Below, piece by piece: positions 1-64,000 of a DNA stretch of 64,000 nt. Numbering within the stretch: the stretch's first letter is position 1; each line of letters begins with the position of its first letter. A program made the position numbers and the translations under genes. The stretch comes from an uncultured bacterium (GTDB taxonomy: Bacteria; Chloroflexota; UBA5177; JANWHV01), in assembly GCA_963827235.1 (NCBI GenBank), contig CAWHAE010000009.1:480001-544000 (forward strand), in the 5' to 3' direction. A model generated the notes under the pieces. That model saw nothing but the letters and a program-made list of their open reading frames with translations. It searched no databases and was not told the DNA's origin.

Positions 1-269
1 TGAGGTGACGCTTGCCGGGAGCCGTCTCAACCCCAAACCCGAAGGTAGCGCGGCCATCGTGGGCCTCACAGGCCATCTCCCAAATGGCAGGGCGATCAAC
101 CATGCACTTGACCGGGCAAACCGGCGCGGAACGTGCCGCTGCCGGCCTCCTCGACGAACCGTCGCAGCACACGCAGGAAGCGCCGCTCCCCGGGCGGGAC
201 TCAGCCGATCGCAGTCCTGCCAGAAGCTCCATTCGACTGCTGCTCATGTACGCCCGCCGGCAGTGCCAT
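1..269 (-). pseudogene. Decayed RelE-like toxin / TA remnant, runs off the window edge
   Basis: SD (GAAGGAG) then MALPAGVHEQ. Fragments in different frames (RRFLRVLRRFVEEAGSGTFRAGL; VKCMVDRPAIWEMACEAHDGRATFGFG...PGKRHL) resemble the RelE-like family with a WEMTW..DGRATF.YG...HIIWRRIG pattern. Confidence 0.45.
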
Positions 270-509
270 GATGGGGTCTCCTTCGTTCCCATTGTAGCGC
301 CGCGCTACCACGTGCACGACACTGTGCACTAACACTCCCGTCCCTCTTATTCGGCGGGACCTACGATCCGATGAAGGGACGATGGGGCATGTGCGGTACT
401 CTAGTTGCTGCACGTAGCCAGTCCATTGCTATAGATGGCAGCCAGGGCGACGGTTGCAAGCTATGCTTGGGGTGGCACGAGACGTAGATATTCTGGCGGG
501 AGATCTGGT

Positions 510-959
510 ATGGGCCAGTATTTCATGATTTGCAACCTCGACAAACACGAATTCATGAAGCCCAACTGGTTTGGTCACGGGCTAAAGCTGGCCGACATCG
601 CTCGTGCGCGCGAGGGAATGATGGCCGGCGTCGCCATATTGATTGCGCTGAGCGGTACTCACCTCTACTGCGAGGGACCGATCTACGGACGTTGGGCTGG
701 CGATCGCCTTGCCATTATTGGTGACGAGTATCAGGGCGCCGCAGGCGGTTTGACAGTCGACGCAGAGACTTATGACACGATTAGCGGGCAGCAAAGCGGC
801 TGGGTCGACATCAGCGAGCACGTGCGTGCGGTTCTCGAAGGCGAGTGGGCACTCTCGCTGCCGCCTGCCCTTCTTGACGGTGCGGAGCCCCGTTCAACCC
901 TCCACGCCGACGGTACGATCACACCTGTGTCTCGGTTCTGCGAGGAGCCAGGTGTCTAG
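510..959 (+). CDS. Hypothetical protein (MGQY..NLDK.E family of unknown function)
   Basis: Clean ORF beginning MGQYFMICNLDKHEF...GLKL, with GRWAGDRLAIIGD motif. Confidence 0.65.
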   Translation: MGQYFMICNLDKHEFMKPNWFGHGLKLADIARAREGMMAGVAILIALSGTHLYCEGPIYGRWAGDRLAIIGDEYQGAAGGLTVDAETYDTISGQQSGWVDISEHVRAVLEGEWALSLPPALLDGAEPRSTLHADGTITPVSRFCEEPGV

Positions 960-1007
960 GTCTCGGCTTACGATGCAATCGCACCCAGGCATCCAGCAAC
1001 TCACCGG

Positions 1008-1073
1008 CGCCTGCAACACGTCGCTCCGGCCGGCAACCGCGTCGGCGTGGCGGTGAACGGCGTGTTGCAGGCG
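1008..1073. repeat. Intergenic inverted repeat / hairpin
   Basis: CGCCTGCAACACG (1008-1020) and CGTGTTGCAGGCG (1061-1073) are perfect reverse complements. Confidence 0.6.
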
Positions 1074-1486
1074 AGCTACAGGGACAACGCCGCCGACCGA
1101 CGAGATGAGTAACACAGGATGTAGAGTGCCCCCGTGACACCGTTTGATGAGGTAGGTTTGCCCGGAGATGGAGCCGCTATTTCAACAGGAAGGGTTGGCA
1201 TCCGACGCCCTGGCCTGAACAAATGCCCTCGGTGATGGACACAACTGTCACTCGCTGCGCGATCTGGAATACCTCGCTGGACACGTTACAGCTGGTGAAG
1301 AATGCGTTTGCTCTTGCTGATTGGTATGGAAGCTACATGCTGAACCATCTGGCACGAAAGCCGGACCAATAACCCGAGGCTCGCGCAGCTAAGCGGTCGA
1401 ACCTTCCTGGGCACACGGCGACAGACGGCAGGACCATGTCCGGATTCCGCCAGCGCCGGACCGAACAGCTCCGCTACAGTGGTGTC

Positions 1487-2455
1487 ATGAGCAACGCACT
1501 GCATCGACAATCGGCTTCCCGACCCGACGGGACGAAGACGGACTGGCGTGGCCGCTTCATCCTGCTGGCGGCCATCTGGGGTCTGAGCTTCCTGTTCATC
1601 AAGGTGGGGGACGAAGTGCTGGCGCCCGTGCAGGTGGCGCTCGGCCGCATGGCAGTGGGCACGGCTACCCTGCTGATCGTGCTTGCCTTCAGGCACGAGC
1701 GACTGCCCGCCTTCGGCACGATCTGGCTGAGACTGGCCATGGCCGCCTTGCTGCTCAACACGCTGCCCTTCTCCCTCTACGCCTACGGCGAGACGCGAGT
1801 GACCTCGGTCCTGGCGGGCATCTGGAATGCCACCACGCCGCTGCTCACCCTGGCGGTGGTGCTCGTCGCCCTGCCCGAGGAGAAGCCGACCCGATCGCGC
1901 ATTGCCGGCCTGGCAGTGGGCTTCCTGGGCGTGCTCGCGGTGCTGGGTATCTGGAACGGACTCGGCGGAGCCGCCCTGCTGGGCAACCTGGCCTGCCTGG
2001 CCGCGGCCTGCTGCTACGGCCTCGGCTACCCCTATTCACGGCGGGTGCTGACCGGCAGGACGGAATCCACGCTTGCCCTGGCCGCCGGCCAGCTCCTCTG
2101 CGGCACCGTCGAGCTCGGCATCGTCGCGCCGTTCATCACGCGCGCGCCGGCAAGCATGCCGCTGCGCGTGGTACTGAGCATCCTCGCCCTCGGCGCCCTG
2201 GGCACCGGCATCGCCTACGTGCTGAACTACTCGCTGGTGCGCGACGCGGGAGCGACTATCACTTCCACCGTCACCTACGTGATCCCGCTTTTCTCCACCG
2301 TGGCGGGCATGGTGTTCCTCGGCGAGCCGTTGAGCTGGAACCAGCCGATCGGCGCCGTGATCGTCGTGCTCGGGGTAGCGGTCACGCAGGAGCGCTTGCG
2401 TCTGCCGCGGCGAGCGCGGCCAGCGCCGGCGGTCGGGGTGGAAGGTCGGGGCTGA
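1487..2455 (+). CDS. DMT/EamA family transporter
   Basis: About 10 TM helices; IWGLSFLFIK, GIWNATTPL and LGALGTGIAY motifs; TACAGT -10-like box 6 nt before the ATG. Confidence 0.9.
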   Translation: MSNALHRQSASRPDGTKTDWRGRFILLAAIWGLSFLFIKVGDEVLAPVQVALGRMAVGTATLLIVLAFRHERLPAFGTIWLRLAMAALLLNTLPFSLYAYGETRVTSVLAGIWNATTPLLTLAVVLVALPEEKPTRSRIAGLAVGFLGVLAVLGIWNGLGGAALLGNLACLAAACCYGLGYPYSRRVLTGRTESTLALAAGQLLCGTVELGIVAPFITRAPASMPLRVVLSILALGALGTGIAYVLNYSLVRDAGATITSTVTYVIPLFSTVAGMVFLGEPLSWNQPIGAVIVVLGVAVTQERLRLPRRARPAPAVGVEGRG

Positions 2456-2464
2456 CGCAGCCCG

Positions 2465-3457
2465 TCAATCCCAGTTGCCGGATCGCCGCAGCCACGTGTC
2501 GCCGCCGGCCATGATCGACCAGGCGCCGAGCGCGTTGGTGCTCAGGTCGCAGCCGCTCACCGTGCCGCCGCCATTCGAGGCCACGACGACGGCCCGCTCG
2601 TTGCGGTTGATGCGGCAGCCGCGCACGGCCAGCATGCTGCCGAACCCGATGCACACGCCGGCATGTCCGTTGTCGACGATCTCGCTTTCTTGGATCGCAC
2701 CCTCGGCATACTCCTCGGCGTCCACGCCGTGCGAGGCAGACCGGCGCACCCGGCAGCGCCGGATGGTCGGGCATGCGTAGCGGCGGATGCAGATGCCCAC
2801 AGCGTTGCCGCTGATCTCGCAGTCCTCCAGGAGGCACTGGCTGGTGTCGTACAGCAGCACGCCGCTCTCTTTCCCGTGCTCGATGCTGCATCGCCGGATG
2901 GTTGGATTCGTCGCGGCGCCGTGTATGGCCAGGCACGATCGTGCCCCTGAAACGACGCGGCAGTCTTCGAGCAACAGGCTTCCTTGGGGAATGTCCACGA
3001 CATGGTGGGGATTCTTTTCCGCCTGGGGCCCGCCCCGCAGAGTGAGCCCGCGCACGCTTGCGCGGGCCGTGCGCATGGTCAGACACGAGCCGTTTCCCGG
3101 CTCGACCACGATCTCTTCCACCAATCCCCTGCCGGCGATCTCCAGAGGCTTGTCGAGCACCAGCGATTCCCGATAGAGGCCCGGCAGCACCTCGATACGG
3201 CTCCCCGGCGGCGCCCGGCGTATCGCCTCGCGAATGCTGGTGAACTGCCCGCCACCGGAGGCGCAGACGGTCAAGCACGAGCGGTTCTCCTGCCCCGCGC
3301 GACCGCGCTCGTCGCCGCGCGCCGGGAGCGTGACATACGGCGAAGACGCCGGCTCCCATACCAGCGGCGGCAGCGCCGCCGGCGACCATTCCGGCCCGTC
3401 CGCCGGCGCGGAAGCCACGGCGCCGATTCTCGAGTGGCTCCCGGCACGCCGTTCCAT
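2465..3457 (-). CDS. Right-handed parallel beta-helix domain, probably the frameshifted C-terminus of the upstream kinase
   Basis: GGQFTSIREAI...PGLYRESL motif followed by repeated 'P.IRRC.I....GV' beta-helix rungs. Confidence 0.75.
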   Translation of the reverse strand: MERRAGSHSRIGAVASAPADGPEWSPAALPPLVWEPASSPYVTLPARGDERGRAGQENRSCLTVCASGGGQFTSIREAIRRAPPGSRIEVLPGLYRESLVLDKPLEIAGRGLVEEIVVEPGNGSCLTMRTARASVRGLTLRGGPQAEKNPHHVVDIPQGSLLLEDCRVVSGARSCLAIHGAATNPTIRRCSIEHGKESGVLLYDTSQCLLEDCEISGNAVGICIRRYACPTIRRCRVRRSASHGVDAEEYAEGAIQESEIVDNGHAGVCIGFGSMLAVRGCRINRNERAVVVASNGGGTVSGCDLSTNALGAWSIMAGGDTWLRRSGNWD

Positions 3458-4514
3458 ACGGAGCTTCCAGGATGGCGCGCAGAGCGCCTGCCATCATGGC
3501 GGCATCGGCGAAGCGCTCGCGCTGCTCGAAGGCGGTGGCGCGGCTCACGAGGGCGCCGAGCGCGGGCGGCAGGCCAGGCACCAACGTGTCCACCGGTGGG
3601 AACAGGGCGCGCATAGCCGATTCGGCGCCGCAGTCGCCGCGCTGCAGCTTCATGTACTCCGCGTCCGGTCTGCGTCCGGTGAGCAGGGCGTGCAGAACGG
3701 CACCCAGGGCATAGATGTCGCTGCGCGGCGTGGCCCGCCCAACGACCTGCTCGATAGGGACGTAGCCCCAGGTGCCTATGACGGTGCCGCCCGAGGCAAT
3801 GAGCTGCCGGGCTATGCCGAAATCGATCAACACCGGCGCGCCGCTCCGGCTGTCGAGGAGCACGTTGGTCAGCTTGAGGTCCCGGAAGACGAAGGGCGGT
3901 ACCCGGCCGTGCAGATAGCTTAGCACGTCGCAGAGGGCGATCCCCCAGGCGACGACGCGCCGCCAGGCACAGCCGTGCGCGAAGCCGTCTTGCTCGGCCT
4001 CGGCGAGGACCTCTTCGAAGGTCTGGCCCGGAATGTAGTCCATGACCAGGTACATCGGACCCGAATCGGGGTGCGCGGCCCAGAAGCCGTGCACCGCGGG
4101 GATAGCAGGATGGCGCAGGGTGAGCAGAGTGCTGGCTTCGCGCCTGAACCAGGCGATCGCTTCGGCCCGGTCTGAGTCATTTTGGCAGGAGGAGACGAGC
4201 AGCTCCTTGATGGCTACGGATGCCGGCTGCTGCCCGGACAGGTCGCGGGCAAGGAAGACGCGCCCGAAGCTTCCGGCGCCCAGACGGTGCACGATACTGT
4301 AGCGGCCATTGAGCACTTCGCCGGGCACGAGGCCCCGGTCAATCGGCTCGTCCGGCGCCGGGTCGAGCCAGGGAGGGCGATCGTCGAGCCGTCGGGTCGG
4401 CCTGCTCGACGAGCAGGCGATCAGAGGCGCGATCGCGCTACCGCACTGCGAGCAGAACCGGGCAGCGGGCTCGCAGGAGACACCACAACTTGCACACACC
4501 GTCGTGTACACCAC
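3458..4514 (-). CDS. Hanks-type Ser/Thr protein kinase with N-terminal zinc ribbon; frameshifts near 3460 into the beta-helix domain
   Basis: CASC..FCSQCG; LGAGSFGRV, VAIKE, FRDLKLTN, DFG, SDIYALG. The ORF tail after the kinase domain is nonsense-like and overlaps the beta-helix ORF. Confidence 0.85.
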
Positions 4515-4746
4515 TCACTCCTCACCTCTTCGTGTGTCGTGAGCGTTCCGACACCCTGGTACCGGCACAGGTGAACGGCGTGCTTCGCGATCGAGGTCGC
4601 ACGGGGCCGCTCGCCGAGCAGATCAGGCGTTCGCATGCGCGTTCGCCCTTGCCGCTCGAGTAGCAGCCTACACCGGTCACCGGCTGGTTGGCTAGTGCCA
4701 ATCTACCTGATTAGGAACGGTACTATATGTTTTATCAGCATAAATC

Positions 4747-4775
4747 TTGACAAGCAAGGTACACTTTGCTACGGT
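4747..4775 (+). promoter_or_regulatory. Sigma70-type promoter upstream of amt
   Basis: TTGACA (4747-4752), 17-bp spacer, extended -10 TGcTACGGT (hexamer 4770-4775). Confidence 0.65.
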
Positions 4776-5241
4776 CGAATCCAAGCGGGCTACACAAGGC
4801 AATCGAGGAGCGTTGTGTAGCCTGAGCCAGCCTTGCTCCGCACGCGTGCTTGTCTCGGCCGACGAGCACGGTGCTCCGCACGGCGGACCCGATCGGCAGA
4901 GACGGGTCGGGCCGTGGCGTTGAGCACGAGAAGTTGGCCTGCGCTCGATCGCGGAGCGCGCTGCCGGTGTGCATGGTGCTCCCGTTCCCGCTCTACGGTC
5001 GCGGCCGACCGGCGCCTCCCGTGCCAGAGCAGGCACCGTTCGTTGTGCGTCCACGCCATGAGCCGGGCCTGCCCGGCGAGTGCCTCGTGGGTGGGAAGGG
5101 GGATGTTGCCGCTCGATTCGGTGGTACGGGCACGCCGATGGTCGCATGTCACAGGAGCGGATGAGCCGTCGGTGTTGCGCGCGGGGTGCACTGGGGCCGG
5201 CGCTGTTGAGCGCCTGACACGAGGCAAAAAGGGGACGCGAA

Positions 5242-6693
5242 GTGCTTACAATACTTGCAGACCTCGTACCTGATCCTACCTGGTTGAACGCGGGCGACAA
5301 TGCCTGGCAGCTCACGGCGGCCACGCTGGTCGGCCTGATGAGCATTCCCGGGCTGGCCGTGCTGTACGGAGGGGTCGTCCAGCGCAGGTGGGCCGTCAAC
5401 AGTGCCATGATGGCCTTTTATGGGTTTGCCATGGTCCTGCTGGTTTGGGTGCTTTGGGGCTTCGACATGGGTTTCGGGCAGCCGTGGATCCAGCATGGCG
5501 GCTACGCGTTTCTGGGCAAGCCGGGCGCGGTGCTCGACCACATCGGCGAGCAGGCGCAGGCGAACATCCCGCTGGTCAGCGGCATCGGAGGCATGCCGCC
5601 ATTCCGGTTCCCCCAGGCCTCGCTCGTCTACTTCCAGTTCGTGTTTGCCGCCATCACGCCACTGCTCATCCTGGGAAGCGTGGTTGGGCGCATCAACTTC
5701 AAGGCCTGGATGCTCTTCGTACCCCTGTGGTCTACCCTTGTCTACAGCGTGAACGCCTATCTTCTCTGGGGTGGCGGCTACTGGGCGGCTCGCGGCGCTG
5801 TCGACTATAGCGGGGGCTATGTGATTCACCTCGCGGCCGGTGTGTCCGGCTTCGTGGCCGCCGCGGTAGTCGGTCCCCGGTTGAAGAGAGATCGCGAGAA
5901 CCCCTCGCCCAACAACATGCTCATGGTCATGACCGGCGCGGCCCTCCTGTGGCTGGGCTGGAACGGCTTCAACGGCGGCGACCCGTACTTCGCCAATCCC
6001 GATGCCTCCGCAGCCGTTTTGAACACCAACATTGCCACGGCCACGGCGATGCTGACCTGGATGCTCATCGACACGCTGACCAGCGGCAAGCCGCAGCTAC
6101 TCGGCTCGGTGAACGGCATGATCACGGGACTGGTAGCGATCACACCGGCCGCCGGCTACGTCAACGGCTACGGCGCCATACTGATCGGCGTGCTGGCAAG
6201 CTCCATCCCGTGGTTCACCATGAACAAGCTGGCCACCACGCTGCCGATCTTCCGTCGCGTGGACGACGCTCTTGGCGTCGTGCATACCCATGGCCTTGCC
6301 GGTCTGATCGGCGGTCTGTCAGTCGGCCTGATCGCGGACTCCAGTATGACTGTGTACTACGGCACGGGAAAGACCGCCGCCTTCTCGGTCACGGGCGGCT
6401 GGCACCAGCTCTCGCTGCAGCTCGGCGCCGCGGCGACCGTGATCGTGTGGGACGGCGTGGTCACGTTTGCCATTCTCAAGCTGATCGCCCTGGTGGTGCC
6501 CCTGCGTATGCCCGAGGCTGCGCTCGAGATCGGAGACATGGCCGTTCACGGCGAGCAGGTGAGCGGCACCGACGAACCGGCTGCCTCGCCGGCACCCGGC
6601 TACGACTATCGCAGCGGTGTTGCCGGCGCCATGCCTGCCGGTGCCATGATGTCCAGCACGGCGGCGCCCGCCCCGCCCATCGACACGAGATGA
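5242..6693 (+). CDS. amtB: Ammonium transporter (Amt/MEP family)
   Basis: DNAWQLTAATLV, FQFVFAAIT, DYSGGYVIH, LWLGWNGFNGG, NGMITGLVAITP, DDALGVVHTHG. Confidence 0.95.
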   Translation: MLTILADLVPDPTWLNAGDNAWQLTAATLVGLMSIPGLAVLYGGVVQRRWAVNSAMMAFYGFAMVLLVWVLWGFDMGFGQPWIQHGGYAFLGKPGAVLDHIGEQAQANIPLVSGIGGMPPFRFPQASLVYFQFVFAAITPLLILGSVVGRINFKAWMLFVPLWSTLVYSVNAYLLWGGGYWAARGAVDYSGGYVIHLAAGVSGFVAAAVVGPRLKRDRENPSPNNMLMVMTGAALLWLGWNGFNGGDPYFANPDASAAVLNTNIATATAMLTWMLIDTLTSGKPQLLGSVNGMITGLVAITPAAGYVNGYGAILIGVLASSIPWFTMNKLATTLPIFRRVDDALGVVHTHGLAGLIGGLSVGLIADSSMTVYYGTGKTAAFSVTGGWHQLSLQLGAAATVIVWDGVVTFAILKLIALVVPLRMPEAALEIGDMAVHGEQVSGTDEPAASPAPGYDYRSGVAGAMPAGAMMSSTAAPAPPIDTR

Positions 6694-6783
6694 GTGACTG
6701 GACGTCCGGCCTGAAGGCTGCTCAGCAGGCGGCCCGGCGGCGCTCCTCTCCGTCAGACCGGGCTCGGTGAGAGGTCCCGGCGA

Positions 6784-7065
6784 GCCTGACCGTAAGCCGA
6801 TTGCCCAGGGACCGTCAGCCTCTCGCGCGCCTCGTACACCTCGCAGAGGTGACGGATGGGGTGTGCAGGATGCTCGCGGTCCCAGGCCGTCCGGCACCGC
6901 TCTTCCTCGTCACGCCGAGATCTCAGACAGATCGCTGCCGGCCTGACCGCAACCCGATTGCCACCGGGACCGCGAGCGGCTCTCTCACCCCGGTAGACCT
7001 CCGTAGAGGGGACCGGCGGGGCGGGTAGGGTGCTCGCGGTCCCAGGCTATCGGGCAGCGCTCTCC
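6784..7065. repeat. Two tandem diverged copies (period about 157 bp) of a hairpin-forming element
   Basis: GCCTGACCG.AA.CCGATTGCC..GGGACCG at 6784 and 6941; TGCTCGCGGTCCCAGGC at 6871 and 7031; GGGACCG/CGGTCCC stems in both copies. Confidence 0.75.
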
Positions 7066-7601
7066 TGCACGACTCGCCGGCATTGCCCTGACGGCCCTAA
7101 CGGGCGAGGCGGGCCCGAGTTGCCCGGCACCGCACTTCCTCCTTGTGTGCACGGTATTGGGCGGCCTGCCCGCGGCCCGGGCTTGCCGGCGCCCATTCGT
7201 ACCCGGAATCGGACAGCCCGGCATGGCAGCGGCCCCGATTGCAAATTAGGCGGGGTCATGCAATCATCGCTCTATCACTCCAAAAAGAGAGACATGGGCG
7301 GCAGCCTACCCGGCCAATGGCTGCTCCGCTCCTGCCGATCATGCCGTACGGAAGGGGGTGCGCACACACCTATACCATTCGCACCGGCCCTTGCCGGCGG
7401 TGAGCCGCGACTGCTCAGTCCGGTACGCCGTCTCTTCGGTTGCGCCCAGCGGTTTCGCCTCTGGTGCCGATCGGCCCGGCTGCTAGGCCTGTGCCGTTCT
7501 CCTCTGTACGCGCCGGCCAACTACTCCATGCAAGATTTCCTGTGCCCGTGGCCCTTTACGCAGGCCCTCGATGAGCTTGCGCCCAGCGGAAGGAGACTCG
7601 T

Positions 7602-9602
7602 ATGCGACCTGCTCACATCATTCGCATCCTGCTCACACTCCTGTTGACTATGGCCGTGCCCGCCGCTTCGAGCGTGCGGACTGCTCTTGCCGACGTGTCT
7701 GTTCCTCTGGTCGAGCTACCCGGCAGCCTGGCAGCGGCGCCCAATGGGCGTGTGCTCGGCCCGCACGCCGTCGGCGCGCCGTTGTCCGTGACCGTCGTCT
7801 TGCAGCCCAGCTCGACGGGGCAGATAGACAACCTTCTCTCAGCCCTCTACGACCCGACGAGTCCGCAGTACGAGCAGTGGCTGCCCAGGGGCACCTTCGA
7901 ATCGATGTTTGCTCCATCCGCCGTGCAGGTGGCGCAAGTGCAAAGCTACTTGCAGAGCCAGGGCCTGCAGATCCTGGCCAGTCCTTCACCCTTCCTGGTG
8001 CGCGCTACCGGCTTGACCGCGCAGGTGGAGGCCGCGTTCGGCACGCACATCAGCGACTACGTCGCGCCGGACAATAACCCCTTCTTCTCCAACGACACCA
8101 GCGTCAAGGTGCCCGCAACCCTGAGCAGCATCGTGGGCGGCGTGGTCGGCCTCTCCAGCACCGCCCAGGCTCATCCCCAGTACATCACCACGCGCGCGGC
8201 GGCACAGCGGCGCGGCGTCCCGGTTCCCCAGTATGGCGCCGGTCCGGGCGGCAGCGGGCTGACTCCCTCGCAGACCACCAGCATCTATGGGGGAAGCCAG
8301 ACTGCCGGCACGTCCGCTGCCATACCCAGTGAGGACCTTTCGGCAGCCGGTGCCAGCGGGCAGGGTGCCGGACGTATCCTGGGTTTGTTCGAGCTTTCCG
8401 GCTACACGCGGCAGGACGTCGTCAACTACGAGCACACCTTCTTCGGCGCAGGCGAGAACGTGCCGATCGTGGACGTGAACGTCGACGGCGGCCCGATCAC
8501 GCCCATATGCCCGAAGGGCGATTCGTGCGGACCTTTCAGTTCCTCATGCCCCACGGGGTGTAACTCGGCCGACTACAGCGGCGACATCGAGGTCGAGGCC
8601 GATCTGGAGACCCAGATCGCGGTAGCGCCGAAGATCCAGGCTATTCTGGTCTACAACGCTCCCAACGACATGACCGGACAGACGGAGATCGACGAGTACT
8701 CCACCATCGCGCGGCAAGACGCGGCCGACTCCATCAGCTCGAGCTGGGGCTTGTGCGAGCAGGACGCAGGCGCCGCTCAGCTGCTTGCCGAGTCGATTGC
8801 CTTCAAGGAGATGGCGTTGCAGGGGCAGAGCATGTTCTCCTCGGCCGGAGACACGGGCGCCTTCGACTGCCTGCGCGACACGGGTAGCCCCAACCTCACC
8901 GCCCTGGCAGTCGACGATCCTGCCTCGCAGCCCCACGTGACCTCGGTCGGCGGCACGTCGTTCGGCAGCTTCGACCCAGGCAAGAATGCCACGCCGTCGT
9001 ATCCCTACGGCTTCGAGACCGTGTGGAACCCCCTGGACCTCTGCTCCGGCTCGACGGCGGGCCTGAGCAACTGCGCGTACTACGGCACCGGTGGCGGCGG
9101 CAACAGTTTGTTCTGGCCTCGGCCGTCGTACCAGCACGGCACCAACGTGACCAGCTCGTACACACGGTACGGTCCGTACTGCGCGCTGGCCACAACCGGG
9201 CAGGCGTGCCGAGAGACGCCCGACGTTTCCGCCAACGCGGACGAGTTCACGCCGTACGCGGAGTACTGCACGGGCAGCCCGTCCACCAATAGCACGTGTG
9301 CCACGTTCTCCGGCGCGCAAACGCCTCCCGGCTGGTTCGGCATCGGTGGCACGAGCCTCTCGTCGCCGCTCTGGTCGGCAATCATCGCGCTGTCGGACAG
9401 CTTCCACGGCCGACGCTTTGGAGAAGCGAACGTCTCACTGTATAAGCTGTTCCGCCTCAGTTCCACCACGTACTTCCACGACATCACGGGCATCAACCAG
9501 ACCGAGAACAACAACGGCTTCTACCCGGTAACGCCGTTCTACGACGAGGCAACGGGCATCGGCACGCCGCGCATCGCGGCAATCGTCAAAGCCAGCTCGT
9601 AG
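7602..9602 (+). CDS. Secreted S53 family peptidase (sedolisin/kumamolisin-like) with pro-domain
   Basis: Signal peptide; pro-domain (YDPTSPQY.QWL); E-x3-D in DIEVEADLE; SAGDTG; GGTSLSSP; YDEATGIGTP. Confidence 0.92.
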   Translation: MRPAHIIRILLTLLLTMAVPAASSVRTALADVSVPLVELPGSLAAAPNGRVLGPHAVGAPLSVTVVLQPSSTGQIDNLLSALYDPTSPQYEQWLPRGTFESMFAPSAVQVAQVQSYLQSQGLQILASPSPFLVRATGLTAQVEAAFGTHISDYVAPDNNPFFSNDTSVKVPATLSSIVGGVVGLSSTAQAHPQYITTRAAAQRRGVPVPQYGAGPGGSGLTPSQTTSIYGGSQTAGTSAAIPSEDLSAAGASGQGAGRILGLFELSGYTRQDVVNYEHTFFGAGENVPIVDVNVDGGPITPICPKGDSCGPFSSSCPTGCNSADYSGDIEVEADLETQIAVAPKIQAILVYNAPNDMTGQTEIDEYSTIARQDAADSISSSWGLCEQDAGAAQLLAESIAFKEMALQGQSMFSSAGDTGAFDCLRDTGSPNLTALAVDDPASQPHVTSVGGTSFGSFDPGKNATPSYPYGFETVWNPLDLCSGSTAGLSNCAYYGTGGGGNSLFWPRPSYQHGTNVTSSYTRYGPYCALATTGQACRETPDVSANADEFTPYAEYCTGSPSTNSTCATFSGAQTPPGWFGIGGTSLSSPLWSAIIALSDSFHGRRFGEANVSLYKLFRLSSTTYFHDITGINQTENNNGFYPVTPFYDEATGIGTPRIAAIVKASS

Positions 9603-9627
9603 CCCCACGCGGCGGCCAGGAGCCGGC

Positions 9628-9667
9628 AAGTGCCCGGCATCCGAGGATCCTCGGATGCCGGGCACTT
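9628..9667 (+). terminator. Perfect 40-bp palindrome downstream of the peptidase, terminator-like
   Basis: AAGTGCCCGGCATCCGAGGA|TCCTCGGATGCCGGGCACTT. Confidence 0.6.
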
Positions 9668-9795
9668 TGTCATCGGGGCGGAGACGATGCCGCGGGCTAC
9701 ATGCCCTCCAACACATTCGGCACGAGACCGCGTGCACGAGTGACGAGCGGCATATGATCAGAGGAGCGGTGCCGCGTAACCAGGAGGGCGCGTCC

Positions 9796-10391
9796 GTGGT
9801 AGCACAGAAGGATCTAGCTCGCCGGCACATGAGCGTTGAGGAATGGCGCCAGCTGCAGCGGACGAGCAACGTCAAATACGAGTACAGCGACGGTCACGTG
9901 TTTGCCATGGCTGGAGGCAGTGCCGACTACTCAACCATTGCCATCAACACCATCCGCGCCGCCCAGGATGCCTTGGCAGAACACCCGCGCCGAGTCTACA
10001 ACTCCGACATTGCAGTGCGTCTGTCCCCGAGCGAGTATCGATCTCCCGATGCAACCGTGACCTGTGACGAGCGGGATCGAGGGCAAGTCACGGAGATATA
10101 GAGAGTCCTCGCGTGATCAGCGAAGTGCTCTCCGAGTCCACGGAAAAGCACGATCGGACGGTGAAGCTCGCGCTCTATCGAAGCTGTCCAAGTGTGCAGG
10201 AGTACATCTTGATCGCCACCGAATATCGGGCTGTGGAGGTCTTCCGTCGCGCTCAACCCCGCTGGACTTACGAGAGATACGGCCCGGAAGAGGCCGTCGA
10301 GCTGGAGAGTCTTGACCTGCGGCAGCCCGTCAGCCAGCTTTACCGGCTGACCGATGTTCCGGACGCGCCTTCCGCAGCACGCCGGCCCTAG
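9796..10391 (+). pseudogene. Uma2 family (DUF820) endonuclease, frameshifted near 10098
   Basis: KYEYSDG.VFAMAGGS, PDATVTC, then EVLSESTEKHDR..K...Y...SVQEYILI in another frame; removing 2 nt in GAGATATAGAG restores EIESPRVI. Confidence 0.8.
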
Positions 10392-11647
10392 TGCCGCTCG
10401 AGCGCGGGCTGCAGCCCGCAAGGCTCGCCGCGCGCCAGGTGCAGCCATCGTGCCGCTCGAGGCACCAGCCACTGTGCTGCCGCCACGCCGGCCATCAGGT
10501 TGAGCAGGGTAGCAGGAACCAGCAGAAAGCGGACGGCCTGCCAGAAGTACGGCAGATAGAGGGCGAGCGTGACGACGAAGGTCACCAGGGTGAACCGGCA
10601 CACGGCGCCCCGCGTGCCTCCCTCGCGCAGGTGGCGGATCGTCCAACCCAATCCCAGCACGCCGGCACCGGGCAGAGCGATCCAGAGCTTAAAGCCGAGC
10701 AGCGCGACGACGTAGAGCAGCGCGTTGGACCAGTGCCATCGCCACGAGAGACCCGAGCGCCCGGCCGGCTGACCGACCACGTAGCGCGGGCGGAAGAAGG
10801 AGCTCAGGCCGGAGCCTGCCGTCGGGCCGGTATGCAGCGCCGCATAGCCTGTGGTCCACGGTGAGCCATACGTTGCCTGTTGCCACAACCCCAGTAGCGC
10901 GACGAGCAGCAGCGCTCCCGCGGCATAGTAAACGGCGCGGTGCCGCGCGTCAGGCAGGGTGGACAGCGCGGCGAGCCCCGCGGCAAGCAAGAGGAGGGTG
11001 GGGAGGCGAATCCACACCAGGCCTCCTGCCAGGAGACCGGCGAACAGCGTGGAAGCAGGTGAGCGGCCGGTGACGAGGACAGCGAGCTCCAGCAGGATAA
11101 GGGTAGCGGTCGGCAGATCGCTCATCACCGTGTGCGCGTAGGTAGCCATGCCGAGCGAGCACAGACAGAACACCGCCGCCACAGGCGCCGCTGCGACATC
11201 CCAGAGCCGCGTCGCCAGCCACGCCGCCAGCACGGCCAAGAGCAGAGCGGAGAGGAAGTTCGTCCATACCGCCGCTGTCACGCCGCCCAGTGCCACGGCA
11301 GGGAGCAACAGCGCCGAGTACCCGGGCGGATAGCGGGGGATATGCGCGACCCGGTTGGAATCGGCCGCGCCCATGGAAGGCGGCCCGATCCATTGCACGG
11401 TGTAGCTGCCGTGGAGCAATGCGGCCGCGCCATAGGCATAGTCGAGCGCATCGGGCACGTCACCCGGCACCGTGCCGGGAGCCACGTGCGGCCGTTCGAC
11501 GACGCCAAACACGACGAGGCACAGCAGAAACGCCGCCACGGCAAAGACAGCGCGGGAAGGTGGGCCACTGAGCATGAATAGACGAGCGGTCACGGCCGTC
11601 ACTCGGCCGCTGTTCGGCGTTCTGTTGCGGATTTCACCTTGTCGCAC
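10388..11647 (-). CDS. Multi-pass membrane protein, GT-C (PMT/ArnT-like) glycosyltransferase-like
   Basis: N-terminal TM then PDALDY; PRYPPGYS; VMSDLP; WIRLP; late RFLLVP motif. Start uncertain. Confidence 0.6.
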   Translation of the reverse strand: MRQGEIRNRTPNSGRVTAVTARLFMLSGPPSRAVFAVAAFLLCLVVFGVVERPHVAPGTVPGDVPDALDYAYGAAALLHGSYTVQWIGPPSMGAADSNRVAHIPRYPPGYSALLLPAVALGGVTAAVWTNFLSALLLAVLAAWLATRLWDVAAAPVAAVFCLCSLGMATYAHTVMSDLPTATLILLELAVLVTGRSPASTLFAGLLAGGLVWIRLPTLLLLAAGLAALSTLPDARHRAVYYAAGALLLVALLGLWQQATYGSPWTTGYAALHTGPTAGSGLSSFFRPRYVVGQPAGRSGLSWRWHWSNALLYVVALLGFKLWIALPGAGVLGLGWTIRHLREGGTRGAVCRFTLVTFVVTLALYLPYFWQAVRFLLVPATLLNLMAGVAAAQWLVPRAARWLHLARGEPCGLQPALERH

Positions 11648-11928
11648 CGTGGTGCCGGCTGCCGCTCAAGACCAAACGAGTGTTTGCTCACGAGATGCGG
11701 CAGCACCTCTGTCTACAAGACAGTGTAGATAAGGTGGAGAGAACGGGCCGCCCGCCGATCCACCCCAGCGTATCTGCATTCCGTGATCCAGGGCTTCGGC
11801 TCGGCGAGCGCGCTTCCGGCCGAAGCAGTTGAGCGCCGTACCAGGTGTGGCAAGGGGCAGCCAGATCGCTCCGGACAGCGGAGAATGGGCGGATCGGCGA
11901 AGCTACTGCGGGAGACCGGGAACGTGCG

Positions 11929-12195
11929 CTAGTCGATGTGCAGACTCTCCGGCCGCCGCGGGTGCGGCGTTTCTTCCGTCCGCTGAATGGCCGCGTCGAT
12001 CAGGGCGCGCACCGCGAGCAGGCGCTCGCGCTGGGCGGCCCGCAGATGCTTCCGCGCCTCAGGGGGCAGCAGGCGGCGCACGATCGAGGCAGGCCAGAGC
12101 GACTCGCGCCGGCGCAGCTCCCGGACCTGATCTTCGAGCCTCCGCAGCTTCTCCTCGAGGCTTTCCGTGACCAAAGGAGCCTCAGGCTGTGCCAT
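11929..12195 (-). CDS. Small helical/coiled-coil protein coupled to the ArsA-like ATPase
   Basis: 88 aa, overlaps the ATPase stop; ARKHLRAAQRERLLAVRALIDAAI. Confidence 0.75.
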   Translation of the reverse strand: MAQPEAPLVTESLEEKLRRLEDQVRELRRRESLWPASIVRRLLPPEARKHLRAAQRERLLAVRALIDAAIQRTEETPHPRRPESLHID

Positions 12196-13363
12196 CTCTC
12201 TTCCCTCCGAACGCGATTGTGAGCTTGGAATCCTGCATGGCCGCCGACTCTATGCGCAGATCGACGAGCACGCGCGGTAACACCAGAGTACGGCGATAGT
12301 TGCCTACCTGCAACAGCAGCTCATCGCCCAGGCGCTTGGCCGTGACCTGCTCCTTGCTCGTGAACGGCAGCATCATCTCGAGCCGGTAGCTACCATCGCT
12401 CTTGAGCACCTCATACGGCCGGCCTCTGGAGTAGAAGTCGCTCGGGTCGTCGTCCTCGAAGATAGCCTCGCCCAGGCGGCGGAGCATGGGCAAGCCGAAC
12501 ACCTCCTGCTCGAAGTACGGCGCCTGCCGGATGGGCAGCGGGGAGAACGCCTCGTCGATGGCCAGCCGGTGGCGGGCCTGTTGCTGCCGCCACGTGGCAA
12601 GATAGCCGTCCTCGGCTCCCTCGGGGAGCATGCGGTTGCAGATCACGAGGTCAATCGCGTAGCCGTAGAGGTTCAGGTAGGTATAGGTCCGCTGCGCTTC
12701 CTTGATCACCATTTTCTCGGCATTGACGACTAGGCGAACGGACGTCAGGTCCGGGTTGGCGAGCAGCTCGTGCATGCGGTCCAGCCTGTGGAACAGCGCC
12801 TCGCCGGCGTCGAACACGTCTCTGGTCGGCACGGGCGCCCCGGTCATCCGGCGCACCACGGGTCCGGTGACCTGCGCCAGGCGCCGCTGCACCGGCAGGA
12901 CCTTCTCCAGCCACCAGCGGGCGCTATCCGGTATTGCCAGCAGACGCAGCGTCTCGCCGGTGGGTGCGCAGTCGATGATGATGGTGTCGAAGCTGCCGGA
13001 GTCGTGATGATCGGAAATCCAGAAGAGGCTGGACAGCTCGTCCATGCCCGGCAGGATAGCCAGCTCCTCGGCCATCACATCGTCCAGGCCGCGCCAGGTA
13101 AACAGTGTGTGCATCCAGTCCTGGATCACGCGGTAGTAGCGGTCGACGTTGTAGTAGACGTCGGTCTCCTGTGCCCACAGATTCGGCGCCACTTGCACGG
13201 GCTCGGGCCCCAGCGGGACGTCAAAGGAGTCCGCCAGGCTGTGCGCGATATCGGTGCTGACCACGATGGTACGCTGGCCACGGTCGGCACAGCGCAGGGC
13301 GGTAGCGGCAGCTGTGCTGGTCTTGCCGACGCCGCCCTTACCCGTATAGAGGATGATTCTCAC
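12182..13363 (-). CDS. ArsA/Get3-family ATPase with C-terminal HSP20-like domain
   Basis: GKGGVGKT, STDIAHSL, PGMDEL, DCAPTGETLRLL, EKMVIKEAQR; C-terminal beta-rich region LPF...GDELLLQVGNYRR.L.LP. Confidence 0.9.
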   Translation of the reverse strand: MRIILYTGKGGVGKTSTAAATALRCADRGQRTIVVSTDIAHSLADSFDVPLGPEPVQVAPNLWAQETDVYYNVDRYYRVIQDWMHTLFTWRGLDDVMAEELAILPGMDELSSLFWISDHHDSGSFDTIIIDCAPTGETLRLLAIPDSARWWLEKVLPVQRRLAQVTGPVVRRMTGAPVPTRDVFDAGEALFHRLDRMHELLANPDLTSVRLVVNAEKMVIKEAQRTYTYLNLYGYAIDLVICNRMLPEGAEDGYLATWRQQQARHRLAIDEAFSPLPIRQAPYFEQEVFGLPMLRRLGEAIFEDDDPSDFYSRGRPYEVLKSDGSYRLEMMLPFTSKEQVTAKRLGDELLLQVGNYRRTLVLPRVLVDLRIESAAMQDSKLTIAFGGKRDGTA

Positions 13364-13578
13364 GTCGTGCTCCCATGATGCTCTACAGGTGAGTGTAGCG
13401 CCCACCCGTCTTCACGAGGTGAGAGAGCGGCCTCGGTCTCCCGTCCGCTCCGAGCACTGAACGGCCCAGTGTGGCTGCCGTGCGCGTCCGCGCGTTGACG
13501 GCCAAGGGCCGGGGTGCTAGTATTGCACCTGTTATCGATACCTGGTATGGATAACAGGAACGGGCCGAGGGAGGCTTT

Positions 13579-15528
13579 ATGAAGAGACTTTCCCTGGCGG
13601 CCGTGGCGGCTTGCCTGCTTCTAGCCCCGACCGCAGCTTCTGCCCCGGCTGCCACGCGGGCCGCCGCGCCCACCGCCACCATCACCGTGCACGCAGGCTC
13701 CAGTGGAGCGCGGATCAGCCCCACGCTGTTCGGCCTCATGTTCGAGGAGATCAACCATTCCGGCGACGGCGGCATCTACGCAGAGCTGCTCCAGAACCGG
13801 GCGATGCGTGACAACCCGCCGTACACCGATCCGTGGACGCTGGAGATGATGGGGCACGCGGCCGCGTCGCTCGATCTCGACGAGCACGACCCCGTCAACG
13901 GCAATCTGCCCGAGAGCTTGCGACTGACCATCTCCCGGCTCGCGGCGGGCGATCGCGCCGGCGTGTCCAACCCCGGCTACTACGGTATGGCGATCCGGCC
14001 GCGCACGACCTATCGCGTCTCGTTCTACGCGCGGAGCGGCGCCGGCTTCGCTGGGCCGCTCTCAGTAGCCCTCGAGAGCTCCGGCAACGCGATTCTGGCC
14101 GCGGCAACGGTCAACGGCGTGGGAAGCCGCTGGCGTCACTACACCCTCACGCTGACCACGAAGCCGACCCTCGTACCCGGCGAGAACAATCACTTCGTGA
14201 TCTCGGCGGCACACACGGGCACCATCTGGTTCAGCCTGGTGTCGCTCTTCCCTCCCACCTGGAACAACCGCCCGAACGGCATGCGCATCGACCTGATGCA
14301 GGACCTGCTGAGCCTGCATCCCGGCTTCCTGCGCATTCCCGGCGGCAACTATCTCGAGGGCCAGACGGTCGACACGCGCTTCATCTGGCAGAACACCCTG
14401 GGCGATCTTGCGCAGCGTCCGGGCCACCAGGACGACGCCTGGGGCTACCGATCCACGGACGGCCTGGGACTGCTGGAGTACCTGGAATGGTGCGAGGACT
14501 TGCACACCACCCCCGTTCTGGCGGTCTACGCCGGCTACTCGCTCTCCGGAAGCTATGTCCAGCCGGGACATGACCTGAAGCCGTACGTCCAGGATGCCCT
14601 GAACGAGATACAGTACGCCACGGGCCCGGTGTCCACCGTGTGGGGTGCGAAGCGTGCCGCCGACGGCCATCCCGCGCCATTCACGCTGCAGTACGTCGAG
14701 ATCGGAAACGAAGACTTCTTCGATCGCTCGGGCAGCTACGACGGGCGCTTCGCCCAGTTCTACGACGCCATCAAGGCAGCGTACCCGTCGATCAAGCTGA
14801 TCTCCACCACTACCGATATCAGCAGCCGCACGCCGGACCTGTTCGACCTGCATTTCTATGAAACGGCCGAGTGGTTTGCCGGCCAGGCCGGCTACTTCGA
14901 CAGCTACAGCCGCAGTGCTCCCAAGGTCATGGTCGGCGAGTACGCGGCGCGGGGCAGCGACGAAAGTATCGGGCAAGGGCAGGCTACGCTCGGCAATGCG
15001 ATCGGCGAAGCTGCCTGGCTCACCGGGCTCGAGCGAAATGCCGACGTCGTGCGCATGGCCTCCTACGCCCCACTGTTCCAGAACCTGAGCAGCTACCAAT
15101 GGAGTCCCGATCTGATCAGCTACGACGCGTTGAACACCGTCCCATCGCCTTCCTACTACGTCCAGCAGCTCTTTGCCTCAAACCACGGAGACGTCGTGGC
15201 GCCGGCTACGGTGAGTCGCGGCGTACCGCTTGCCGTCGTGGCCTCGAGAGACGATCGGCGGAGCACGTTCTACCTGACGGTGGTCAACTCCGGATCCTCC
15301 GCGCTGCGCTGCCGGGTGTCACTCCAGGGCGCGGAGACGATCGCGGGCAGCAGCAAGGTGACCGTGCTGACTGCGAGCAGCACGGATGACCAGAATACGC
15401 TCACTCAGCCGCGCCGGGTCTATCCGGCGACACGTCGGATCGCGACCCCCTCGACATCCTTTACCTTCAGCTTCGCCGCGCATTCGGTCACCGTCCTCCA
15501 GTTTTCTGCCGGCGCGCGGCCCGGCTAA
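13579..15528 (+). CDS. Secreted alpha-L-arabinofuranosidase (GH51)
   Basis: Signal peptide; FEEINHSGDGGIYAEL, LRIPGGNYLEG, VEIGNED, VGEYA, LERNADVV.MASYAPL. Confidence 0.93.
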   Translation: MKRLSLAAVAACLLLAPTAASAPAATRAAAPTATITVHAGSSGARISPTLFGLMFEEINHSGDGGIYAELLQNRAMRDNPPYTDPWTLEMMGHAAASLDLDEHDPVNGNLPESLRLTISRLAAGDRAGVSNPGYYGMAIRPRTTYRVSFYARSGAGFAGPLSVALESSGNAILAAATVNGVGSRWRHYTLTLTTKPTLVPGENNHFVISAAHTGTIWFSLVSLFPPTWNNRPNGMRIDLMQDLLSLHPGFLRIPGGNYLEGQTVDTRFIWQNTLGDLAQRPGHQDDAWGYRSTDGLGLLEYLEWCEDLHTTPVLAVYAGYSLSGSYVQPGHDLKPYVQDALNEIQYATGPVSTVWGAKRAADGHPAPFTLQYVEIGNEDFFDRSGSYDGRFAQFYDAIKAAYPSIKLISTTTDISSRTPDLFDLHFYETAEWFAGQAGYFDSYSRSAPKVMVGEYAARGSDESIGQGQATLGNAIGEAAWLTGLERNADVVRMASYAPLFQNLSSYQWSPDLISYDALNTVPSPSYYVQQLFASNHGDVVAPATVSRGVPLAVVASRDDRRSTFYLTVVNSGSSALRCRVSLQGAETIAGSSKVTVLTASSTDDQNTLTQPRRVYPATRRIATPSTSFTFSFAAHSVTVLQFSAGARPG

Positions 15529-15562
15529 TCGCGGGGCGTGTCGCCGGTATGCGCGCGGTTCG

Positions 15563-17728
15563 ATGAGGATGCGGCTGCGGCCCGCCGGGCACCTGAGCAT
15601 GAGCGCCCTGGTGTGGCTCGGCGCCCTGGTGTGCATCGGGCCCCTGGCCTGGGCCCTCGTCGCGTCGCTCAGCATCGAAGTCGGCTCGCTCTACGCACCG
15701 GGGACCGGCGGCATGCACATGCCGACGATCGACAACTATGTGCGGGCGATCAGGGACCAGCGCCTGTGGACAGGCTTCAAGAATACGGGCATAGAGCTGC
15801 TCATCGTGCTGCCCACGACGCTCTTCTTCTGCCCGCTTGCCGGCTACGGCTTCGCCAAGTTCCAGTTCTCGGCCAAACGCCTGCTCTTCATTCTCATGGT
15901 TCCCACGCTGTTCTCCGTGCCGGTGACGCAGTACGTGCCCCTGCTCGTGGAGATGAACTCGATCGGCTGGGTAGGCACCTACCAGGCGTTGGTCGTTCCC
16001 CTGCTGATCAGCTCTCTCGGAATCTTCTGGATGACGGCGGCGATCACGTCGGTGCCCGACGAGCTCCTCTACGCCGCCCGAGTCGACGGATGCAATAGCT
16101 TCCAGACCTGGTGGCGGATAGTGATGCCGGCGATCCGGCCTTCCCTGGTGAGCCTGGCCTTCGTCACCTTCATCACCGCCTACAACGACTACTACTGGCC
16201 GCTCCTGATCCTGCCGCAGGACAGCATGCACACGGTGCAAGTCGCGCTCCAGGCCGGCTCGGGCTACGGCCAGGGATTCCTCGCGGACATGGTGGTCGTC
16301 TGCATGCCGGCCGTGATCGCCTTTCTGTTCATGCAGCGCTACTTCTTGCGCACGCTGGCGGCGGAACGGCGACCACCGGCGATCGCGGAAAGCGTGCCGC
16401 CGTTCCAGCCGGATTCGGCGGCAGGCCAGGAGCAGCCCGCTGCCGGCGCGTCCGGCGCCCGGTCACCGCGGCGCGCGACCCGGGCCGCGCAGTGCGGCAC
16501 GGTCGTCGCCGCTACGGCTCTGGTCTACGTCCACTCGCTGCGGAACAGCCTGCACCTCGAAGACGTCCTGCGGCTGGTGGGAAACCCGGCGGTCGAGCAT
16601 TTCGCGCCGCTGTGGCGGTATTTCAGCGATCCCGCTGCCAGCTCATCCGTGCCCATCAATCTGCAGTTTCGACCCTTGCTGCCGCTCAGCCTGGCGGCCA
16701 ACCACGCGCTCACCGGCGACGGCGCGACCGGCTATCACCTGGGGAATCTCCTGCTGCTGGCCTGTGCCGGCATCGTCACCTATTACCTGGTGCGGGAGCT
16801 GCTCGGCCGGGCAGTGCCGGCTTTCGCCGAGGGAGACGTCGGCGTGGCGGCCACGGGCGTGGCCCTGCTCTCCTGCCTCCATCCGGCTGCTGCATTGCTG
16901 GTCGACACCGTGTCGGACCGCGCCTTGCTGCTGATGCAGATCTTTCTGGGGGCCGCGCTGCTGCTCTACGTGCGCTCTCGGGCGCCGGGCGCGCGCCGGC
17001 AGGCAGCAGGGCGCTGGCAATGGGAGATCCCGCGGCGCGCGGCCGGGCGGTCGATTCTGATTTGGCCGGTCATCCTTGCTCTGTTCGAGCTGGCCCTGCT
17101 GGCGAAGTCGCAGGCCGTGGTGGCGCCGGCGCTCGTGCTGGCGTTCGAGCTCACTGTAGGGCGGGCTAGCCCGTGGCAGCCCGCACCCTATCTGCGCTCC
17201 CTGCCATTCGCAGGCGTAGCGTGGGCACATCTTGCCTACATCAACGCCTATGTTGGCTATACCGCTCTACCGGACAGCGCCAATGCCGGGTTCGACGCCA
17301 CCTGGAACTACCCGCTCACGCAGATCCGCCTCAGCGCCGTCCACTATCTCGGCAACGTCGTCTGGCCGTTCAACGTGCGCTTGGTTGCGGTAGCGCCCAC
17401 CGCGAGCAGCCTTCTCGACGCCGGCGTGCTGATCGGAGCGGTCGTCATCGTGGGCACGCTGCTGTATGCCTGGCGAGCTCGCCGGTCGCAGCCCCTGCTG
17501 GCATTCTGCTTGCTTGCCTACTGGATCGCGCAGAGCGCGGAGTCGTCGGTAGTACCGATGGCGCGCAATGCGGCCGACTACCGCCCCTACCCGGCCCTGT
17601 CGTACCTCTTCCTGGCCCTGGTGCTGCTTCTGCGCCGGCGACTGAAACCGGCCCAGATCGCTTCCCTGCTGATCCTGCTGGCGGTGTACTTCTCGATCGC
17701 CTCGATCGGCTTGAGCGCGCAGTGGTGA
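15563..17728 (+). CDS. Carbohydrate ABC permease (MalG-type) fused to a TMTC-like GT-C membrane domain
   Basis: N-half: LAGYGFAKFQF, EAA-like DELLYAARVDG, YNDYYWPL. C-half: YVHSL.N.LHLED...NP...FRPL...GYHLGNLLL, LLAKSQAV, WPFN. Confidence 0.75.
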   Translation: MRMRLRPAGHLSMSALVWLGALVCIGPLAWALVASLSIEVGSLYAPGTGGMHMPTIDNYVRAIRDQRLWTGFKNTGIELLIVLPTTLFFCPLAGYGFAKFQFSAKRLLFILMVPTLFSVPVTQYVPLLVEMNSIGWVGTYQALVVPLLISSLGIFWMTAAITSVPDELLYAARVDGCNSFQTWWRIVMPAIRPSLVSLAFVTFITAYNDYYWPLLILPQDSMHTVQVALQAGSGYGQGFLADMVVVCMPAVIAFLFMQRYFLRTLAAERRPPAIAESVPPFQPDSAAGQEQPAAGASGARSPRRATRAAQCGTVVAATALVYVHSLRNSLHLEDVLRLVGNPAVEHFAPLWRYFSDPAASSSVPINLQFRPLLPLSLAANHALTGDGATGYHLGNLLLLACAGIVTYYLVRELLGRAVPAFAEGDVGVAATGVALLSCLHPAAALLVDTVSDRALLLMQIFLGAALLLYVRSRAPGARRQAAGRWQWEIPRRAAGRSILIWPVILALFELALLAKSQAVVAPALVLAFELTVGRASPWQPAPYLRSLPFAGVAWAHLAYINAYVGYTALPDSANAGFDATWNYPLTQIRLSAVHYLGNVVWPFNVRLVAVAPTASSLLDAGVLIGAVVIVGTLLYAWRARRSQPLLAFCLLAYWIAQSAESSVVPMARNAADYRPYPALSYLFLALVLLLRRRLKPAQIASLLILLAVYFSIASIGLSAQW

Positions 17729-17977
17729 GCCGCGCGGCACCTCGCAAGCCCCTCGTTGCGTTGGGATCCAGCTGGACACGCCGCTGTCATGGCAGCGGAC
17801 GGACACCGCGCTGCCGGAGGAGCGCTGCCGATCTGGCTGGACAGCCTACTAAACCCGGTTGTGACCATGCCTGCACGTCTCAGTGGCGCTCACATTGGCC
17901 ATAGAGGATCGCGTAGCGCAGGGCGCGGCCGTCTTCGAGCGAAGGTTCGAGCGCGTGGGCCTATATGTATGGCGGGA

Positions 17978-18847
17978 CTACTCGAGATCGCCTTGCGTAA
18001 CGCCCTGGCCGGTGGTGTACAGCTCTCGGGCAAAGGCGGCGATTCGCGCGCCGGTCTCCCGGGGATACATGTAGCCAAGCATCCCGGCGGTCTCCTCTGC
18101 CAGGCGCTCGAACAGGACAATAGTGGCGAAGAAGGCACGCCAGCCATCGGCACGATCGAAGCGAGAGAAGCAGCTGCCGAGGGCGTGCCAGATGGCGGGA
18201 TCGACCCATTCTCGCATGTGCTTGCCGAGGTAGTACGTGTCGTAGTCCGAGCCGTGCTTGGCCCGGGCGTGCCACTCGATCACCTGTCGCAGCAGCTCGC
18301 GTGTCGACCACTCTCTCTGCTTGACCAGCCACAGCTCCCCACGGCGAAGGTACTTCGGAATATGGTATGCCTCAAACCAGAACTCGTTCACCACGGCGAG
18401 GAAGGCGCGCTCAGAGGGCGCTGCCTGCGGCGCCGGTCGCCCGGTAAACGGCGTAGCGCTCGCTGCGCGCCCATCCTTATCCAGCAAGATCCGGTAACCA
18501 CGATTGTAGAGATCCTCGATGACCGGCCCGCACAGGTCCCGCTCGAACCACGAGGCCGGTGTGATCGAAAAGTCGACCTTCAGGCCGCCCTCGAAGACGA
18601 CAAGCCGGGTTGGCGGGCCGTCGGGCTCGTTGGCGAGTGCGAGATATACCCACACGCCGGCGATCTGGTGAATCCAGGCGTCCGAGTCCGTGTACAGGGC
18701 ACTATCGGCGACGAACATGGCGATATCCAGGTCGGAGAGACCATCGGCATCGCCGTTCACGGCGCCGCGCGAGCCGGTGAGGAGCATGGCGCGGACTGCC
18801 TCCTGTCCCTGTCCCCAAGCCACGAGGGTCTGCAGCAGATCATCCAT
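17978..18847 (-). CDS. Aminoglycoside 6-adenylyltransferase (AadK/ANT(6)) family protein
   Basis: LLTGSR...D.LSDLDI nucleotidyltransferase motif; KVDF; ILLDKDG; NEFWFEAYHIPKYLRRGEL; GKHMREW. Confidence 0.8.
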   Translation of the reverse strand: MDDLLQTLVAWGQGQEAVRAMLLTGSRGAVNGDADGLSDLDIAMFVADSALYTDSDAWIHQIAGVWVYLALANEPDGPPTRLVVFEGGLKVDFSITPASWFERDLCGPVIEDLYNRGYRILLDKDGRAASATPFTGRPAPQAAPSERAFLAVVNEFWFEAYHIPKYLRRGELWLVKQREWSTRELLRQVIEWHARAKHGSDYDTYYLGKHMREWVDPAIWHALGSCFSRFDRADGWRAFFATIVLFERLAEETAGMLGYMYPRETGARIAAFARELYTTGQGVTQGDLE

Positions 18848-18931
18848 GACCACGCTCTTGCGCCCACGATCCAGCAAGGCGCGACACCCAGCCCAATGGC
18901 TGGGGCGCGTAATTGAGGCTGCTCCGGTCCG

Positions 18932-19207
18932 TCAGGGCTGCCGGCTGGTGTGCTGTACACGCAGGACGACTACGCAATCTTCCTCAACTCGATAGATGGC
19001 AAGGTACGGATAGCGGCGCAGTATCAATTCACGCGTACCCACCTTCCTGCCGGGCCGTCCATATGCAGGGTGCAGGCCCAAGCGCTCGATCTGGGCGCGG
19101 ATATCCGCCAGCACCCCATGGGCATGAGCTGGACCGCTCAGTCGGGCGTAATAGGCGTGGATCGCTTCGAGGTTCCGGAGGGCTTGCCGCAGGAAGCAGA
19201 TTACCAC
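18932..19207 (-). CDS. RelE/ParE family toxin
   Basis: ALRNLEAI..Y; HPAYGRPGRKVGTREL...YPYLAIYRV...VLRVQH; GTG start overlaps the antitoxin stop. Confidence 0.85.
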   Translation of the reverse strand: MVICFLRQALRNLEAIHAYYARLSGPAHAHGVLADIRAQIERLGLHPAYGRPGRKVGTRELILRRYPYLAIYRVEEDCVVVLRVQHTSRQP

Positions 19208-19491
19208 GTTTCCTCGGCAACACGTGCACGCGCCTGTGCTAGTGCCGACGGGGTTGTGAGCCGATCTAATGTCACTTCCACCTCTTCCGCCGTAGCCACA
19301 TCGCCTGCGGCCAATTCTGTCAGGCCCGCCTCGATATCCGCGAGCTGCCATCGCTCGCGCTCAAGGTATTCCTTTACGGCTTCGTTGAAGAGATAGTTGG
19401 TGCTGCGGCCCGTGGCTTGGGCAAGCTTGGCCATCTGATCCTTCACATCGGGATCGAGACGCACGCTGAACGTAGTCATCGGCATGGACAT
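19201..19491 (-). CDS. CopG/ribbon-helix-helix antitoxin
   Basis: FSVRLDPDVKDQMAKLAQATGRSTNYL.NEAVKEYL...IEAGL; SD GAGGGAG. Confidence 0.85.
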   Translation of the reverse strand: MSMPMTTFSVRLDPDVKDQMAKLAQATGRSTNYLFNEAVKEYLERERWQLADIEAGLTELAAGDVATAEEVEVTLDRLTTPSALAQARARVAEETW

Positions 19492-19851
19492 ACTCCCTCT
19501 TGGCCATGGTAACACACATGCACACCATGTGCGCCAACGTGTGCAGGGCACCATCGCGACTCGGCTGGCACTGAGCAGTTGCGCATCGATCCCGCACAGG
19601 CGTGATCAGGCACCGTCAGAGACTCCAGGGTCGCATCCTGACGGCGGGTTGTCCGCAGGTGTATAGCACGATATCGCGGGCTCCCAGAGAACAGGTGTAC
19701 GGTAGAGGAGCGGGAGAGAGAATCCCGTGCTGCCGTCGCCGTCGGGCCCGTCCGGATCGAACCGGGTGGTATGGACTGACCGGCGCCGGTCACGCTGATG
19801 CCGGAGGATCTGAGGCAGCGCTCGGCGCGCCGATCCGCCGGCACCGCCTGA

Positions 19852-19898
19852 TGTGCCGTGGCGCCGCTTACCCTCCCCCCTGGCGGCGCCACGGCACA
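19852..19898 (-). terminator. 16-bp perfect inverted repeat downstream of the DUF4037 gene
   Basis: TGTGCCGTGGCGCCGC / GCGGCGCCACGGCACA. Confidence 0.5.
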
Positions 19899-19911
19899 AC
19901 TCCCTCCGGCC

Positions 19912-21006
19912 CTATCGGTAGAGAGCTCTCAGCGCAGCCCATGTGTGCGTGTTGGAGAGGATGTCCGTGGAGTCGACGTACTGGTCGATCGAGCCAATGC
20001 TCGGAGCCAGCCCTCGCACCTCGGGACTTTCAATCGCCGCGCGAATGGCCTCGGCGAATTGCTGCCCATGAATGACGAGGTAGGGACGCGAGTAGAACGG
20101 CGAGACATGCACCGGAAGCGGCGGCGTGATGGCGAGCGCGTTGTGTAGCGAGGCTGCGGCCTCATAGGCCCGAGCAAGATGCTCCTCGCGCTCTTGCCAC
20201 GAATTGCCCTGCAGGGCGCCCATCAGCATGGGCGTGAGCGGAGCCGCACAGCGCAGTCGCGAGAACGCGGTGCCGAACCATTTGCTGTAGGGAGCGTACG
20301 TGCTCTCCATCAGGAAGCACAGCAGCATGAGGTCGTGGACGAGTCGCGCGGCAATGATCCGCGAGCCGGCTTCATCGCCCGTTTCGCCGCAGCGCGCCAT
20401 GAATGGCTCCTCCTGAGAGATGCGCTGCCACTGGGCCGCCAGCATGTAGAGCCATACGTCCCGTGGATAGTAGCGAAGCTTTCGACGAAGCGGCTCCAGC
20501 TCGCCGAGCCCATCATGATACACCCGTCCCGCGGTCATGCTGCGAAGGCGCTGCTGCGGCAGGACGAGCCAATCCACGGGTGCAAGATCTCCGTACGGGT
20601 CGATACCCAGGTAGTCGTCGGCGAACGACCCGATCGTCCAGACACGCACGCCATGCGTTACCGGGCCGCTCGCGATCGGTTCCAGCCAGCCGCCATCAAC
20701 CTCCGGTGAAGCGAAGTTGGTTGGATAGCCATACACTTCATAGGGAAGGTCTTCACTCAATACCTCGGTAATGCGATCTCGGGTCCGCTCCTCGGTTCCC
20801 TCCGGCACGAAGAGCTCGAGCTTCGGGCCCCAGCCGTGGTCCGTCGACCGCTCTGTGTCGAAGCCCAGCACGTCGGAGCCCCAGCCGATACGCGCGGCAG
20901 AATACGCCAAGTCCGGGAAGCGCGCGGCGAGCACCCGCTTGACGGCTTCGTCGTAGAACAGCTCACTCAGGGCGAGACCCGGAATGAAGGGCTTTCGCCG
21001 CTGCAT
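19912..21006 (-). CDS. DUF4037 domain protein (nucleotidyltransferase-like)
   Basis: GLALSELFY, GWGSDVLGFD..STDHGWGP, GRVYHDG, YYPRDVW, YAPYSKW. Confidence 0.8.
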   Translation of the reverse strand: MQRRKPFIPGLALSELFYDEAVKRVLAARFPDLAYSAARIGWGSDVLGFDTERSTDHGWGPKLELFVPEGTEERTRDRITEVLSEDLPYEVYGYPTNFASPEVDGGWLEPIASGPVTHGVRVWTIGSFADDYLGIDPYGDLAPVDWLVLPQQRLRSMTAGRVYHDGLGELEPLRRKLRYYPRDVWLYMLAAQWQRISQEEPFMARCGETGDEAGSRIIAARLVHDLMLLCFLMESTYAPYSKWFGTAFSRLRCAAPLTPMLMGALQGNSWQEREEHLARAYEAAASLHNALAITPPLPVHVSPFYSRPYLVIHGQQFAEAIRAAIESPEVRGLAPSIGSIDQYVDSTDILSNTHTWAALRALYR

Positions 21007-21027
21007 CGAGCTGCCTCCAGGACTAGC

Positions 21028-22572
21028 CTATGTCTCGATCTTGGGGAAGAGAATAGGCAGCGCGCCTATGGCGGCACCCGGCTCGAGCTGGCCCCAGCCT
21101 CCGACGTACGGCTGCTCGGGCAGGGCAAGGGCCCGGCGAAGAGCGGCCATCTTCTCCGGCATGGCCGGCAGCAGCAGGGTGGCGGCGATGCCCAGGGCTT
21201 CACCGGCGTAGTAGAGGGTGGTAGCCACGCTCTCCATGTCGCCCGCCTTGGCGGCAGTCCACGGCGACTTCTGCTCCAGGTAGCCGTTGGTCCGCTTCAC
21301 CAGGGAGATCGCCTCGCCGATTGCCTGGTGCGGCTGCATATTCTCGACGGCAGATCGCACGAGATCCGGCGTGGCAATCGCCGCGTCTCGCAGGTCGCGA
21401 TCGGCGTCGATTTCGCCCGGTGGATCAGGTATGCGCCCGGCGAAGTAGCGGGCGGTCATGTTGACGACCCTGTTGGCCAGGTTGCCCAGGTCGTGGGCCA
21501 GGTCGGCATTGTAGCGACGGACCAGCCCTTCCGGGCTGAACTCGCTGTCCTGCCCGAACTGCATCTCGCGCAGGAGCAGGTAGCGTGTGCCGTCCACCTC
21601 GAATCGACGCACCAGATCCAGCGGAGCGCGGAAGAGCGCCATCGCCTCGGCAAAGCTGCCGTCCACGCCGACCGACTTCGAACCCTTCTGACCGGCCATG
21701 GTCCAGTAGCCGTGCACGTTCAGGTGCTGGAAGAGGGGGATGCCGGCAGCCTGCAGCATGCACGGCCAGAAGATGGCATGCGGCTTCAGGATGTCTTTGG
21801 CGATGATGTGTTGGGCGACCGGCCAATAGCTCTTGTACAGGTCGCCGTCCGGATAATCCAATGCCGAGACGTAGTTGATCAGGGCGTCGAACCACACGTA
21901 GGTCACATACTTGTCGTCGAAGGGCAGCGGTATGCCCCAGGTAAGCCGCTCCGTGGGGCGCGAGATGCAGAGATCTTCGAGCGGGTCGCGCAGGAAACCG
22001 AGCACTTCGCGCCGGTACTGATCCGGCCGCACGATATCCGGCTGCGCTTCGAGCAGACCGATCAACCAGTCCTGGTAGGCGCTCATGCGGAAGAAATAGT
22101 TCTTCTCGCTGATGTAGGTCGGCTCGGTGCGATGCTGCGGGCACTTGCCGTCTACCAGCTCCTTCTCTGTATAGAAGCGCTCGCAGCCGTAGCAATAGAG
22201 GCCGCCGTACTCGCCAAAGTAGATCTCGCCCTTGTCGTAGACGGTTTGTAGAATCCGCTGCACGACCCTGGCATGCCGCGGCTCCGTGGTGCGGATGAAG
22301 TCGTCCGTCTGGATGCCGAGCTGCGGCCAGGTGCTGCGGAAGACGTCGCTGATGCGCGTAGCGTACTCATAGGGAGACACGCCGAAGGCGGCCGCCGCCT
22401 GGGCCACCTTGTCGCCGTGCTCGTCGGTGCCGGTCAGCATACGGCTGTTCTTGCCGAACAGGCGCTGATATCGGGTGATCGTGTCGGCGACGATAGTGGT
22501 ATAGGCGCTGCCCGCGCTCGGCTCGGCGTTGACGTAGTAGATAGGGGTGGTGATGTAGAAGCTGTCACTCAT
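21028..22572 (-). CDS. metG: Methionine--tRNA ligase (short form) with atypical catalytic motifs
   Basis: FYITTPIYYVN, LTGTDEHG, DFIRTT, CxxC...CxxH knuckle, LCISR, YVWFDAL.NY, KDILKPH, DLGNL.NR. HIGH reads SAGS and KMSKS reads KGSKS. Confidence 0.9.
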   Translation of the reverse strand: MSDSFYITTPIYYVNAEPSAGSAYTTIVADTITRYQRLFGKNSRMLTGTDEHGDKVAQAAAAFGVSPYEYATRISDVFRSTWPQLGIQTDDFIRTTEPRHARVVQRILQTVYDKGEIYFGEYGGLYCYGCERFYTEKELVDGKCPQHRTEPTYISEKNYFFRMSAYQDWLIGLLEAQPDIVRPDQYRREVLGFLRDPLEDLCISRPTERLTWGIPLPFDDKYVTYVWFDALINYVSALDYPDGDLYKSYWPVAQHIIAKDILKPHAIFWPCMLQAAGIPLFQHLNVHGYWTMAGQKGSKSVGVDGSFAEAMALFRAPLDLVRRFEVDGTRYLLLREMQFGQDSEFSPEGLVRRYNADLAHDLGNLANRVVNMTARYFAGRIPDPPGEIDADRDLRDAAIATPDLVRSAVENMQPHQAIGEAISLVKRTNGYLEQKSPWTAAKAGDMESVATTLYYAGEALGIAATLLLPAMPEKMAALRRALALPEQPYVGGWGQLEPGAAIGALPILFPKIET

Positions 22573-22619
22573 GGTGCAGTCAGTGTACCAGGCGCCCTCG
22601 CGCCGCGAGCAAGTTACGA

Positions 22620-23110
22620 TCAGCCATCCCAATCGTGTGCTTCCCGGTAGCACCGCACGATGCCCGGATAGGCATGCCGGATCATCCAGAGAAAGGGCCT
22701 CTTGCGAGTCGTCGGCGCCGGCGGCAGGTTGAGGCCTGTTCGGCGACGACGCATGGCGTCACCGCAAAACAGGGCCCGCTGTGCCGGTTGCCGTAAGCTC
22801 CAGGATCCGGGGCTGTGGCCGGGGGAGTCGATCACCTGCAAACCGGGTAGGACTTGGTCGAGCCGATCGCCGTCACTGAGCTCGCGATCGACGGCGATAC
22901 AGATCGGCTGTTCGCGCATGATCGCCGTCAAGATGCGCGCCATCCCATGGACCGGCGGCCGCAGGACGTGCGCCTGGCCGCGAATGACGGCACTCTCGTG
23001 ACGATGGTGCGCGTAGACCGCGGCTCCGATGGATCGTTTGAGCCCGGGCAGCCCGCCGACGTGATCCCAGTGCGCGTGTGCGATCGTCATTCGCGCGTCC
23101 TGTAGCATGG
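22620..23110 (-). pseudogene. MBL-fold metallo-hydrolase fragment
   Basis: HAHWDHVGG, SPGHSPGS and LFCGDA present, but N- and C-terminal parts are missing or degenerate. Confidence 0.6.
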
Positions 23111-23190
23111 TGATCGGCATCTCGCGGACGCGATGATTGGGTTGGGGTTGCCGGACGCGAGCCGGCCGCAAGAGGAGGGACTGTGTCGCC

Positions 23191-23934
23191 ATGGCGCAGA
23201 CACCGAATGCGTGGCGTGAGATCGCCCATGCCGCGCTTGTGCTGCCCTCGCCGCTTGACCGCTACCGTCCGGGCCCCGGTCGGAGGGCCGCGCACGGCAC
23301 GTTCACCCTGGTCGACGATGGCGGCCGGGGTCCAGCCTTCAACCGCGCGGTAGTGCTCGGCCATGTCGTACCGGAGCAGGTGTTCGCTCTGGCCGATGCC
23401 TTTTTCGCCGATGGCTACAGCATCGTCGTCGAGACCGGGGTGGCGGACGCACTGGAAGCGGCTCTGCAGGCACGGGGCTGGCAGCTTGACGAGGAAGAGC
23501 CGGCGCTGGTGCTCGCGCCCATCCCCGACGCTGGTCCGTCCGCGCCCGAGGGTCTGGATATCCGTCGCGTGGTCGACGCGGCAGGACTGGCGGACTTCCG
23601 GAGCGTGAGCCAGACGCCGTCCGTCTACCTGCCGTCCCTGGCCGCCGTGCTCCACCCTGCGGTTGCCCTGCTGGTTGGCTATGTCGGGGGACGGGCGGTG
23701 GCCACGGCGCGATTGACCTGCCTGGGGTCGGTCGTCGAACTGATGGGTGTAGTGACGGTGGCGGCAGCGCGACGGCAGGGCTACGGCACGGCGCTCACCT
23801 GGGCAGCGCTGGCCGCGGGCCGGGCGCGCGGCTGCACGGCTGCTACCTTGACGGCGACTGCCATGGGCCTACCACTCTATCAACGCATGGGCTTCCAGCC
23901 GGCCGGGATTTACCGCACCTACCTGCCGCCGTGA
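23191..23934 (+). CDS. GNAT family N-acetyltransferase
   Basis: VVT..AARRQGYGTAL; ATAMGLPLYQRMGF; SD AGGAGG. Confidence 0.85.
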   Translation: MAQTPNAWREIAHAALVLPSPLDRYRPGPGRRAAHGTFTLVDDGGRGPAFNRAVVLGHVVPEQVFALADAFFADGYSIVVETGVADALEAALQARGWQLDEEEPALVLAPIPDAGPSAPEGLDIRRVVDAAGLADFRSVSQTPSVYLPSLAAVLHPAVALLVGYVGGRAVATARLTCLGSVVELMGVVTVAAARRQGYGTALTWAALAAGRARGCTAATLTATAMGLPLYQRMGFQPAGIYRTYLPP

Positions 23935-24871
23935 GCCGCTGTGCGAGAAACTCCCCGATGGAGTCCAGTGCCCTGGCCGCCGCGGCGAGCCGGCCGATAC
24001 TGCCCGCGAACCCATGCGGCATCCCCTCCCAAACGTCGAGCCTGGCATCGACGCCGGCGGCAACGGCGCGCTCAAAGTAGCGGCGAGAGTCGTCGAGCAA
24101 CACTTCGTCCGCGCCGGCATGGATGCTTATCGGCGGCAGCCCAGCCAGGTTCCCGTAGAGTGGCGAGGCCAGCGGGTTCCTGGGGTCGGTGTCGCGCAGG
24201 TAGGAACGGACCAACTCCTCCACTTGCGGCCGGACAAAGTACGGATCGGCGTCCGCCTGAGTCTCGAAACTCGGACCCGTGAGCGCCAGGTCGGTCACTG
24301 GAGATAAGGCCACCGCTCCTACCGGGGCCACGTCGCCGGAGATGGTGGCAAGCGACAGCAAAGTCAGCGCCAGGCTGCCGCCCGCCGAATCTCCGGAGAT
24401 CGCGATCCGTCGCGCACCCCGCTCGACCACACCGCGATAGCACGCCAGCACGTCATGCAGGGCGGCGGGGAAAGGATGTTCAGGGGCGAGCCTGTACTCC
24501 GGCACGAATGCCTCGGCGCCAGCTCTGCCGGCTATGTGTCCGACCAGATTCCGGAACGCCTGGGCCGACCCCCAGTGGAACCAGCCGCTATGCAGGTGAA
24601 GGATAGCGTCGCCGGACCGTGCGTTGCTGGGTCTGCACCACACCCCGGATATGCCGCCCACGGTGTCGGGGTGGAACGCTACACCCTCAGGCGACGATAC
24701 ACGCTCCATGATGCCGTTGAACGGCTCACGAGCGGCGGTTCCCTGTAGCTTCCCCTTGAGTGGCGCCAGCATGGCACGCATTGCGGTCATGACGGCAGCG
24801 TCTTCAGGGGTAATCGGATGAGTCAGGAAGGCGGCGCGGACAGCTGCGTGCTTGCCGGCAGCAGTTTTCAT
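23843..24871 (-). CDS. Alpha/beta hydrolase (HSL-type esterase)
   Basis: LHSGW (HGGG-like), YRLAPEHPFPAA, GDSAGG, DEVLLDD, MPHGF. Confidence 0.88.
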   Translation of the reverse strand: MKTAAGKHAAVRAAFLTHPITPEDAAVMTAMRAMLAPLKGKLQGTAAREPFNGIMERVSSPEGVAFHPDTVGGISGVWCRPSNARSGDAILHLHSGWFHWGSAQAFRNLVGHIAGRAGAEAFVPEYRLAPEHPFPAALHDVLACYRGVVERGARRIAISGDSAGGSLALTLLSLATISGDVAPVGAVALSPVTDLALTGPSFETQADADPYFVRPQVEELVRSYLRDTDPRNPLASPLYGNLAGLPPISIHAGADEVLLDDSRRYFERAVAAGVDARLDVWEGMPHGFAGSIGRLAAAARALDSIGEFLAQRLTAAGRCGKSRPAGSPCVDRVVGPWQSPSR

Positions 24872-24904
24872 CGAGACTTCTTACCGGGACACCCGGTCTA
24901 TATA

Positions 24905-24945
24905 TTTACGATACGTAATGTAAACTAAAGTGAGACCGGAGTCAA
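24905..24945 (-). promoter_or_regulatory. Esterase promoter overlapped by a probable TetR operator
   Basis: Minus strand TTGACT-17-TACATT; inverted repeat TTTAC-N10-GTAAA (24905-24924) over the -10 box. Confidence 0.6.
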
Positions 24946-24985
24946 GTCTTTTCATTTACGCTACGTTCTGATAAGATCCAGCCGC

Positions 24986-25585
24986 ATGAAGAAAGACTCC
25001 TCGATCTCGCCCCGGATCGGCCGTCCCCACAGCGAGGCTGCGCAGTCGCACACCGCGATCATGGATGCGGTTGTTGAGCTACTGCAGGAGATGCCCGCGC
25101 ACGACCTTACGATGGAGGCGGTGGCCAAGCGCGCCAAGGTCGGCAAGCCGACCCTGTACAAATGGTGGCCATCCAAGTCGGCGCTCATCCTGGCCGTGTT
25201 CTACGAGCGCCTTGTCGGCAAGCTGGAAGCACCGCAAGGCGTGACGGCGGAGGCGGGTATCCGCTTCAGAATGCTCCGTTTGATTCGAGAATTCAACGGG
25301 CTCTTCGGCAAGGTCATGGCTGACCTCATCGCCGAAGGACAGAGCGACCCGTCGATCCTGCGGGAACTGTACGAACGGCACATCAGCCACAGACGAGCAG
25401 CGAGCGTGGCGGACGTGGAGCGAGGCATAGCCACCGGCGAATTCGCGCCCGACACCGACCCTGAGCTGCTCGTCGACGCGATTATCGGCCCGATCTATTA
25501 CCGGCTGCTGTTACGGTCCGCGCCTTTGACGGAAGGGTACGCCGAAGATCTGATTGACCAGGTGCTTCGCGGAGTCCGACCGTGA
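24986..25585 (+). CDS. TetR/AcrR family transcriptional regulator
   Basis: GRP...LTMEAVAKRAKVGKPTLYKWWPSK; divergent from the esterase. Confidence 0.92.
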   Translation: MKKDSSISPRIGRPHSEAAQSHTAIMDAVVELLQEMPAHDLTMEAVAKRAKVGKPTLYKWWPSKSALILAVFYERLVGKLEAPQGVTAEAGIRFRMLRLIREFNGLFGKVMADLIAEGQSDPSILRELYERHISHRRAASVADVERGIATGEFAPDTDPELLVDAIIGPIYYRLLLRSAPLTEGYAEDLIDQVLRGVRP

Positions 25586-25609
25586 CCGAAGCATCTCCGG
25601 CCAGGGTTG

Positions 25610-26158
25610 CTACCCGAGCATCGAGGGTGAACCGCCGATAGTGACAGGCCGGTCCAGCGCGGCTCGGAGGCACGATGCGATTGTCTCGCCGTCAGCCAGC
25701 GGGTGCCGCTCGGCCACCAGACGGGATGATCCCATCGCCTCGCCGGCATAGCGGGGCAAGAGCTGAAGATGCAGGTGGGTTGGCGCGCCGTCGCACATCG
25801 TTACCAGGTACACCTTCTCCGCACCGAGCGCCTGCTTGATAGCCCCCATGAATCGCAGACACATCTGCATCACAGGCCCCGCTTCCTCGTCAGACAGATC
25901 CGAGAGGTCCGCACGATGCGGCTTATAGACCACGATGGTATGCCCATGCGCCCGCGGACACTGTTCCAGCTTGACTTTGAAGAGGTCATCGTCGTAGATA
26001 ACATAGCCGTCGCCATAGAGGGCACCGCCTGTCTCCAGGTCATAGCAGGTGTCGCAAATGCCTTGGCGGCGGAGGCTTTCCACCTGCTGCTTGAGCTGCG
26101 CGCGTCGCCGCCGCCACGGGTCGGCTCCGGCCATCGGATCTCCTGCTGATCTGGACAT
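25610..26158 (-). CDS. HIT family protein
   Basis: CDTC, GHTIVVYKPH, THLHLQLLPR (HxHxQ variant). Confidence 0.8.
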   Translation of the reverse strand: MSRSAGDPMAGADPWRRRRAQLKQQVESLRRQGICDTCYDLETGGALYGDGYVIYDDDLFKVKLEQCPRAHGHTIVVYKPHRADLSDLSDEEAGPVMQMCLRFMGAIKQALGAEKVYLVTMCDGAPTHLHLQLLPRYAGEAMGSSRLVAERHPLADGETIASCLRAALDRPVTIGGSPSMLG

Positions 26159-26160
26159 GG

Positions 26161-26964
26161 CTACACCGTGTCACCATCGGTATGAGGGAGGAACGCGACA
26201 TGGCGCAGCCACTCGAGAACCGCCGCCGTCGCCTCGGGCGCGGCGTTGGCTAATCCATGGTCGCCTCCTCCGATCTCCCGATAGTCCGCCGGCAAGCCAC
26301 GCCCCCGGAGTATCTCGTACCCCAAGCGGGCGTCGGTCCGGCGGAAGGCGTTGTCCGCCCCACCCTGCAGGAAGAAGATCGGGCACTTGGCCTCGTGCAG
26401 CCGGTAGATGGGCGCCCCGCCGACGAAGTCCTTGAAATACTCGAGCCCGCACGGGTAGCCGTAGAGCTCGACCGTGCCGCCTTTCAGAAGCGCGTCGAGA
26501 TTGTCGATCAGCCGTTTGGCCGGCCCATTGGGCATGTTGATGTAGTGCCCCAGACAGGTCGCCACGGAGATTGCCACGGCAAGCCCCTGGGTCTCGATGG
26601 CACAACGCAACACGGCCGTGGAGCCCGAGCTGATCCCGAGGGCGCCGATGCGTCGCGCGTCGGCCCACTCCTGATCGCGTACGTATGCGCAGACATCGGC
26701 CAGATTGGAGGCCCACCGGCGGTCAGACATGCCGGCGGGGTCGCCGCCCGTTTCCCCGCTGCTATAGAAGTCAAAGGTGACGATAGCCAACCCCGCGCCG
26801 GTCGCACGTACGCACAGTTCCTCGGTGAAGGGATAGAGCCGCTGGTCGCCCGGCCAGCCATGGCAGACGACAAGCACAGGAAGTGAGTGGTGCCACTCAT
26901 CGGGGGAGTAGAGCCTCCCGACGTTCCGGTCACCGTCCGCTAACTGGAAGCGAGATTCACGCAC
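26161..26964 (-). CDS. Alpha/beta hydrolase
   Basis: VVCHGW, GISSG nucleophile elbow, QGGAD, GGDHGL. Confidence 0.82.
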   Translation of the reverse strand: MRESRFQLADGDRNVGRLYSPDEWHHSLPVLVVCHGWPGDQRLYPFTEELCVRATGAGLAIVTFDFYSSGETGGDPAGMSDRRWASNLADVCAYVRDQEWADARRIGALGISSGSTAVLRCAIETQGLAVAISVATCLGHYINMPNGPAKRLIDNLDALLKGGTVELYGYPCGLEYFKDFVGGAPIYRLHEAKCPIFFLQGGADNAFRRTDARLGYEILRGRGLPADYREIGGGDHGLANAAPEATAAVLEWLRHVAFLPHTDGDTV

Positions 26965-27410
26965 GAGCTACCTCCCACTGCCCAACGCAAGCCCGACCCT
27001 CTATACAGTAGCGCCGGCACCTCGGTCGCTGCAGACGGGACGCCGACGCCGGGCGCGGCGCTGCGGAACGAGGCTGCCGGCGCAGACCGGGAGCAAGACC
27101 TTGCGGAGATTAGCGCGCCCTCACAAGAACGCGCAGCCGGGGCACCGTTCCCCAAGACGACGCCCGCTGTTGCACAAGAGGGTCCGGCGCTCCAGACGGG
27201 CACCTTGGGCGGGCGTGTCAAAAGCGCGCAAACGCCCTGACCTATAGTGGGCATGATAGCCGAGCGGATCACACGCCATTGACGGAAGGGCTCGCCGTAC
27301 ATATTCACGGTCAGGCAGGGCGGCGCCAGTTGGTCGTGGTGGTGGCGGGCGGCGCCGGCTCCATTGTGGCAGCCACGGATGGGGGCGCGGCCGAGAAAGG
27401 AAGGAATCGG

Positions 27411-29654
27411 ATGAGGCGACTTCGTGGGACCCGTGCACATCGTCTGCATTACTCTCTGGTGGCGCTGCTCGGAGGCACGGCGCTGCTGGCTGCGCAGCTC
27501 CCCGCCTCACATAGCGCGTTCCCGATCGGCCAAGCGGTTCCTGTTGCTCGCGCCGCGGCGCCCGTAGCCAGTGTGCAGCCACAGGTGGTCTGGCAGCTCG
27601 GCCAGCGCACGTTCGCGCCGGGCAGTGGCGCCGACACGATAAGCCAGACATTCACGCCCAGTGACACCTGCTACCAGGTGGGCGTCGTGGTAGCCGGCGG
27701 CGCGAGTGGCGACGACCTGGACGTACGGCTGGGCGAGAGTGCGCATGACGCGGTTCGGGTGGTAACCGGCGAACAGCACTTCTTCGCTGCCTGTCATCTG
27801 CAGGCTGGCGTGATGCCGGTCCTGCACGTCATGCCCGACCAGCAGCACAAATACAGCGGCGGCAGCCTCACCTACGCCGTGGTAGTCATGCTGCCCCTGC
27901 CGGTGCCGCAGTCCGTGGACGGGGTCTCCACCGGCAGCAGCGCGAACACGTTGTTGCTGCAGGTGAGCCTGCCTGCCGACTACACCGTGCATCTCCACCT
28001 CAGTGCCGGCAGCCTGCAGGTCTGGACCGTGTTCGGCAGCACGACCACTCGTCGCGTGCAGATCAGCGGGGACGGCGGGTTTCGGGTAAGTCTGCCGGCC
28101 GGCTTGGTACGTATCAACCTGCAGCCAGCATCCAAGCAGGCCGCCACGGTCAAGTGGACCGCCATGCTGGGCATCGCGCCGAAAGTCAGCGACTTCACGC
28201 CCGCCGCTGGCGCCGCGCTCAAGCAGCCGCCCGCGACGATCACGGTGCATACCGCTACCTCGGGGCAGCTGGTGCTCGACCGCCAGCCCGTCGACAGCAG
28301 CTACGATGCGGCGAAGGGCCTGCTCAGCTACACGCCAGCCCAGCCGCTCGCCGCGGGTATCCACATCGTGGAGGTGGCGGGCACTGATGGCACGCTTGCG
28401 ACCCGTCATGCCACGTTCCGCGTGCTCCCCTCGCTCACGGCCCAGCCGCCCAGCACAGCGCAAGGCAGCGTCGATGGCGTGGCATGGGAGCAGACGACCA
28501 CGCCCGATGGCCGCTACCGGCTTTCCAAGCCGGCCGGTTGGCAGATGGTCGGCGAAGGGGGCACGGTCTTGCTGGCAGAGCCCAAGGGGAAAGCGCTCGT
28601 CGTGCTCAGCGAGCGCCTGCTGGGCACAGCAATCGATGCCTCCGCCGTGGCCCATACCATGGCCGGCAAAGTGCCCGGCACGGCGCAGTTCGGCACCATT
28701 GGCAGCGGCACCTCCTTCAGCACAACCGTGACCGGCAAGAACGGGTCGCACCTCGCGCTGCTGTGCCTGGTCCTGCCTTCCCTACCGCAGCACTCCCTCA
28801 TGCTGGCCGTGGGCTTCAGCAAGGCCGGCGAGCCCGCGCTTGCAGACCAGGTCTCGCGCATCATCGCCTCGCTGAGCGCCAACGACGACGCAGCGGTGCA
28901 GAAAGCGCGGACCTGGCTGCACTACCAGCAGGCTGGATTCAGCCTGAGCTACCCGGCCGGCTGGATGGCCGACTTCACCTCCACTGACGGGCTGCTGTTG
29001 GCCGGGCCATTCGACCAGGCGTACCTGTTGGGCGAGGGCACCGACTACAGCGGGCCCGCCACCGCCACGGACATGGAGAGCGCCGGCAAGCAGGTCGTGG
29101 CCCTGATCACGTCGCAGATGCACGGCAACCTGCAGATACAGACGCACGAGAGCGGAGCCGGCATTTACCGCTGGCTGGGCACTTACACGAGCGCCGACGG
29201 TAAGACGGCGTATGTCGAGCTCGGCCAGGTCATCGCCGCGCATGGCCGCCTGCAGTTCGTGTGGGGCGATAGCAGCGCCGAGCTGGCGCCCTCCAACGTG
29301 CCGATTCTGGCGGCGAGCCTCGACAGTGCCGCGCAGGCGGCCGGCGTGACGCCGCCGCTGGCGTTCACCGTGGCTGGCGCCATCCAGCAGGTGACCACAC
29401 TGCTGCCGGCAAGCGTGCTGCAAGGCGAGACTCCCGCAGGCAGCCAGACAGGCAGTGGCAGCAACGCCGGAAGCACGGGCAACACGGGCAACACGCAGAA
29501 TCAAATCGCAGAGAGTGAAGTGCAAAGCTTCGTGAACGTGTCGATGATGAACGACACGACGAACGAGTTCATCAATCTGCAGGACATGAATCAGGCGGAG
29601 TTCCTGCAGTCCGAGGGCTACGACGCGGACTGGTATCCCTCGTACAACTACTAA
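27411..29654 (+). CDS. Large secreted multidomain protein with Ig-like and two PsbP/DcrB-like segments
   Basis: Basic N-terminus plus hydrophobic signal; LSYTP..PL..G.H.VEV (Ig-like); YRLSKPAGW and FSLSYPAGW repeats. Confidence 0.6.
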   Translation: MRRLRGTRAHRLHYSLVALLGGTALLAAQLPASHSAFPIGQAVPVARAAAPVASVQPQVVWQLGQRTFAPGSGADTISQTFTPSDTCYQVGVVVAGGASGDDLDVRLGESAHDAVRVVTGEQHFFAACHLQAGVMPVLHVMPDQQHKYSGGSLTYAVVVMLPLPVPQSVDGVSTGSSANTLLLQVSLPADYTVHLHLSAGSLQVWTVFGSTTTRRVQISGDGGFRVSLPAGLVRINLQPASKQAATVKWTAMLGIAPKVSDFTPAAGAALKQPPATITVHTATSGQLVLDRQPVDSSYDAAKGLLSYTPAQPLAAGIHIVEVAGTDGTLATRHATFRVLPSLTAQPPSTAQGSVDGVAWEQTTTPDGRYRLSKPAGWQMVGEGGTVLLAEPKGKALVVLSERLLGTAIDASAVAHTMAGKVPGTAQFGTIGSGTSFSTTVTGKNGSHLALLCLVLPSLPQHSLMLAVGFSKAGEPALADQVSRIIASLSANDDAAVQKARTWLHYQQAGFSLSYPAGWMADFTSTDGLLLAGPFDQAYLLGEGTDYSGPATATDMESAGKQVVALITSQMHGNLQIQTHESGAGIYRWLGTYTSADGKTAYVELGQVIAAHGRLQFVWGDSSAELAPSNVPILAASLDSAAQAAGVTPPLAFTVAGAIQQVTTLLPASVLQGETPAGSQTGSGSNAGSTGNTGNTQNQIAESEVQSFVNVSMMNDTTNEFINLQDMNQAEFLQSEGYDADWYPSYNY

Positions 29655-29660
29655 TTGCTT

Positions 29661-30090
29661 CTACACCGCCTGTTGCCAAAGTCGCAGGCCTTCCTCGGCT
29701 GTCGCCAGCGCCCGCGGATACTCGTGCTCCCTCGCGGTGGCAGCAAAGGCGGTCAAGCACTGGGCGAGCGGCCACGCCTGGTCTACCTCCCGCGCAAAGG
29801 CAAGGCCATCCTGGAGCAAAGCTGTCCCCTGCATATGCGTCTCGGAATTCCATGCCCGAAGCCGGACAGCGGGCTGCGCAGGTTTGTGAGGTGTGGCTGC
29901 GATCCGCGCTCCGACGCGATATCGGACGGAACTGCCACGCGTTCCAACTGCCGCCGGCGAGGCACCGGCTGCGCGGCAACCTCGAAGGCCGTGCGCTCCT
30001 CCCCGGTCAACGCCAGGGCCCGCACCAACCGCAGCATGGTGTCCCGGTGCGGATGGCTCTCGCTGCGCTCCAGGGCTTGGATCCAGGACC
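29661..30090 (-). pseudogene. Remnant of an XRE-HTH/ATPase/TPR regulator
   Basis: IQALER...PHRDT.LRL..AL.L...ER..F..AA and TNL..PLS.F, then TPR-like ALLQDGLAFARE in another frame; ATPase domain absent. Confidence 0.55.
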
Positions 30091-30504
30091 AAGGTGGTGA
30101 TTGCCAGACCACGTAACGGAGTAAATGGCGATGGATAACCGCTTCGTGCTCATCGAGCCCTTGATCGAGCAGATCGTGATCGACCACCCTCGGCGGCTGG
30201 TACGGGAAGCCACAACGGACTGCTGCCGGGAGACCACGTGCCGGAACGTCGGCGGGCCGGTCCGCGTGGGCACCGCACTGGAGTCTCCGCCCTGCGCAGG
30301 GGTGCACCGGCAAGCGCCGGCAACCGCCCCTCGGTCACGCAGGCCACGGCGGGCCGGCTCGGTCGTGCTGGCGTGTGTGCGAGCAGGCATACCTTGGGTA
30401 GGCAGTGCGTCATGGGGAACACTCACCCGTGCGGCCCACAGGTCGATCAAGCCGCTACGATGATCACAGGTGCCAGCCCGCAGTGATCAGCGAGGAAAGA
30501 ACAG

Positions 30505-30978
30505 ATGCAGAGGATCACGCCGTTTTTGTCCTTCGACAACCAAGCCGAAGAAGCGGCCAAGCTCTACGTGTCCATCTTCAAGAATTCGACAATTGAGCAG
30601 GTGAGTCGCTATGGAGACGCGGGGCCCGGGCCGGCAGGCAGTGTGCTGACGGTCAACTTCAAGCTGGAAGGCCAGGACTTTATCGCCCTGAACTGCGGGC
30701 CGGCCTTCACCTTCTCGCCCGCCATCTCGCTCTACGTCGACTGTGCCACGCAGGAAGAAGTGGATGACCTGTGGGCAAAGCTCTCGGCTGTTCCGGAGGC
30801 GGAAGGGTGCGGCTGGCTGCGGGATAAGTTCGGGGTCACGTGGCAGATCATCCCCTCTATCCTGGGAGAATTGATACAGGACAAAGACCCCAAGAAGGCG
30901 AGCAGCGTCACACGGGCCATGATGGGCATGAAGAAGATTGACATCAAGGCGTTGCACGATGCCTACGATCGCGCCTAG
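30505..30978 (+). CDS. VOC family protein (3-demethylubiquinone-9 3-methyltransferase/PhnB-like)
   Basis: QRITPFLSFDNQAEEAA, ALNCGP.FTFSPAIS, CGWLRDKFGVTWQI, MKKIDI. Confidence 0.92.
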   Translation: MQRITPFLSFDNQAEEAAKLYVSIFKNSTIEQVSRYGDAGPGPAGSVLTVNFKLEGQDFIALNCGPAFTFSPAISLYVDCATQEEVDDLWAKLSAVPEAEGCGWLRDKFGVTWQIIPSILGELIQDKDPKKASSVTRAMMGMKKIDIKALHDAYDRA

Positions 30979-31034
30979 CAGACGGTAGAAGACAGGAGTC
31001 GCCTGAACGCGGTGGTTCCCGCCGTGGTGCTCCA

Positions 31035-33298
31035 ATGGTGCGAAGGTTACTGTCGTTCTACATGACGGCCTGTGCCTGGATCGTCATTCTGCTCCAGGCG
31101 CTGTCGCCTTTCCGCCGGATCGAGTTTTGGCCGGTGTTGCTCGGCGTGCTTGCCGGTATGGCCGTGCCGGCCAGGATCTGGCTGCCGTCACCGGGTACCT
31201 GGCGAGCGTGGGTTCGCGCCCGGTGCACTGCCGCCGGATGGCGTGCCCTCGTGGCGCCGGCAAGCCTGCCCTTCCTGCTCGTCCTGCTTCCCCTCGCCAT
31301 CCTCATGATCGTCCAGGGCTGGCATTTTCCGCCCAACGACTGGGATGCGATGACCTACCATCTGGCCAGGGCCGCCTACTGGATGCAATGGCATTCGCTC
31401 GCCCACTACAACACGAACTCCTACATGCAGGTTGCCTATCCGGGCAACGCGGAGGCGCTGTCCTGTGCGCTGCTCGTGCTCACCCGGTCCGTCCGGATCG
31501 CTTATCTCGTGCAGGTAAGCGCGTACCTCGCCGGTACGCTCGCCATCTACGGCCTCGGCAGGCAGCAGGGGCCCGCCCGGCCTACGCCCTGTTCGGGGCG
31601 GGGTTGTTCGCCACCATGCCGGAGATCGTGCTGCAAAGCAACGGCACAGGCGTGGACATTACCGCGGCGGCGTTCGCCGTATCGTCCGCGTTCTTTCTGG
31701 TGGATTCGCTCCAATGTCACCGCAGGTCGAGCATCCTCTGTACCGGCCTGGCCGTTGGGCTGGCGCTTGGCACCAAGTCGACCATCGCGCTGGCAGTACC
31801 CGGCCTCGCCGCCGGCGCAGCAGTGCTCCTCCTGCACCAGACGCACCACGCGCTGCCACCGCGGCGTACCCTCCTCACCCTGGCGCTGGCCGCGGCGGCG
31901 GCATCGCTGCTTGCCGCGCCATGGTACGTCGAGAACTTCGCCGACTTCCACTCTTTTGCCGGACCGCCGCAGGTTGCTCGCCTCCAGCTTGTTTCCCAGC
32001 CGACGGTGGCCACTCTCGGCGTCAATTTGCTGCGCCATCTTATCGCCCTGATCGATCCGGCCGGACCGGGCATGGTGCTCCCGGCGGCTGGCGATTGGCT
32101 GTACCGGCACGTGGGAGACCTGCACTCGTGGCTCGCGACGATCACCGGCGCGAGCCACTCCAGCCCTGCCCTCGATTGGCCGGGCTGGTCATATTCGGCT
32201 GCCGTGTTTCCTCACTTCAATGAGCTCAGGACCTGGTTTGGCTTTACCGGCGGGCTGGCTGTGTACGGAGCACTTGCCGCTGCTCTCTGGGCCGCGCTCC
32301 GCCGCCGGGCAGGTATTGCCGCCCTCTGCGCCGCGGGGGCGACCTCGTTCCTGTTGCTCACTGCTCTTCTCTTGCGCTGGCAGCCATGGCAGGGGCATCT
32401 CCTGGCCACCCTGCCGGCACTCTGCTGCCCGGTCATTGCCGTGGCCGCGGATTGGTTGGCGGCGTGTCGCGCCGGCTCCTTGGTGCTGTGCGCGGTCGCC
32501 ATGTACGCAGCGGCGGGTGGACCAACCGCCGCCGTGCTCAACCAGCAGCGCCCGCTCTCCGCCTGGACGGAGAGCTACGACGACCAGCAGGCGGCATGGT
32601 TCACGCAGATCACACCCGTGCTCACGGCCGCAGACCGCCTGCTGCCGTCGCAGGCGCGCGCCGGCGTGCTTTTCCCGAGCGCCGACAACAACCACTGGGA
32701 GCTGCCGTTCTTCGGCCCGAATCTGACTCGCACGCTCATACCGATCAGGCTCCCGGTGAGCGCGGGAAGCTACCCCGGAGCGGCGCCTTTCAGCTATGCC
32801 GCGCCCTTTGGCTACCTGATCACCCAAGCTTCGGACGACATCGTCGCGGAATTCTTCGCGCGACAGCCTGCTTTGCGCTGCCTCACGCTCGCACGGGTGA
32901 GCGCAGGGTGGCTCGGCCCATACGTGTTCTACCGCTGTACCGGAGTCACGCGCGACATGCTCTATCGCGCGGCGATCGGCGACCAGAATGCCGGCGACTT
33001 CTCGGACGATCTCGTGCAGCTGGACGAGATCGCGCGCGCCGATCCGACCTATCAGCAGCTTCTCTTCGCCCGCGGCTGGGCGGAATGGAACCTGGGCCGG
33101 CGCGCGGACGCCATAGCCGACTATCGCGCCTATTTGCGGATGCATCCGGACGATGCCCAGGCCCAGCTTAACCTGGGCTACAGCTTTGCCGTGATGAACC
33201 GCTGTAGCGAGGCAATTGGGCCGCTCCGGAAGGCTCTCGAGCTACGGCCATCGTGGCAGGCCGCGCGCCGGGATCTTGCCGTATGCGGGGTCAAGTGA
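31035..33298 (+). CDS. GT-C type membrane glycosyltransferase-like protein with C-terminal TPRs, frameshifted near 31570
   Basis: PPNDWDAMTYHLAR..YW in the first frame; MPEIVLQS, GLALGTK, APWYVEN and C-terminal TPRs in the second frame. Confidence 0.7.
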
Positions 33299-33564
33299 GT
33301 CTGATTCAGTGCAGCTTGTATCAGGCGTGGTCGCCAATGAGCTACGGGTTACCAGGCACCCGCGTTCGAGCGGGCACCGGCCACGCGTGGATCTACAGAC
33401 AGTGCGGTGTCACGAAAGGGCTGCCTGAATGGAGAGGTCCGTCGAGTGCGCCATCCCTGTCCCACCGGTCCTACCTTACACTGTATGCTGAGAATCGAGG
33501 CCGGGAAGCCGCCGGGCGCGCCCGGCGAAGCACCCTCAGCCGCGGATCGAGGCACGACGACGCC

Positions 33565-35229
33565 ATGCAGAGTACCTGTAGCCATTGCGGAGCAACGGTA
33601 TCGGGCAACCACCGTTATTGCCCGGTCTGCGGCGCCCGCCTGGGTGGTCCTGCGCCGGCGGCGCCGGTGCGGCGTCCGAGTGCGGTAGTACCCGGCGCGC
33701 CGGTCGGCGGCGGCCTCGTGCTGGGCGATCGGTATGCGGTCGATCACGTGCTCGGACGCGGCGGCATGAGTACCGTCTACCGCGCCTACGATACGCACTT
33801 CTCCAACCGCGTGGTCGCCGTGAAGGAGATGGTCGATACGTTCGCCACGCCCGAGGAGCGCGCCGAAGCCGAGCGGGACTTCTTGCGCGAGGCGGATCTG
33901 CTGGCAGGTCTCCGCCATGCCGCCATTCCCGCGGTCTTCGATCGCTTCAGCGCCAACAGCCGCCACTACCTCGTCATGGAGTACATCGCCGGGGAGAACC
34001 TGGAGAAGGCAGTGGCGGCGCGTTCCGAGCCTTACTCGGAGGTGCAGGTTCGCACCTGGGCGCAGGCACTGTGTGGCGTGCTGCGTTACCTCCACGATCA
34101 GCAGCCTGCCATCATCTTCCGCGACCTCAAGCCGGGCAACATTCTCGTGGAGCCGGGCGGCCGCCTGCGGCTGATCGACTTCGGCATCGCTCGCTTCTTC
34201 AAACACAGCCAGACCACCGACACTACGGCCCTTGGCACGAGCGGCTATGCATCACCGGAGCACTACACCGGACAAACCGACGCCCGATCCGACATCTACT
34301 CGCTGGCAGCAACCATGCACCATCTGCTGACCCTGCGCGATCCCTCGCGGCAGCCTCCCTTCCAGTTCCCGGCCGTGCGAAGCCTCAACCCGGCCGTCTC
34401 GCCCGAGCTGGACCAGATCATCGCCAGGGGATTGGATCCGGATCGAGGCAAGCGCTTTGCCAACGTGCCCGAGTTCGAGGCAGCGTTGCAGGGCAAGGCG
34501 CGCCCGGCCCGCCAGAGGCCCGCCGCAGGCGGCGGTCCCGGGAATACTGCCACGGCAGATCCGGCGCAGCCTGCCGCTTCCCCGATGAACGGAAGCAAGC
34601 AGGCGGCCGCCACGACCATGCTCATGCCCGGAACGCTGGTGCTGGTGATCACCCGCGTCCGGCGTGGAGCCGATCTGAACGCCGTTGCCAACGAGATGGC
34701 GCCGCTGACCGACCAGACTCCTCCCGAGGCGCAGCAGCTACTGCGCCGCCTGCCGGTGGTGACCCCGCTCGCGACCATCGCCCAGCTCGGCACGCGGCTC
34801 AAGCGGCTTCGCGAGCTGGGAACTGACGCGCAGCAGGTAGTGCCTGCCACCGAGTCGGTCCACCTCGACCCCACGCTGAGACAGGAGCTGCTGACCAACC
34901 ATCAGATCGTGATCTGGGACGTCAAGGTCGGCGCCGGGCGCACCTGCTACTGCCGGCGCTGCGGGCATCGCTGGTTGACCAGCAAGGCGGTGGGCGATAG
35001 CGTGCCACAGCAGTGCTATCGTTGCGGCGCCAAGGACTGGAGCCGGCGTCGCCTCTGCAAGTGCGCCTGGTGCGGTCACGAGTTCGAGGTGCACGACTAC
35101 CGGCAAAGTCCAGATCGGCTGAGGCCGGTGTGCGAGTGCTGTGGCTTGCGCGACTGGCTGCTGGGCCGCAGGAGCGGCTGGCAGGGCCTGGTGCAGTCGT
35201 TCCGCGAGCTGCTGGGATTGCCCGGATAA
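33565..35229 (+). CDS. Ser/Thr protein kinase with N-terminal zinc ribbon and C-terminal L7/L12-CTD-like plus zinc-ribbon region
   Basis: CSHC..YCPVCG; LGRGGMSTVY, VAVKE, FRDLKPGN, DFG, GTSGYASPE; four C-terminal CxxC motifs. Confidence 0.9.
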   Translation: MQSTCSHCGATVSGNHRYCPVCGARLGGPAPAAPVRRPSAVVPGAPVGGGLVLGDRYAVDHVLGRGGMSTVYRAYDTHFSNRVVAVKEMVDTFATPEERAEAERDFLREADLLAGLRHAAIPAVFDRFSANSRHYLVMEYIAGENLEKAVAARSEPYSEVQVRTWAQALCGVLRYLHDQQPAIIFRDLKPGNILVEPGGRLRLIDFGIARFFKHSQTTDTTALGTSGYASPEHYTGQTDARSDIYSLAATMHHLLTLRDPSRQPPFQFPAVRSLNPAVSPELDQIIARGLDPDRGKRFANVPEFEAALQGKARPARQRPAAGGGPGNTATADPAQPAASPMNGSKQAAATTMLMPGTLVLVITRVRRGADLNAVANEMAPLTDQTPPEAQQLLRRLPVVTPLATIAQLGTRLKRLRELGTDAQQVVPATESVHLDPTLRQELLTNHQIVIWDVKVGAGRTCYCRRCGHRWLTSKAVGDSVPQQCYRCGAKDWSRRRLCKCAWCGHEFEVHDYRQSPDRLRPVCECCGLRDWLLGRRSGWQGLVQSFRELLGLPG

Positions 35230-35672
35230 GGCGCTTTCGCCCTAGTGCTCGCAGGCAGATCTGCCGATACCTCTATATAGAGGTAGAGGCCGCTCGGGGC
35301 CTCGTCCACTCCAGCCAGTCGTGGTCGCCGCGACAAGAGGTGGCAAAACGGCAGCATCGCACCGATCCCGCGCGCAGCGCGCCGCATGGCGCTCCGGCGG
35401 GACTCCCTGCCTTGGTACTATCGGGCGGTATGGCACGCGGTCCCGTTGGACTAGAATGGGACCAATCCTGGGTGCCCAGCCGGAGGTGAGCGTGGTGGCG
35501 TGCGTTCGACACGCGGAAGCGCTCGTGGATCGTTGTCTCCGATCAGGCAGCTATTGGGTGGGCATCCGGCGGCCCGTTAATCGTGGCGAGGTCCGGCACG
35601 AGCCGGGTTGGCGGCTCGGAGAAGTTGTGCCGCCACGCCGGTGGCGGACGCGAATCAAACAGGAGACCAGAC

Positions 35673-36239
35673 ATGATCGCTGAAGAACCGGTAGGCCAGG
35701 AGGAAGCGACGGTACCGGACTCCGAGTGGTGCTACCTGGTGTCGCTCGGCGGCAGCCTTTTCGCGGTGCCGGACAATAGTCGCACGGTCTTGCTCCCCTA
35801 CATCAGTGGCGTTCCCACCATTACCCCCCTGCCCAAAGGCCTCGTCCCCGCCTACGTCCTTGGTCTGATCAACGTCGCGCAGCACGGTGAGCTGCTGATC
35901 GACCTGCCCCGCCTGCTTGGCCTGCGCAGCGGTCCCGTGGGACCGACGGTCGCCGAGAGCCGCCGCGTGCTGGTGATCGGCGAGTCCGTCCCACCCGAGG
36001 TCGGCGAGTATCGACTCGCCTTTGCCGTGGACTACGGCTATGAGCTGTTTCAGGTCGCCCAGGCTACGCCAAGCGTGTCCCATCCGCTCGGCTCGTTCAT
36101 CACCTCGATAGTCGAGACGCCCCATGGAGAGGCAGCCAGGCTGGATATGGAAGAGGTCTGTAACGCAGCGCTCAAGGATATGGGAGCCGAGCGACTGTGG
36201 AATCAGCCAGCGCGTATTCATGATGAGGTAGATGAATAG
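35673..36239 (+). CDS. CheW-like protein
   Basis: ITPLP...PAYVLGLIN..GELLIDL..LLG...RRVLVI...LAFAVD; SD AGGAG. Confidence 0.75.
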   Translation: MIAEEPVGQEEATVPDSEWCYLVSLGGSLFAVPDNSRTVLLPYISGVPTITPLPKGLVPAYVLGLINVAQHGELLIDLPRLLGLRSGPVGPTVAESRRVLVIGESVPPEVGEYRLAFAVDYGYELFQVAQATPSVSHPLGSFITSIVETPHGEAARLDMEEVCNAALKDMGAERLWNQPARIHDEVDE

Positions 36240-36586
36240 ATAGGGCGATTACCGCGATTAGCACGGTTCTTGGCTCCGGTCAGACTGATGACACAATTGT
36301 GGGGTGGTACCAATAGGCTATGTCGTAGCAGGAGGCAGCGGACTATACTGGGCTACGCGGGCGTATGCGCGTTTTTTGCAGTCCTGCCCCTCGTGTAGCA
36401 GGCATGGTGCGCCCGGCAAAACGTTCTGAGATCTCGAAGCCTTTCTCCTTGGAGCCAATGCTACCAGGAGATAGGTTGCACATCACGAAAGCTGGCTCGA
36501 GGATACGCCGACGATCAGAGGGTTAAGAGAGTCGAAGGGGAGCACGCGCCGGGGAGGCGCACCCGGATACCACGATTGGAGGACCG

Positions 36587-37741
36587 ATGTTAGCAACCCT
36601 ATTCGTTATCGTTCTCATAGCGATTCTCGCGCTGGCTATCTGGATGTACGCCACGAGGAGGATCCGGGAGAGCGTCGAGCAGAGTGAAGCGCAGATGCGC
36701 GAGAAGTCCGAAGCGCTGGCGGAAGACATTGTCGCCGTATCGCAGGCTTTGGCAAACGCCCGAGAGGGCGATCTCACGGTGCAGGTGCCGGATAGCGAGT
36801 CCGAAGTAGGGCTCCTCTCCCTCTCTCTCAACGGCCTGATCAACGACTACGGGCAGATCGTGGGCGGCATCATTCACGCCTCCCAAGCAGTCCAGGAAGG
36901 CGCGGCCCGCGTAGACGAGGGCGTGCGGCGTATCGTGGACGTAGCGACGAGCCAGGCTGAGTCGGTCGCCCAGGTAGCTTCGAGTGTCGACGTCGTGGCC
37001 TCCTCCGCCGTGGACGTGCAGCATGACACCGAGACGGCAACCACCCTGGCGGCAAACTCGCGCCTCGCCGTGAACTCCGGCCAGGAATCCGTGGGCCGCA
37101 TCGCGGAGGCCGTCGACGCTATCAAGGAAGCGGCTATCGGCACCACACGCGAGTTCAAGCGCCTGCAGGAAGACTCGATCCGACTGACCGCCCTCGTGGC
37201 ATCGGTCAAGAGCAACGCCGAGAACCTCGACATGCAGGCCGCGAACGCCACCCTCGAAGCCCGCCACCTGGGCACGGAATCCGGCTCCGCGTTCGCCACC
37301 AACATCGGCCGTCTGGCCCGCCAGGCGCAGGACACGCTCGCCGACGCGGAAGGCGCGGTCCGCAGTGTGGTAACGTCCATCGACGAGGTCAACCGGCGTA
37401 TCGAGCGCATTTCGGAACAGGTACGGCGCGGCGTCGAGGAAGTGCGCACCGTGCGCACCACGTTCGATCAGATCACCCAGACCAACACTTCGCTGGTACA
37501 GTTCATCGACAACGTGGCCGATGCGGCCGGTGCCCAGGCGCACTCCGCCCAGCAGGCTGCACGGTCGATCGGCGAAATCGCCCAGGTGTTCGAGCAGTTC
37601 ACCGAGCTGCTGATTACCTCCGGCGACGAGATTGCGAACATGCGCCTCGTCGTAGCCGGTTTGCGCGAGTCGGTCGCCGATCTCAAGGTAAGCCCCGAGG
37701 TCGATCGTAGACCTGCTTTGTCCGCGGAAAGCGCGGCATGA
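36587..37741 (+). CDS. Methyl-accepting chemotaxis-like protein (one TM, HAMP, divergent signalling domain)
   Basis: N-terminal TM; GDLTVQV...EVGLL...LN (HAMP); long heptad coiled coil with tip-like QAANATLEARHLG. Confidence 0.8.
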   Translation: MLATLFVIVLIAILALAIWMYATRRIRESVEQSEAQMREKSEALAEDIVAVSQALANAREGDLTVQVPDSESEVGLLSLSLNGLINDYGQIVGGIIHASQAVQEGAARVDEGVRRIVDVATSQAESVAQVASSVDVVASSAVDVQHDTETATTLAANSRLAVNSGQESVGRIAEAVDAIKEAAIGTTREFKRLQEDSIRLTALVASVKSNAENLDMQAANATLEARHLGTESGSAFATNIGRLARQAQDTLADAEGAVRSVVTSIDEVNRRIERISEQVRRGVEEVRTVRTTFDQITQTNTSLVQFIDNVADAAGAQAHSAQQAARSIGEIAQVFEQFTELLITSGDEIANMRLVVAGLRESVADLKVSPEVDRRPALSAESAA

Positions 37742-38427
37742 ACGCCACAGAGCTGCTCGCGCAGGGCGGAGAGCGTGATTCAACGTCCGCCGATCCCGTG
37801 CTCAGCCACCTATTGGAGCGGATGCTCGAGGCGAGCCAGGGCAACGCCGACCAGTTGATCGGCGCCGTGCAGCGGGTGACGCGCGAGCTGTCCTCGCTCA
37901 CCTTCAATTTCAACGGGCACGCCATTCGCTCCGGCATACGCAGCGCTGAGCTGCAGGCTCTCGACCATCAGCTCGACGAGGCGAGCTCCGTGCTCAATCG
38001 CACCGTCTTCGATCTGCAGCAGCGTCTGCTTCGCGACAGCCAAACCTTGCAGCCGCTCACGCGCATCTTCGAGGTCGTCGATCTCGAAGATGAGCGACCG
38101 GCACCTCTACGGCTGCGCGAGCGGATTGATGGCTACTGCGAGGCGCTCGAGCGGGAGTACGAGGGCATCCGCGAGACCCTGGCGGCGTTGAGCTTCCGCC
38201 TGGCGCTGATGGGCAACAACATCGAGATCGCGGCCTGCCGGGCCGGCAGCGCGGATGTCTCCGCGCCCGTCGATCTCTTCTGCGTGATGGCCAACCAGCT
38301 CCGCTTACTGGCCGACCGCTTGAGAAACGCTACCGCCGATCTGCGCATCTTCCAGCAGTCGCAGAACGGCTATGCCGAGTCACTTCGGGTGACCCTGGCC
38401 AACTACAGTCGGGGGACGGCAGCGTGA
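37738..38427 (+). CDS. Soluble MCP-signalling-domain-like protein
   Basis: LALMGNNIEIAACRAG...FCVMANQLRLLADR resembles LLALNAAIEAARAG...FAVVADEVRKLAER; stop/start overlaps with both neighbours. Confidence 0.6.
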   Translation: MNATELLAQGGERDSTSADPVLSHLLERMLEASQGNADQLIGAVQRVTRELSSLTFNFNGHAIRSGIRSAELQALDHQLDEASSVLNRTVFDLQQRLLRDSQTLQPLTRIFEVVDLEDERPAPLRLRERIDGYCEALEREYEGIRETLAALSFRLALMGNNIEIAACRAGSADVSAPVDLFCVMANQLRLLADRLRNATADLRIFQQSQNGYAESLRVTLANYSRGTAA

Positions 38428-41400
38428 GTGATTCTGTAGACCGCCTGCAAGCAGCCCTGGCGGCGGCGCTGGCCGCGCCGCCGGCCGCGCCGGGCAGCCC
38501 CGAGGAAGAGGAAGGCGCCGACATCGCCACGCCGCGCGCCAAGGCTGCCTCGGCTCTTGAGGCCGCCCTGCGCGATCGCCTGGAATGGCACTGGGACCGC
38601 GATCAGCACCAGGGCGAGCAATTGTGCCGCGTCCTGGCAGACATGTGCATGTGGCATGAGCACACCACGCTGCGCGACAAGGTGCTCGATCTGCAGCGCA
38701 AAGGCATCGCCTTGCTCGCAGCCGTTCCCGATGGGGAGCCGAGCGCGGGCGACGTGGGCGATATCGAAGACGAGTATCAGGCGATAAAGCCGCGCGAGGA
38801 TGACGCAGCGGCTATTGCCGCCGCGCTCGGCATGACGCTGGAAGAAGCGAAGGCGTTCGGCCTCGTGGGTACGCTCACCAGCGTCGGTTTCGAGGAAGAA
38901 GGACCGGTTCCGGTCGCAGCGGGCGTCTCCGCCGAGGCCGAGCAGCCCGAAGAGGATCTCGAGACGCTCTTCCGGCGCGAGGCAAAGAACCGCGCCTCCA
39001 AGGATCTGCCGTCTGCCTTGCAGAATTTCTGGGGCAATCAGCAGTCGATGGACCTCATGCTGACGGTCCGTCGCGGCTTCCACACGATCAAGGGCGACGC
39101 CCGCATGACCGCGGTCTCCGCTCCTCCGGAGGTTGCCGAGGAGCTCGAGGGATTGGCGGTGCTCTCGGAAGCGGCGGAAGACATCGTCGACTACTTGCTC
39201 GGCGATGACTACGATCCGTCGCAGCCCGCGCCTCCGCTGCCTCCCGGCGCCTTCAGCCTGATGAACGAGGTCGCCAATGCCCTCGTTCGGCGGCTCGAGC
39301 TACGCCGTCCGCTGGACAATGAAGTTACCCTGCTCAAGCGGCTGGCTGCTATGCAGCGGAAGGCCGCGGCGCAAGCCGGCGTGGTGATCGACGAGGCGTC
39401 GCTGGCCGCCAAGATCCCGCTCCCCACCATGCCCGCCGCAGCACCGAAGGTGCAGCGGCAAGAACCGGTTTCCACCACGGGACATTCACTGCTGCCCACC
39501 TTCTTGGACGAGGCGAAACGCTTGATGCCCGATCTGCATCGCGCTCTCGGCATTCTGAGCACCACGCCGTCCGACGAAGCATCGCTGCTCCTGGCTCGCC
39601 GCAAGCTGCACACCCTCAAAGGTGGCGCTGCCCTCATTGGCGCTGAGGCGGTCGACATCCAGATGATCGCGCATCATGCCGAGGATCTCTTCGAGCTGAT
39701 CGAAGACGTCCAGCTCCGTGGCGAGCTGAATGAAGTGCCGAAAGATGTGCTCGACGGTGTGCTCGACGCCGAAGACGCCCTGCAGACTCTCCTGGATAAC
39801 CTGGAGCATGTGAACTCGGGCGGGCGCAGTCCCGTGCAGCCGCTGCTGCAGGATCCGGCGGAGCTCGTCACGCGTCTCCAGCAGATCACCGAGCGCGTTC
39901 GCACCGGCGACGTTGCACCGGCGGCGCCTGTGGCCGTGTCCGAGGAGCCCGCCGCCATGCCGGCGGCCAAGGCGGCCGCGCCAATCGCGGAAGCGGGCGC
40001 CGAAGTACCGGCGCAACCGATCACGGACCCTGCTCTCTTGCAGCGCGTGGTGATACCACCGCCGGTCGCACGGCCGCCGGCTCGCATGGTCAGCCTGCGC
40101 GACCTGAGCTTCCGGCGGTTCATCGAGAAGAGCGAGCAGGGCCAGGTGCGCAGCCGTACGGCCGTGATCGACCGCCTGGCAGCCGTCGAGGAACGCGCCC
40201 GTATGACAAGCGGCGCGTTCTCCCTGTTCATCGGCGTGCAGCAAATGTCCCAGTATATAGAGGAGCAGGCCCGATATCACGATCTGGTTGGCGAGAAGGG
40301 CCAGCTCTACATCTTCGGCGCGCTCGACCAGGTGCCGTCGCCCCTGTCCCGCGTTACCCTCGTGCCGCTCGTCGAAGGCGACGAGCTGCTGCGCGAGCGC
40401 TTCGCCATCTTCGAATCGCCGGAGTTCAGCACGGGATTCGTCGCCCATGACACTGCCGACGACGTAGAGGGCAGCGGCAGACGCTTCCTTTGCCTGGCGA
40501 TCGAAGAACACGTGACCCTGGCCGAGATGTCGGACCTGCTTCGCACGGCCATCCGCCGCGGTGGCGCCCTGGTGGCGGCGAGGCGCACGGCGCTGCACAG
40601 CATGTCGGCGCTCAAGCCGCTGCCTCGGCTGCAGCCGCCCATCACCCGCCGGGACCGCGCACTGCCGGTAGAGATCACGCCGCGGCGACAGCAGGACTTT
40701 GGCAAGGACGTCAGCGTGCGCAATGCCCTGACGGCGCTGGAAGATCTCTCGGTCACACGCGACTCCCTGCAAGGCCTCGTGACGCGCATGTCACAGCAAC
40801 GCGTAGAGGGTCGTCGCAGCGGCGTGCGCCTGCGCACACTGATCGAGCGGGTGGGCTCGGAGCTGGCAGGTCTGCGATCGGAGCTGGTGCGCACGACTCG
40901 CCGCACTGGTGATTGGGATCTGCTTGAAAAGGAAGAGTTCACCACGGTCGACGTGCTGCTCGGTCAGCTCGACGAAGCCCTCGCCGACCTCGAGGAGTCC
41001 GACACTAACCTGCGTCGGGATCTCGCCGAAGCGACCGCGCAGGTCGAGATCCAGGCCGACAAGGCGCTGAGCGCCCAGCGCGCTCTGCTCGATATCAGCA
41101 TGATTCCGCTTTCGCAGATCAAGGATCGTTTGGCCCATGCCGTGCGCTCCGCCAGCAGGCGGCTGCGCAAGCAGGTCGAGTTCGCGCTCGAAGGCGGCGA
41201 TCTGGTGCTCGACGGGCGGATCGCCGAGGCCGTGTTCGAGCCGATCATGCACCTGATCAATAATGCGCTCGACCATGGCATTGAGACGAGCACCGGTGAG
41301 CGTGTCGAGGCCGGAAAGACGATCGAGGGTCACCTGACCATCCGCGGGCGCTCCACGGGCGACGGCGTGGCTATCGACGTCAGCGACGACGGCCGTGGGA

Positions 41401-42500
41401 TAGATCCCGACGCCGTGGCTGCTGCGGCGCTTGGACGCGGTCTCGTTTCAGCGGACGAGATCGCATCGATGTCCACGGATGACAAGATCGCGCTGATCTG
41501 GCGGCCCGGCTTCAGCACTGCCTCCTCCGTGACCTCAATGTCTGGTCGCGGTATCGGCATGAAGAGTGCGCAGGACGCCGTGGCCGCCCTGAACGGCCGT
41601 ATCGAGATTCACTCCGTGCTCCGCCAGGGCACGACGTTCAGCATCATCTTGCCACGCTCGCTCGCCATGATGCGCGTCGAGGTGGTACGTGAAGGGCAGA
41701 ATGTGATCGCCATTCCGATCACGCAAATGGTTGCCACGCATTCCGTTCCCTATTCGGAGCTCGACGACCTCGAGCCGGGACACAGCATTCAGGCAGGCGG
41801 TAAGGAGCTGCCCGTGTTCGCGGTGACGCTTGCAGACGGACCGGCGGGCGACGGCGAGGCCGGGCGCGCCACCCTTCTGGAGGTGGCCGCCAGGAACGGC
41901 GCCATCGTGGTCGACGAGGTCCAGGGTAGCCAATACCTGCCGGTGCGATCCGCGCCGGAGTATCTCCGCCGGCACTGCGGCCTGCTTGGCTATGCCGTGG
42001 GCGGCGGCGGCCAGATCCTGCCCATACTCGACCTGCCGACGCTCATAGACCGCTCGCGCGCCCTCGTGATCGATGCGCCCAAGGCTACCGTCGCCCGGGT
42101 CGCCTACAGCATTCTGGTAGTCGACGACAGCCAGACGATGCGGCGAGCCCTTCGCGATACGCTCAGCAAGGCCGGCTTCAGCGTGCAGGAGGCAGTCGAC
42201 GGCCACGATGCGCTGAACATCTGCATACGGCAGATGCCCGACTTGATCACGCTAGACATGGAGATGCCCGGCATGGACGGCCTGGAGGCACTGACGGCGC
42301 TACGATTGCTGCCGAACGGTGGGGCTACCGTGCCCGTGTTCATGATCACCTCTCGCCAGCAGGCGCGCCATCGCGCCGCCGCGCTCGCCGCGGGCGTTAC
42401 GCGGTACTTCACGAAGCCCTTCGATACAGACGAGTTGCTCAGCGCCACGAATCTGGTGCTGGCCGAAGGCACCGGCCAGGCGCGGGAGGTGGCGTCATGA
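38424..42500 (+). CDS. cheA: Hybrid CheA-like histidine kinase (Hpt-Hpt-DICT-like-dimerisation-HATPase-CheW-REC)
   Basis: RRGFHTIKG and RRKLHTLKG; HLINNALDHGIE, DDGRGID, PGFSTA...SGRGIGM; ILVVDDS...LDMEMP...TKPF. Confidence 0.9.
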   Translation: MSDSVDRLQAALAAALAAPPAAPGSPEEEEGADIATPRAKAASALEAALRDRLEWHWDRDQHQGEQLCRVLADMCMWHEHTTLRDKVLDLQRKGIALLAAVPDGEPSAGDVGDIEDEYQAIKPREDDAAAIAAALGMTLEEAKAFGLVGTLTSVGFEEEGPVPVAAGVSAEAEQPEEDLETLFRREAKNRASKDLPSALQNFWGNQQSMDLMLTVRRGFHTIKGDARMTAVSAPPEVAEELEGLAVLSEAAEDIVDYLLGDDYDPSQPAPPLPPGAFSLMNEVANALVRRLELRRPLDNEVTLLKRLAAMQRKAAAQAGVVIDEASLAAKIPLPTMPAAAPKVQRQEPVSTTGHSLLPTFLDEAKRLMPDLHRALGILSTTPSDEASLLLARRKLHTLKGGAALIGAEAVDIQMIAHHAEDLFELIEDVQLRGELNEVPKDVLDGVLDAEDALQTLLDNLEHVNSGGRSPVQPLLQDPAELVTRLQQITERVRTGDVAPAAPVAVSEEPAAMPAAKAAAPIAEAGAEVPAQPITDPALLQRVVIPPPVARPPARMVSLRDLSFRRFIEKSEQGQVRSRTAVIDRLAAVEERARMTSGAFSLFIGVQQMSQYIEEQARYHDLVGEKGQLYIFGALDQVPSPLSRVTLVPLVEGDELLRERFAIFESPEFSTGFVAHDTADDVEGSGRRFLCLAIEEHVTLAEMSDLLRTAIRRGGALVAARRTALHSMSALKPLPRLQPPITRRDRALPVEITPRRQQDFGKDVSVRNALTALEDLSVTRDSLQGLVTRMSQQRVEGRRSGVRLRTLIERVGSELAGLRSELVRTTRRTGDWDLLEKEEFTTVDVLLGQLDEALADLEESDTNLRRDLAEATAQVEIQADKALSAQRALLDISMIPLSQIKDRLAHAVRSASRRLRKQVEFALEGGDLVLDGRIAEAVFEPIMHLINNALDHGIETSTGERVEAGKTIEGHLTIRGRSTGDGVAIDVSDDGRGIDPDAVAAAALGRGLVSADEIASMSTDDKIALIWRPGFSTASSVTSMSGRGIGMKSAQDAVAALNGRIEIHSVLRQGTTFSIILPRSLAMMRVEVVREGQNVIAIPITQMVATHSVPYSELDDLEPGHSIQAGGKELPVFAVTLADGPAGDGEAGRATLLEVAARNGAIVVDEVQGSQYLPVRSAPEYLRRHCGLLGYAVGGGGQILPILDLPTLIDRSRALVIDAPKATVARVAYSILVVDDSQTMRRALRDTLSKAGFSVQEAVDGHDALNICIRQMPDLITLDMEMPGMDGLEALTALRLLPNGGATVPVFMITSRQQARHRAAALAAGVTRYFTKPFDTDELLSATNLVLAEGTGQAREVAS

Positions 42501-42883
42501 GCGTCGAGATCGATGTCTACGTTGCCACGAGTGGGCCCTATCGGATGGCGTTCGCTGCGGATCAGATAGAGTCCACCAGGCCCTGCCCGGCGTTCACCCT
42601 GCCCGAGGGTGAGCAGCCCGGTGTTCTTGGCACTCGCGACGGACTGCGGGTGCTCCACCCAGGGTGGTTCTGGGGAGATGCCGAGGTGAAAGAGCAGCCA
42701 CAATACCTGTTGGTTGTGCGCTCCGGCATATGCGCACTGGCAGTCGACACGTGCCAGCTGCAGCGTCTGCTCATCGATCCACCTCCACCGGTATTGGCGG
42801 GGAGCGGCATGGTCTTTGGCCTGGCAAACACGACCGGCGAGCTGACACCGGTCCTCGACCTTGCCTGTATTCCTCTGGCATAG
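42497..42883 (+). CDS. CheW-like protein (divergent)
   Basis: RMAFAADQIE, ALAVD, GELTPVLDL; overlaps the cheA stop. Confidence 0.6.
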   Translation: MSVEIDVYVATSGPYRMAFAADQIESTRPCPAFTLPEGEQPGVLGTRDGLRVLHPGWFWGDAEVKEQPQYLLVVRSGICALAVDTCQLQRLLIDPPPPVLAGSGMVFGLANTTGELTPVLDLACIPLA

Positions 42884-42964
42884 GGGTAGGAGCGAGCGAT
42901 GATCGGCGCGGCAACGTTGAAGCCTTCTGAGGCAGCGACAGATTGACTTCAAAGGAGAACTGAA

Positions 42965-43432
42965 ATGCTTTTCGGCGGGCGCAAGCAGGTGTCGCAGCAA
43001 GCTGAAGAATCGGAAGGGGATCGGTACACGACCGTCAAACCGCATACCGGTCCATTGATCATGGCAGTTGATGACGACGCTACGTCCCGCGCCGCGATTA
43101 TCAACACGCTGGAGGCTGCCGGGTATCGCGTCCACGCCGTCAGCAACTATGCCGATTGGGACGCCGCGCGGCAAGGCGGCATGAGCCCGGCACTGATGGT
43201 GCTCGACATCATGCTTGCAGAGCCGCGCCGAGGGGGCTATGAGATCCTGCGTGCGCTGCGCAAAGAGGATCGCAGGACGCCTGTCATTATGCTTAGCTCG
43301 CGCAACACACCCAGCGACGAGGCCTTCGCCAAGGCGAACCAGGCGAATGCATTCGTAAGCAAGGTTCGGGGAGAGTTCGACCATCCGGCACATGGGCTAG
43401 TGGCGACGGTGGACAGACTTCTGTCCTCTTGA
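42965..43432 (+). CDS. Single-domain response regulator (PilH/CheY-like)
   Basis: IMAVDDD, VLDIML, GYEILR, PVIMLSS, FVSK. Confidence 0.85.
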   Translation: MLFGGRKQVSQQAEESEGDRYTTVKPHTGPLIMAVDDDATSRAAIINTLEAAGYRVHAVSNYADWDAARQGGMSPALMVLDIMLAEPRRGGYEILRALRKEDRRTPVIMLSSRNTPSDEAFAKANQANAFVSKVRGEFDHPAHGLVATVDRLLSS

Positions 43433-43538
43433 AGCCTCCTGTTGAACGGTGCTACGGAGTAGAAGAAGGGGGTATGACCTTGGCCCATGGCGCGAGCGCT
43501 GTAATTCGTATTCCTACAGGCTTAAGGAGACATCGACT

Positions 43539-44045
43539 ATGAACAGCATGGCTGGGTCAGGCCCCGAGCGGCAAAGAATCCTAATCGTCGAAGACTCGAA
43601 GACGCACCGCCGCAACCTTCGCGACGCCCTTGCAGAGGAGTATGAGCTGCACTGGGCGATCAACGCGCGAGATGCTCTTGCCCTTGCCTTCACCAAGCGG
43701 CCCAACTTGATCCTGCTCGACATCAATATCGAGCCACCGCCAACAGACGAGGTCGACAAGGAGGGCAATCCCATACTGGGCAAGAATATCAGCGGTCTGG
43801 AAGTCTGCCGGCAGCTGAAGAAGAGCATTCTGAAGGACACGCCGATTATCGTGCTCACCGCGTCCAAAGGATTCATTCCCAGAATCAAAGGCAAGCTCGC
43901 GCATGCTAATGAGTACCTCACAAAGCCTATCGAGACGCAGCAGCTGCTTGACTTCATCTATAAATACCTGGGTAGCCCGCGTGTTCGAGGCCGGCTCGAC
44001 AAGATCGAGAGGGACTACGGCGAGCGTGCTGCGCAATCACGCTAG
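43539..44045 (+). CDS. Single-domain response regulator (PilG-like) with loop insertion
   Basis: ILIVEDS, ILLDIN, GLEVCR, PIIVLT, RIKGKLAHANEYLTKP; SD AAGGAG. Confidence 0.85.
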   Translation: MNSMAGSGPERQRILIVEDSKTHRRNLRDALAEEYELHWAINARDALALAFTKRPNLILLDINIEPPPTDEVDKEGNPILGKNISGLEVCRQLKKSILKDTPIIVLTASKGFIPRIKGKLAHANEYLTKPIETQQLLDFIYKYLGSPRVRGRLDKIERDYGERAAQSR

Positions 44046-44096
44046 CACGTTCCTGTGCGAGCGTGGCCCAACGAGCAACAAGAAGTGTGATCCCGT

Positions 44097-45113
44097 ATGA
44101 AACTCTTTGGTCGCCGGTCGCACGGCGGGAGCGCCGACCTGGCGCGCATCGCCTCGTTCGAGAACCTGGCAGAGCAGCAGAAAGAGGTCGAGGACGAAGA
44201 CCGGCCGAACTCGCAGCCGCAGATCCGGGTGCTCAGCGATGAGGAGTTGTTCGGTAAAGGCGATACCGGTCCGGGGCACGATGGCCCCGCCGGTGCCCGG
44301 GACGCGGAGCAGTTCAGGCCGCTGACGGATGACATGCCCGCGGCACGTCCGTCTTCTCTCGGCTTGCGCTCGCTCACGTCGATCTCCGGCGCAGGCGTGC
44401 CGGCTGATCTGGAGATGACGTCCGAGAGACTGGACGACACTGGATCGGAAGCCGGTTGGGTCAAGAGCGGCCGTGGATCGCTCGCGACGAGCGGTGACGC
44501 GCCAGCCATCATTGGTGCGGACATCCTGATCGGCGGAGAAGAAGCAGATCTGGTGCCGCTCATTCCAGATACCAAGCCGGAGGCCGAGAGCGCGGATCTC
44601 GATGACGAGACCTCTGCCGCCGCGGCCGTCGACGCGCTGCGAGGAGCCTGCGATTTGCTGGTCGATCGCATTCAGCGCATGCGCGCTTTACGTGACGGCG
44701 CGCGCTTCATATCCGCGATGATTTCAGTGGTGACTGAGCTCGACGCCAAGTACGCCGAGGACTGGGGCATTGTGCGCCGCAACGGCCTCGAGGAAGTGCT
44801 CGACGACGTGCGTGCCGCCGTTGCCGAGGGAGATCGCTTCATTCTGGAATCGCTCGAGAACGGCCAGGGCGGCATGACCGACGAAGCCTTCGTGCGCGAT
44901 CTCAAGACCGTTGCGATGAAGGACCGGCCCCGGATCATCGCCGAATATACGATCTTCCTTGTGTTTGTCTATCGCTGCGTGCTTCTCCAGTACCTGCGCC
45001 CGCTCGAGCAGGACGCCGGTCGCCTGAATGAGATGATGAGCAGGCTCGACTACCTCATCGATGGCGTGCGCGAAATCCTCATTCAGCACGTCAACGCCCA
45101 CGTCCAGGGTTAA
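44097..45113 (+). CDS. Hypothetical protein (acidic disordered N-half, helical C-domain)
   Basis: 338-aa ORF co-oriented with the che cluster. Confidence 0.65.
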   Translation: MKLFGRRSHGGSADLARIASFENLAEQQKEVEDEDRPNSQPQIRVLSDEELFGKGDTGPGHDGPAGARDAEQFRPLTDDMPAARPSSLGLRSLTSISGAGVPADLEMTSERLDDTGSEAGWVKSGRGSLATSGDAPAIIGADILIGGEEADLVPLIPDTKPEAESADLDDETSAAAAVDALRGACDLLVDRIQRMRALRDGARFISAMISVVTELDAKYAEDWGIVRRNGLEEVLDDVRAAVAEGDRFILESLENGQGGMTDEAFVRDLKTVAMKDRPRIIAEYTIFLVFVYRCVLLQYLRPLEQDAGRLNEMMSRLDYLIDGVREILIQHVNAHVQG

Positions 45114-45466
45114 CCGCTGGCGCTGGTGCCCCGGACAGAGCATGCTCGCGGCGATGAATTGCGCGATGCGATGAGATTTGGGCGTCTCCACTAGTAGCGT
45201 AATAAGCGATGCTACATTACAATAGGAATCACCGTAGTACGCTCTATCAGCCGGAGATGCCGCTGAGCTTCGTGTGAAGCGTTTGCAGAAGGCACAATGC
45301 TTCTAGGGGGTGCAGCGCTTCTCTCACGATCATGCTGGGCAAACGGCGCAGTCGCATCTGATCGGCTGATGGCCCAGGATGGCCTAGGGATGGGAGTAAA
45401 CTGGCAAGCAGTCTTGAGTAGCAATACGCTTACTCTAAGGAGCGGCCTGAAGGAGTGGGTGAATAC

Positions 45467-45871
45467 ATGAGTAAGACACTTGCGCAGAAGGTTGATTGGC
45501 TCTTCAATACGCGACGCAACGCGCAAGGCCGGCAGTTCACCTACGGCCAAGTCCAGCGCGCCACGGGGAACCGTATCACAGCGAGCTACGTCTGGAAGCT
45601 GCGGACAGGTGCGATGAGCAACCCCGGTCTCAGCGCCCTTGAAGCACTGGCCTCGTTCTTCGAGGTGCCCCTGGACTATTTCGCCGAAGGCGGAGAGTAT
45701 CTGGAGCCAAGCCTGAGCGTTGTGAAGCTGCCGCTGGAAGACAAGGTGGCCCGCGAAGACGCCCTGCAAATGGTCAAGGAAGGCGCGAGCAAGCTTCCAG
45801 ATGATAAGCTTCGGGCAGTGATCGAGGTCGTCGAGTATTTGCGTGCTCACGAGGAGCCTGCGAAGATCTAG
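45467..45871 (+). CDS. XRE-family HTH regulator, EspR-like
   Basis: TLAQKVDWLF...ITASYVWKLRTG..SNP....LEALASFF.VP.DYF matches the mycobacterial EspR pattern. Confidence 0.8.
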   Translation: MSKTLAQKVDWLFNTRRNAQGRQFTYGQVQRATGNRITASYVWKLRTGAMSNPGLSALEALASFFEVPLDYFAEGGEYLEPSLSVVKLPLEDKVAREDALQMVKEGASKLPDDKLRAVIEVVEYLRAHEEPAKI

Positions 45872-45940
45872 ACAGTCCCCCCTGTTGGAGCCGAGTCGGG
45901 GGAGAGCGCGCTTGAGTCCGCGGTGCTCGCCACGACGCGA

Positions 45941-45981
45941 AAAGCAGGAAGGGTGCCCGCCTGGAGCACCCTTCCTGCTTT
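45941..45981. terminator. Bidirectional intrinsic terminator between convergent genes
   Basis: AAAGCAGGAAGGGTGC...GCACCCTTCCTGCTTT. Confidence 0.75.
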
Positions 45982-46035
45982 ATGGTGTGTGTTCTCGCTG
46001 CCTGGTCGCCGCGCGACCAGATGCCGGACCGCCAA

Positions 46036-46686
46036 CTACTTCGGACGCCTGCGTGCGACCGCGATCACCGGGACGTCTTCGCGAGCGGGTAACGCCGCGC
46101 CGTCGCCCCCGCGTGCCGGGTCGAATACGGAACGCAGAAAGCCTGTTTTCGTCAGTTGCGATGTCTTGCTGGGCACCGGGGCCTTTTCGATGAAGACAGG
46201 CTCCCGCCTCTCGACGTGCGCGCTGCCCTTCACCCGCACCCCGGGCCCGCTGTGCTCGGCAAGCGTGAAGCGGGACTTCAGTATTGAGACTTCCGGGGTC
46301 TGTACGGGCGCCGCTGCAGCCTGCGCGTTCGCGTTGTCGAGCACGCCGCGCAGTATACGCGAGATCTCACCCGGCCTGGCGTCAAAGGCAAGGCTTCCGG
46401 CGATAGGCAGCACGTGCCCGACCGGCACGCCCTCCCGGTGCACGTTCACGAACACGATGGCCGGCAGCGGCTTCGCGAGTCGCCCGAGGGCCGGATTAAG
46501 CACCATCTCGCGATCGACCAACACGATCGGCGGGTGCTGGAGCGCGATCTCCTCCGCGGCTTTGGCGGCATTGTCCGTGTCGCAGAGTATGAGAATGTCG
46601 GGATCTCTGGCCAGCTCAGCCCGCAAACGGGCGTGAATCAGGGGAGAAGCGAGCGCCAGGATGAGAGAAACATTGGCCACGATCAT
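46036..46686 (-). CDS. Degenerate receiver-domain protein with unknown C-terminal tail
   Basis: SPLIHARLRAEL...PPIVLVD resembles a NarL-type REC but lacks the acidic pocket and conserved Lys; no HTH visible; SD GAAGGA. Confidence 0.5.
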   Translation of the reverse strand: MIVANVSLILALASPLIHARLRAELARDPDILILCDTDNAAKAAEEIALQHPPIVLVDREMVLNPALGRLAKPLPAIVFVNVHREGVPVGHVLPIAGSLAFDARPGEISRILRGVLDNANAQAAAAPVQTPEVSILKSRFTLAEHSGPGVRVKGSAHVERREPVFIEKAPVPSKTSQLTKTGFLRSVFDPARGGDGAALPAREDVPVIAVARRRPK

Positions 46687-46876
46687 TCCTTCGCATGTGC
46701 GACCGTCTGCCGGGGGGCGAGTTTGCCGGGGGGTCTCGGCAGCGCTCGACTCACCACCATATTCTAGCGTAGGAGGTTGTGGCATGCCATCACCCGACTT
46801 TCTCCAAAGAAGCATCCATTTGGGGGATACCTGTCCCGCCGGCGACTTGACGGCACTCTATCGGCTCGCGCCAGTT

Positions 46877-47041
46877 TCAGGGCTCTCGGTAGATATCGTG
46901 ACCGCCGATGCGGCGCCACACGATATGGGCATCAGCACCGCGCCCCTCCGTGCCGTAGTGGGACGTCGCCCGGCCGGAGGCGGAAAAGTGGAATTCGACC
47001 ACCCGCTCGAGCTGCTCGTGCATGTCTGCTGGCAGTGCCAT
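46877..47041 (-). pseudogene. Short RelE-like toxin remnant (54 aa)
   Basis: MALPADMHEQLERVVEFHFSASGRATSHYG...HIVWRRIGGHDIYREP; SD AGGAG. Confidence 0.5.
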
Positions 47042-47515
47042 ACATGGATTCTCCTATCGTCGATTGCACAGCCGCCAAGCGGCTCGCATTCGCCTGTAAC
47101 CAGCGCCGGCGGCGAAGGTGGGCATGGTAGCCCGATCTGTGTGTGGCATGTGTTCCGCGCTCGCAGTAGATTGATAGAGCACATCATTGTGCCTTGCTGC
47201 CTTGCGGAACAGGACCGCAGGACAGAGCACTGAACACGTGACGCGAGAACAGTCAGGAGCCTCGATACCTTCATGCAGATAGTGATAACTTGCGCCGCAA
47301 GCTCGGCGACGACTCTGCCCAATCCTGGAGCGATCGCCTGGGATTGGGCACGGAATACCGGCTGCTCGACCATGCTACATCCGGCCGACCGTTCACTCCG
47401 ATTCTCTACAAGATCGTGTCGGCTCAACGCGCGGCTCCTCAGGACGCCGCTAGTGGGTGCTGCGCATCATGCATAGGGGGCTTTGTCCGCTCCTTGAGGC
47501 ACTGCGGAGTCCAGA

Positions 47516-49996
47516 ATGATTCAAGAGATATCTGCGGACGAGGCACGCTTGGCCGAGTTGCGCGCCGCCGGTGCCGGCTGGGCCGAAGAGGAGGAGCGGG
47601 CGCAAGAGGAGCGCTCGGGCGTCAGCGCCGATCTGCTGATGGCCAAAGAGGTCCATGGCAGCCATCCCGGCGACAAGTACGTGCGAGTGGTTCGCACCGG
47701 CCGAGGCGCGTTCCGGCACAGCGGCCCCGAGAGCGTACGCGCCACCGCGGCCCTGCCGCGCGCCCGAGGACCCCTCGGCCGCCTACTGTTCGCCATCAGA
47801 GAGAGACTGGTCGGTGACCCGCTGGCCAATGAGCAGTCCAGGCACGAGCGCCTGACCAAGCTCAAAGCGCTGGCAGTCCTTTCTTCGGATGCGATCAGCT
47901 CGGTGGCCTATGCTACCGGCGCTATGCTCTCCGTGCTGCTCGTAGCAGGGACCGGCAGCTTCAGCGTGTCGCTCGGCATCGCGGCCGCCATCTCCACGTT
48001 GTTCGCCATCGTCGTTCTTTCTTACCGGCAGACCGTCAAGGCCTATCCACGCGGCGGCGGCTCGTACATCGTGGCCAGCGACAACCTTGGAGCGGTGTTC
48101 GGCCTGATCGCCGGCTCCTCCCTGATGATCGACTACGTGCTGACGGTAGCGGTCAGCATCACGCAGGGCGTTGCCAACCTCGTCTCCATCGATCCCGGCC
48201 TGTCTGCGTATCAGTTTGCCTTCGACATCGCGGCAATCCTCGTGCTTCTGCTTGGCAACCTGCGGGGTATTCGTGAATCCGGCTCGATCTTCATGATCCC
48301 GTCGTACCTGTTCATCGGCTTTGTCTACCTGATGCTTACGGTCGGCACCGTGCACTTCTTCACCACGGGCATGCACGTCGTATCGCCGCACCCCCAGTTC
48401 GGCGTCACCGCGGTGAAGGCCACGGAGACGTTAGGACTATTCCTGGTCCTGCGCGCCTTTGCCGGCGGCTGTACCGCGCTCACCGGCGTGGAAGCAATCT
48501 CGGACGGCGTGCCGGCTTTCAAGCCGCCCGAGTGGCGCAACGCGCGCTTCACGCTGACGGCGCTGGGATGCATTGCCATTACCATGTTCAGCGGTATCTC
48601 ACTGCTCTCGCACACCTACGGCTTGGTGCCGAACGCGGGCGACAACCCCCCTACCCTGATCTCGCAGCTGAACGCCTCGACGCTTGGCAACGGCAGCGTG
48701 CTCTTCTACTTCGGCCAGATCGCGACCGCGCTCATTCTCTTGCTGGCGGCCAATACCGCGTACTCCGATTTCCCGCGCCTGGCCTACTTCATGGCCCGCG
48801 ACAGCTTTCTGCCGCATCAGTTCACGCACCGTGGCGACAGGCTCTCCTACTCGAACGGCATCATCATTCTCACCAGCCTGGCAACGCTGCTCATCCTGCG
48901 CTACTGGGCGGACGCGAGCCAGTTGTTCAATCTGTACGTGATCGGCGTATTTGCCTCGTTCACACTTTCGCAGTCGGGCATGGTACGGCGCTGGTGGACG
49001 CGGCGGGAAGCCGGTTGGACGAAGGGCATCGCCATCAACGGCGCCGGCGCCACGGTCACCCTGATCGTGCTCGGCATTACCGCCTATACCAAGTTCCTGG
49101 CAGGCGCGTGGATGGTCGTCGTGCTGGTTCCGGTCATGGTCACCGGGTTCCTGTGCATCCGTGGGCACTACATGGAGGCAAAGGAAGCGACTCGACCTCG
49201 GCCGATATCGGCACCCACGCACCTGTACCACACCATACTGATCTCCGCCTTCCACGCGCAGGAGCACGAGCTGTTTAGCGCCCTCGCCTATATGCGCGTG
49301 CTCAACAATCCGCGCGTGATCGTGGTCGGTCCATCGGCTTCCCTGGCAGCAACGCATGGGCCCGACGCCGAGAACATGCTCATAGACGGCCGCCGTGAGT
49401 ATCCCGCGCTCGCGGAGGCGATTGCGCGGGTGCGCGCGCAAGATCCAGAGGCGAAGATTACCGTGATGCTTCCCTCGCATCACTACGGGCCCTCGTGGCT
49501 GCTCTCGCACTGGCTCCTGCGCCGAAGGCTCCTGCGCCGCCATTCGGCTGCGATCGCCCAGATGTCGCGCCAGGTTGACACCGGCTTGTTGCATGGGCAT
49601 TACTCCAGCCTGGTATCCGTCTCGTCGCTCAGCCAGGCGTCGCTGGATGCCCTGGCCTACTGCCGCTCGCTCTTCACCGGGCGGCTTCTGGCAGTCCACG
49701 TGGTGGCCGAGGACGACCCGGATAAGGCACGCCGTGAGTGGGATGCCTGGGGGAACCACATCCCGCTGGTGACCATCGACTCGCCATACCGGGCCATCGT
49801 AGCGCCGCTACGCGCCTACGTCGAGGCGCTGGGCGAGCGCGAGGGCGGTGAGATCATCACCATGGCGCTGCCTCTCGTGTGCGCTCGCGGCATCCTTGGC
49901 CGATTCCTGCACAACCATACGGCCAACCATCTCCGGCGCCTGCTGCTGGATCAATCCAACATGGTGGTCGTCAGCGTGCCGCACGAGATTCCCTAA
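47516..49996 (+). CDS. APC-family permease, KimA/YdaO-like K+/H+ symporter
   Basis: LSSDAISSVAYA, YPRGGGSYIV, GNLRGIRESG, ALTGVEAISDGV, AANTAYSDFPRL, SPYR, LHNHTA. Confidence 0.85.
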   Translation: MIQEISADEARLAELRAAGAGWAEEEERAQEERSGVSADLLMAKEVHGSHPGDKYVRVVRTGRGAFRHSGPESVRATAALPRARGPLGRLLFAIRERLVGDPLANEQSRHERLTKLKALAVLSSDAISSVAYATGAMLSVLLVAGTGSFSVSLGIAAAISTLFAIVVLSYRQTVKAYPRGGGSYIVASDNLGAVFGLIAGSSLMIDYVLTVAVSITQGVANLVSIDPGLSAYQFAFDIAAILVLLLGNLRGIRESGSIFMIPSYLFIGFVYLMLTVGTVHFFTTGMHVVSPHPQFGVTAVKATETLGLFLVLRAFAGGCTALTGVEAISDGVPAFKPPEWRNARFTLTALGCIAITMFSGISLLSHTYGLVPNAGDNPPTLISQLNASTLGNGSVLFYFGQIATALILLLAANTAYSDFPRLAYFMARDSFLPHQFTHRGDRLSYSNGIIILTSLATLLILRYWADASQLFNLYVIGVFASFTLSQSGMVRRWWTRREAGWTKGIAINGAGATVTLIVLGITAYTKFLAGAWMVVVLVPVMVTGFLCIRGHYMEAKEATRPRPISAPTHLYHTILISAFHAQEHELFSALAYMRVLNNPRVIVVGPSASLAATHGPDAENMLIDGRREYPALAEAIARVRAQDPEAKITVMLPSHHYGPSWLLSHWLLRRRLLRRHSAAIAQMSRQVDTGLLHGHYSSLVSVSSLSQASLDALAYCRSLFTGRLLAVHVVAEDDPDKARREWDAWGNHIPLVTIDSPYRAIVAPLRAYVEALGEREGGEIITMALPLVCARGILGRFLHNHTANHLRRLLLDQSNMVVVSVPHEIP

Positions 49997-50085
49997 CATT
50001 CGGGCTTGACGAGTGCAGCAGGCACGCCACGTGCCCGGCGCCTGCTACCATTCACCCAGTGATCTGTGACCATGGGAGGGTAGAG

Positions 50086-51165
50086 GTGGACGGTTCCTAC
50101 CGGCGAGTAGCGACGACCGTGCTCCATGCCTATACGACGCGCATTCTCGAGGGAGCCGGCATGACCGGCGAGGGCGCCGGCGTCACGGCCTCGGTGCTGA
50201 TCATGAGCGATGCGCGGGGCATCGAAAGTCATGGTCTGGCCCGTCTGCCGCAGTACGTCAAGCTTATCGACAGCGGCGTCGTCGCCCCGTCGGCCGTTCC
50301 GATCGTGGAGCGCGAAAGCGCGACCACGGCGCTGGTGAACGCGCAAAATGGGATGGGCCAGGTGGCAGGTGATTACGCCATGCGCCTGGCGATCGCCAAG
50401 GCGCGCCGGGCGGACATCGGCGTGGTCGCCGTTCGCTATTCCAACCACTACGGTATCGCCGGCTACTATGCCATGCTCGCCCTCGAGCACGAGTTGATCG
50501 GCCTTTCGCTGACGAACTCCTCGCCGCTCGTGGCGCCGACCCGTGGCCGCCAGGCGATGGTGGGCACGAATCCCATTGCACTGGCCGTACCCACCGGCGA
50601 CGACCGACCGTTCGTCCTGGACATGGCCACCAGCACCGTGCCCATCGGCCGCATAGAGGTCTATAAGCGGATCAGTAAGGCACTGCAACCGGGCTGGGCC
50701 ATCGACGAGAGCGGGCATCAGACACTGGAGGCTGTTCGAGCGCACGCCCTGCTGCCGCTTGGCGGCGTCGAAGAGACCGGCGGCTATAAGGGTTATGGCT
50801 TGGGAGTTCTGGTCGAGATGTTGACCGGCGTGCTGTCCGGCGCGCTCTACGGGCCGCTGATCGGGGGCCTGTGGGACACGACGTCCGAGAGCAACCTGGG
50901 ACATTGCTTCATGGCCATCAATCCGGCGGCGTTCGGTCCACTCGAGGAATTCCAGGCGCGGGCACGCGATCTGCGCCGGCTGCTCGAGGAAAGCGAGCGC
51001 ATGGTGGGCGCCGAGGAGATCCTGAGTGCCGGGGAGAAGGAGCGCCGGGCCGAGCACGACGCCCGGCTCCACGGCGTTCGCCTGCACCGCACGATATTCG
51101 AGCCGCTCGTGGGCCTTGGCCGGCGCTTCGGAGCTGGCGATCTGCCCGTTCTCGGCGTCGAATAA
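50086..51165 (+). CDS. Ldh_2 family oxidoreductase (malate/L-lactate dehydrogenase-like)
   Basis: RGIESHGL.RL..Y, SNHYGIAGYY, GTNPIA, LDMATS, GGYKGYGL. Confidence 0.9.
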   Translation: MDGSYRRVATTVLHAYTTRILEGAGMTGEGAGVTASVLIMSDARGIESHGLARLPQYVKLIDSGVVAPSAVPIVERESATTALVNAQNGMGQVAGDYAMRLAIAKARRADIGVVAVRYSNHYGIAGYYAMLALEHELIGLSLTNSSPLVAPTRGRQAMVGTNPIALAVPTGDDRPFVLDMATSTVPIGRIEVYKRISKALQPGWAIDESGHQTLEAVRAHALLPLGGVEETGGYKGYGLGVLVEMLTGVLSGALYGPLIGGLWDTTSESNLGHCFMAINPAAFGPLEEFQARARDLRRLLEESERMVGAEEILSAGEKERRAEHDARLHGVRLHRTIFEPLVGLGRRFGAGDLPVLGVE

Positions 51166-51360
51166 GGCCATCAACCGCCGTCGAGCACGAGCGTCCTGAG
51201 CTATACGTCTCCCGCTCAGTGCATGGCGCGCATGCAGGTTGCATGCAACAGTGAGTGGATTGTATGGTCATTGCATGGTTAGGCAGCTAGAGAGACCTGC
51301 AGCCTCACCAAGCCGCCCGCCCGCGATCGGAACGGCGGCATCGTGCCGGCTCACGGAGGG

Positions 51361-51879
51361 ATGCCGATGGATATCGAACGTCTCGACGCCATCCAGGCAC
51401 GAAGTGCGGTGCCGCTGCTCGTCGAATTGCTGCATGACGCGCTGGACGACGGCGCGTGCCTCGGGTTTCTGCCGCCTATCACCGGCGAGGAAGCGCGGAG
51501 CTACTGGCAGGGCGTGGTCACCGCACTGCAGGGCCAGTCACGCCTGCTGTTTGTCGCCTGGCACGACGACCAGATCGTCGGTACCGTACAGCTCGATCTG
51601 GCGCTGAGGCCGAACGCCCGTCACCGCGCCGAGGTGATGAAGCTGATGGTGCACCGCTCCGTCCGCCGCCAGGGGATCGGCCGGGCACTCATGGTCGCGG
51701 TGGAGGAAGCGGCGCTCGAGCACGGCCGCACCCTGCTCGTGCTGGACACTCGTCGAGACGATGCGGGCGAGCACCTCTACCGCGCATGCGGCTATACGGC
51801 ATACGGCGTCGTTCCCAAATACACGCTGGACAGTGACGGGACGTTCCACGACACCGTATTCTTCTACCGGCAGTTGTAG
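51361..51879 (+). CDS. GNAT family acetyltransferase
   Basis: VGTVQL...PNARHRAEVMKLMVH...RRQGIG..LM; LLVLDT. Confidence 0.88.
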   Translation: MPMDIERLDAIQARSAVPLLVELLHDALDDGACLGFLPPITGEEARSYWQGVVTALQGQSRLLFVAWHDDQIVGTVQLDLALRPNARHRAEVMKLMVHRSVRRQGIGRALMVAVEEAALEHGRTLLVLDTRRDDAGEHLYRACGYTAYGVVPKYTLDSDGTFHDTVFFYRQL

Positions 51880-52247
51880 GGCTCAGGCCCTGCTGCCCGG
51901 CAGCCATGGCCGGCACATCGGGAGGCGACCGAGACGGTCGCAGCCCCGGGGTTGCCGGAGCGGCGCCCTGGATCATAGCCAAGGTATACTCTGGGAGCGG
52001 TGAGCGAGTTGCCGACTATGCAACTCCGGCCTGAGCTACACTGAGTTGTGGAGCCGGACGGCTCCTCCGCGTAGCTATCCGCCGTGGCCTGCTGGAGAGG
52101 GATGCTACGCGGGCCACACCCCCTGCCCCAGGGTGCCGGCCACGCTAGAGAAGTGGTGCTGGACGCTCGCCATCCGCCGGTCGGACGGATGGTCACCGTA
52201 CCGAGCAGGATCGCGCCGGCGGCGGCGCGTCCCATGTGCGCCGATTG

Positions 52248-53999
52248 ATGAGGAAGGGCCTGGAGGCAATGCCGCGCACTCGCCGGGCGCTGCTGGAGAT
52301 TCCCCGCCGTACGCTTGTAGTTGCCGTCGCGTTTTCCCTCCTGGCGACCGCGATCGCCATTGCCCAGATGGCGCTGATCGCCCATGTGACCGCCGCCGTG
52401 TTCCTGCATCACCGGCAGATGCGCGACGAAGGCGCATCGCTCGCGGTGCTGGCCGGCCTGGCCTTGCTGCAAGCGTGCGCGGTGTTCGGGCGAGAGGTTG
52501 CCTCTCAGTACGCCGCCGTGCGCAGCAAGGCGGCCCTGCGCACGCGGCTATTCGCCAAGCTCCTGCGGCTCGGCCCCGGCTACCTGCGCGGCGAGCGAAC
52601 CGGAAGCCTGGTCGCCACGGCCACCGAGGGCATTGAGCGCATCGATCCCTACGTGGGCCGCTATCTGCCGCAAGTAATTCTGAGCGTGGCCGTGCCGCTG
52701 CTGATCGGCGTCGCGGTGTGGTCGCAGGACTGGATCAGCGGCGTGATTCTGCTGGCAACCGCACCCGTCCTTCCCTTGCTCATGATCCTCGTAGGCAGCT
52801 ATGCCGGGAGCCATATCCAGGCGCAGTGGACCGCGCTCGCCCGGCTGCACGCGCACATGCTGGACGCGGTGCAGGGCCTGACGACCCTGATCTCTTTCGG
52901 CCGGGTGCCGACGGAGCGTGCCCGCCTCCAGCGGGTCGGGCGTGACTATCGGGACAAGACGTTGCAGACGCTGCGCTACGCGTTCCTCTCCAGTCTGGTG
53001 CTGGAGTTCATCACCGCCGGTGCTATCGCGTTGGTCGCGGTGATGCTGGGCCTCCGGTTGCTCTCCGGCTCTATCTCCTTCGAGCGCGCCTTCTTCGTCC
53101 TGCTCCTCACACCCGAGTTCTACCGCCCCCTGCGGGAGCTCGGCCTGCACCGCCACGCGGCCATGGAGGGTGCCGCGGCGGCAGGCCGCGTGCAGGAAAT
53201 CCTCAGCCAGCCCGAGCCGATCCGGATCTCTCCTGTGCAGCAGGCCCGTCTCGACGCCTGTCCGCCGGCAATCTGCTTCCAAGCTGTCCGCTTCACCTAT
53301 CCGGGCAGCGAGCAACCGGCGATTCCGGGCGTCGATCTCACGCTGCCGCCCGGCACGCGCACGGCGCTCGTGGGCAGGAGCGGCTCGGGCAAGACGACAC
53401 TGGTCAACCTGCTTCTGCGCTACCAGGATCCGGATGCCGGCCGGATCCTGGCCGGAGAGACGCCCATACACGCGATCGCCGTCGAAGAGTGGCGCAGCCG
53501 GGTTGCCGCCGTGCCCCAGCGGCCGTATCTCTTCGCCGGCACCGTGCGCGACAACATCTGCCTCGGCAAGCCGCGGGCACCGCGGGAAGAGGTCGAGCAG
53601 GCGGCCGGCCTGGCCGGGGCCGCGGAGTTCATCGAGCGTCTGCCACGCGGGTACGACACGCTCGTGGGCGAGCGGGGCGCGCGACTCTCGGGCGGCGAGA
53701 TGCAACGGATCGCCGTTGCCCGCGCCTTCCTCAAAGATGCACCGATCCTGGTGCTAGACGAGCCGACATCGAGCCTCGATCCGCTCAGCGAGGGGCTGAT
53801 CCGCGCCGCGCTGGCGCGGTTGATGCAGCATCGTACCGTGCTCATCGTGGCGCACCGTCTGAACACCGTGTTTACCGCAGAGCAGATCGTCGTGCTCGAC
53901 GCCGGGTGCGTGGTCGAGAGCGGCACCCACGCCTCGTTGCTCGCCCGCGGGGGGCTCTACAGCCGGCTGCTATCCGTGCGCAGCGGGGTAGCAGTATGA
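52248..53999 (+). CDS. cydD: Thiol reductant ABC exporter subunit CydD
   Basis: GRYLPQ, GLTTL, LRYAFLSSLVLE, LTPEFYRPLR.LG; Walker A GRSGSGKT; LSGGE. Confidence 0.9.
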   Translation: MRKGLEAMPRTRRALLEIPRRTLVVAVAFSLLATAIAIAQMALIAHVTAAVFLHHRQMRDEGASLAVLAGLALLQACAVFGREVASQYAAVRSKAALRTRLFAKLLRLGPGYLRGERTGSLVATATEGIERIDPYVGRYLPQVILSVAVPLLIGVAVWSQDWISGVILLATAPVLPLLMILVGSYAGSHIQAQWTALARLHAHMLDAVQGLTTLISFGRVPTERARLQRVGRDYRDKTLQTLRYAFLSSLVLEFITAGAIALVAVMLGLRLLSGSISFERAFFVLLLTPEFYRPLRELGLHRHAAMEGAAAAGRVQEILSQPEPIRISPVQQARLDACPPAICFQAVRFTYPGSEQPAIPGVDLTLPPGTRTALVGRSGSGKTTLVNLLLRYQDPDAGRILAGETPIHAIAVEEWRSRVAAVPQRPYLFAGTVRDNICLGKPRAPREEVEQAAGLAGAAEFIERLPRGYDTLVGERGARLSGGEMQRIAVARAFLKDAPILVLDEPTSSLDPLSEGLIRAALARLMQHRTVLIVAHRLNTVFTAEQIVVLDAGCVVESGTHASLLARGGLYSRLLSVRSGVAV

Positions 54000-55723
54000 G
54001 CACACGACTCATCCACGCCCTGCGGCCGTACCGGCGACAACTGGCCCTAGCGCTCGTTCTGAGTTGTGCGGCCCTGGCGGCCAACGTCGGGCTGCTGGCC
54101 ATTGCCGGTTACCTCGTGGCGGCGGCGGCTTTGAAGCCGCTTCTGGAGACCCTGGCCTTTCCCATGTATGCCGTGCGCGTTCTGGGCGTTGGGAGGGCCC
54201 TGCTGCGCTACGGCGAGCGATTGGTTTCCCATCGTACCGTGCTGAGCCTGCTGGCCGACCTGCGAGTCTGGCTGTTCAGCCGGCTCGCACCCCTGATGCC
54301 CGCTGCCGGCGCGAGGCGCGGCAGCGGCGATCTGCTGGTCCGTTTGACCTCCGATCTCGACGAGCTTCAGCACCTCTATCTGCGCATCATCTCGCCCCTC
54401 GCCGTGGCCGCCTGTGCGCTCTGCGCCATCGCGGCAGTGTTCGCGGTCTTCAGCCCGCTCCTGGCGCTCTGCGCGGCGCTGTTGCTGCTGGCGGCGGGCG
54501 TGGGCGTGCCGCTCCTGGCGCTCCGGTGCGCGCGCGGACTGGGAGATCGGCACCTGGCCACGCGCGGCGCCCTGTTCGACCGCCTGGTGGAAGGCGTCCA
54601 GGGTATGGCCGATCTGCTGATCTGCGGACGAGCGGAGGACCACGCGGAACGCCTCGGCCGGATAGATTGCGAGGCCGGACGCCTGCAGATGCGCCAGGCA
54701 CGGATCAGCGGCCTGCAAGCGGCCCTGGCCACCTTGCTGACAGCCCTCGCGGTCGTGATCATCCTGGCGCTCGGCGTCTCGCAGGTCGACGCCGGGCAGG
54801 TTGGCGGGATGTACCTCGGCTTTCTCGTGCTGCTCATGCTGGCCGGCTTCGAGGCGGTACAGCCGCTGGGCGTCGCCTTCGCCACCATGGGACGCAGTCT
54901 CGCCGCCGCACACCGTCTGCTCGAAGTCGTCAATGCCGAGCCCGTGGTGCGCGATCCATGGCACCCGTTGGCGGTCCCCGTTCAGCCCTCGCTGTGCTTC
55001 GAACGCGTGTGCTTCTCCTACCACGAGACGGAAGGCCGGGTGCTCGACGACGTCGATCTGCTCGTCCAGCCGGGCCGGTGGATCGCGGTCGTAGGCCCGA
55101 GTGGGGCCGGGAAGAGCACGATTGCCGGCCTTGCCCTGCGCTTCTGGGAAGCGGATGCCGGTACCGTGCTGCTCGGCGGCGCTCCGGTGAGCGACTATCT
55201 GCTCGACGATCTGCGCGCCTCCTTCGCGTTGGTCGCTCAGGACACGATGCTGTTCACCGACACCTTGCGCAACAATCTGCGCATCGCCCGGCCCGATGCC
55301 ACGGACGAGCAGATCCTCGACGCGCTTGCCGTCGCCCAGCTCAGCGATTTGCCGGCAGCGCTACCCGGCGGCCTCGACGGCTGGATGGGCGAGCAGGGGC
55401 TCACGCTCTCGGGCGGCGAGCGCCAGCGGCTTGCCGTGGCACGTGCCGTGCTCAAGGACGCGCCCATCCTCATCCTCGACGAAGCGACGGCAAACCTGGA
55501 TCCCGACATGGAGGAGCGGCTTCTCGCGGCCATCCATGCCCGCATGCGCGAGCGATCGGTTCTGGTGATCACCCACCGGCTGGTCGGCATGGAGCGCATG
55601 GCGGAGATCGTGGTGCTGGATCGCGGACGCGTGGCCCAGCGCGGCACGCACGCCCAGCTCAGCGAGCGCGCTGGGCTGTACCGGGAGATGCTGGAGGCGC
55701 AAGAAGAAGTCTTCCTGACCTGA
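53996..55723 (+). CDS. cydC: Thiol reductant ABC exporter subunit CydC
   Basis: RALLRYGERLVSH, SGDLL.RL..D; GPSGAGKS; LSGGERQRL; ATGA overlap with cydD. Confidence 0.9.
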   Translation: MSTRLIHALRPYRRQLALALVLSCAALAANVGLLAIAGYLVAAAALKPLLETLAFPMYAVRVLGVGRALLRYGERLVSHRTVLSLLADLRVWLFSRLAPLMPAAGARRGSGDLLVRLTSDLDELQHLYLRIISPLAVAACALCAIAAVFAVFSPLLALCAALLLLAAGVGVPLLALRCARGLGDRHLATRGALFDRLVEGVQGMADLLICGRAEDHAERLGRIDCEAGRLQMRQARISGLQAALATLLTALAVVIILALGVSQVDAGQVGGMYLGFLVLLMLAGFEAVQPLGVAFATMGRSLAAAHRLLEVVNAEPVVRDPWHPLAVPVQPSLCFERVCFSYHETEGRVLDDVDLLVQPGRWIAVVGPSGAGKSTIAGLALRFWEADAGTVLLGGAPVSDYLLDDLRASFALVAQDTMLFTDTLRNNLRIARPDATDEQILDALAVAQLSDLPAALPGGLDGWMGEQGLTLSGGERQRLAVARAVLKDAPILILDEATANLDPDMEERLLAAIHARMRERSVLVITHRLVGMERMAEIVVLDRGRVAQRGTHAQLSERAGLYREMLEAQEEVFLT

Positions 55724-55779
55724 TAATAACGAGGAGTGCCGTAGAAGCTCAGAAGAGAAAGGAAGGTTGGGAAGGGTCC

Positions 55780-57138
55780 ATGGACGATCCGACGTCTGCC
55801 TCGCGACTGCAGTTCGCGTTCACCATCACCTACCACTATCTATTCCCACAGCTGACCATGGGTCTGGCCCTTCTGCTTGTGGTCTTCAAGACGCTGTATA
55901 TGCGCACGCACAAAGACGCCTACAACGACGCCGCGCGCTTCTGGGCCAGGCTGTTCGCCATCAACTTCGTGCTCGGCGTGGTCACCGGCATCCCCATGGA
56001 GTTCCAGTTCGGCACCAACTGGGCCCGGTTCTCCGCCTCGACCGGCCAGATCATCGCGCAGACGCTGGCCATGGAGGGTGCGTTCGCCTTCTTTCTGGAG
56101 TCGGCTTTCCTGGGCATCTTTCTATTCGGCGAGCGGCTGTTCGGCCAGCGGTTGCACTGGCTGTCGGCCGTGCTGGTCTGGCTGGGCACCTGGCTTTCCG
56201 GAGGGTTCATCATCGCCACCAATGCCTGGATGCAGCATCCGGTCGGCTATACCACCAGCAACGGCAAGTTCGTGCTCCACGACTATTGGGCCGTGCTCTT
56301 CAACTCATGGATCCTGCCGCAATACCTGCACACGATGAGCGGCGCGGTGATCACGGCCAGCTTCGTGCTGGCCGGCCTTGGTGCCTACTACGCGCTGGCG
56401 AACCAGCATGTCGACTTCGGCAAGATGTTCCTCACCATCGGCGTGATCGCCGGCTTCCTGGCCAGTGCCTTCCAGCTCTTCCCCAGCGGCGACATGGAAG
56501 GCAGGCAGGTAGCGGAGCATCAGCCGGCCAAGCTGGCGGCGATGGAAGGCCTCTTCAAGTCCGAGCACGGCGCAGGCATTGCTATCCTGGGCCAGCCGGA
56601 TGTCGGCAAGCAGGTGCTAGATAACCCGCTGATCGTGCCGAACGTGCTCAGCTTCCTTACCTACCGGAGCTGGAACGCCAACGTGGTCGGGCTGGATGCC
56701 ATTCCACGCGACCAGTGGCCGGACAGCGTGGCCTTCGTCTATTTCGTCTATCACATCATGGTGGGCCTGGGCACGATCTTCATCGCCATCATGGCCCTGT
56801 CCCTCCTCCTCCTCTGGCGCCGTCGATTGTTCGCCAGCCGCCCCATGCTCTGGATCCTGATGCTTGCCACGCCCTTCCCCTTCATCGCCAACTCCGCGGG
56901 ATGGCTCACCGCCGAGCTGGGCAGGCAGCCCTGGGCAGTCTACGGTCTGCAGCGCGTGGCCCAGGGCACATCGCCCACCCTATCGGGCGGCAACGTGTTG
57001 TTCACGCTGCTTGGATTTGCCGGGATCTATCTCGTGCTCGGCCTGCTGTTCGTGATCCTGGTGGTGCAGGAAGCGGTGCGGGGGCCGTCGGCCGACGAGA
57101 GTGCGCCTTCGGGAACAGAAGGCTTGATCTCGTACTAG
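55780..57138 (+). CDS. cydA: Cytochrome bd oxidase subunit I
   Basis: RLQFAFT..YH, GVVTGIPMEFQFGTNW, FFLES, NAWMQHP, QPAKLAAMEG, ELGRQPW. Confidence 0.95.
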   Translation: MDDPTSASRLQFAFTITYHYLFPQLTMGLALLLVVFKTLYMRTHKDAYNDAARFWARLFAINFVLGVVTGIPMEFQFGTNWARFSASTGQIIAQTLAMEGAFAFFLESAFLGIFLFGERLFGQRLHWLSAVLVWLGTWLSGGFIIATNAWMQHPVGYTTSNGKFVLHDYWAVLFNSWILPQYLHTMSGAVITASFVLAGLGAYYALANQHVDFGKMFLTIGVIAGFLASAFQLFPSGDMEGRQVAEHQPAKLAAMEGLFKSEHGAGIAILGQPDVGKQVLDNPLIVPNVLSFLTYRSWNANVVGLDAIPRDQWPDSVAFVYFVYHIMVGLGTIFIAIMALSLLLLWRRRLFASRPMLWILMLATPFPFIANSAGWLTAELGRQPWAVYGLQRVAQGTSPTLSGGNVLFTLLGFAGIYLVLGLLFVILVVQEAVRGPSADESAPSGTEGLISY

Positions 57139-57159
57139 CAGCGTCAGAGGAGGCTCACG

Positions 57160-58203
57160 GTGACCACGCTTTGGTTCATCCTGGTGGCGTTCATGCTTGC
57201 CGTCTACGTCGTGCTGGACGGCTTCGATCTCGGCGCCGGCGCGCTGCACCTCGTCATTGCCCGCGACGACGGCGAGCGACGAACGGTTCTGCGCACGATC
57301 GGCCCGGTATGGGACGGCAACGAAGTCTGGCTGATTGCCGCCGGCGGCACGCTGTTCTTCGCCTTCCCCATGCTCTACGCCTCGTCGTTCAGCGGCTTCT
57401 ACTTGCCGCTGATCGTCGTGCTGTGGCTGCTGATGGGCCGCGGTGTGGCGATCGAGCTGCGATCCCGGATCGACAACCCGATCTGGGCATCGCTCTGGGA
57501 TGGCATCTTCTCGGTTTCCAGTATCCTGCTGGCCATCTTCTACGGCGCCGCCCTGGCCAACGTGGTGCGCGGTGTTCCGTTCAGCGGGCACGGATACTTC
57601 TTCGAGCCGCTGTGGACGAACTTCGATCCCAAGAACAGCACGCCGGGCATTCTCGATTGGTACACCATGCTGATCGGGCTGCTGGCCCTGGCCGCGCTGG
57701 CGATGCACGGCGCAACTTACGTGGCGATGAAGACCGTCGATCCGGTGCGACAGGCTGCCCGGCGCGTGATTCCGCAATTCTGGCTGGCCACGGCCGTGCT
57801 GACCGTGCTCGGCACCATCGCCACCTTCTGGCTGCGATCTAGCATGGGTGGCCGTTTCGGCGACCAGCCCTGGGGCGTCGTATTTCCCCTGCTCGCCGTC
57901 TGCGGACTGATTGGCGTGCCCTATTTCACGCGCGGCGGACGCGAGGTAGCGGCGTTCCTGGCGTCGGGCGCCTATTTGGCCGGCATGCTGGCGGCCACGG
58001 CATTCGCGCTCTATCCCGACGTGCTGCCCGGCGTGGTGAAAGCAGACAGCCTGACCATCTACAACGCCTCGGCATCCGACTATGGGCTTAAGGTCGGACT
58101 GATCTGGTGGCTGATCGGCATCGGTCTGGCCCTCGTGTACGTCGTGGTGGCCTACCGGCTGTTTCGCGGCAAGGTCAGCGCGGCGACGGCGAGATCGCAC
58201 TGA
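57160..58203 (+). CDS. cydB: Cytochrome bd oxidase subunit II
   Basis: LDGFDLGAG, IGPVWDGNEVWL, FAFP; SD GAGGAGG. Confidence 0.95.
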   Translation: MTTLWFILVAFMLAVYVVLDGFDLGAGALHLVIARDDGERRTVLRTIGPVWDGNEVWLIAAGGTLFFAFPMLYASSFSGFYLPLIVVLWLLMGRGVAIELRSRIDNPIWASLWDGIFSVSSILLAIFYGAALANVVRGVPFSGHGYFFEPLWTNFDPKNSTPGILDWYTMLIGLLALAALAMHGATYVAMKTVDPVRQAARRVIPQFWLATAVLTVLGTIATFWLRSSMGGRFGDQPWGVVFPLLAVCGLIGVPYFTRGGREVAAFLASGAYLAGMLAATAFALYPDVLPGVVKADSLTIYNASASDYGLKVGLIWWLIGIGLALVYVVVAYRLFRGKVSAATARSH

Positions 58204-58236
58204 GGCACGGCGTCGTTGCTCGTGGGACGGCGCCCC

Positions 58237-58353
58237 ACCTCGAAGATCGCCTCCGCACTGCTCCGGGGCAGGCGCGGTCTCACGTACGATCACGTCGGCC
58301 GGCTGGCACGCTTCTTCCATGTCTCGCCCACGGTGTTCTACCACGGGGTATGA
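58237..58353 (+). pseudogene. C-terminal fragment of a HigA-type HTH antitoxin
   Basis: SKIASALLRGRRGLTYDHVGRLARFFHVSPTVF*; no start or N-terminal half. Confidence 0.5.
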
Positions 58354-58510
58354 CGGGATCGGCCGCATAACACCTGGGCCAGGCATCGATCGGCCAGCGG
58401 GGCCGGGCTAGCGCGATCACGGCGATGGGTATGAGCATGCAGGGTACGGTAGGGCCGGCCGGCGCCGGACCGACGTGTAGCATGGCGTGCTGCTCCGCTT
58501 CATCTGCGCC

Positions 58511-59929
58511 TCACGCGGCAGTGCGCAGGCGGCGCAGCGGCCGCGGAACAGGTAGTGCCGGATAGAGTGTGAGCAGCAGATTGGCGGCGACCACTAGAAT
58601 GGTCGCCAGCTCGATGCCGGAGACGAACGGCACGTAGGTGACCTGGATGTTCAGCAGGTACGGCAAGTAGCACAGCAGGGACGCGCCCTCCACGGCAATC
58701 GCTACGAAGAACAAGCGCGGGAACCGGCAGGCGAAGCTGATGGACAACACGTCCGCCAGGTAGAAGTAGCGCTCGTGCATCTCCGGCAACAGGAATGGGA
58801 TGACCAGGGCGGTGAGCAGCGCGAATCGCAGCAGCATGTCCGGAGTTAGTCGCTGGCGCCGTAGAACGGCGAGCGCGGCCAGGGCAAGAACTGCGAGCGC
58901 GGCGAGCAGGATACCTATCCACTTCCATCTGCCGGAGGCTCCAGCCGGCAGCCACTGATAGAACGTGGCTGCCCCGTAGACGAGTGATGCGCTCCCGCCG
59001 CCGCCAGGCCCGCCGCCGAAGTGGGGCCCGCCCGGCTGCGGACCCGCACTCTGGGATGCGCTGCCGTTCCCCCTGCCGGATGGTTGCCCTTGCGGCGCGC
59101 TGCCGCTCGGCCCGAATCCCCCTGCTGCTCCGGGCTGGCCCGGCGATGCTTGGCCGCCACGGCCGGCCGCTTGTTGTGGACCGGGGCCGAGCCCACCGCC
59201 GCCCGGCCCTGCGCCCGGCCCCATGCCGCCGGTCTGCGCTTGACTGACATACACGTTGGCCAGGCTACCTATGTCGCGGCCAGCCAGGAGAGCAGGCGTG
59301 AGCATCAGCAGGAAGACAGCGGGCACGAGGATCAGGGTGCGCACCGGAAACATGCGCCGGAGAAACGGCAGCGCCAGGACGGGGAGGAAGAAGATGGCTT
59401 GCAGCTTGAACGATATGGCCACGCCGTACAAGACGCATGCCCATGCCGGACGGTCGCTGACCAGGAAATACAGGCTGCCAAGGCAGAACGCCGTATAGAT
59501 GCCGTCGGACTGCCCCCACGCCGCGCTGTTGAGGATGATCGTCGGCGCGAACAGGATGAGGAGAGCTCCAACCACGGGCACCAATCGCGTCCCCACAAGC
59601 CGCCTGAGCAGCAGATAGGTGAACAGGCTGAGCACACCGTCGAACAGCACGGAGATGGACTTGATGGCCACGATCCGGGCTATCGGCATGTAGGTAGATA
59701 CCGCGATGAGATACAGATAGGGCGGGTTGTAGTTCGAGAACGCGTACTTGAATGCCGCGAAGCCGCCGTGGCCGGCGATGAAGTCGTACCACTGGCTGAG
59801 AAAGAAGGTGTAGTCGCTGGTCACGGCGGGATAGAGCGCGATCCGGATCCCCATCGCCACCGCGACGAGCACGGCGACGATCGGCACTCTCCACCCGCAC
59901 CTGCGGGCGAACGGTATTCTCATCGCCAT
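58511..59929 (-). CDS. GT-C type membrane glycosyltransferase (mannosyltransferase-like) with Gly/Pro-rich insert
   Basis: SDY..FL..W, SNYNPPYLY, NSAAWGQSD, FKLQA, LPEMHERYFY. Confidence 0.75.
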   Translation of the reverse strand: MAMRIPFARRCGWRVPIVAVLVAVAMGIRIALYPAVTSDYTFFLSQWYDFIAGHGGFAAFKYAFSNYNPPYLYLIAVSTYMPIARIVAIKSISVLFDGVLSLFTYLLLRRLVGTRLVPVVGALLILFAPTIILNSAAWGQSDGIYTAFCLGSLYFLVSDRPAWACVLYGVAISFKLQAIFFLPVLALPFLRRMFPVRTLILVPAVFLLMLTPALLAGRDIGSLANVYVSQAQTGGMGPGAGPGGGGLGPGPQQAAGRGGQASPGQPGAAGGFGPSGSAPQGQPSGRGNGSASQSAGPQPGGPHFGGGPGGGGSASLVYGAATFYQWLPAGASGRWKWIGILLAALAVLALAALAVLRRQRLTPDMLLRFALLTALVIPFLLPEMHERYFYLADVLSISFACRFPRLFFVAIAVEGASLLCYLPYLLNIQVTYVPFVSGIELATILVVAANLLLTLYPALPVPRPLRRLRTAA

Positions 59930-60234
59930 CTTCAGTTGCCCATATCCCTCGGCGGCGCATATCTGCTGCTCCGGCGGCGATGCTAGACGACGCCCGGCGC
60001 GGACGACCGCATCTCTTCTGCTTCGGCCCTGTTCCCGTCCAGCTGCCAGTATCGGGCGCACAGATGAGAGCGGCGTAAGCACAAGATGAGAGCACGCCAA
60101 GAGAATCATGAGTGTTTGCTAAGAACGCAGAGCGCGTGAATGCCCTCAGGGCGTATGTCGCTCCGCGCAGGGCGACTGGAATCCGGTGGGCACCTGCGTG
60201 CAGCACGTGCCCACCGGAAGCGTGTCGCAGGCCG

Positions 60235-61020
60235 CTAGGCGGAGAGCGTCTCCCCGGTTTCCAGCAGCGTCTTGAGGTCCGAGAGGACCCTCGGCCAGCC
60301 GCCGCCGACACTCTCCAGCACGGGGCTCTCGGGCTCGAAGTCGTCGTGGACCACCGTCAGCTTGACCATTTGCCCGAGCGGCTCGATGTCGAAGGTGACC
60401 TTCGACCGCCGCTCAGTAGAGACTTTTGCCAGGAATTCCGGGCTGAAGCCGTGGAGCGCGGCCCACTCAGGCGTAAAGGTGTGCCAGGTGTATGCCAGGC
60501 GGCGATAGGGATCCGACTCCAGAATGACCTGTGCCGGATCGGAGATGGTTACAGCGCCCTGCTCCAGCGTGAACGTCGAGCCCGGTTTCCAGTCCGAGAG
60601 GAACGCCACACCCCAATACCGCCGGGTGAACGCGGGCTCGGTCAGCGCCTGCCAGAGCTGCTCGGGTGTGGTCTTGATATACGTCGTGTAGACAAACTCG
60701 GGCTTGGACATCCGTGTCCCCTCCAGTGCTCGCTTCAGGTCGGCCAGGGCATGGACCCGCGCCTGGTGGTAACGGTCAATCCACCGGTCGGAGATTTCGT
60801 TGATCGGCGCCGCGTTGAGGTAGTGCAGCTTTTCCCTGCCCCTGCGCACCGTCGCGACGAGACCGGCTGCCTCCAGCACCGCGAGATGCTTACTCACGGA
60901 CTGCCGAGCCATCTCCAGCCCCTCGCACAGCTCGCGCAGGCTCTGGCCGCCCCTGGCGTTCAAGCTGTCCAGCAACCGGCGGCGGCTCGGGTCGGCCAGG
61001 GCCTTGAATACCTCATCCAT
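60235..61020 (-). CDS. ArsR-family HTH fused to SRPBCC (AHSA1-like) domain
   Basis: VFKALADPSRR.LLD.L...RQSVSKHL.VLE; YIKTTPEQLWQALT...GWP.VLS.LKTLLE. Confidence 0.9.
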   Translation of the reverse strand: MDEVFKALADPSRRRLLDSLNARGGQSLRELCEGLEMARQSVSKHLAVLEAAGLVATVRRGREKLHYLNAAPINEISDRWIDRYHQARVHALADLKRALEGTRMSKPEFVYTTYIKTTPEQLWQALTEPAFTRRYWGVAFLSDWKPGSTFTLEQGAVTISDPAQVILESDPYRRLAYTWHTFTPEWAALHGFSPEFLAKVSTERRSKVTFDIEPLGQMVKLTVVHDDFEPESPVLESVGGGWPRVLSDLKTLLETGETLSA

Positions 61021-61054
61021 GGCATGCCGTCCTCGTTATACGGCGCGCCGTGTC

Positions 61055-61501
61055 TCAGCCCCAGCTGCTGATCTGCAGCTCGCCGGGATAAGGTGTCGCC
61101 CGGCCGCCCTCGAGCGACGCCTTCAATCCGAGCAGAAAGAGTGCCCACTTGGTACTGCAATGGGCCTGCATCTCGGTCGGCTCGCGCCAGCCCGCATGGT
61201 CGAACAGCAACACGGTCTCATTCTCGGACGATGCGAGCTCAAAGGCGATCGTCGTGCCGACCCAGTCATCCGGACCGACTACGCAGCGCCAGGCGACGCG
61301 ATCGGCCGGAGCTGCCTCGGTGACCTCCATGACGACGGCCGGCTCGGGCCCGCCGAAAAAGAAGCTCAGCCTGCCGCCTACGGCCGGGTCGCCGTCGAGC
61401 TGGCGTGTCCACCATTGGGAAAGACCGTCCAGGGTCGTCAGTGTTTCGTATACCCGCCCTTGCGGCGCGGCAATGCCCACCCGATGCCTGATCTCGGCCA
61501 C
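61055..61501 (-). CDS. SRPBCC domain protein
   Basis: VYETLTT.DGLSQWW, WVGT.I.FEL, HAGW, W..FL..LK..LE.G. Confidence 0.88.
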   Translation of the reverse strand: MAEIRHRVGIAAPQGRVYETLTTLDGLSQWWTRQLDGDPAVGGRLSFFFGGPEPAVVMEVTEAAPADRVAWRCVVGPDDWVGTTIAFELASSENETVLLFDHAGWREPTEMQAHCSTKWALFLLGLKASLEGGRATPYPGELQISSWG

Positions 61502-61528
61502 GTCTCACTCCGTTCGCCCACTACACAT

Positions 61529-61580
61529 GCAGCCGAATGGCTGCCTTTTTAGTATAGGTAGCCGAATGGCTGCATGTCAA
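61529..61580 (-). promoter_or_regulatory. Promoter with two ArsR-type operator palindromes
   Basis: Minus strand TTGACA-18-TATACT; G(C/T)AGCC-GAAT-GGCTGC at 61529-61544 and 61558-61573. Confidence 0.75.
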
Positions 61581-61712
61581 GACGATCTCTTCGCTGGCGG
61601 CGATCGTGAACGCGACGCGCGGGCGGTGCCGGCGGCACGATCCGTCGTTCTGTCGAGGACGGGGCCGTACCGGGGTTATCGAGAGCTCACGCTATCCGGC
61701 GAGCAAGCCGCT

Positions 61713-61964
61713 TCAGGCAGCGTGGCGCTCGCGGGTGGCGACGCCTGTCGCGTGCGCGTGCCCGGTCTCGGCGCGCCGTCTGAAGGCACTGCGCACGCGA
61801 TCCAGGCCGTAGCTGAAGAGGCCGGGCTGATTCCGGCAGCCTTCCACGACTTCGCGGTACTCCTCGTAGGAGCTTTCGCCGCGCTGGTAGTCTTTGCGGG
61901 CCATGTAGAGCATGAAAGCGCGATCCTCGGCGGTGAGCCGGGCCGGCTTCTGTGTTGCGTTCAT
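61713..61964 (-). CDS. Small hypothetical protein
   Basis: 83-aa ORF with GGAG SD; plausible helical sequence. Confidence 0.45.
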   Translation of the reverse strand: MNATQKPARLTAEDRAFMLYMARKDYQRGESSYEEYREVVEGCRNQPGLFSYGLDRVRSAFRRRAETGHAHATGVATRERHAA

Positions 61965-62442
61965 GTGATACTCCGACGTGGTTGGTCCAGGCCGGTGCGG
62001 CCATGCAGCGCGCGGCCGGCATCCGGCATGAACAGAGCTAGCCGGCCCCGGTGGAGGGACGGCGTCTCAGATGGGGACGGGGACCAACCAGCCGAAGCGG
62101 GCGCCGGCAGACCATACGGCGTGCCGGGCATAGGCAGATTACAGGGCGTCGGCGGTGACGGGACTCGCGTAGCAGCCTGCCATGGACCGCGGCGCCCTGG
62201 AAGGAGCGGCGTCTCGTGCGCCGTTGCACGTCTACGCCCCTACTGATGTCATCGTAGCAGTAGAGAGACGTGGTATCGCAGAGGCGAAGGTCGGCCATGG
62301 CACAGTCCTTGTGACGCCCATGCGGCAGGGCTTTCTCCCTGCCGGGCGCGCCATTCGGCATGTCCGGCAGCGAGGCCTGCCGCCTCATAGGCGCAGCAGG
62401 ACGACGCTGGTAGCGCGAGCAGCCGGACATTGCCGGCGTTCT

Positions 62443-63255
62443 TCAGCAAGCCGCTGAGCGGCCGGCTGTCTTGACCGCCTCTATATAGAAGTAGTGTCCG
62501 CGCACGTGCAGGCCGCCGTGCAGCACGATCTGCTCGTGCAACAGAATCAGGCGATCGCGATAGGTGTCCAGGCTGTAGTCGGGCACTGCCCACGGGATGG
62601 CCTTGAGGTAATAGGCAACCGCGCCGACATCCATGAACACGGTCTCCGGGTACTCTTCTCTCTGCTCAGCTACAAGAAAGCCGGCGTGCTCCAGCTGCCG
62701 GACCGCGAAGGCGCAATCCCAGGCGGTCGTGTGCCGGGGCGCGCCAAGCGCGTCGGCGAGCGTCTCCAGATGCCTGCCGCCCACTTGCTGGGTGACGAAT
62801 CGGCCGCCGGCGCCCAACACACGCAGTACCTCGCGCGGCACGTAGCTTTCGTGCCGGTTGATCACCAGCGAGAAGCTCGCAATGGGAAAGGGCAGCACGC
62901 CGCTCTCGCACTTCGGTGTGAGGTCGAGGTTGTCGGGCGCGCCCGCGACATGCACGACCTCCACGCCCAGCGGTGCCAGGCGTGCCCGCGCGATGGGCAC
63001 GTTGGGTGCATAGGCTTCCGTGGCGGCCGTCCGCACCGGCAGCGGCGCCAGCGAGGCGAGCATCTCGCCGCCGCCCGTGCCCATGTCGAGCAGCGTGGCT
63101 GTCGACGAGAGCCGTTGCCGCACGTGAGCCGGATAGTCCCAGGTCGGCTGTTCTTCCAGCATCCGCCCCTGAAGATAGGAAAAGTCCCAGCCCGAGAACG
63201 GCTGCCGGATCGCCGCCTCGACGAGTGCGTCGCACGTACGTTCATAATCTGCCAT
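62443..63255 (-). CDS. Class I SAM-dependent methyltransferase
   Basis: FSGWDFSYL, LLDMGTGGGE, LVINRHE, FVTQQVG. Confidence 0.88.
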   Translation of the reverse strand: MADYERTCDALVEAAIRQPFSGWDFSYLQGRMLEEQPTWDYPAHVRQRLSSTATLLDMGTGGGEMLASLAPLPVRTAATEAYAPNVPIARARLAPLGVEVVHVAGAPDNLDLTPKCESGVLPFPIASFSLVINRHESYVPREVLRVLGAGGRFVTQQVGGRHLETLADALGAPRHTTAWDCAFAVRQLEHAGFLVAEQREEYPETVFMDVGAVAYYLKAIPWAVPDYSLDTYRDRLILLHEQIVLHGGLHVRGHYFYIEAVKTAGRSAAC

Positions 63256-63549
63256 GCGGCTATGGTACTCCGCGCGTACAACGCGTTGCGGCGGGACACG
63301 TGCCCGTCCGCCACTTGCCCCGCCGACAGAGCACGATCCGGCCGTTATTGTTAACATTACGATACTCAGGACGGGGCTCTTGCCGGAACACACCAGGCGG
63401 GTGGCCCGTGTCTGCCGTGCGTGGTCTTGGTGGAAAGGAATTCCAGGGCGAGCGACTGGACTGTACTCTCCGGACAGGTGCGTCAGCGCGAGATGGCCGG
63501 CGGCCTGCTACGACCCGGGGAGTGTGTCCGTTCGGTAGAGAGGGAGCTT

Positions 63550-64000
63550 ATGAGTACCGAGGTGACGGCCGGGAGTAGTGAGATGGGCGTGGCAGCCCAC
63601 CCTGAGGTCGTGCCGGCGCCCGACGTGGCCGCTCCGCATACAGGAGAGGAAGCTCCACTCTTCATCAACCGGGAGTTGAGCTGGCTCGACTTCAATCGGC
63701 GCGTCCTGGAAGACGCCGCGGATCCCCGGCATCCGCTGCTGGAACGGGTCAAGTTCCTCTCCATCTTCAATTCGAACCTGGACGAGTTCTTCATGATCCG
63801 GGTTTCCGGTCTCAAGGAGCAGGTCCAGGCCGGGTTGAGCGAAGAGGGGCCGGATGGCCTGACCGTCACCGAGCAGCTCCGAGAGATTCGCAAGGTAATC
63901 GTGCGGGATGTTGCCGAACAGCGTCGCCTGCTGACCTCCGAGCTGCTGCCGCGACTGGCCGAGCAGGGCATCCGCGTGGTCGAGTATTGGGATTTGCCCG
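63550..64000 (+). CDS. ppk1: Polyphosphate kinase 1 (5' part, runs off the window)
   Basis: FINRELSWLDFNRRVLE...PLLERVKFLSIFNSNLDEFFMIRV.GLK. Confidence 0.93.
   Translation, partial: MSTEVTAGSSEMGVAAHPEVVPAPDVAAPHTGEEAPLFINRELSWLDFNRRVLEDAADPRHPLLERVKFLSIFNSNLDEFFMIRVSGLKEQVQAGLSEEGPDGLTVTEQLREIRKVIVRDVAEQRRLLTSELLPRLAEQGIRVVEYWDLP

Follow-up and report, generated by a model that had tools for sequence, protein, structure and literature searches.

At the centre of the gene cluster described here lies a hybrid CheA-type histidine kinase (Table 1). The window, that is, the whole stretch of 64,000 nucleotides that was analysed, also encodes a CheW-like coupling protein, a short MCP, two single-domain response regulators and several proteins of less obvious nature in the vicinity of the kinase gene. 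A Pfam scan orders the domains of the kinase as Hpt, Hpt, DICT, coiled coil, HATPase_c, CheW-like and REC, and the start position of the protein is the same in its orthologues. The presence of a phospho-accepting Hpt, together with HATPase_c followed by a CheW-like domain within one protein, makes it a member of the CheA type, and all the kinase motifs and phospho-acceptor residues are found in its sequence. The Pfam Hpt model scores 44.4 bits over two stretches, with His220 and His396 located within HT[IL]KG motifs. The CheW-like P5 domain misses the cut-off of 23.5 bits in the protein scan (21.5 bits) and exceeds it in the six-frame search (26.2 bits). No match to Pfam H-kinase_dim was found in the kinase. 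The dimerisation region presumably corresponds to a predicted helical hairpin at residues 761-892, whose two helices occupy positions 412-479 and 488-543 of a long structural model, i.e. residues 761-828 and 837-892 of the protein; the NCBIfam CheA alignment begins at residue 840. This long model (residues 350-940, 4 sequences, mean pLDDT 57) is poor, and it was read only for its pattern of order and disorder. For residues 1-178, the atlas search returned a weak Hpt/FimL-like lead, near or below noise.

The most conserved gene of the cluster is that of the REC198 response regulator. The MCP has a single hydrophobic segment, from residue 1 to about residue 26, and no ligand-binding domain; its HAMP match (21.2 bits) is under the cut-off of 25. 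The 229-residue and 338-residue proteins have no Pfam or NCBIfam match, and the atlas search yielded only noise-level leads for the former. The 128-residue ORF that follows the kinase gene was not found in the syntenic locus L008 by tblastn. No CheR match was obtained for the cluster, and no CheB domain was detected among the ORFs scanned.

Table 1. Genes of the chemosensory cluster and segments of the DICT-containing kinase, with positions in the window.
Feature	Position	Strand	Evidence
CheW-like coupling protein, 218 aa	35583..36239	+	Pfam CheW 24.4 bits (cut-off 23.5), 24.9 in six-frame search; syntenic in L008, 61% identity
Short MCP: one N-terminal membrane helix, HAMP, signalling domain	36587..37741	+	MCPsignal 36.4 bits; 78% identical in L008
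229-aa protein, no named family	37738..38427	+	58% identical in L008; overlaps kinase start codon by 4 bases (GTGA)
Hybrid CheA-type histidine kinase, 1358 aa, GTG start	38424..42500	+	ORF and Pfam domains; NCBIfam CheA models align to 840-1209
First Hpt region, about residues 180-300, His220	38961..39323	+	Pfam Hpt stretch; HTIKGD at 220-225; approximate boundaries
Second Hpt domain, residues 356-460, His396	39489..39803	+	Best Pfam Hpt stretch; HTLKGG at 396-401; pLDDT 76-91 in long model
Pro/Ala-rich linker, residues 465-560	39816..40103	+	17% proline; pLDDT 24-34 and no secondary structure in long model
DICT domain and two C-terminal helices, residues 562-728	40107..40607	+	Pfam PF10069, hhalign, AlphaFold2 model
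Proline-rich linker, residues 729-760	40608..40703	+	19% proline; orthologue identity 14-81%; pLDDT <50 in long model
Long helical hairpin, presumed dimerisation (P3) region, residues 761-935	40704..41228	+	Two long helices in long model
HATPase_c catalytic domain, residues 941-1078	41244..41657	+	Pfam 57.3 bits; motifs HLINNALDHGIE, DDGRGID, PGFSTA, SGRGIGM
CheW-like (P5) domain, residues 1088-1210	41685..42053	+	Pfam CheW
C-terminal receiver (REC), residues 1230-1341	42111..42446	+	Pfam Response_reg 97 bits; 83-96% identity among orthologues
128-aa ORF, weak CheW-like match	42497..42883	+	Pfam CheW E 0.072; 62% identity in L007
Single-domain response regulator, 155 aa (REC155)	42965..43432	+	Response_reg 53.1 bits; 66-71% identical in L008, L007
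Single-domain response regulator, 198-aa ORF (REC198)	43449..44045	+	Response_reg 62.3 bits, two stretches; 91-93% identical in L008, L007
338-aa protein, no named family, syntenic	44097..45113	+	46-53% identical in L007, L008

The segment that separates the second Hpt from the catalytic core is a genuine DICT domain (PF10069). The initial annotation had proposed its presence within CheA, between the second Hpt and the dimerisation region, and both the identity and the location proved correct. The peptide quoted for positions 40140-40560 is the actual translation (plus strand, in frame, residues 573-712 of the kinase), with an Hpt domain at 356-460 before it and the coiled coil, HATPase_c, CheW-like and REC domains after it. 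Pfam DICT aligns to residues 572-676 and exceeds its curated gathering cut-off of 23.8 bits each time, with 27.1 bits for the full-length protein, 31.0 bits for an excised segment of 213 residues and 32.2 bits in a six-frame search of the genome. The orthologues score 32.3, 27.7 and 21.5 bits. A profile made from four CheA-embedded DICT segments only was searched against 1.84 billion representatives and retrieved 145 clusters; 140 of the 144 non-self clusters (70/72 plus 70/72) carry Pfam DICT at E <= 1e-4. When this profile was aligned by hhalign with 73 canonical short DICT proteins, the match had a probability of 99.6% and an E-value of 2e-24 over 155 columns, corresponding to residues 560-714. 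Eight signature columns are conserved at 90% or more in these 73 proteins (E, Q, Y, D, L and E-W-F), and seven of them are kept in all four embedded copies examined. The exception is the Trp of EWF, conserved at 96% in the canonical proteins; three of the embedded copies have Arg instead, and the fourth has Cys.

A Pfam score just 3-7 bits over the cut-off might also be obtained by chance or with a diverged P2 domain, and the orthologous fragments P0007, P0008 and P0117, as well as P0006, remain under the Pfam thresholds. Nevertheless, the reciprocal Pfam DICT matches and the hhalign alignment effectively refute both explanations, to which we give almost no credence. The predicted structure, which is multi-stranded, phospholipase-D-like and about 170 residues long, also argues against them, as does the lack of a match to the Pfam P2 and CheY-binding models at E <= 1 anywhere in the kinase. 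These models miss many P2 domains, according to a survey of CheA proteins (PMC10782961).

The AlphaFold2 model of the DICT domain is confident (pLDDT 90.5, pTM 0.84). The structure prediction suggested by the initial annotation yielded a well-defined fold, with no P2 chain among the 50 structural matches listed, although by the rules of the search tool a gap in this list does not in itself rule out a family. The closest structure is the sugar-binding domain of TrmB (Z 11.4, rmsd 3.3, 128 aligned residues). In all, 15 chains were found at a Z of at least 8. Every one of the top rows listed is a fold of the phospholipase-D superfamily, and outside this superfamily the matches begin at a Z of about 4. 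The top rows of Foldseek belong to the same phospholipase-D-type families, with E-values of about 1e-3. The catalytic HxK..D (HKD) motif is absent, as His and Lys occur neither in the consensus strings nor among the columns of DICT with at least 60% conservation. The DICT segment is therefore predicted to adopt a non-catalytic phospholipase-D-like fold. In this respect it resembles its best structural matches, namely TrmB (PDB 2f5t and 3qph), TrmBL2 and the DUF1669 domain of FAM83B (Z 11.4, 10.6, 10.1 and 9.9, with 125-130 aligned residues), all of which are non-catalytic members of that fold devoid of HxK..D. The TrmB-type matches differ from DICT in that they share only 5-12% sequence identity with it, and the matched part of TrmB, residues 110-242, belongs to a larger sugar-binding domain. 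A search with the DICT profile against the sequences of known structures produced a single insignificant match (E 0.21), and we found nothing relevant in the literature that links DICT to TrmB or phospholipase D.

How did a DICT domain come to reside in CheA? The initial annotation had stated that this position usually holds P2. This is true of the textbook CheA, but P2 is absent from the majority of CheA homologues, as reported in PMC10782961, and from the nearest paralogues of our kinase. These same-genus paralogues comprise Hpt, HATPase_c, CheW and REC, and neither P2 nor DICT. L090 aligns to residues 212-536 and 765-1341 of the query with 27 residues between the two blocks, and L087 to residues 176-524 and 732-1108 with a single residue between them. 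With P2-less paralogues that have only 1-27 residues at the DICT site, the domain must have been inserted into a bare linker rather than replacing P2. The recipient was a hybrid CheA with two Hpt domains and no P2, in which a flexible linker joined the second Hpt to the dimerisation/catalytic core; DICT entered this linker in the ancestor of one Chloroflexota genus.

Profile and genome searches found the DICT-CheA fusion in that genus only, in about nine sequences; the embedded-profile search reaches DICT domains similar to the embedded clade. A word-index search of longer proteins only with the canonical DICT alignment gave no match, which is weak evidence. No DICT block occurs in the paralogues or in any of the 77 more distant loci, the latter matching the kinase from residue 806 onward only. 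The eight embedded DICT domains form one clade with 100% local support, on a long stem branch (1.48 changes per column). This clade tentatively joins DICT-GAF-B12 proteins at 90% support, a placement that carries a long-branch warning. The proviso of the initial annotation that such fusions might already be well described did not materialise, since we found no account of them in the literature and they are absent from the tables of the published census of CheA architectures (PMC10782961). A literature search for sensor domains in CheA likewise found nothing relevant.

The limited distribution raises the question of whether the domain matters to the kinase at all. A DICT-coding piece might have landed in a tolerant linker and persisted with little or no role in signalling. 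The site does tolerate insertions, the fusion is confined to one genus, one genome of which (G003, 92% complete) has no orthologue of the kinase, and among the folded domains of the kinase DICT shows the lowest conservation, with 49-75% identity among orthologues. However, no orthologue that spans the region lacks it, its signature residues are kept, and its fold is confidently predicted. In pairs with dS values of 0.8-1.7, dN/dS is 0.21-0.39 in DICT, 0.24-0.68 in the adjacent linker and 0.00-0.25 in the core domains. The embedded DICT is kept under purifying selection, and we consider a mere passenger improbable.

We propose instead that DICT, from its site in the linker of a CheA devoid of P2, acts on the kinase itself as a regulatory input gated by a ligand or by a protein partner, a reading that we hold to be evenly poised between right and wrong. 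A putative conserved polar pocket, formed by E589, Q606, R617-Y618, D635 and E658, would be occupied by a cytoplasmic ligand or a partner. Occupancy of the tethered domain might then alter the freedom of the Hpt domains to reach the ATP-binding domain, possibly through the pairing of two DICT copies in the CheA dimer. The flow of phosphate to the fused REC domain and to the two adjacent single-domain response regulators would change in turn. Such an input might add to that of the single chemoreceptor of the cluster, which has no ligand-binding domain, or replace it. The retention of seven of the eight signature residues suggests that the ancestral pocket is still used, and the replacement of the Trp of EWF that it may have changed.

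The way in which DICT is attached bears on this mechanism. The domain is held by proline-rich, poorly conserved linkers (96 residues on the N-terminal side and 32 on the C-terminal side, 17-19% proline), and residues 495-555 are only 23-50% identical among orthologues. Their proline content, low conservation and low pLDDT values point to a non-rigid coupling of DICT to the core, which weakens the case for a classical helix relay from sensor to kinase. Such linkers are no less compatible with a tethered module than with a sensor in rigid connection with the kinase. Sensing of a cytoplasmic signal by the kinase through DICT, as put forward in the initial annotation, is plausible. More tentatively, a metabolite of the cytoplasm, or else a signal linked to light or to a cofactor, might bind to the embedded DICT, which would gate phosphotransfer and thereby provide a direct, receptor-independent input.

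Alternatively, the tethered DICT might resemble P2 in function, not in fold, and bind a protein partner without sensing any small molecule. Either neighbouring response regulator, the 229-residue or the 338-residue protein, or another component of the cell could be docked in this manner, which would raise the concentration of the partner near the Hpt domains or position the kinase. The beads-on-a-string arrangement between flexible proline-rich linkers, like that of P2, speaks for such a role. A shift in function once the domain had been recruited would be in keeping with both the loss of the Trp in all embedded copies examined and the long stem branch. The cluster also has two conserved proteins without a named family, and the gene of one of these overlaps the start codon of the kinase. 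Nonetheless, the polar and aromatic signature residues are kept at seven of eight positions, as if the ancestral pocket were in use, and no P2 domain appears among the fold matches listed. In addition, REC198 is 91-93% identical across the genus and DICT 46-51% in the same genomes, which is unlikely for a tight interface between them. Finally, a docking module is not required, given that the nearest paralogues work without one here, as do the many P2-less CheA homologues mentioned above. We therefore regard docking as rather unlikely, though less so than a passenger domain.

If a regulatory input through DICT is indeed direct and independent of receptors, it would be an exception to the rule that CheA has no sensor domain. 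CheA has been described in PMC10782961 as a histidine kinase that lacks such a domain, unlike others, and that depends on chemoreceptors. A conserved DICT under selection in CheA is thus a natural exception with which one can ask whether a chemosensory array takes input at the level of the kinase, albeit its reach is limited to a few uncultured Chloroflexota genomes. For the DICT family itself, no ligand or function has been established for any member, according to a review (PMC8846402). The confident model offers a second handle on this family, as it ties DICT to the ligand-sensing, non-catalytic branch of phospholipase D exemplified by TrmB and thereby suggests concrete ligand screens.

Among known chemosensory systems, our kinase most resembles the multi-Hpt hybrid CheA proteins, ChpA-like and of the Tfp and ACF classes (PMC10782961), including its paralogues L090 and L091 in the same genome. 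It shares with them two Hpt domains, a predicted long helical hairpin, HATPase_c, a CheW-like domain, a REC at the C-terminus and the lack of P2, and likewise lies in a cluster that encodes CheW, an MCP and a pair of single-domain response regulators. The gammaproteobacterial locus L010 has the same parts list. With the Pil-Chp systems of type IV pili there is no more than a resemblance, in the parts list shared with L010 and in the weak Hpt/FimL-like lead for residues 1-178; the genome has only one strong match to a pilus-type ATPase.

P2 is a much smaller, four-stranded domain. The embedded DICT has in common with P2/CheY-binding domains its place after Hpt and before the dimerisation domain and its tethering by flexible linkers, and it differs from them by its size, its predicted fold and the absence of a P2 sequence match. 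The resemblance to canonical DICT domains is deeper, with homology above the Pfam cut-off, seven of eight signature columns and an equal length, in which the two helices behind the Pfam core are counted. Canonical DICT domains are mostly N-terminal, in front of HisKA/HATPase_c, GAF, nucleotide cyclase, GGDEF or B12-binding domains, or else standalone. A few either come after an incomplete EAL domain (P0136, P0149) or begin further into the protein (P0096, P0105). Their association with such outputs is as expected for an input module. In contrast, the embedded DICT is internal (residues 562-728 of 1358), follows two Hpt domains, reads ERF or ECF in place of EWF and sits on a long branch. Its unusual placement is a matter of architecture and has no bearing on the homology of the domain.

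The DICT-like segment that the initial annotation placed inside a CheA-type kinase (40140-40560, i.e. residues 573-712 of the protein, with a translated peptide identical to the one quoted) is a real DICT domain, as borne out by Pfam, reciprocal retrieval and profile-profile comparison. The Pfam match exceeds the cut-off in the whole protein and rises to 31.0 bits in the 213-aa segment taken alone, and a six-frame search of the 7.98-Mb assembly gave a sole DICT match, at the kinase (32.2 bits). A profile made from four CheA-embedded segments only, A2, retrieved 145 clusters at E <= 1e-3 from 1.84 billion representative proteins. Apart from the window's own, 140 of 144 (70/72 and 70/72) carry Pfam DICT at E <= 1e-4; the remaining four are P0130, with a weak GAF match only, and P0007, P0008 and P0117, fragments that bear Hpt and belong to the same type of CheA. 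Against 73 canonical short DICT proteins, A2 aligned with 99.6% probability (E 2e-24) over 155 columns, corresponding to residues 560-714. All four embedded copies examined retain seven of the eight canonical columns that are at least 90% conserved (E589, Q606, Y618, D635, L655, E658 and F660), and the Trp of the canonical EWF motif is replaced by Arg in three copies and by Cys in one.

Features of the kinase, its paralogues and its gene cluster
Feature	Window position	Strand	Kinase residues	Size	Remarks
Ser/Thr protein kinase with zinc ribbon	33253-35229	+			just upstream of cluster
MCP	36587-37741	+		384 aa	sole chemoreceptor of cluster
229-aa ORF	37738-38427	+		229 aa	no known family; 58% identical in one relative
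Hybrid CheA-type kinase	38424-42500	+		1358 aa	
N-terminal region	38424-38957	+	1-178		no family match in Pfam scan
Hpt (best of two stretches)			356-460		Pfam 44.4 bits
DICT (PF10069)			572-676		Pfam 27.1 bits, cut-off 23.8
HATPase_c			941-1078		Pfam 57.3 bits
CheW-like			1088-1210		Pfam 21.5 bits, below cut-off 23.5
REC			1230-1341		Pfam 97 bits
128-aa ORF	42497-42883	+		128 aa	weak CheW-like match only, E 0.072
REC198, single-domain response regulator	43449-44045	+			identity 91-93% across genus
Paralogue L087			176-524 and 732-1108		between: 207 kinase residues vs 1 own
Paralogue L090			212-536 and 765-1341		between: 228 kinase residues vs 27 own

The kinase looks functional, since it has both phospho-accepting histidines (His220 and His396), its ATP-binding motifs and, in the receiver, the acidic, Thr and Lys residues. 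For its N-terminal region, the language-model atlas leads to Hpt-/FimL-like clusters, at sub-threshold values (0.86-0.89).

The domain was initially thought to occupy the position of P2, the CheY-binding domain of textbook CheA. Its site between Hpt and core stands, and the idea of a replacement does not, as the paralogues have no P2 and 1-27 residues there. The genome itself holds two hybrid CheA paralogues (38-39% identity from about residue 718-761 onward). The paralogues carry Hpt, HATPase_c, CheW and REC, and their domain scan revealed neither P2 nor DICT. Because they align on both sides without either domain, a linker-DICT-linker block was inserted between Hpt and core, into the linker of a CheA that had never had P2 at this place. 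This agrees with a census in which more than half of CheA homologues have no P2 (PMC10782961). The alternative that the segment is itself P2-like found no favour: Pfam P2 and CheY-binding models gave no match in the kinase at E <= 1, and no CheA P2 chain is among the structural matches listed for the DICT model. Further CheA paralogues occur in a genome of the same genus, G003, where no orthologue of the DICT-bearing kinase was found.

DICT was inserted once and the fusion is rare, although A2 would miss independent CheA fusions with a dissimilar DICT. A word-index search yielded four proteins of 1353-1364 aa with identical domain layout. In a set of 41 related genomes, the window's genome and three of the four others of the genus carry the segment; one further match sits in another protein type, with DICT, two B12-binding domains and a sub-threshold GAF match. 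When one genome from each of 185,579 species was scanned, 79 loci matched the kinase, 77 of them from residue 806 onward only; the N-terminal two thirds are covered by the other two, both in Chloroflexota MAGs. DICT is found in 38 of 301 Chloroflexota genomes, with frames above 1000 aa only in four of this genus and frames of 141-934 aa in the remainder. A single clade with 100% local support, set on a long stem branch, unites the eight embedded domains that were long enough for analysis. Members bear the public names 'chemotaxis protein histidine kinase CheA' or 'Hpt domain-containing protein'. In the supplementary tables of the census, which may not list every Pfam domain, 'DICT' occurs only within a species name; the genome set is GTDB R95, which may not include these MAGs, and the architecture column does include one non-canonical fusion, CheC (PMC10782961). 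A fusion of DICT with CheA seems not to have been recorded before.

The orthologue P0007 (984 aa) begins within the second Hpt domain despite its long contig (83.8 kb), which could mean that the kinase gene is split or that its start was called wrongly. In other Chloroflexota, DICT is joined to a weak GAF match and two B12-binding domains in proteins of ~710-720 aa, as at locus L006 of genome G030 (1339-3408, +) and in P0145. This architecture fits an old suggestion of a link between DICT and light responses.

The cluster encodes CheW, an MCP, the 229-aa protein, the kinase, the weak CheW-like ORF, two single-domain response regulators and a 338-aa unknown protein, and its synteny is kept in relatives. 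The MCP has a single membrane helix at its N-terminus, a HAMP match below the threshold and a short signalling domain, and no recognisable ligand-binding domain was found in it. The three CheR matches of the genome all lie outside the cluster, and the ORFs scanned showed no CheB domain. The 229-aa ORF overlaps the GTG start of the kinase by 4 bases (GTGA), and its product is a possible kinase partner. The 128-aa ORF is found in one relative's locus, L007, and not in another, L008, where the first response regulator almost directly follows the kinase; the Ser/Thr kinase is syntenic in L008 (67% identity). REC198 is far more conserved than the kinase, and its Pfam match, split in two stretches, suggests that the receiver fold holds an insert. 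A conventional chemotaxis system appears to exist elsewhere in the genome, given its 14 CheW-domain matches, three CheR genes, and flagellin genes adjoining other che genes on another contig. Outside the window, a 603-aa frame with three strong tandem CheW-domain matches (G000 contig C9, 959306-960733, -) lies close to two more CheA-sized frames and a CheR gene.

The DICT domain is predicted to adopt a phospholipase-D-like fold. An AlphaFold2 model of residues 548-740, built with a 77-sequence alignment, has a mean pLDDT of 90.5 and a pTM of 0.84. When the model was compared in full against 48,161 solved chains, 15 of them reached Z >= 8. Among the matches listed, every top row belongs to the phospholipase-D superfamily: the sugar-binding sensor domain of the archaeal regulator TrmB comes first (Z 11.4, rmsd 3.3, 128 aligned), then TrmBL2, polyphosphate kinase, FAM83B and NucT. 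Rows outside the superfamily begin at about Z 4. Foldseek puts the same families first, but at E about 1e-3 only. Our literature search found no paper connecting DICT with this fold.

The embedded domain is under purifying selection. Over the whole DICT (562-728) dN/dS is 0.21-0.39, with a core identity to the window protein of 49-75%; the values are 0.00-0.25 and 61-96% for the other folded kinase domains, and 0.24-0.68 and 23-50% for the Pro/Ala linker before DICT. That DICT is a mere passenger seems quite improbable to us, more so than a docking role, the main rival, which we hold to be rather unlikely. We put at about even the chance that DICT feeds a signal into the kinase. The flanking linkers (465-560 and 729-760) contain 17-19% proline, vs 2% within DICT, and have no predicted structure (pLDDT <50 in a long low-confidence model from 4 sequences). 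As DICT is tethered, not rigidly coupled, signal input would most likely proceed by changing how far the Hpt domains reach or how available they are. Single-domain members of the phospholipase-D fold generally work as dimers, and one possibility is that two DICT copies would pair within the CheA dimer. No conserved His or Lys was found in the DICT columns, so the domain is devoid of the HKD catalytic motif, and it resembles the non-catalytic, ligand-sensing members of the phospholipase-D fold.
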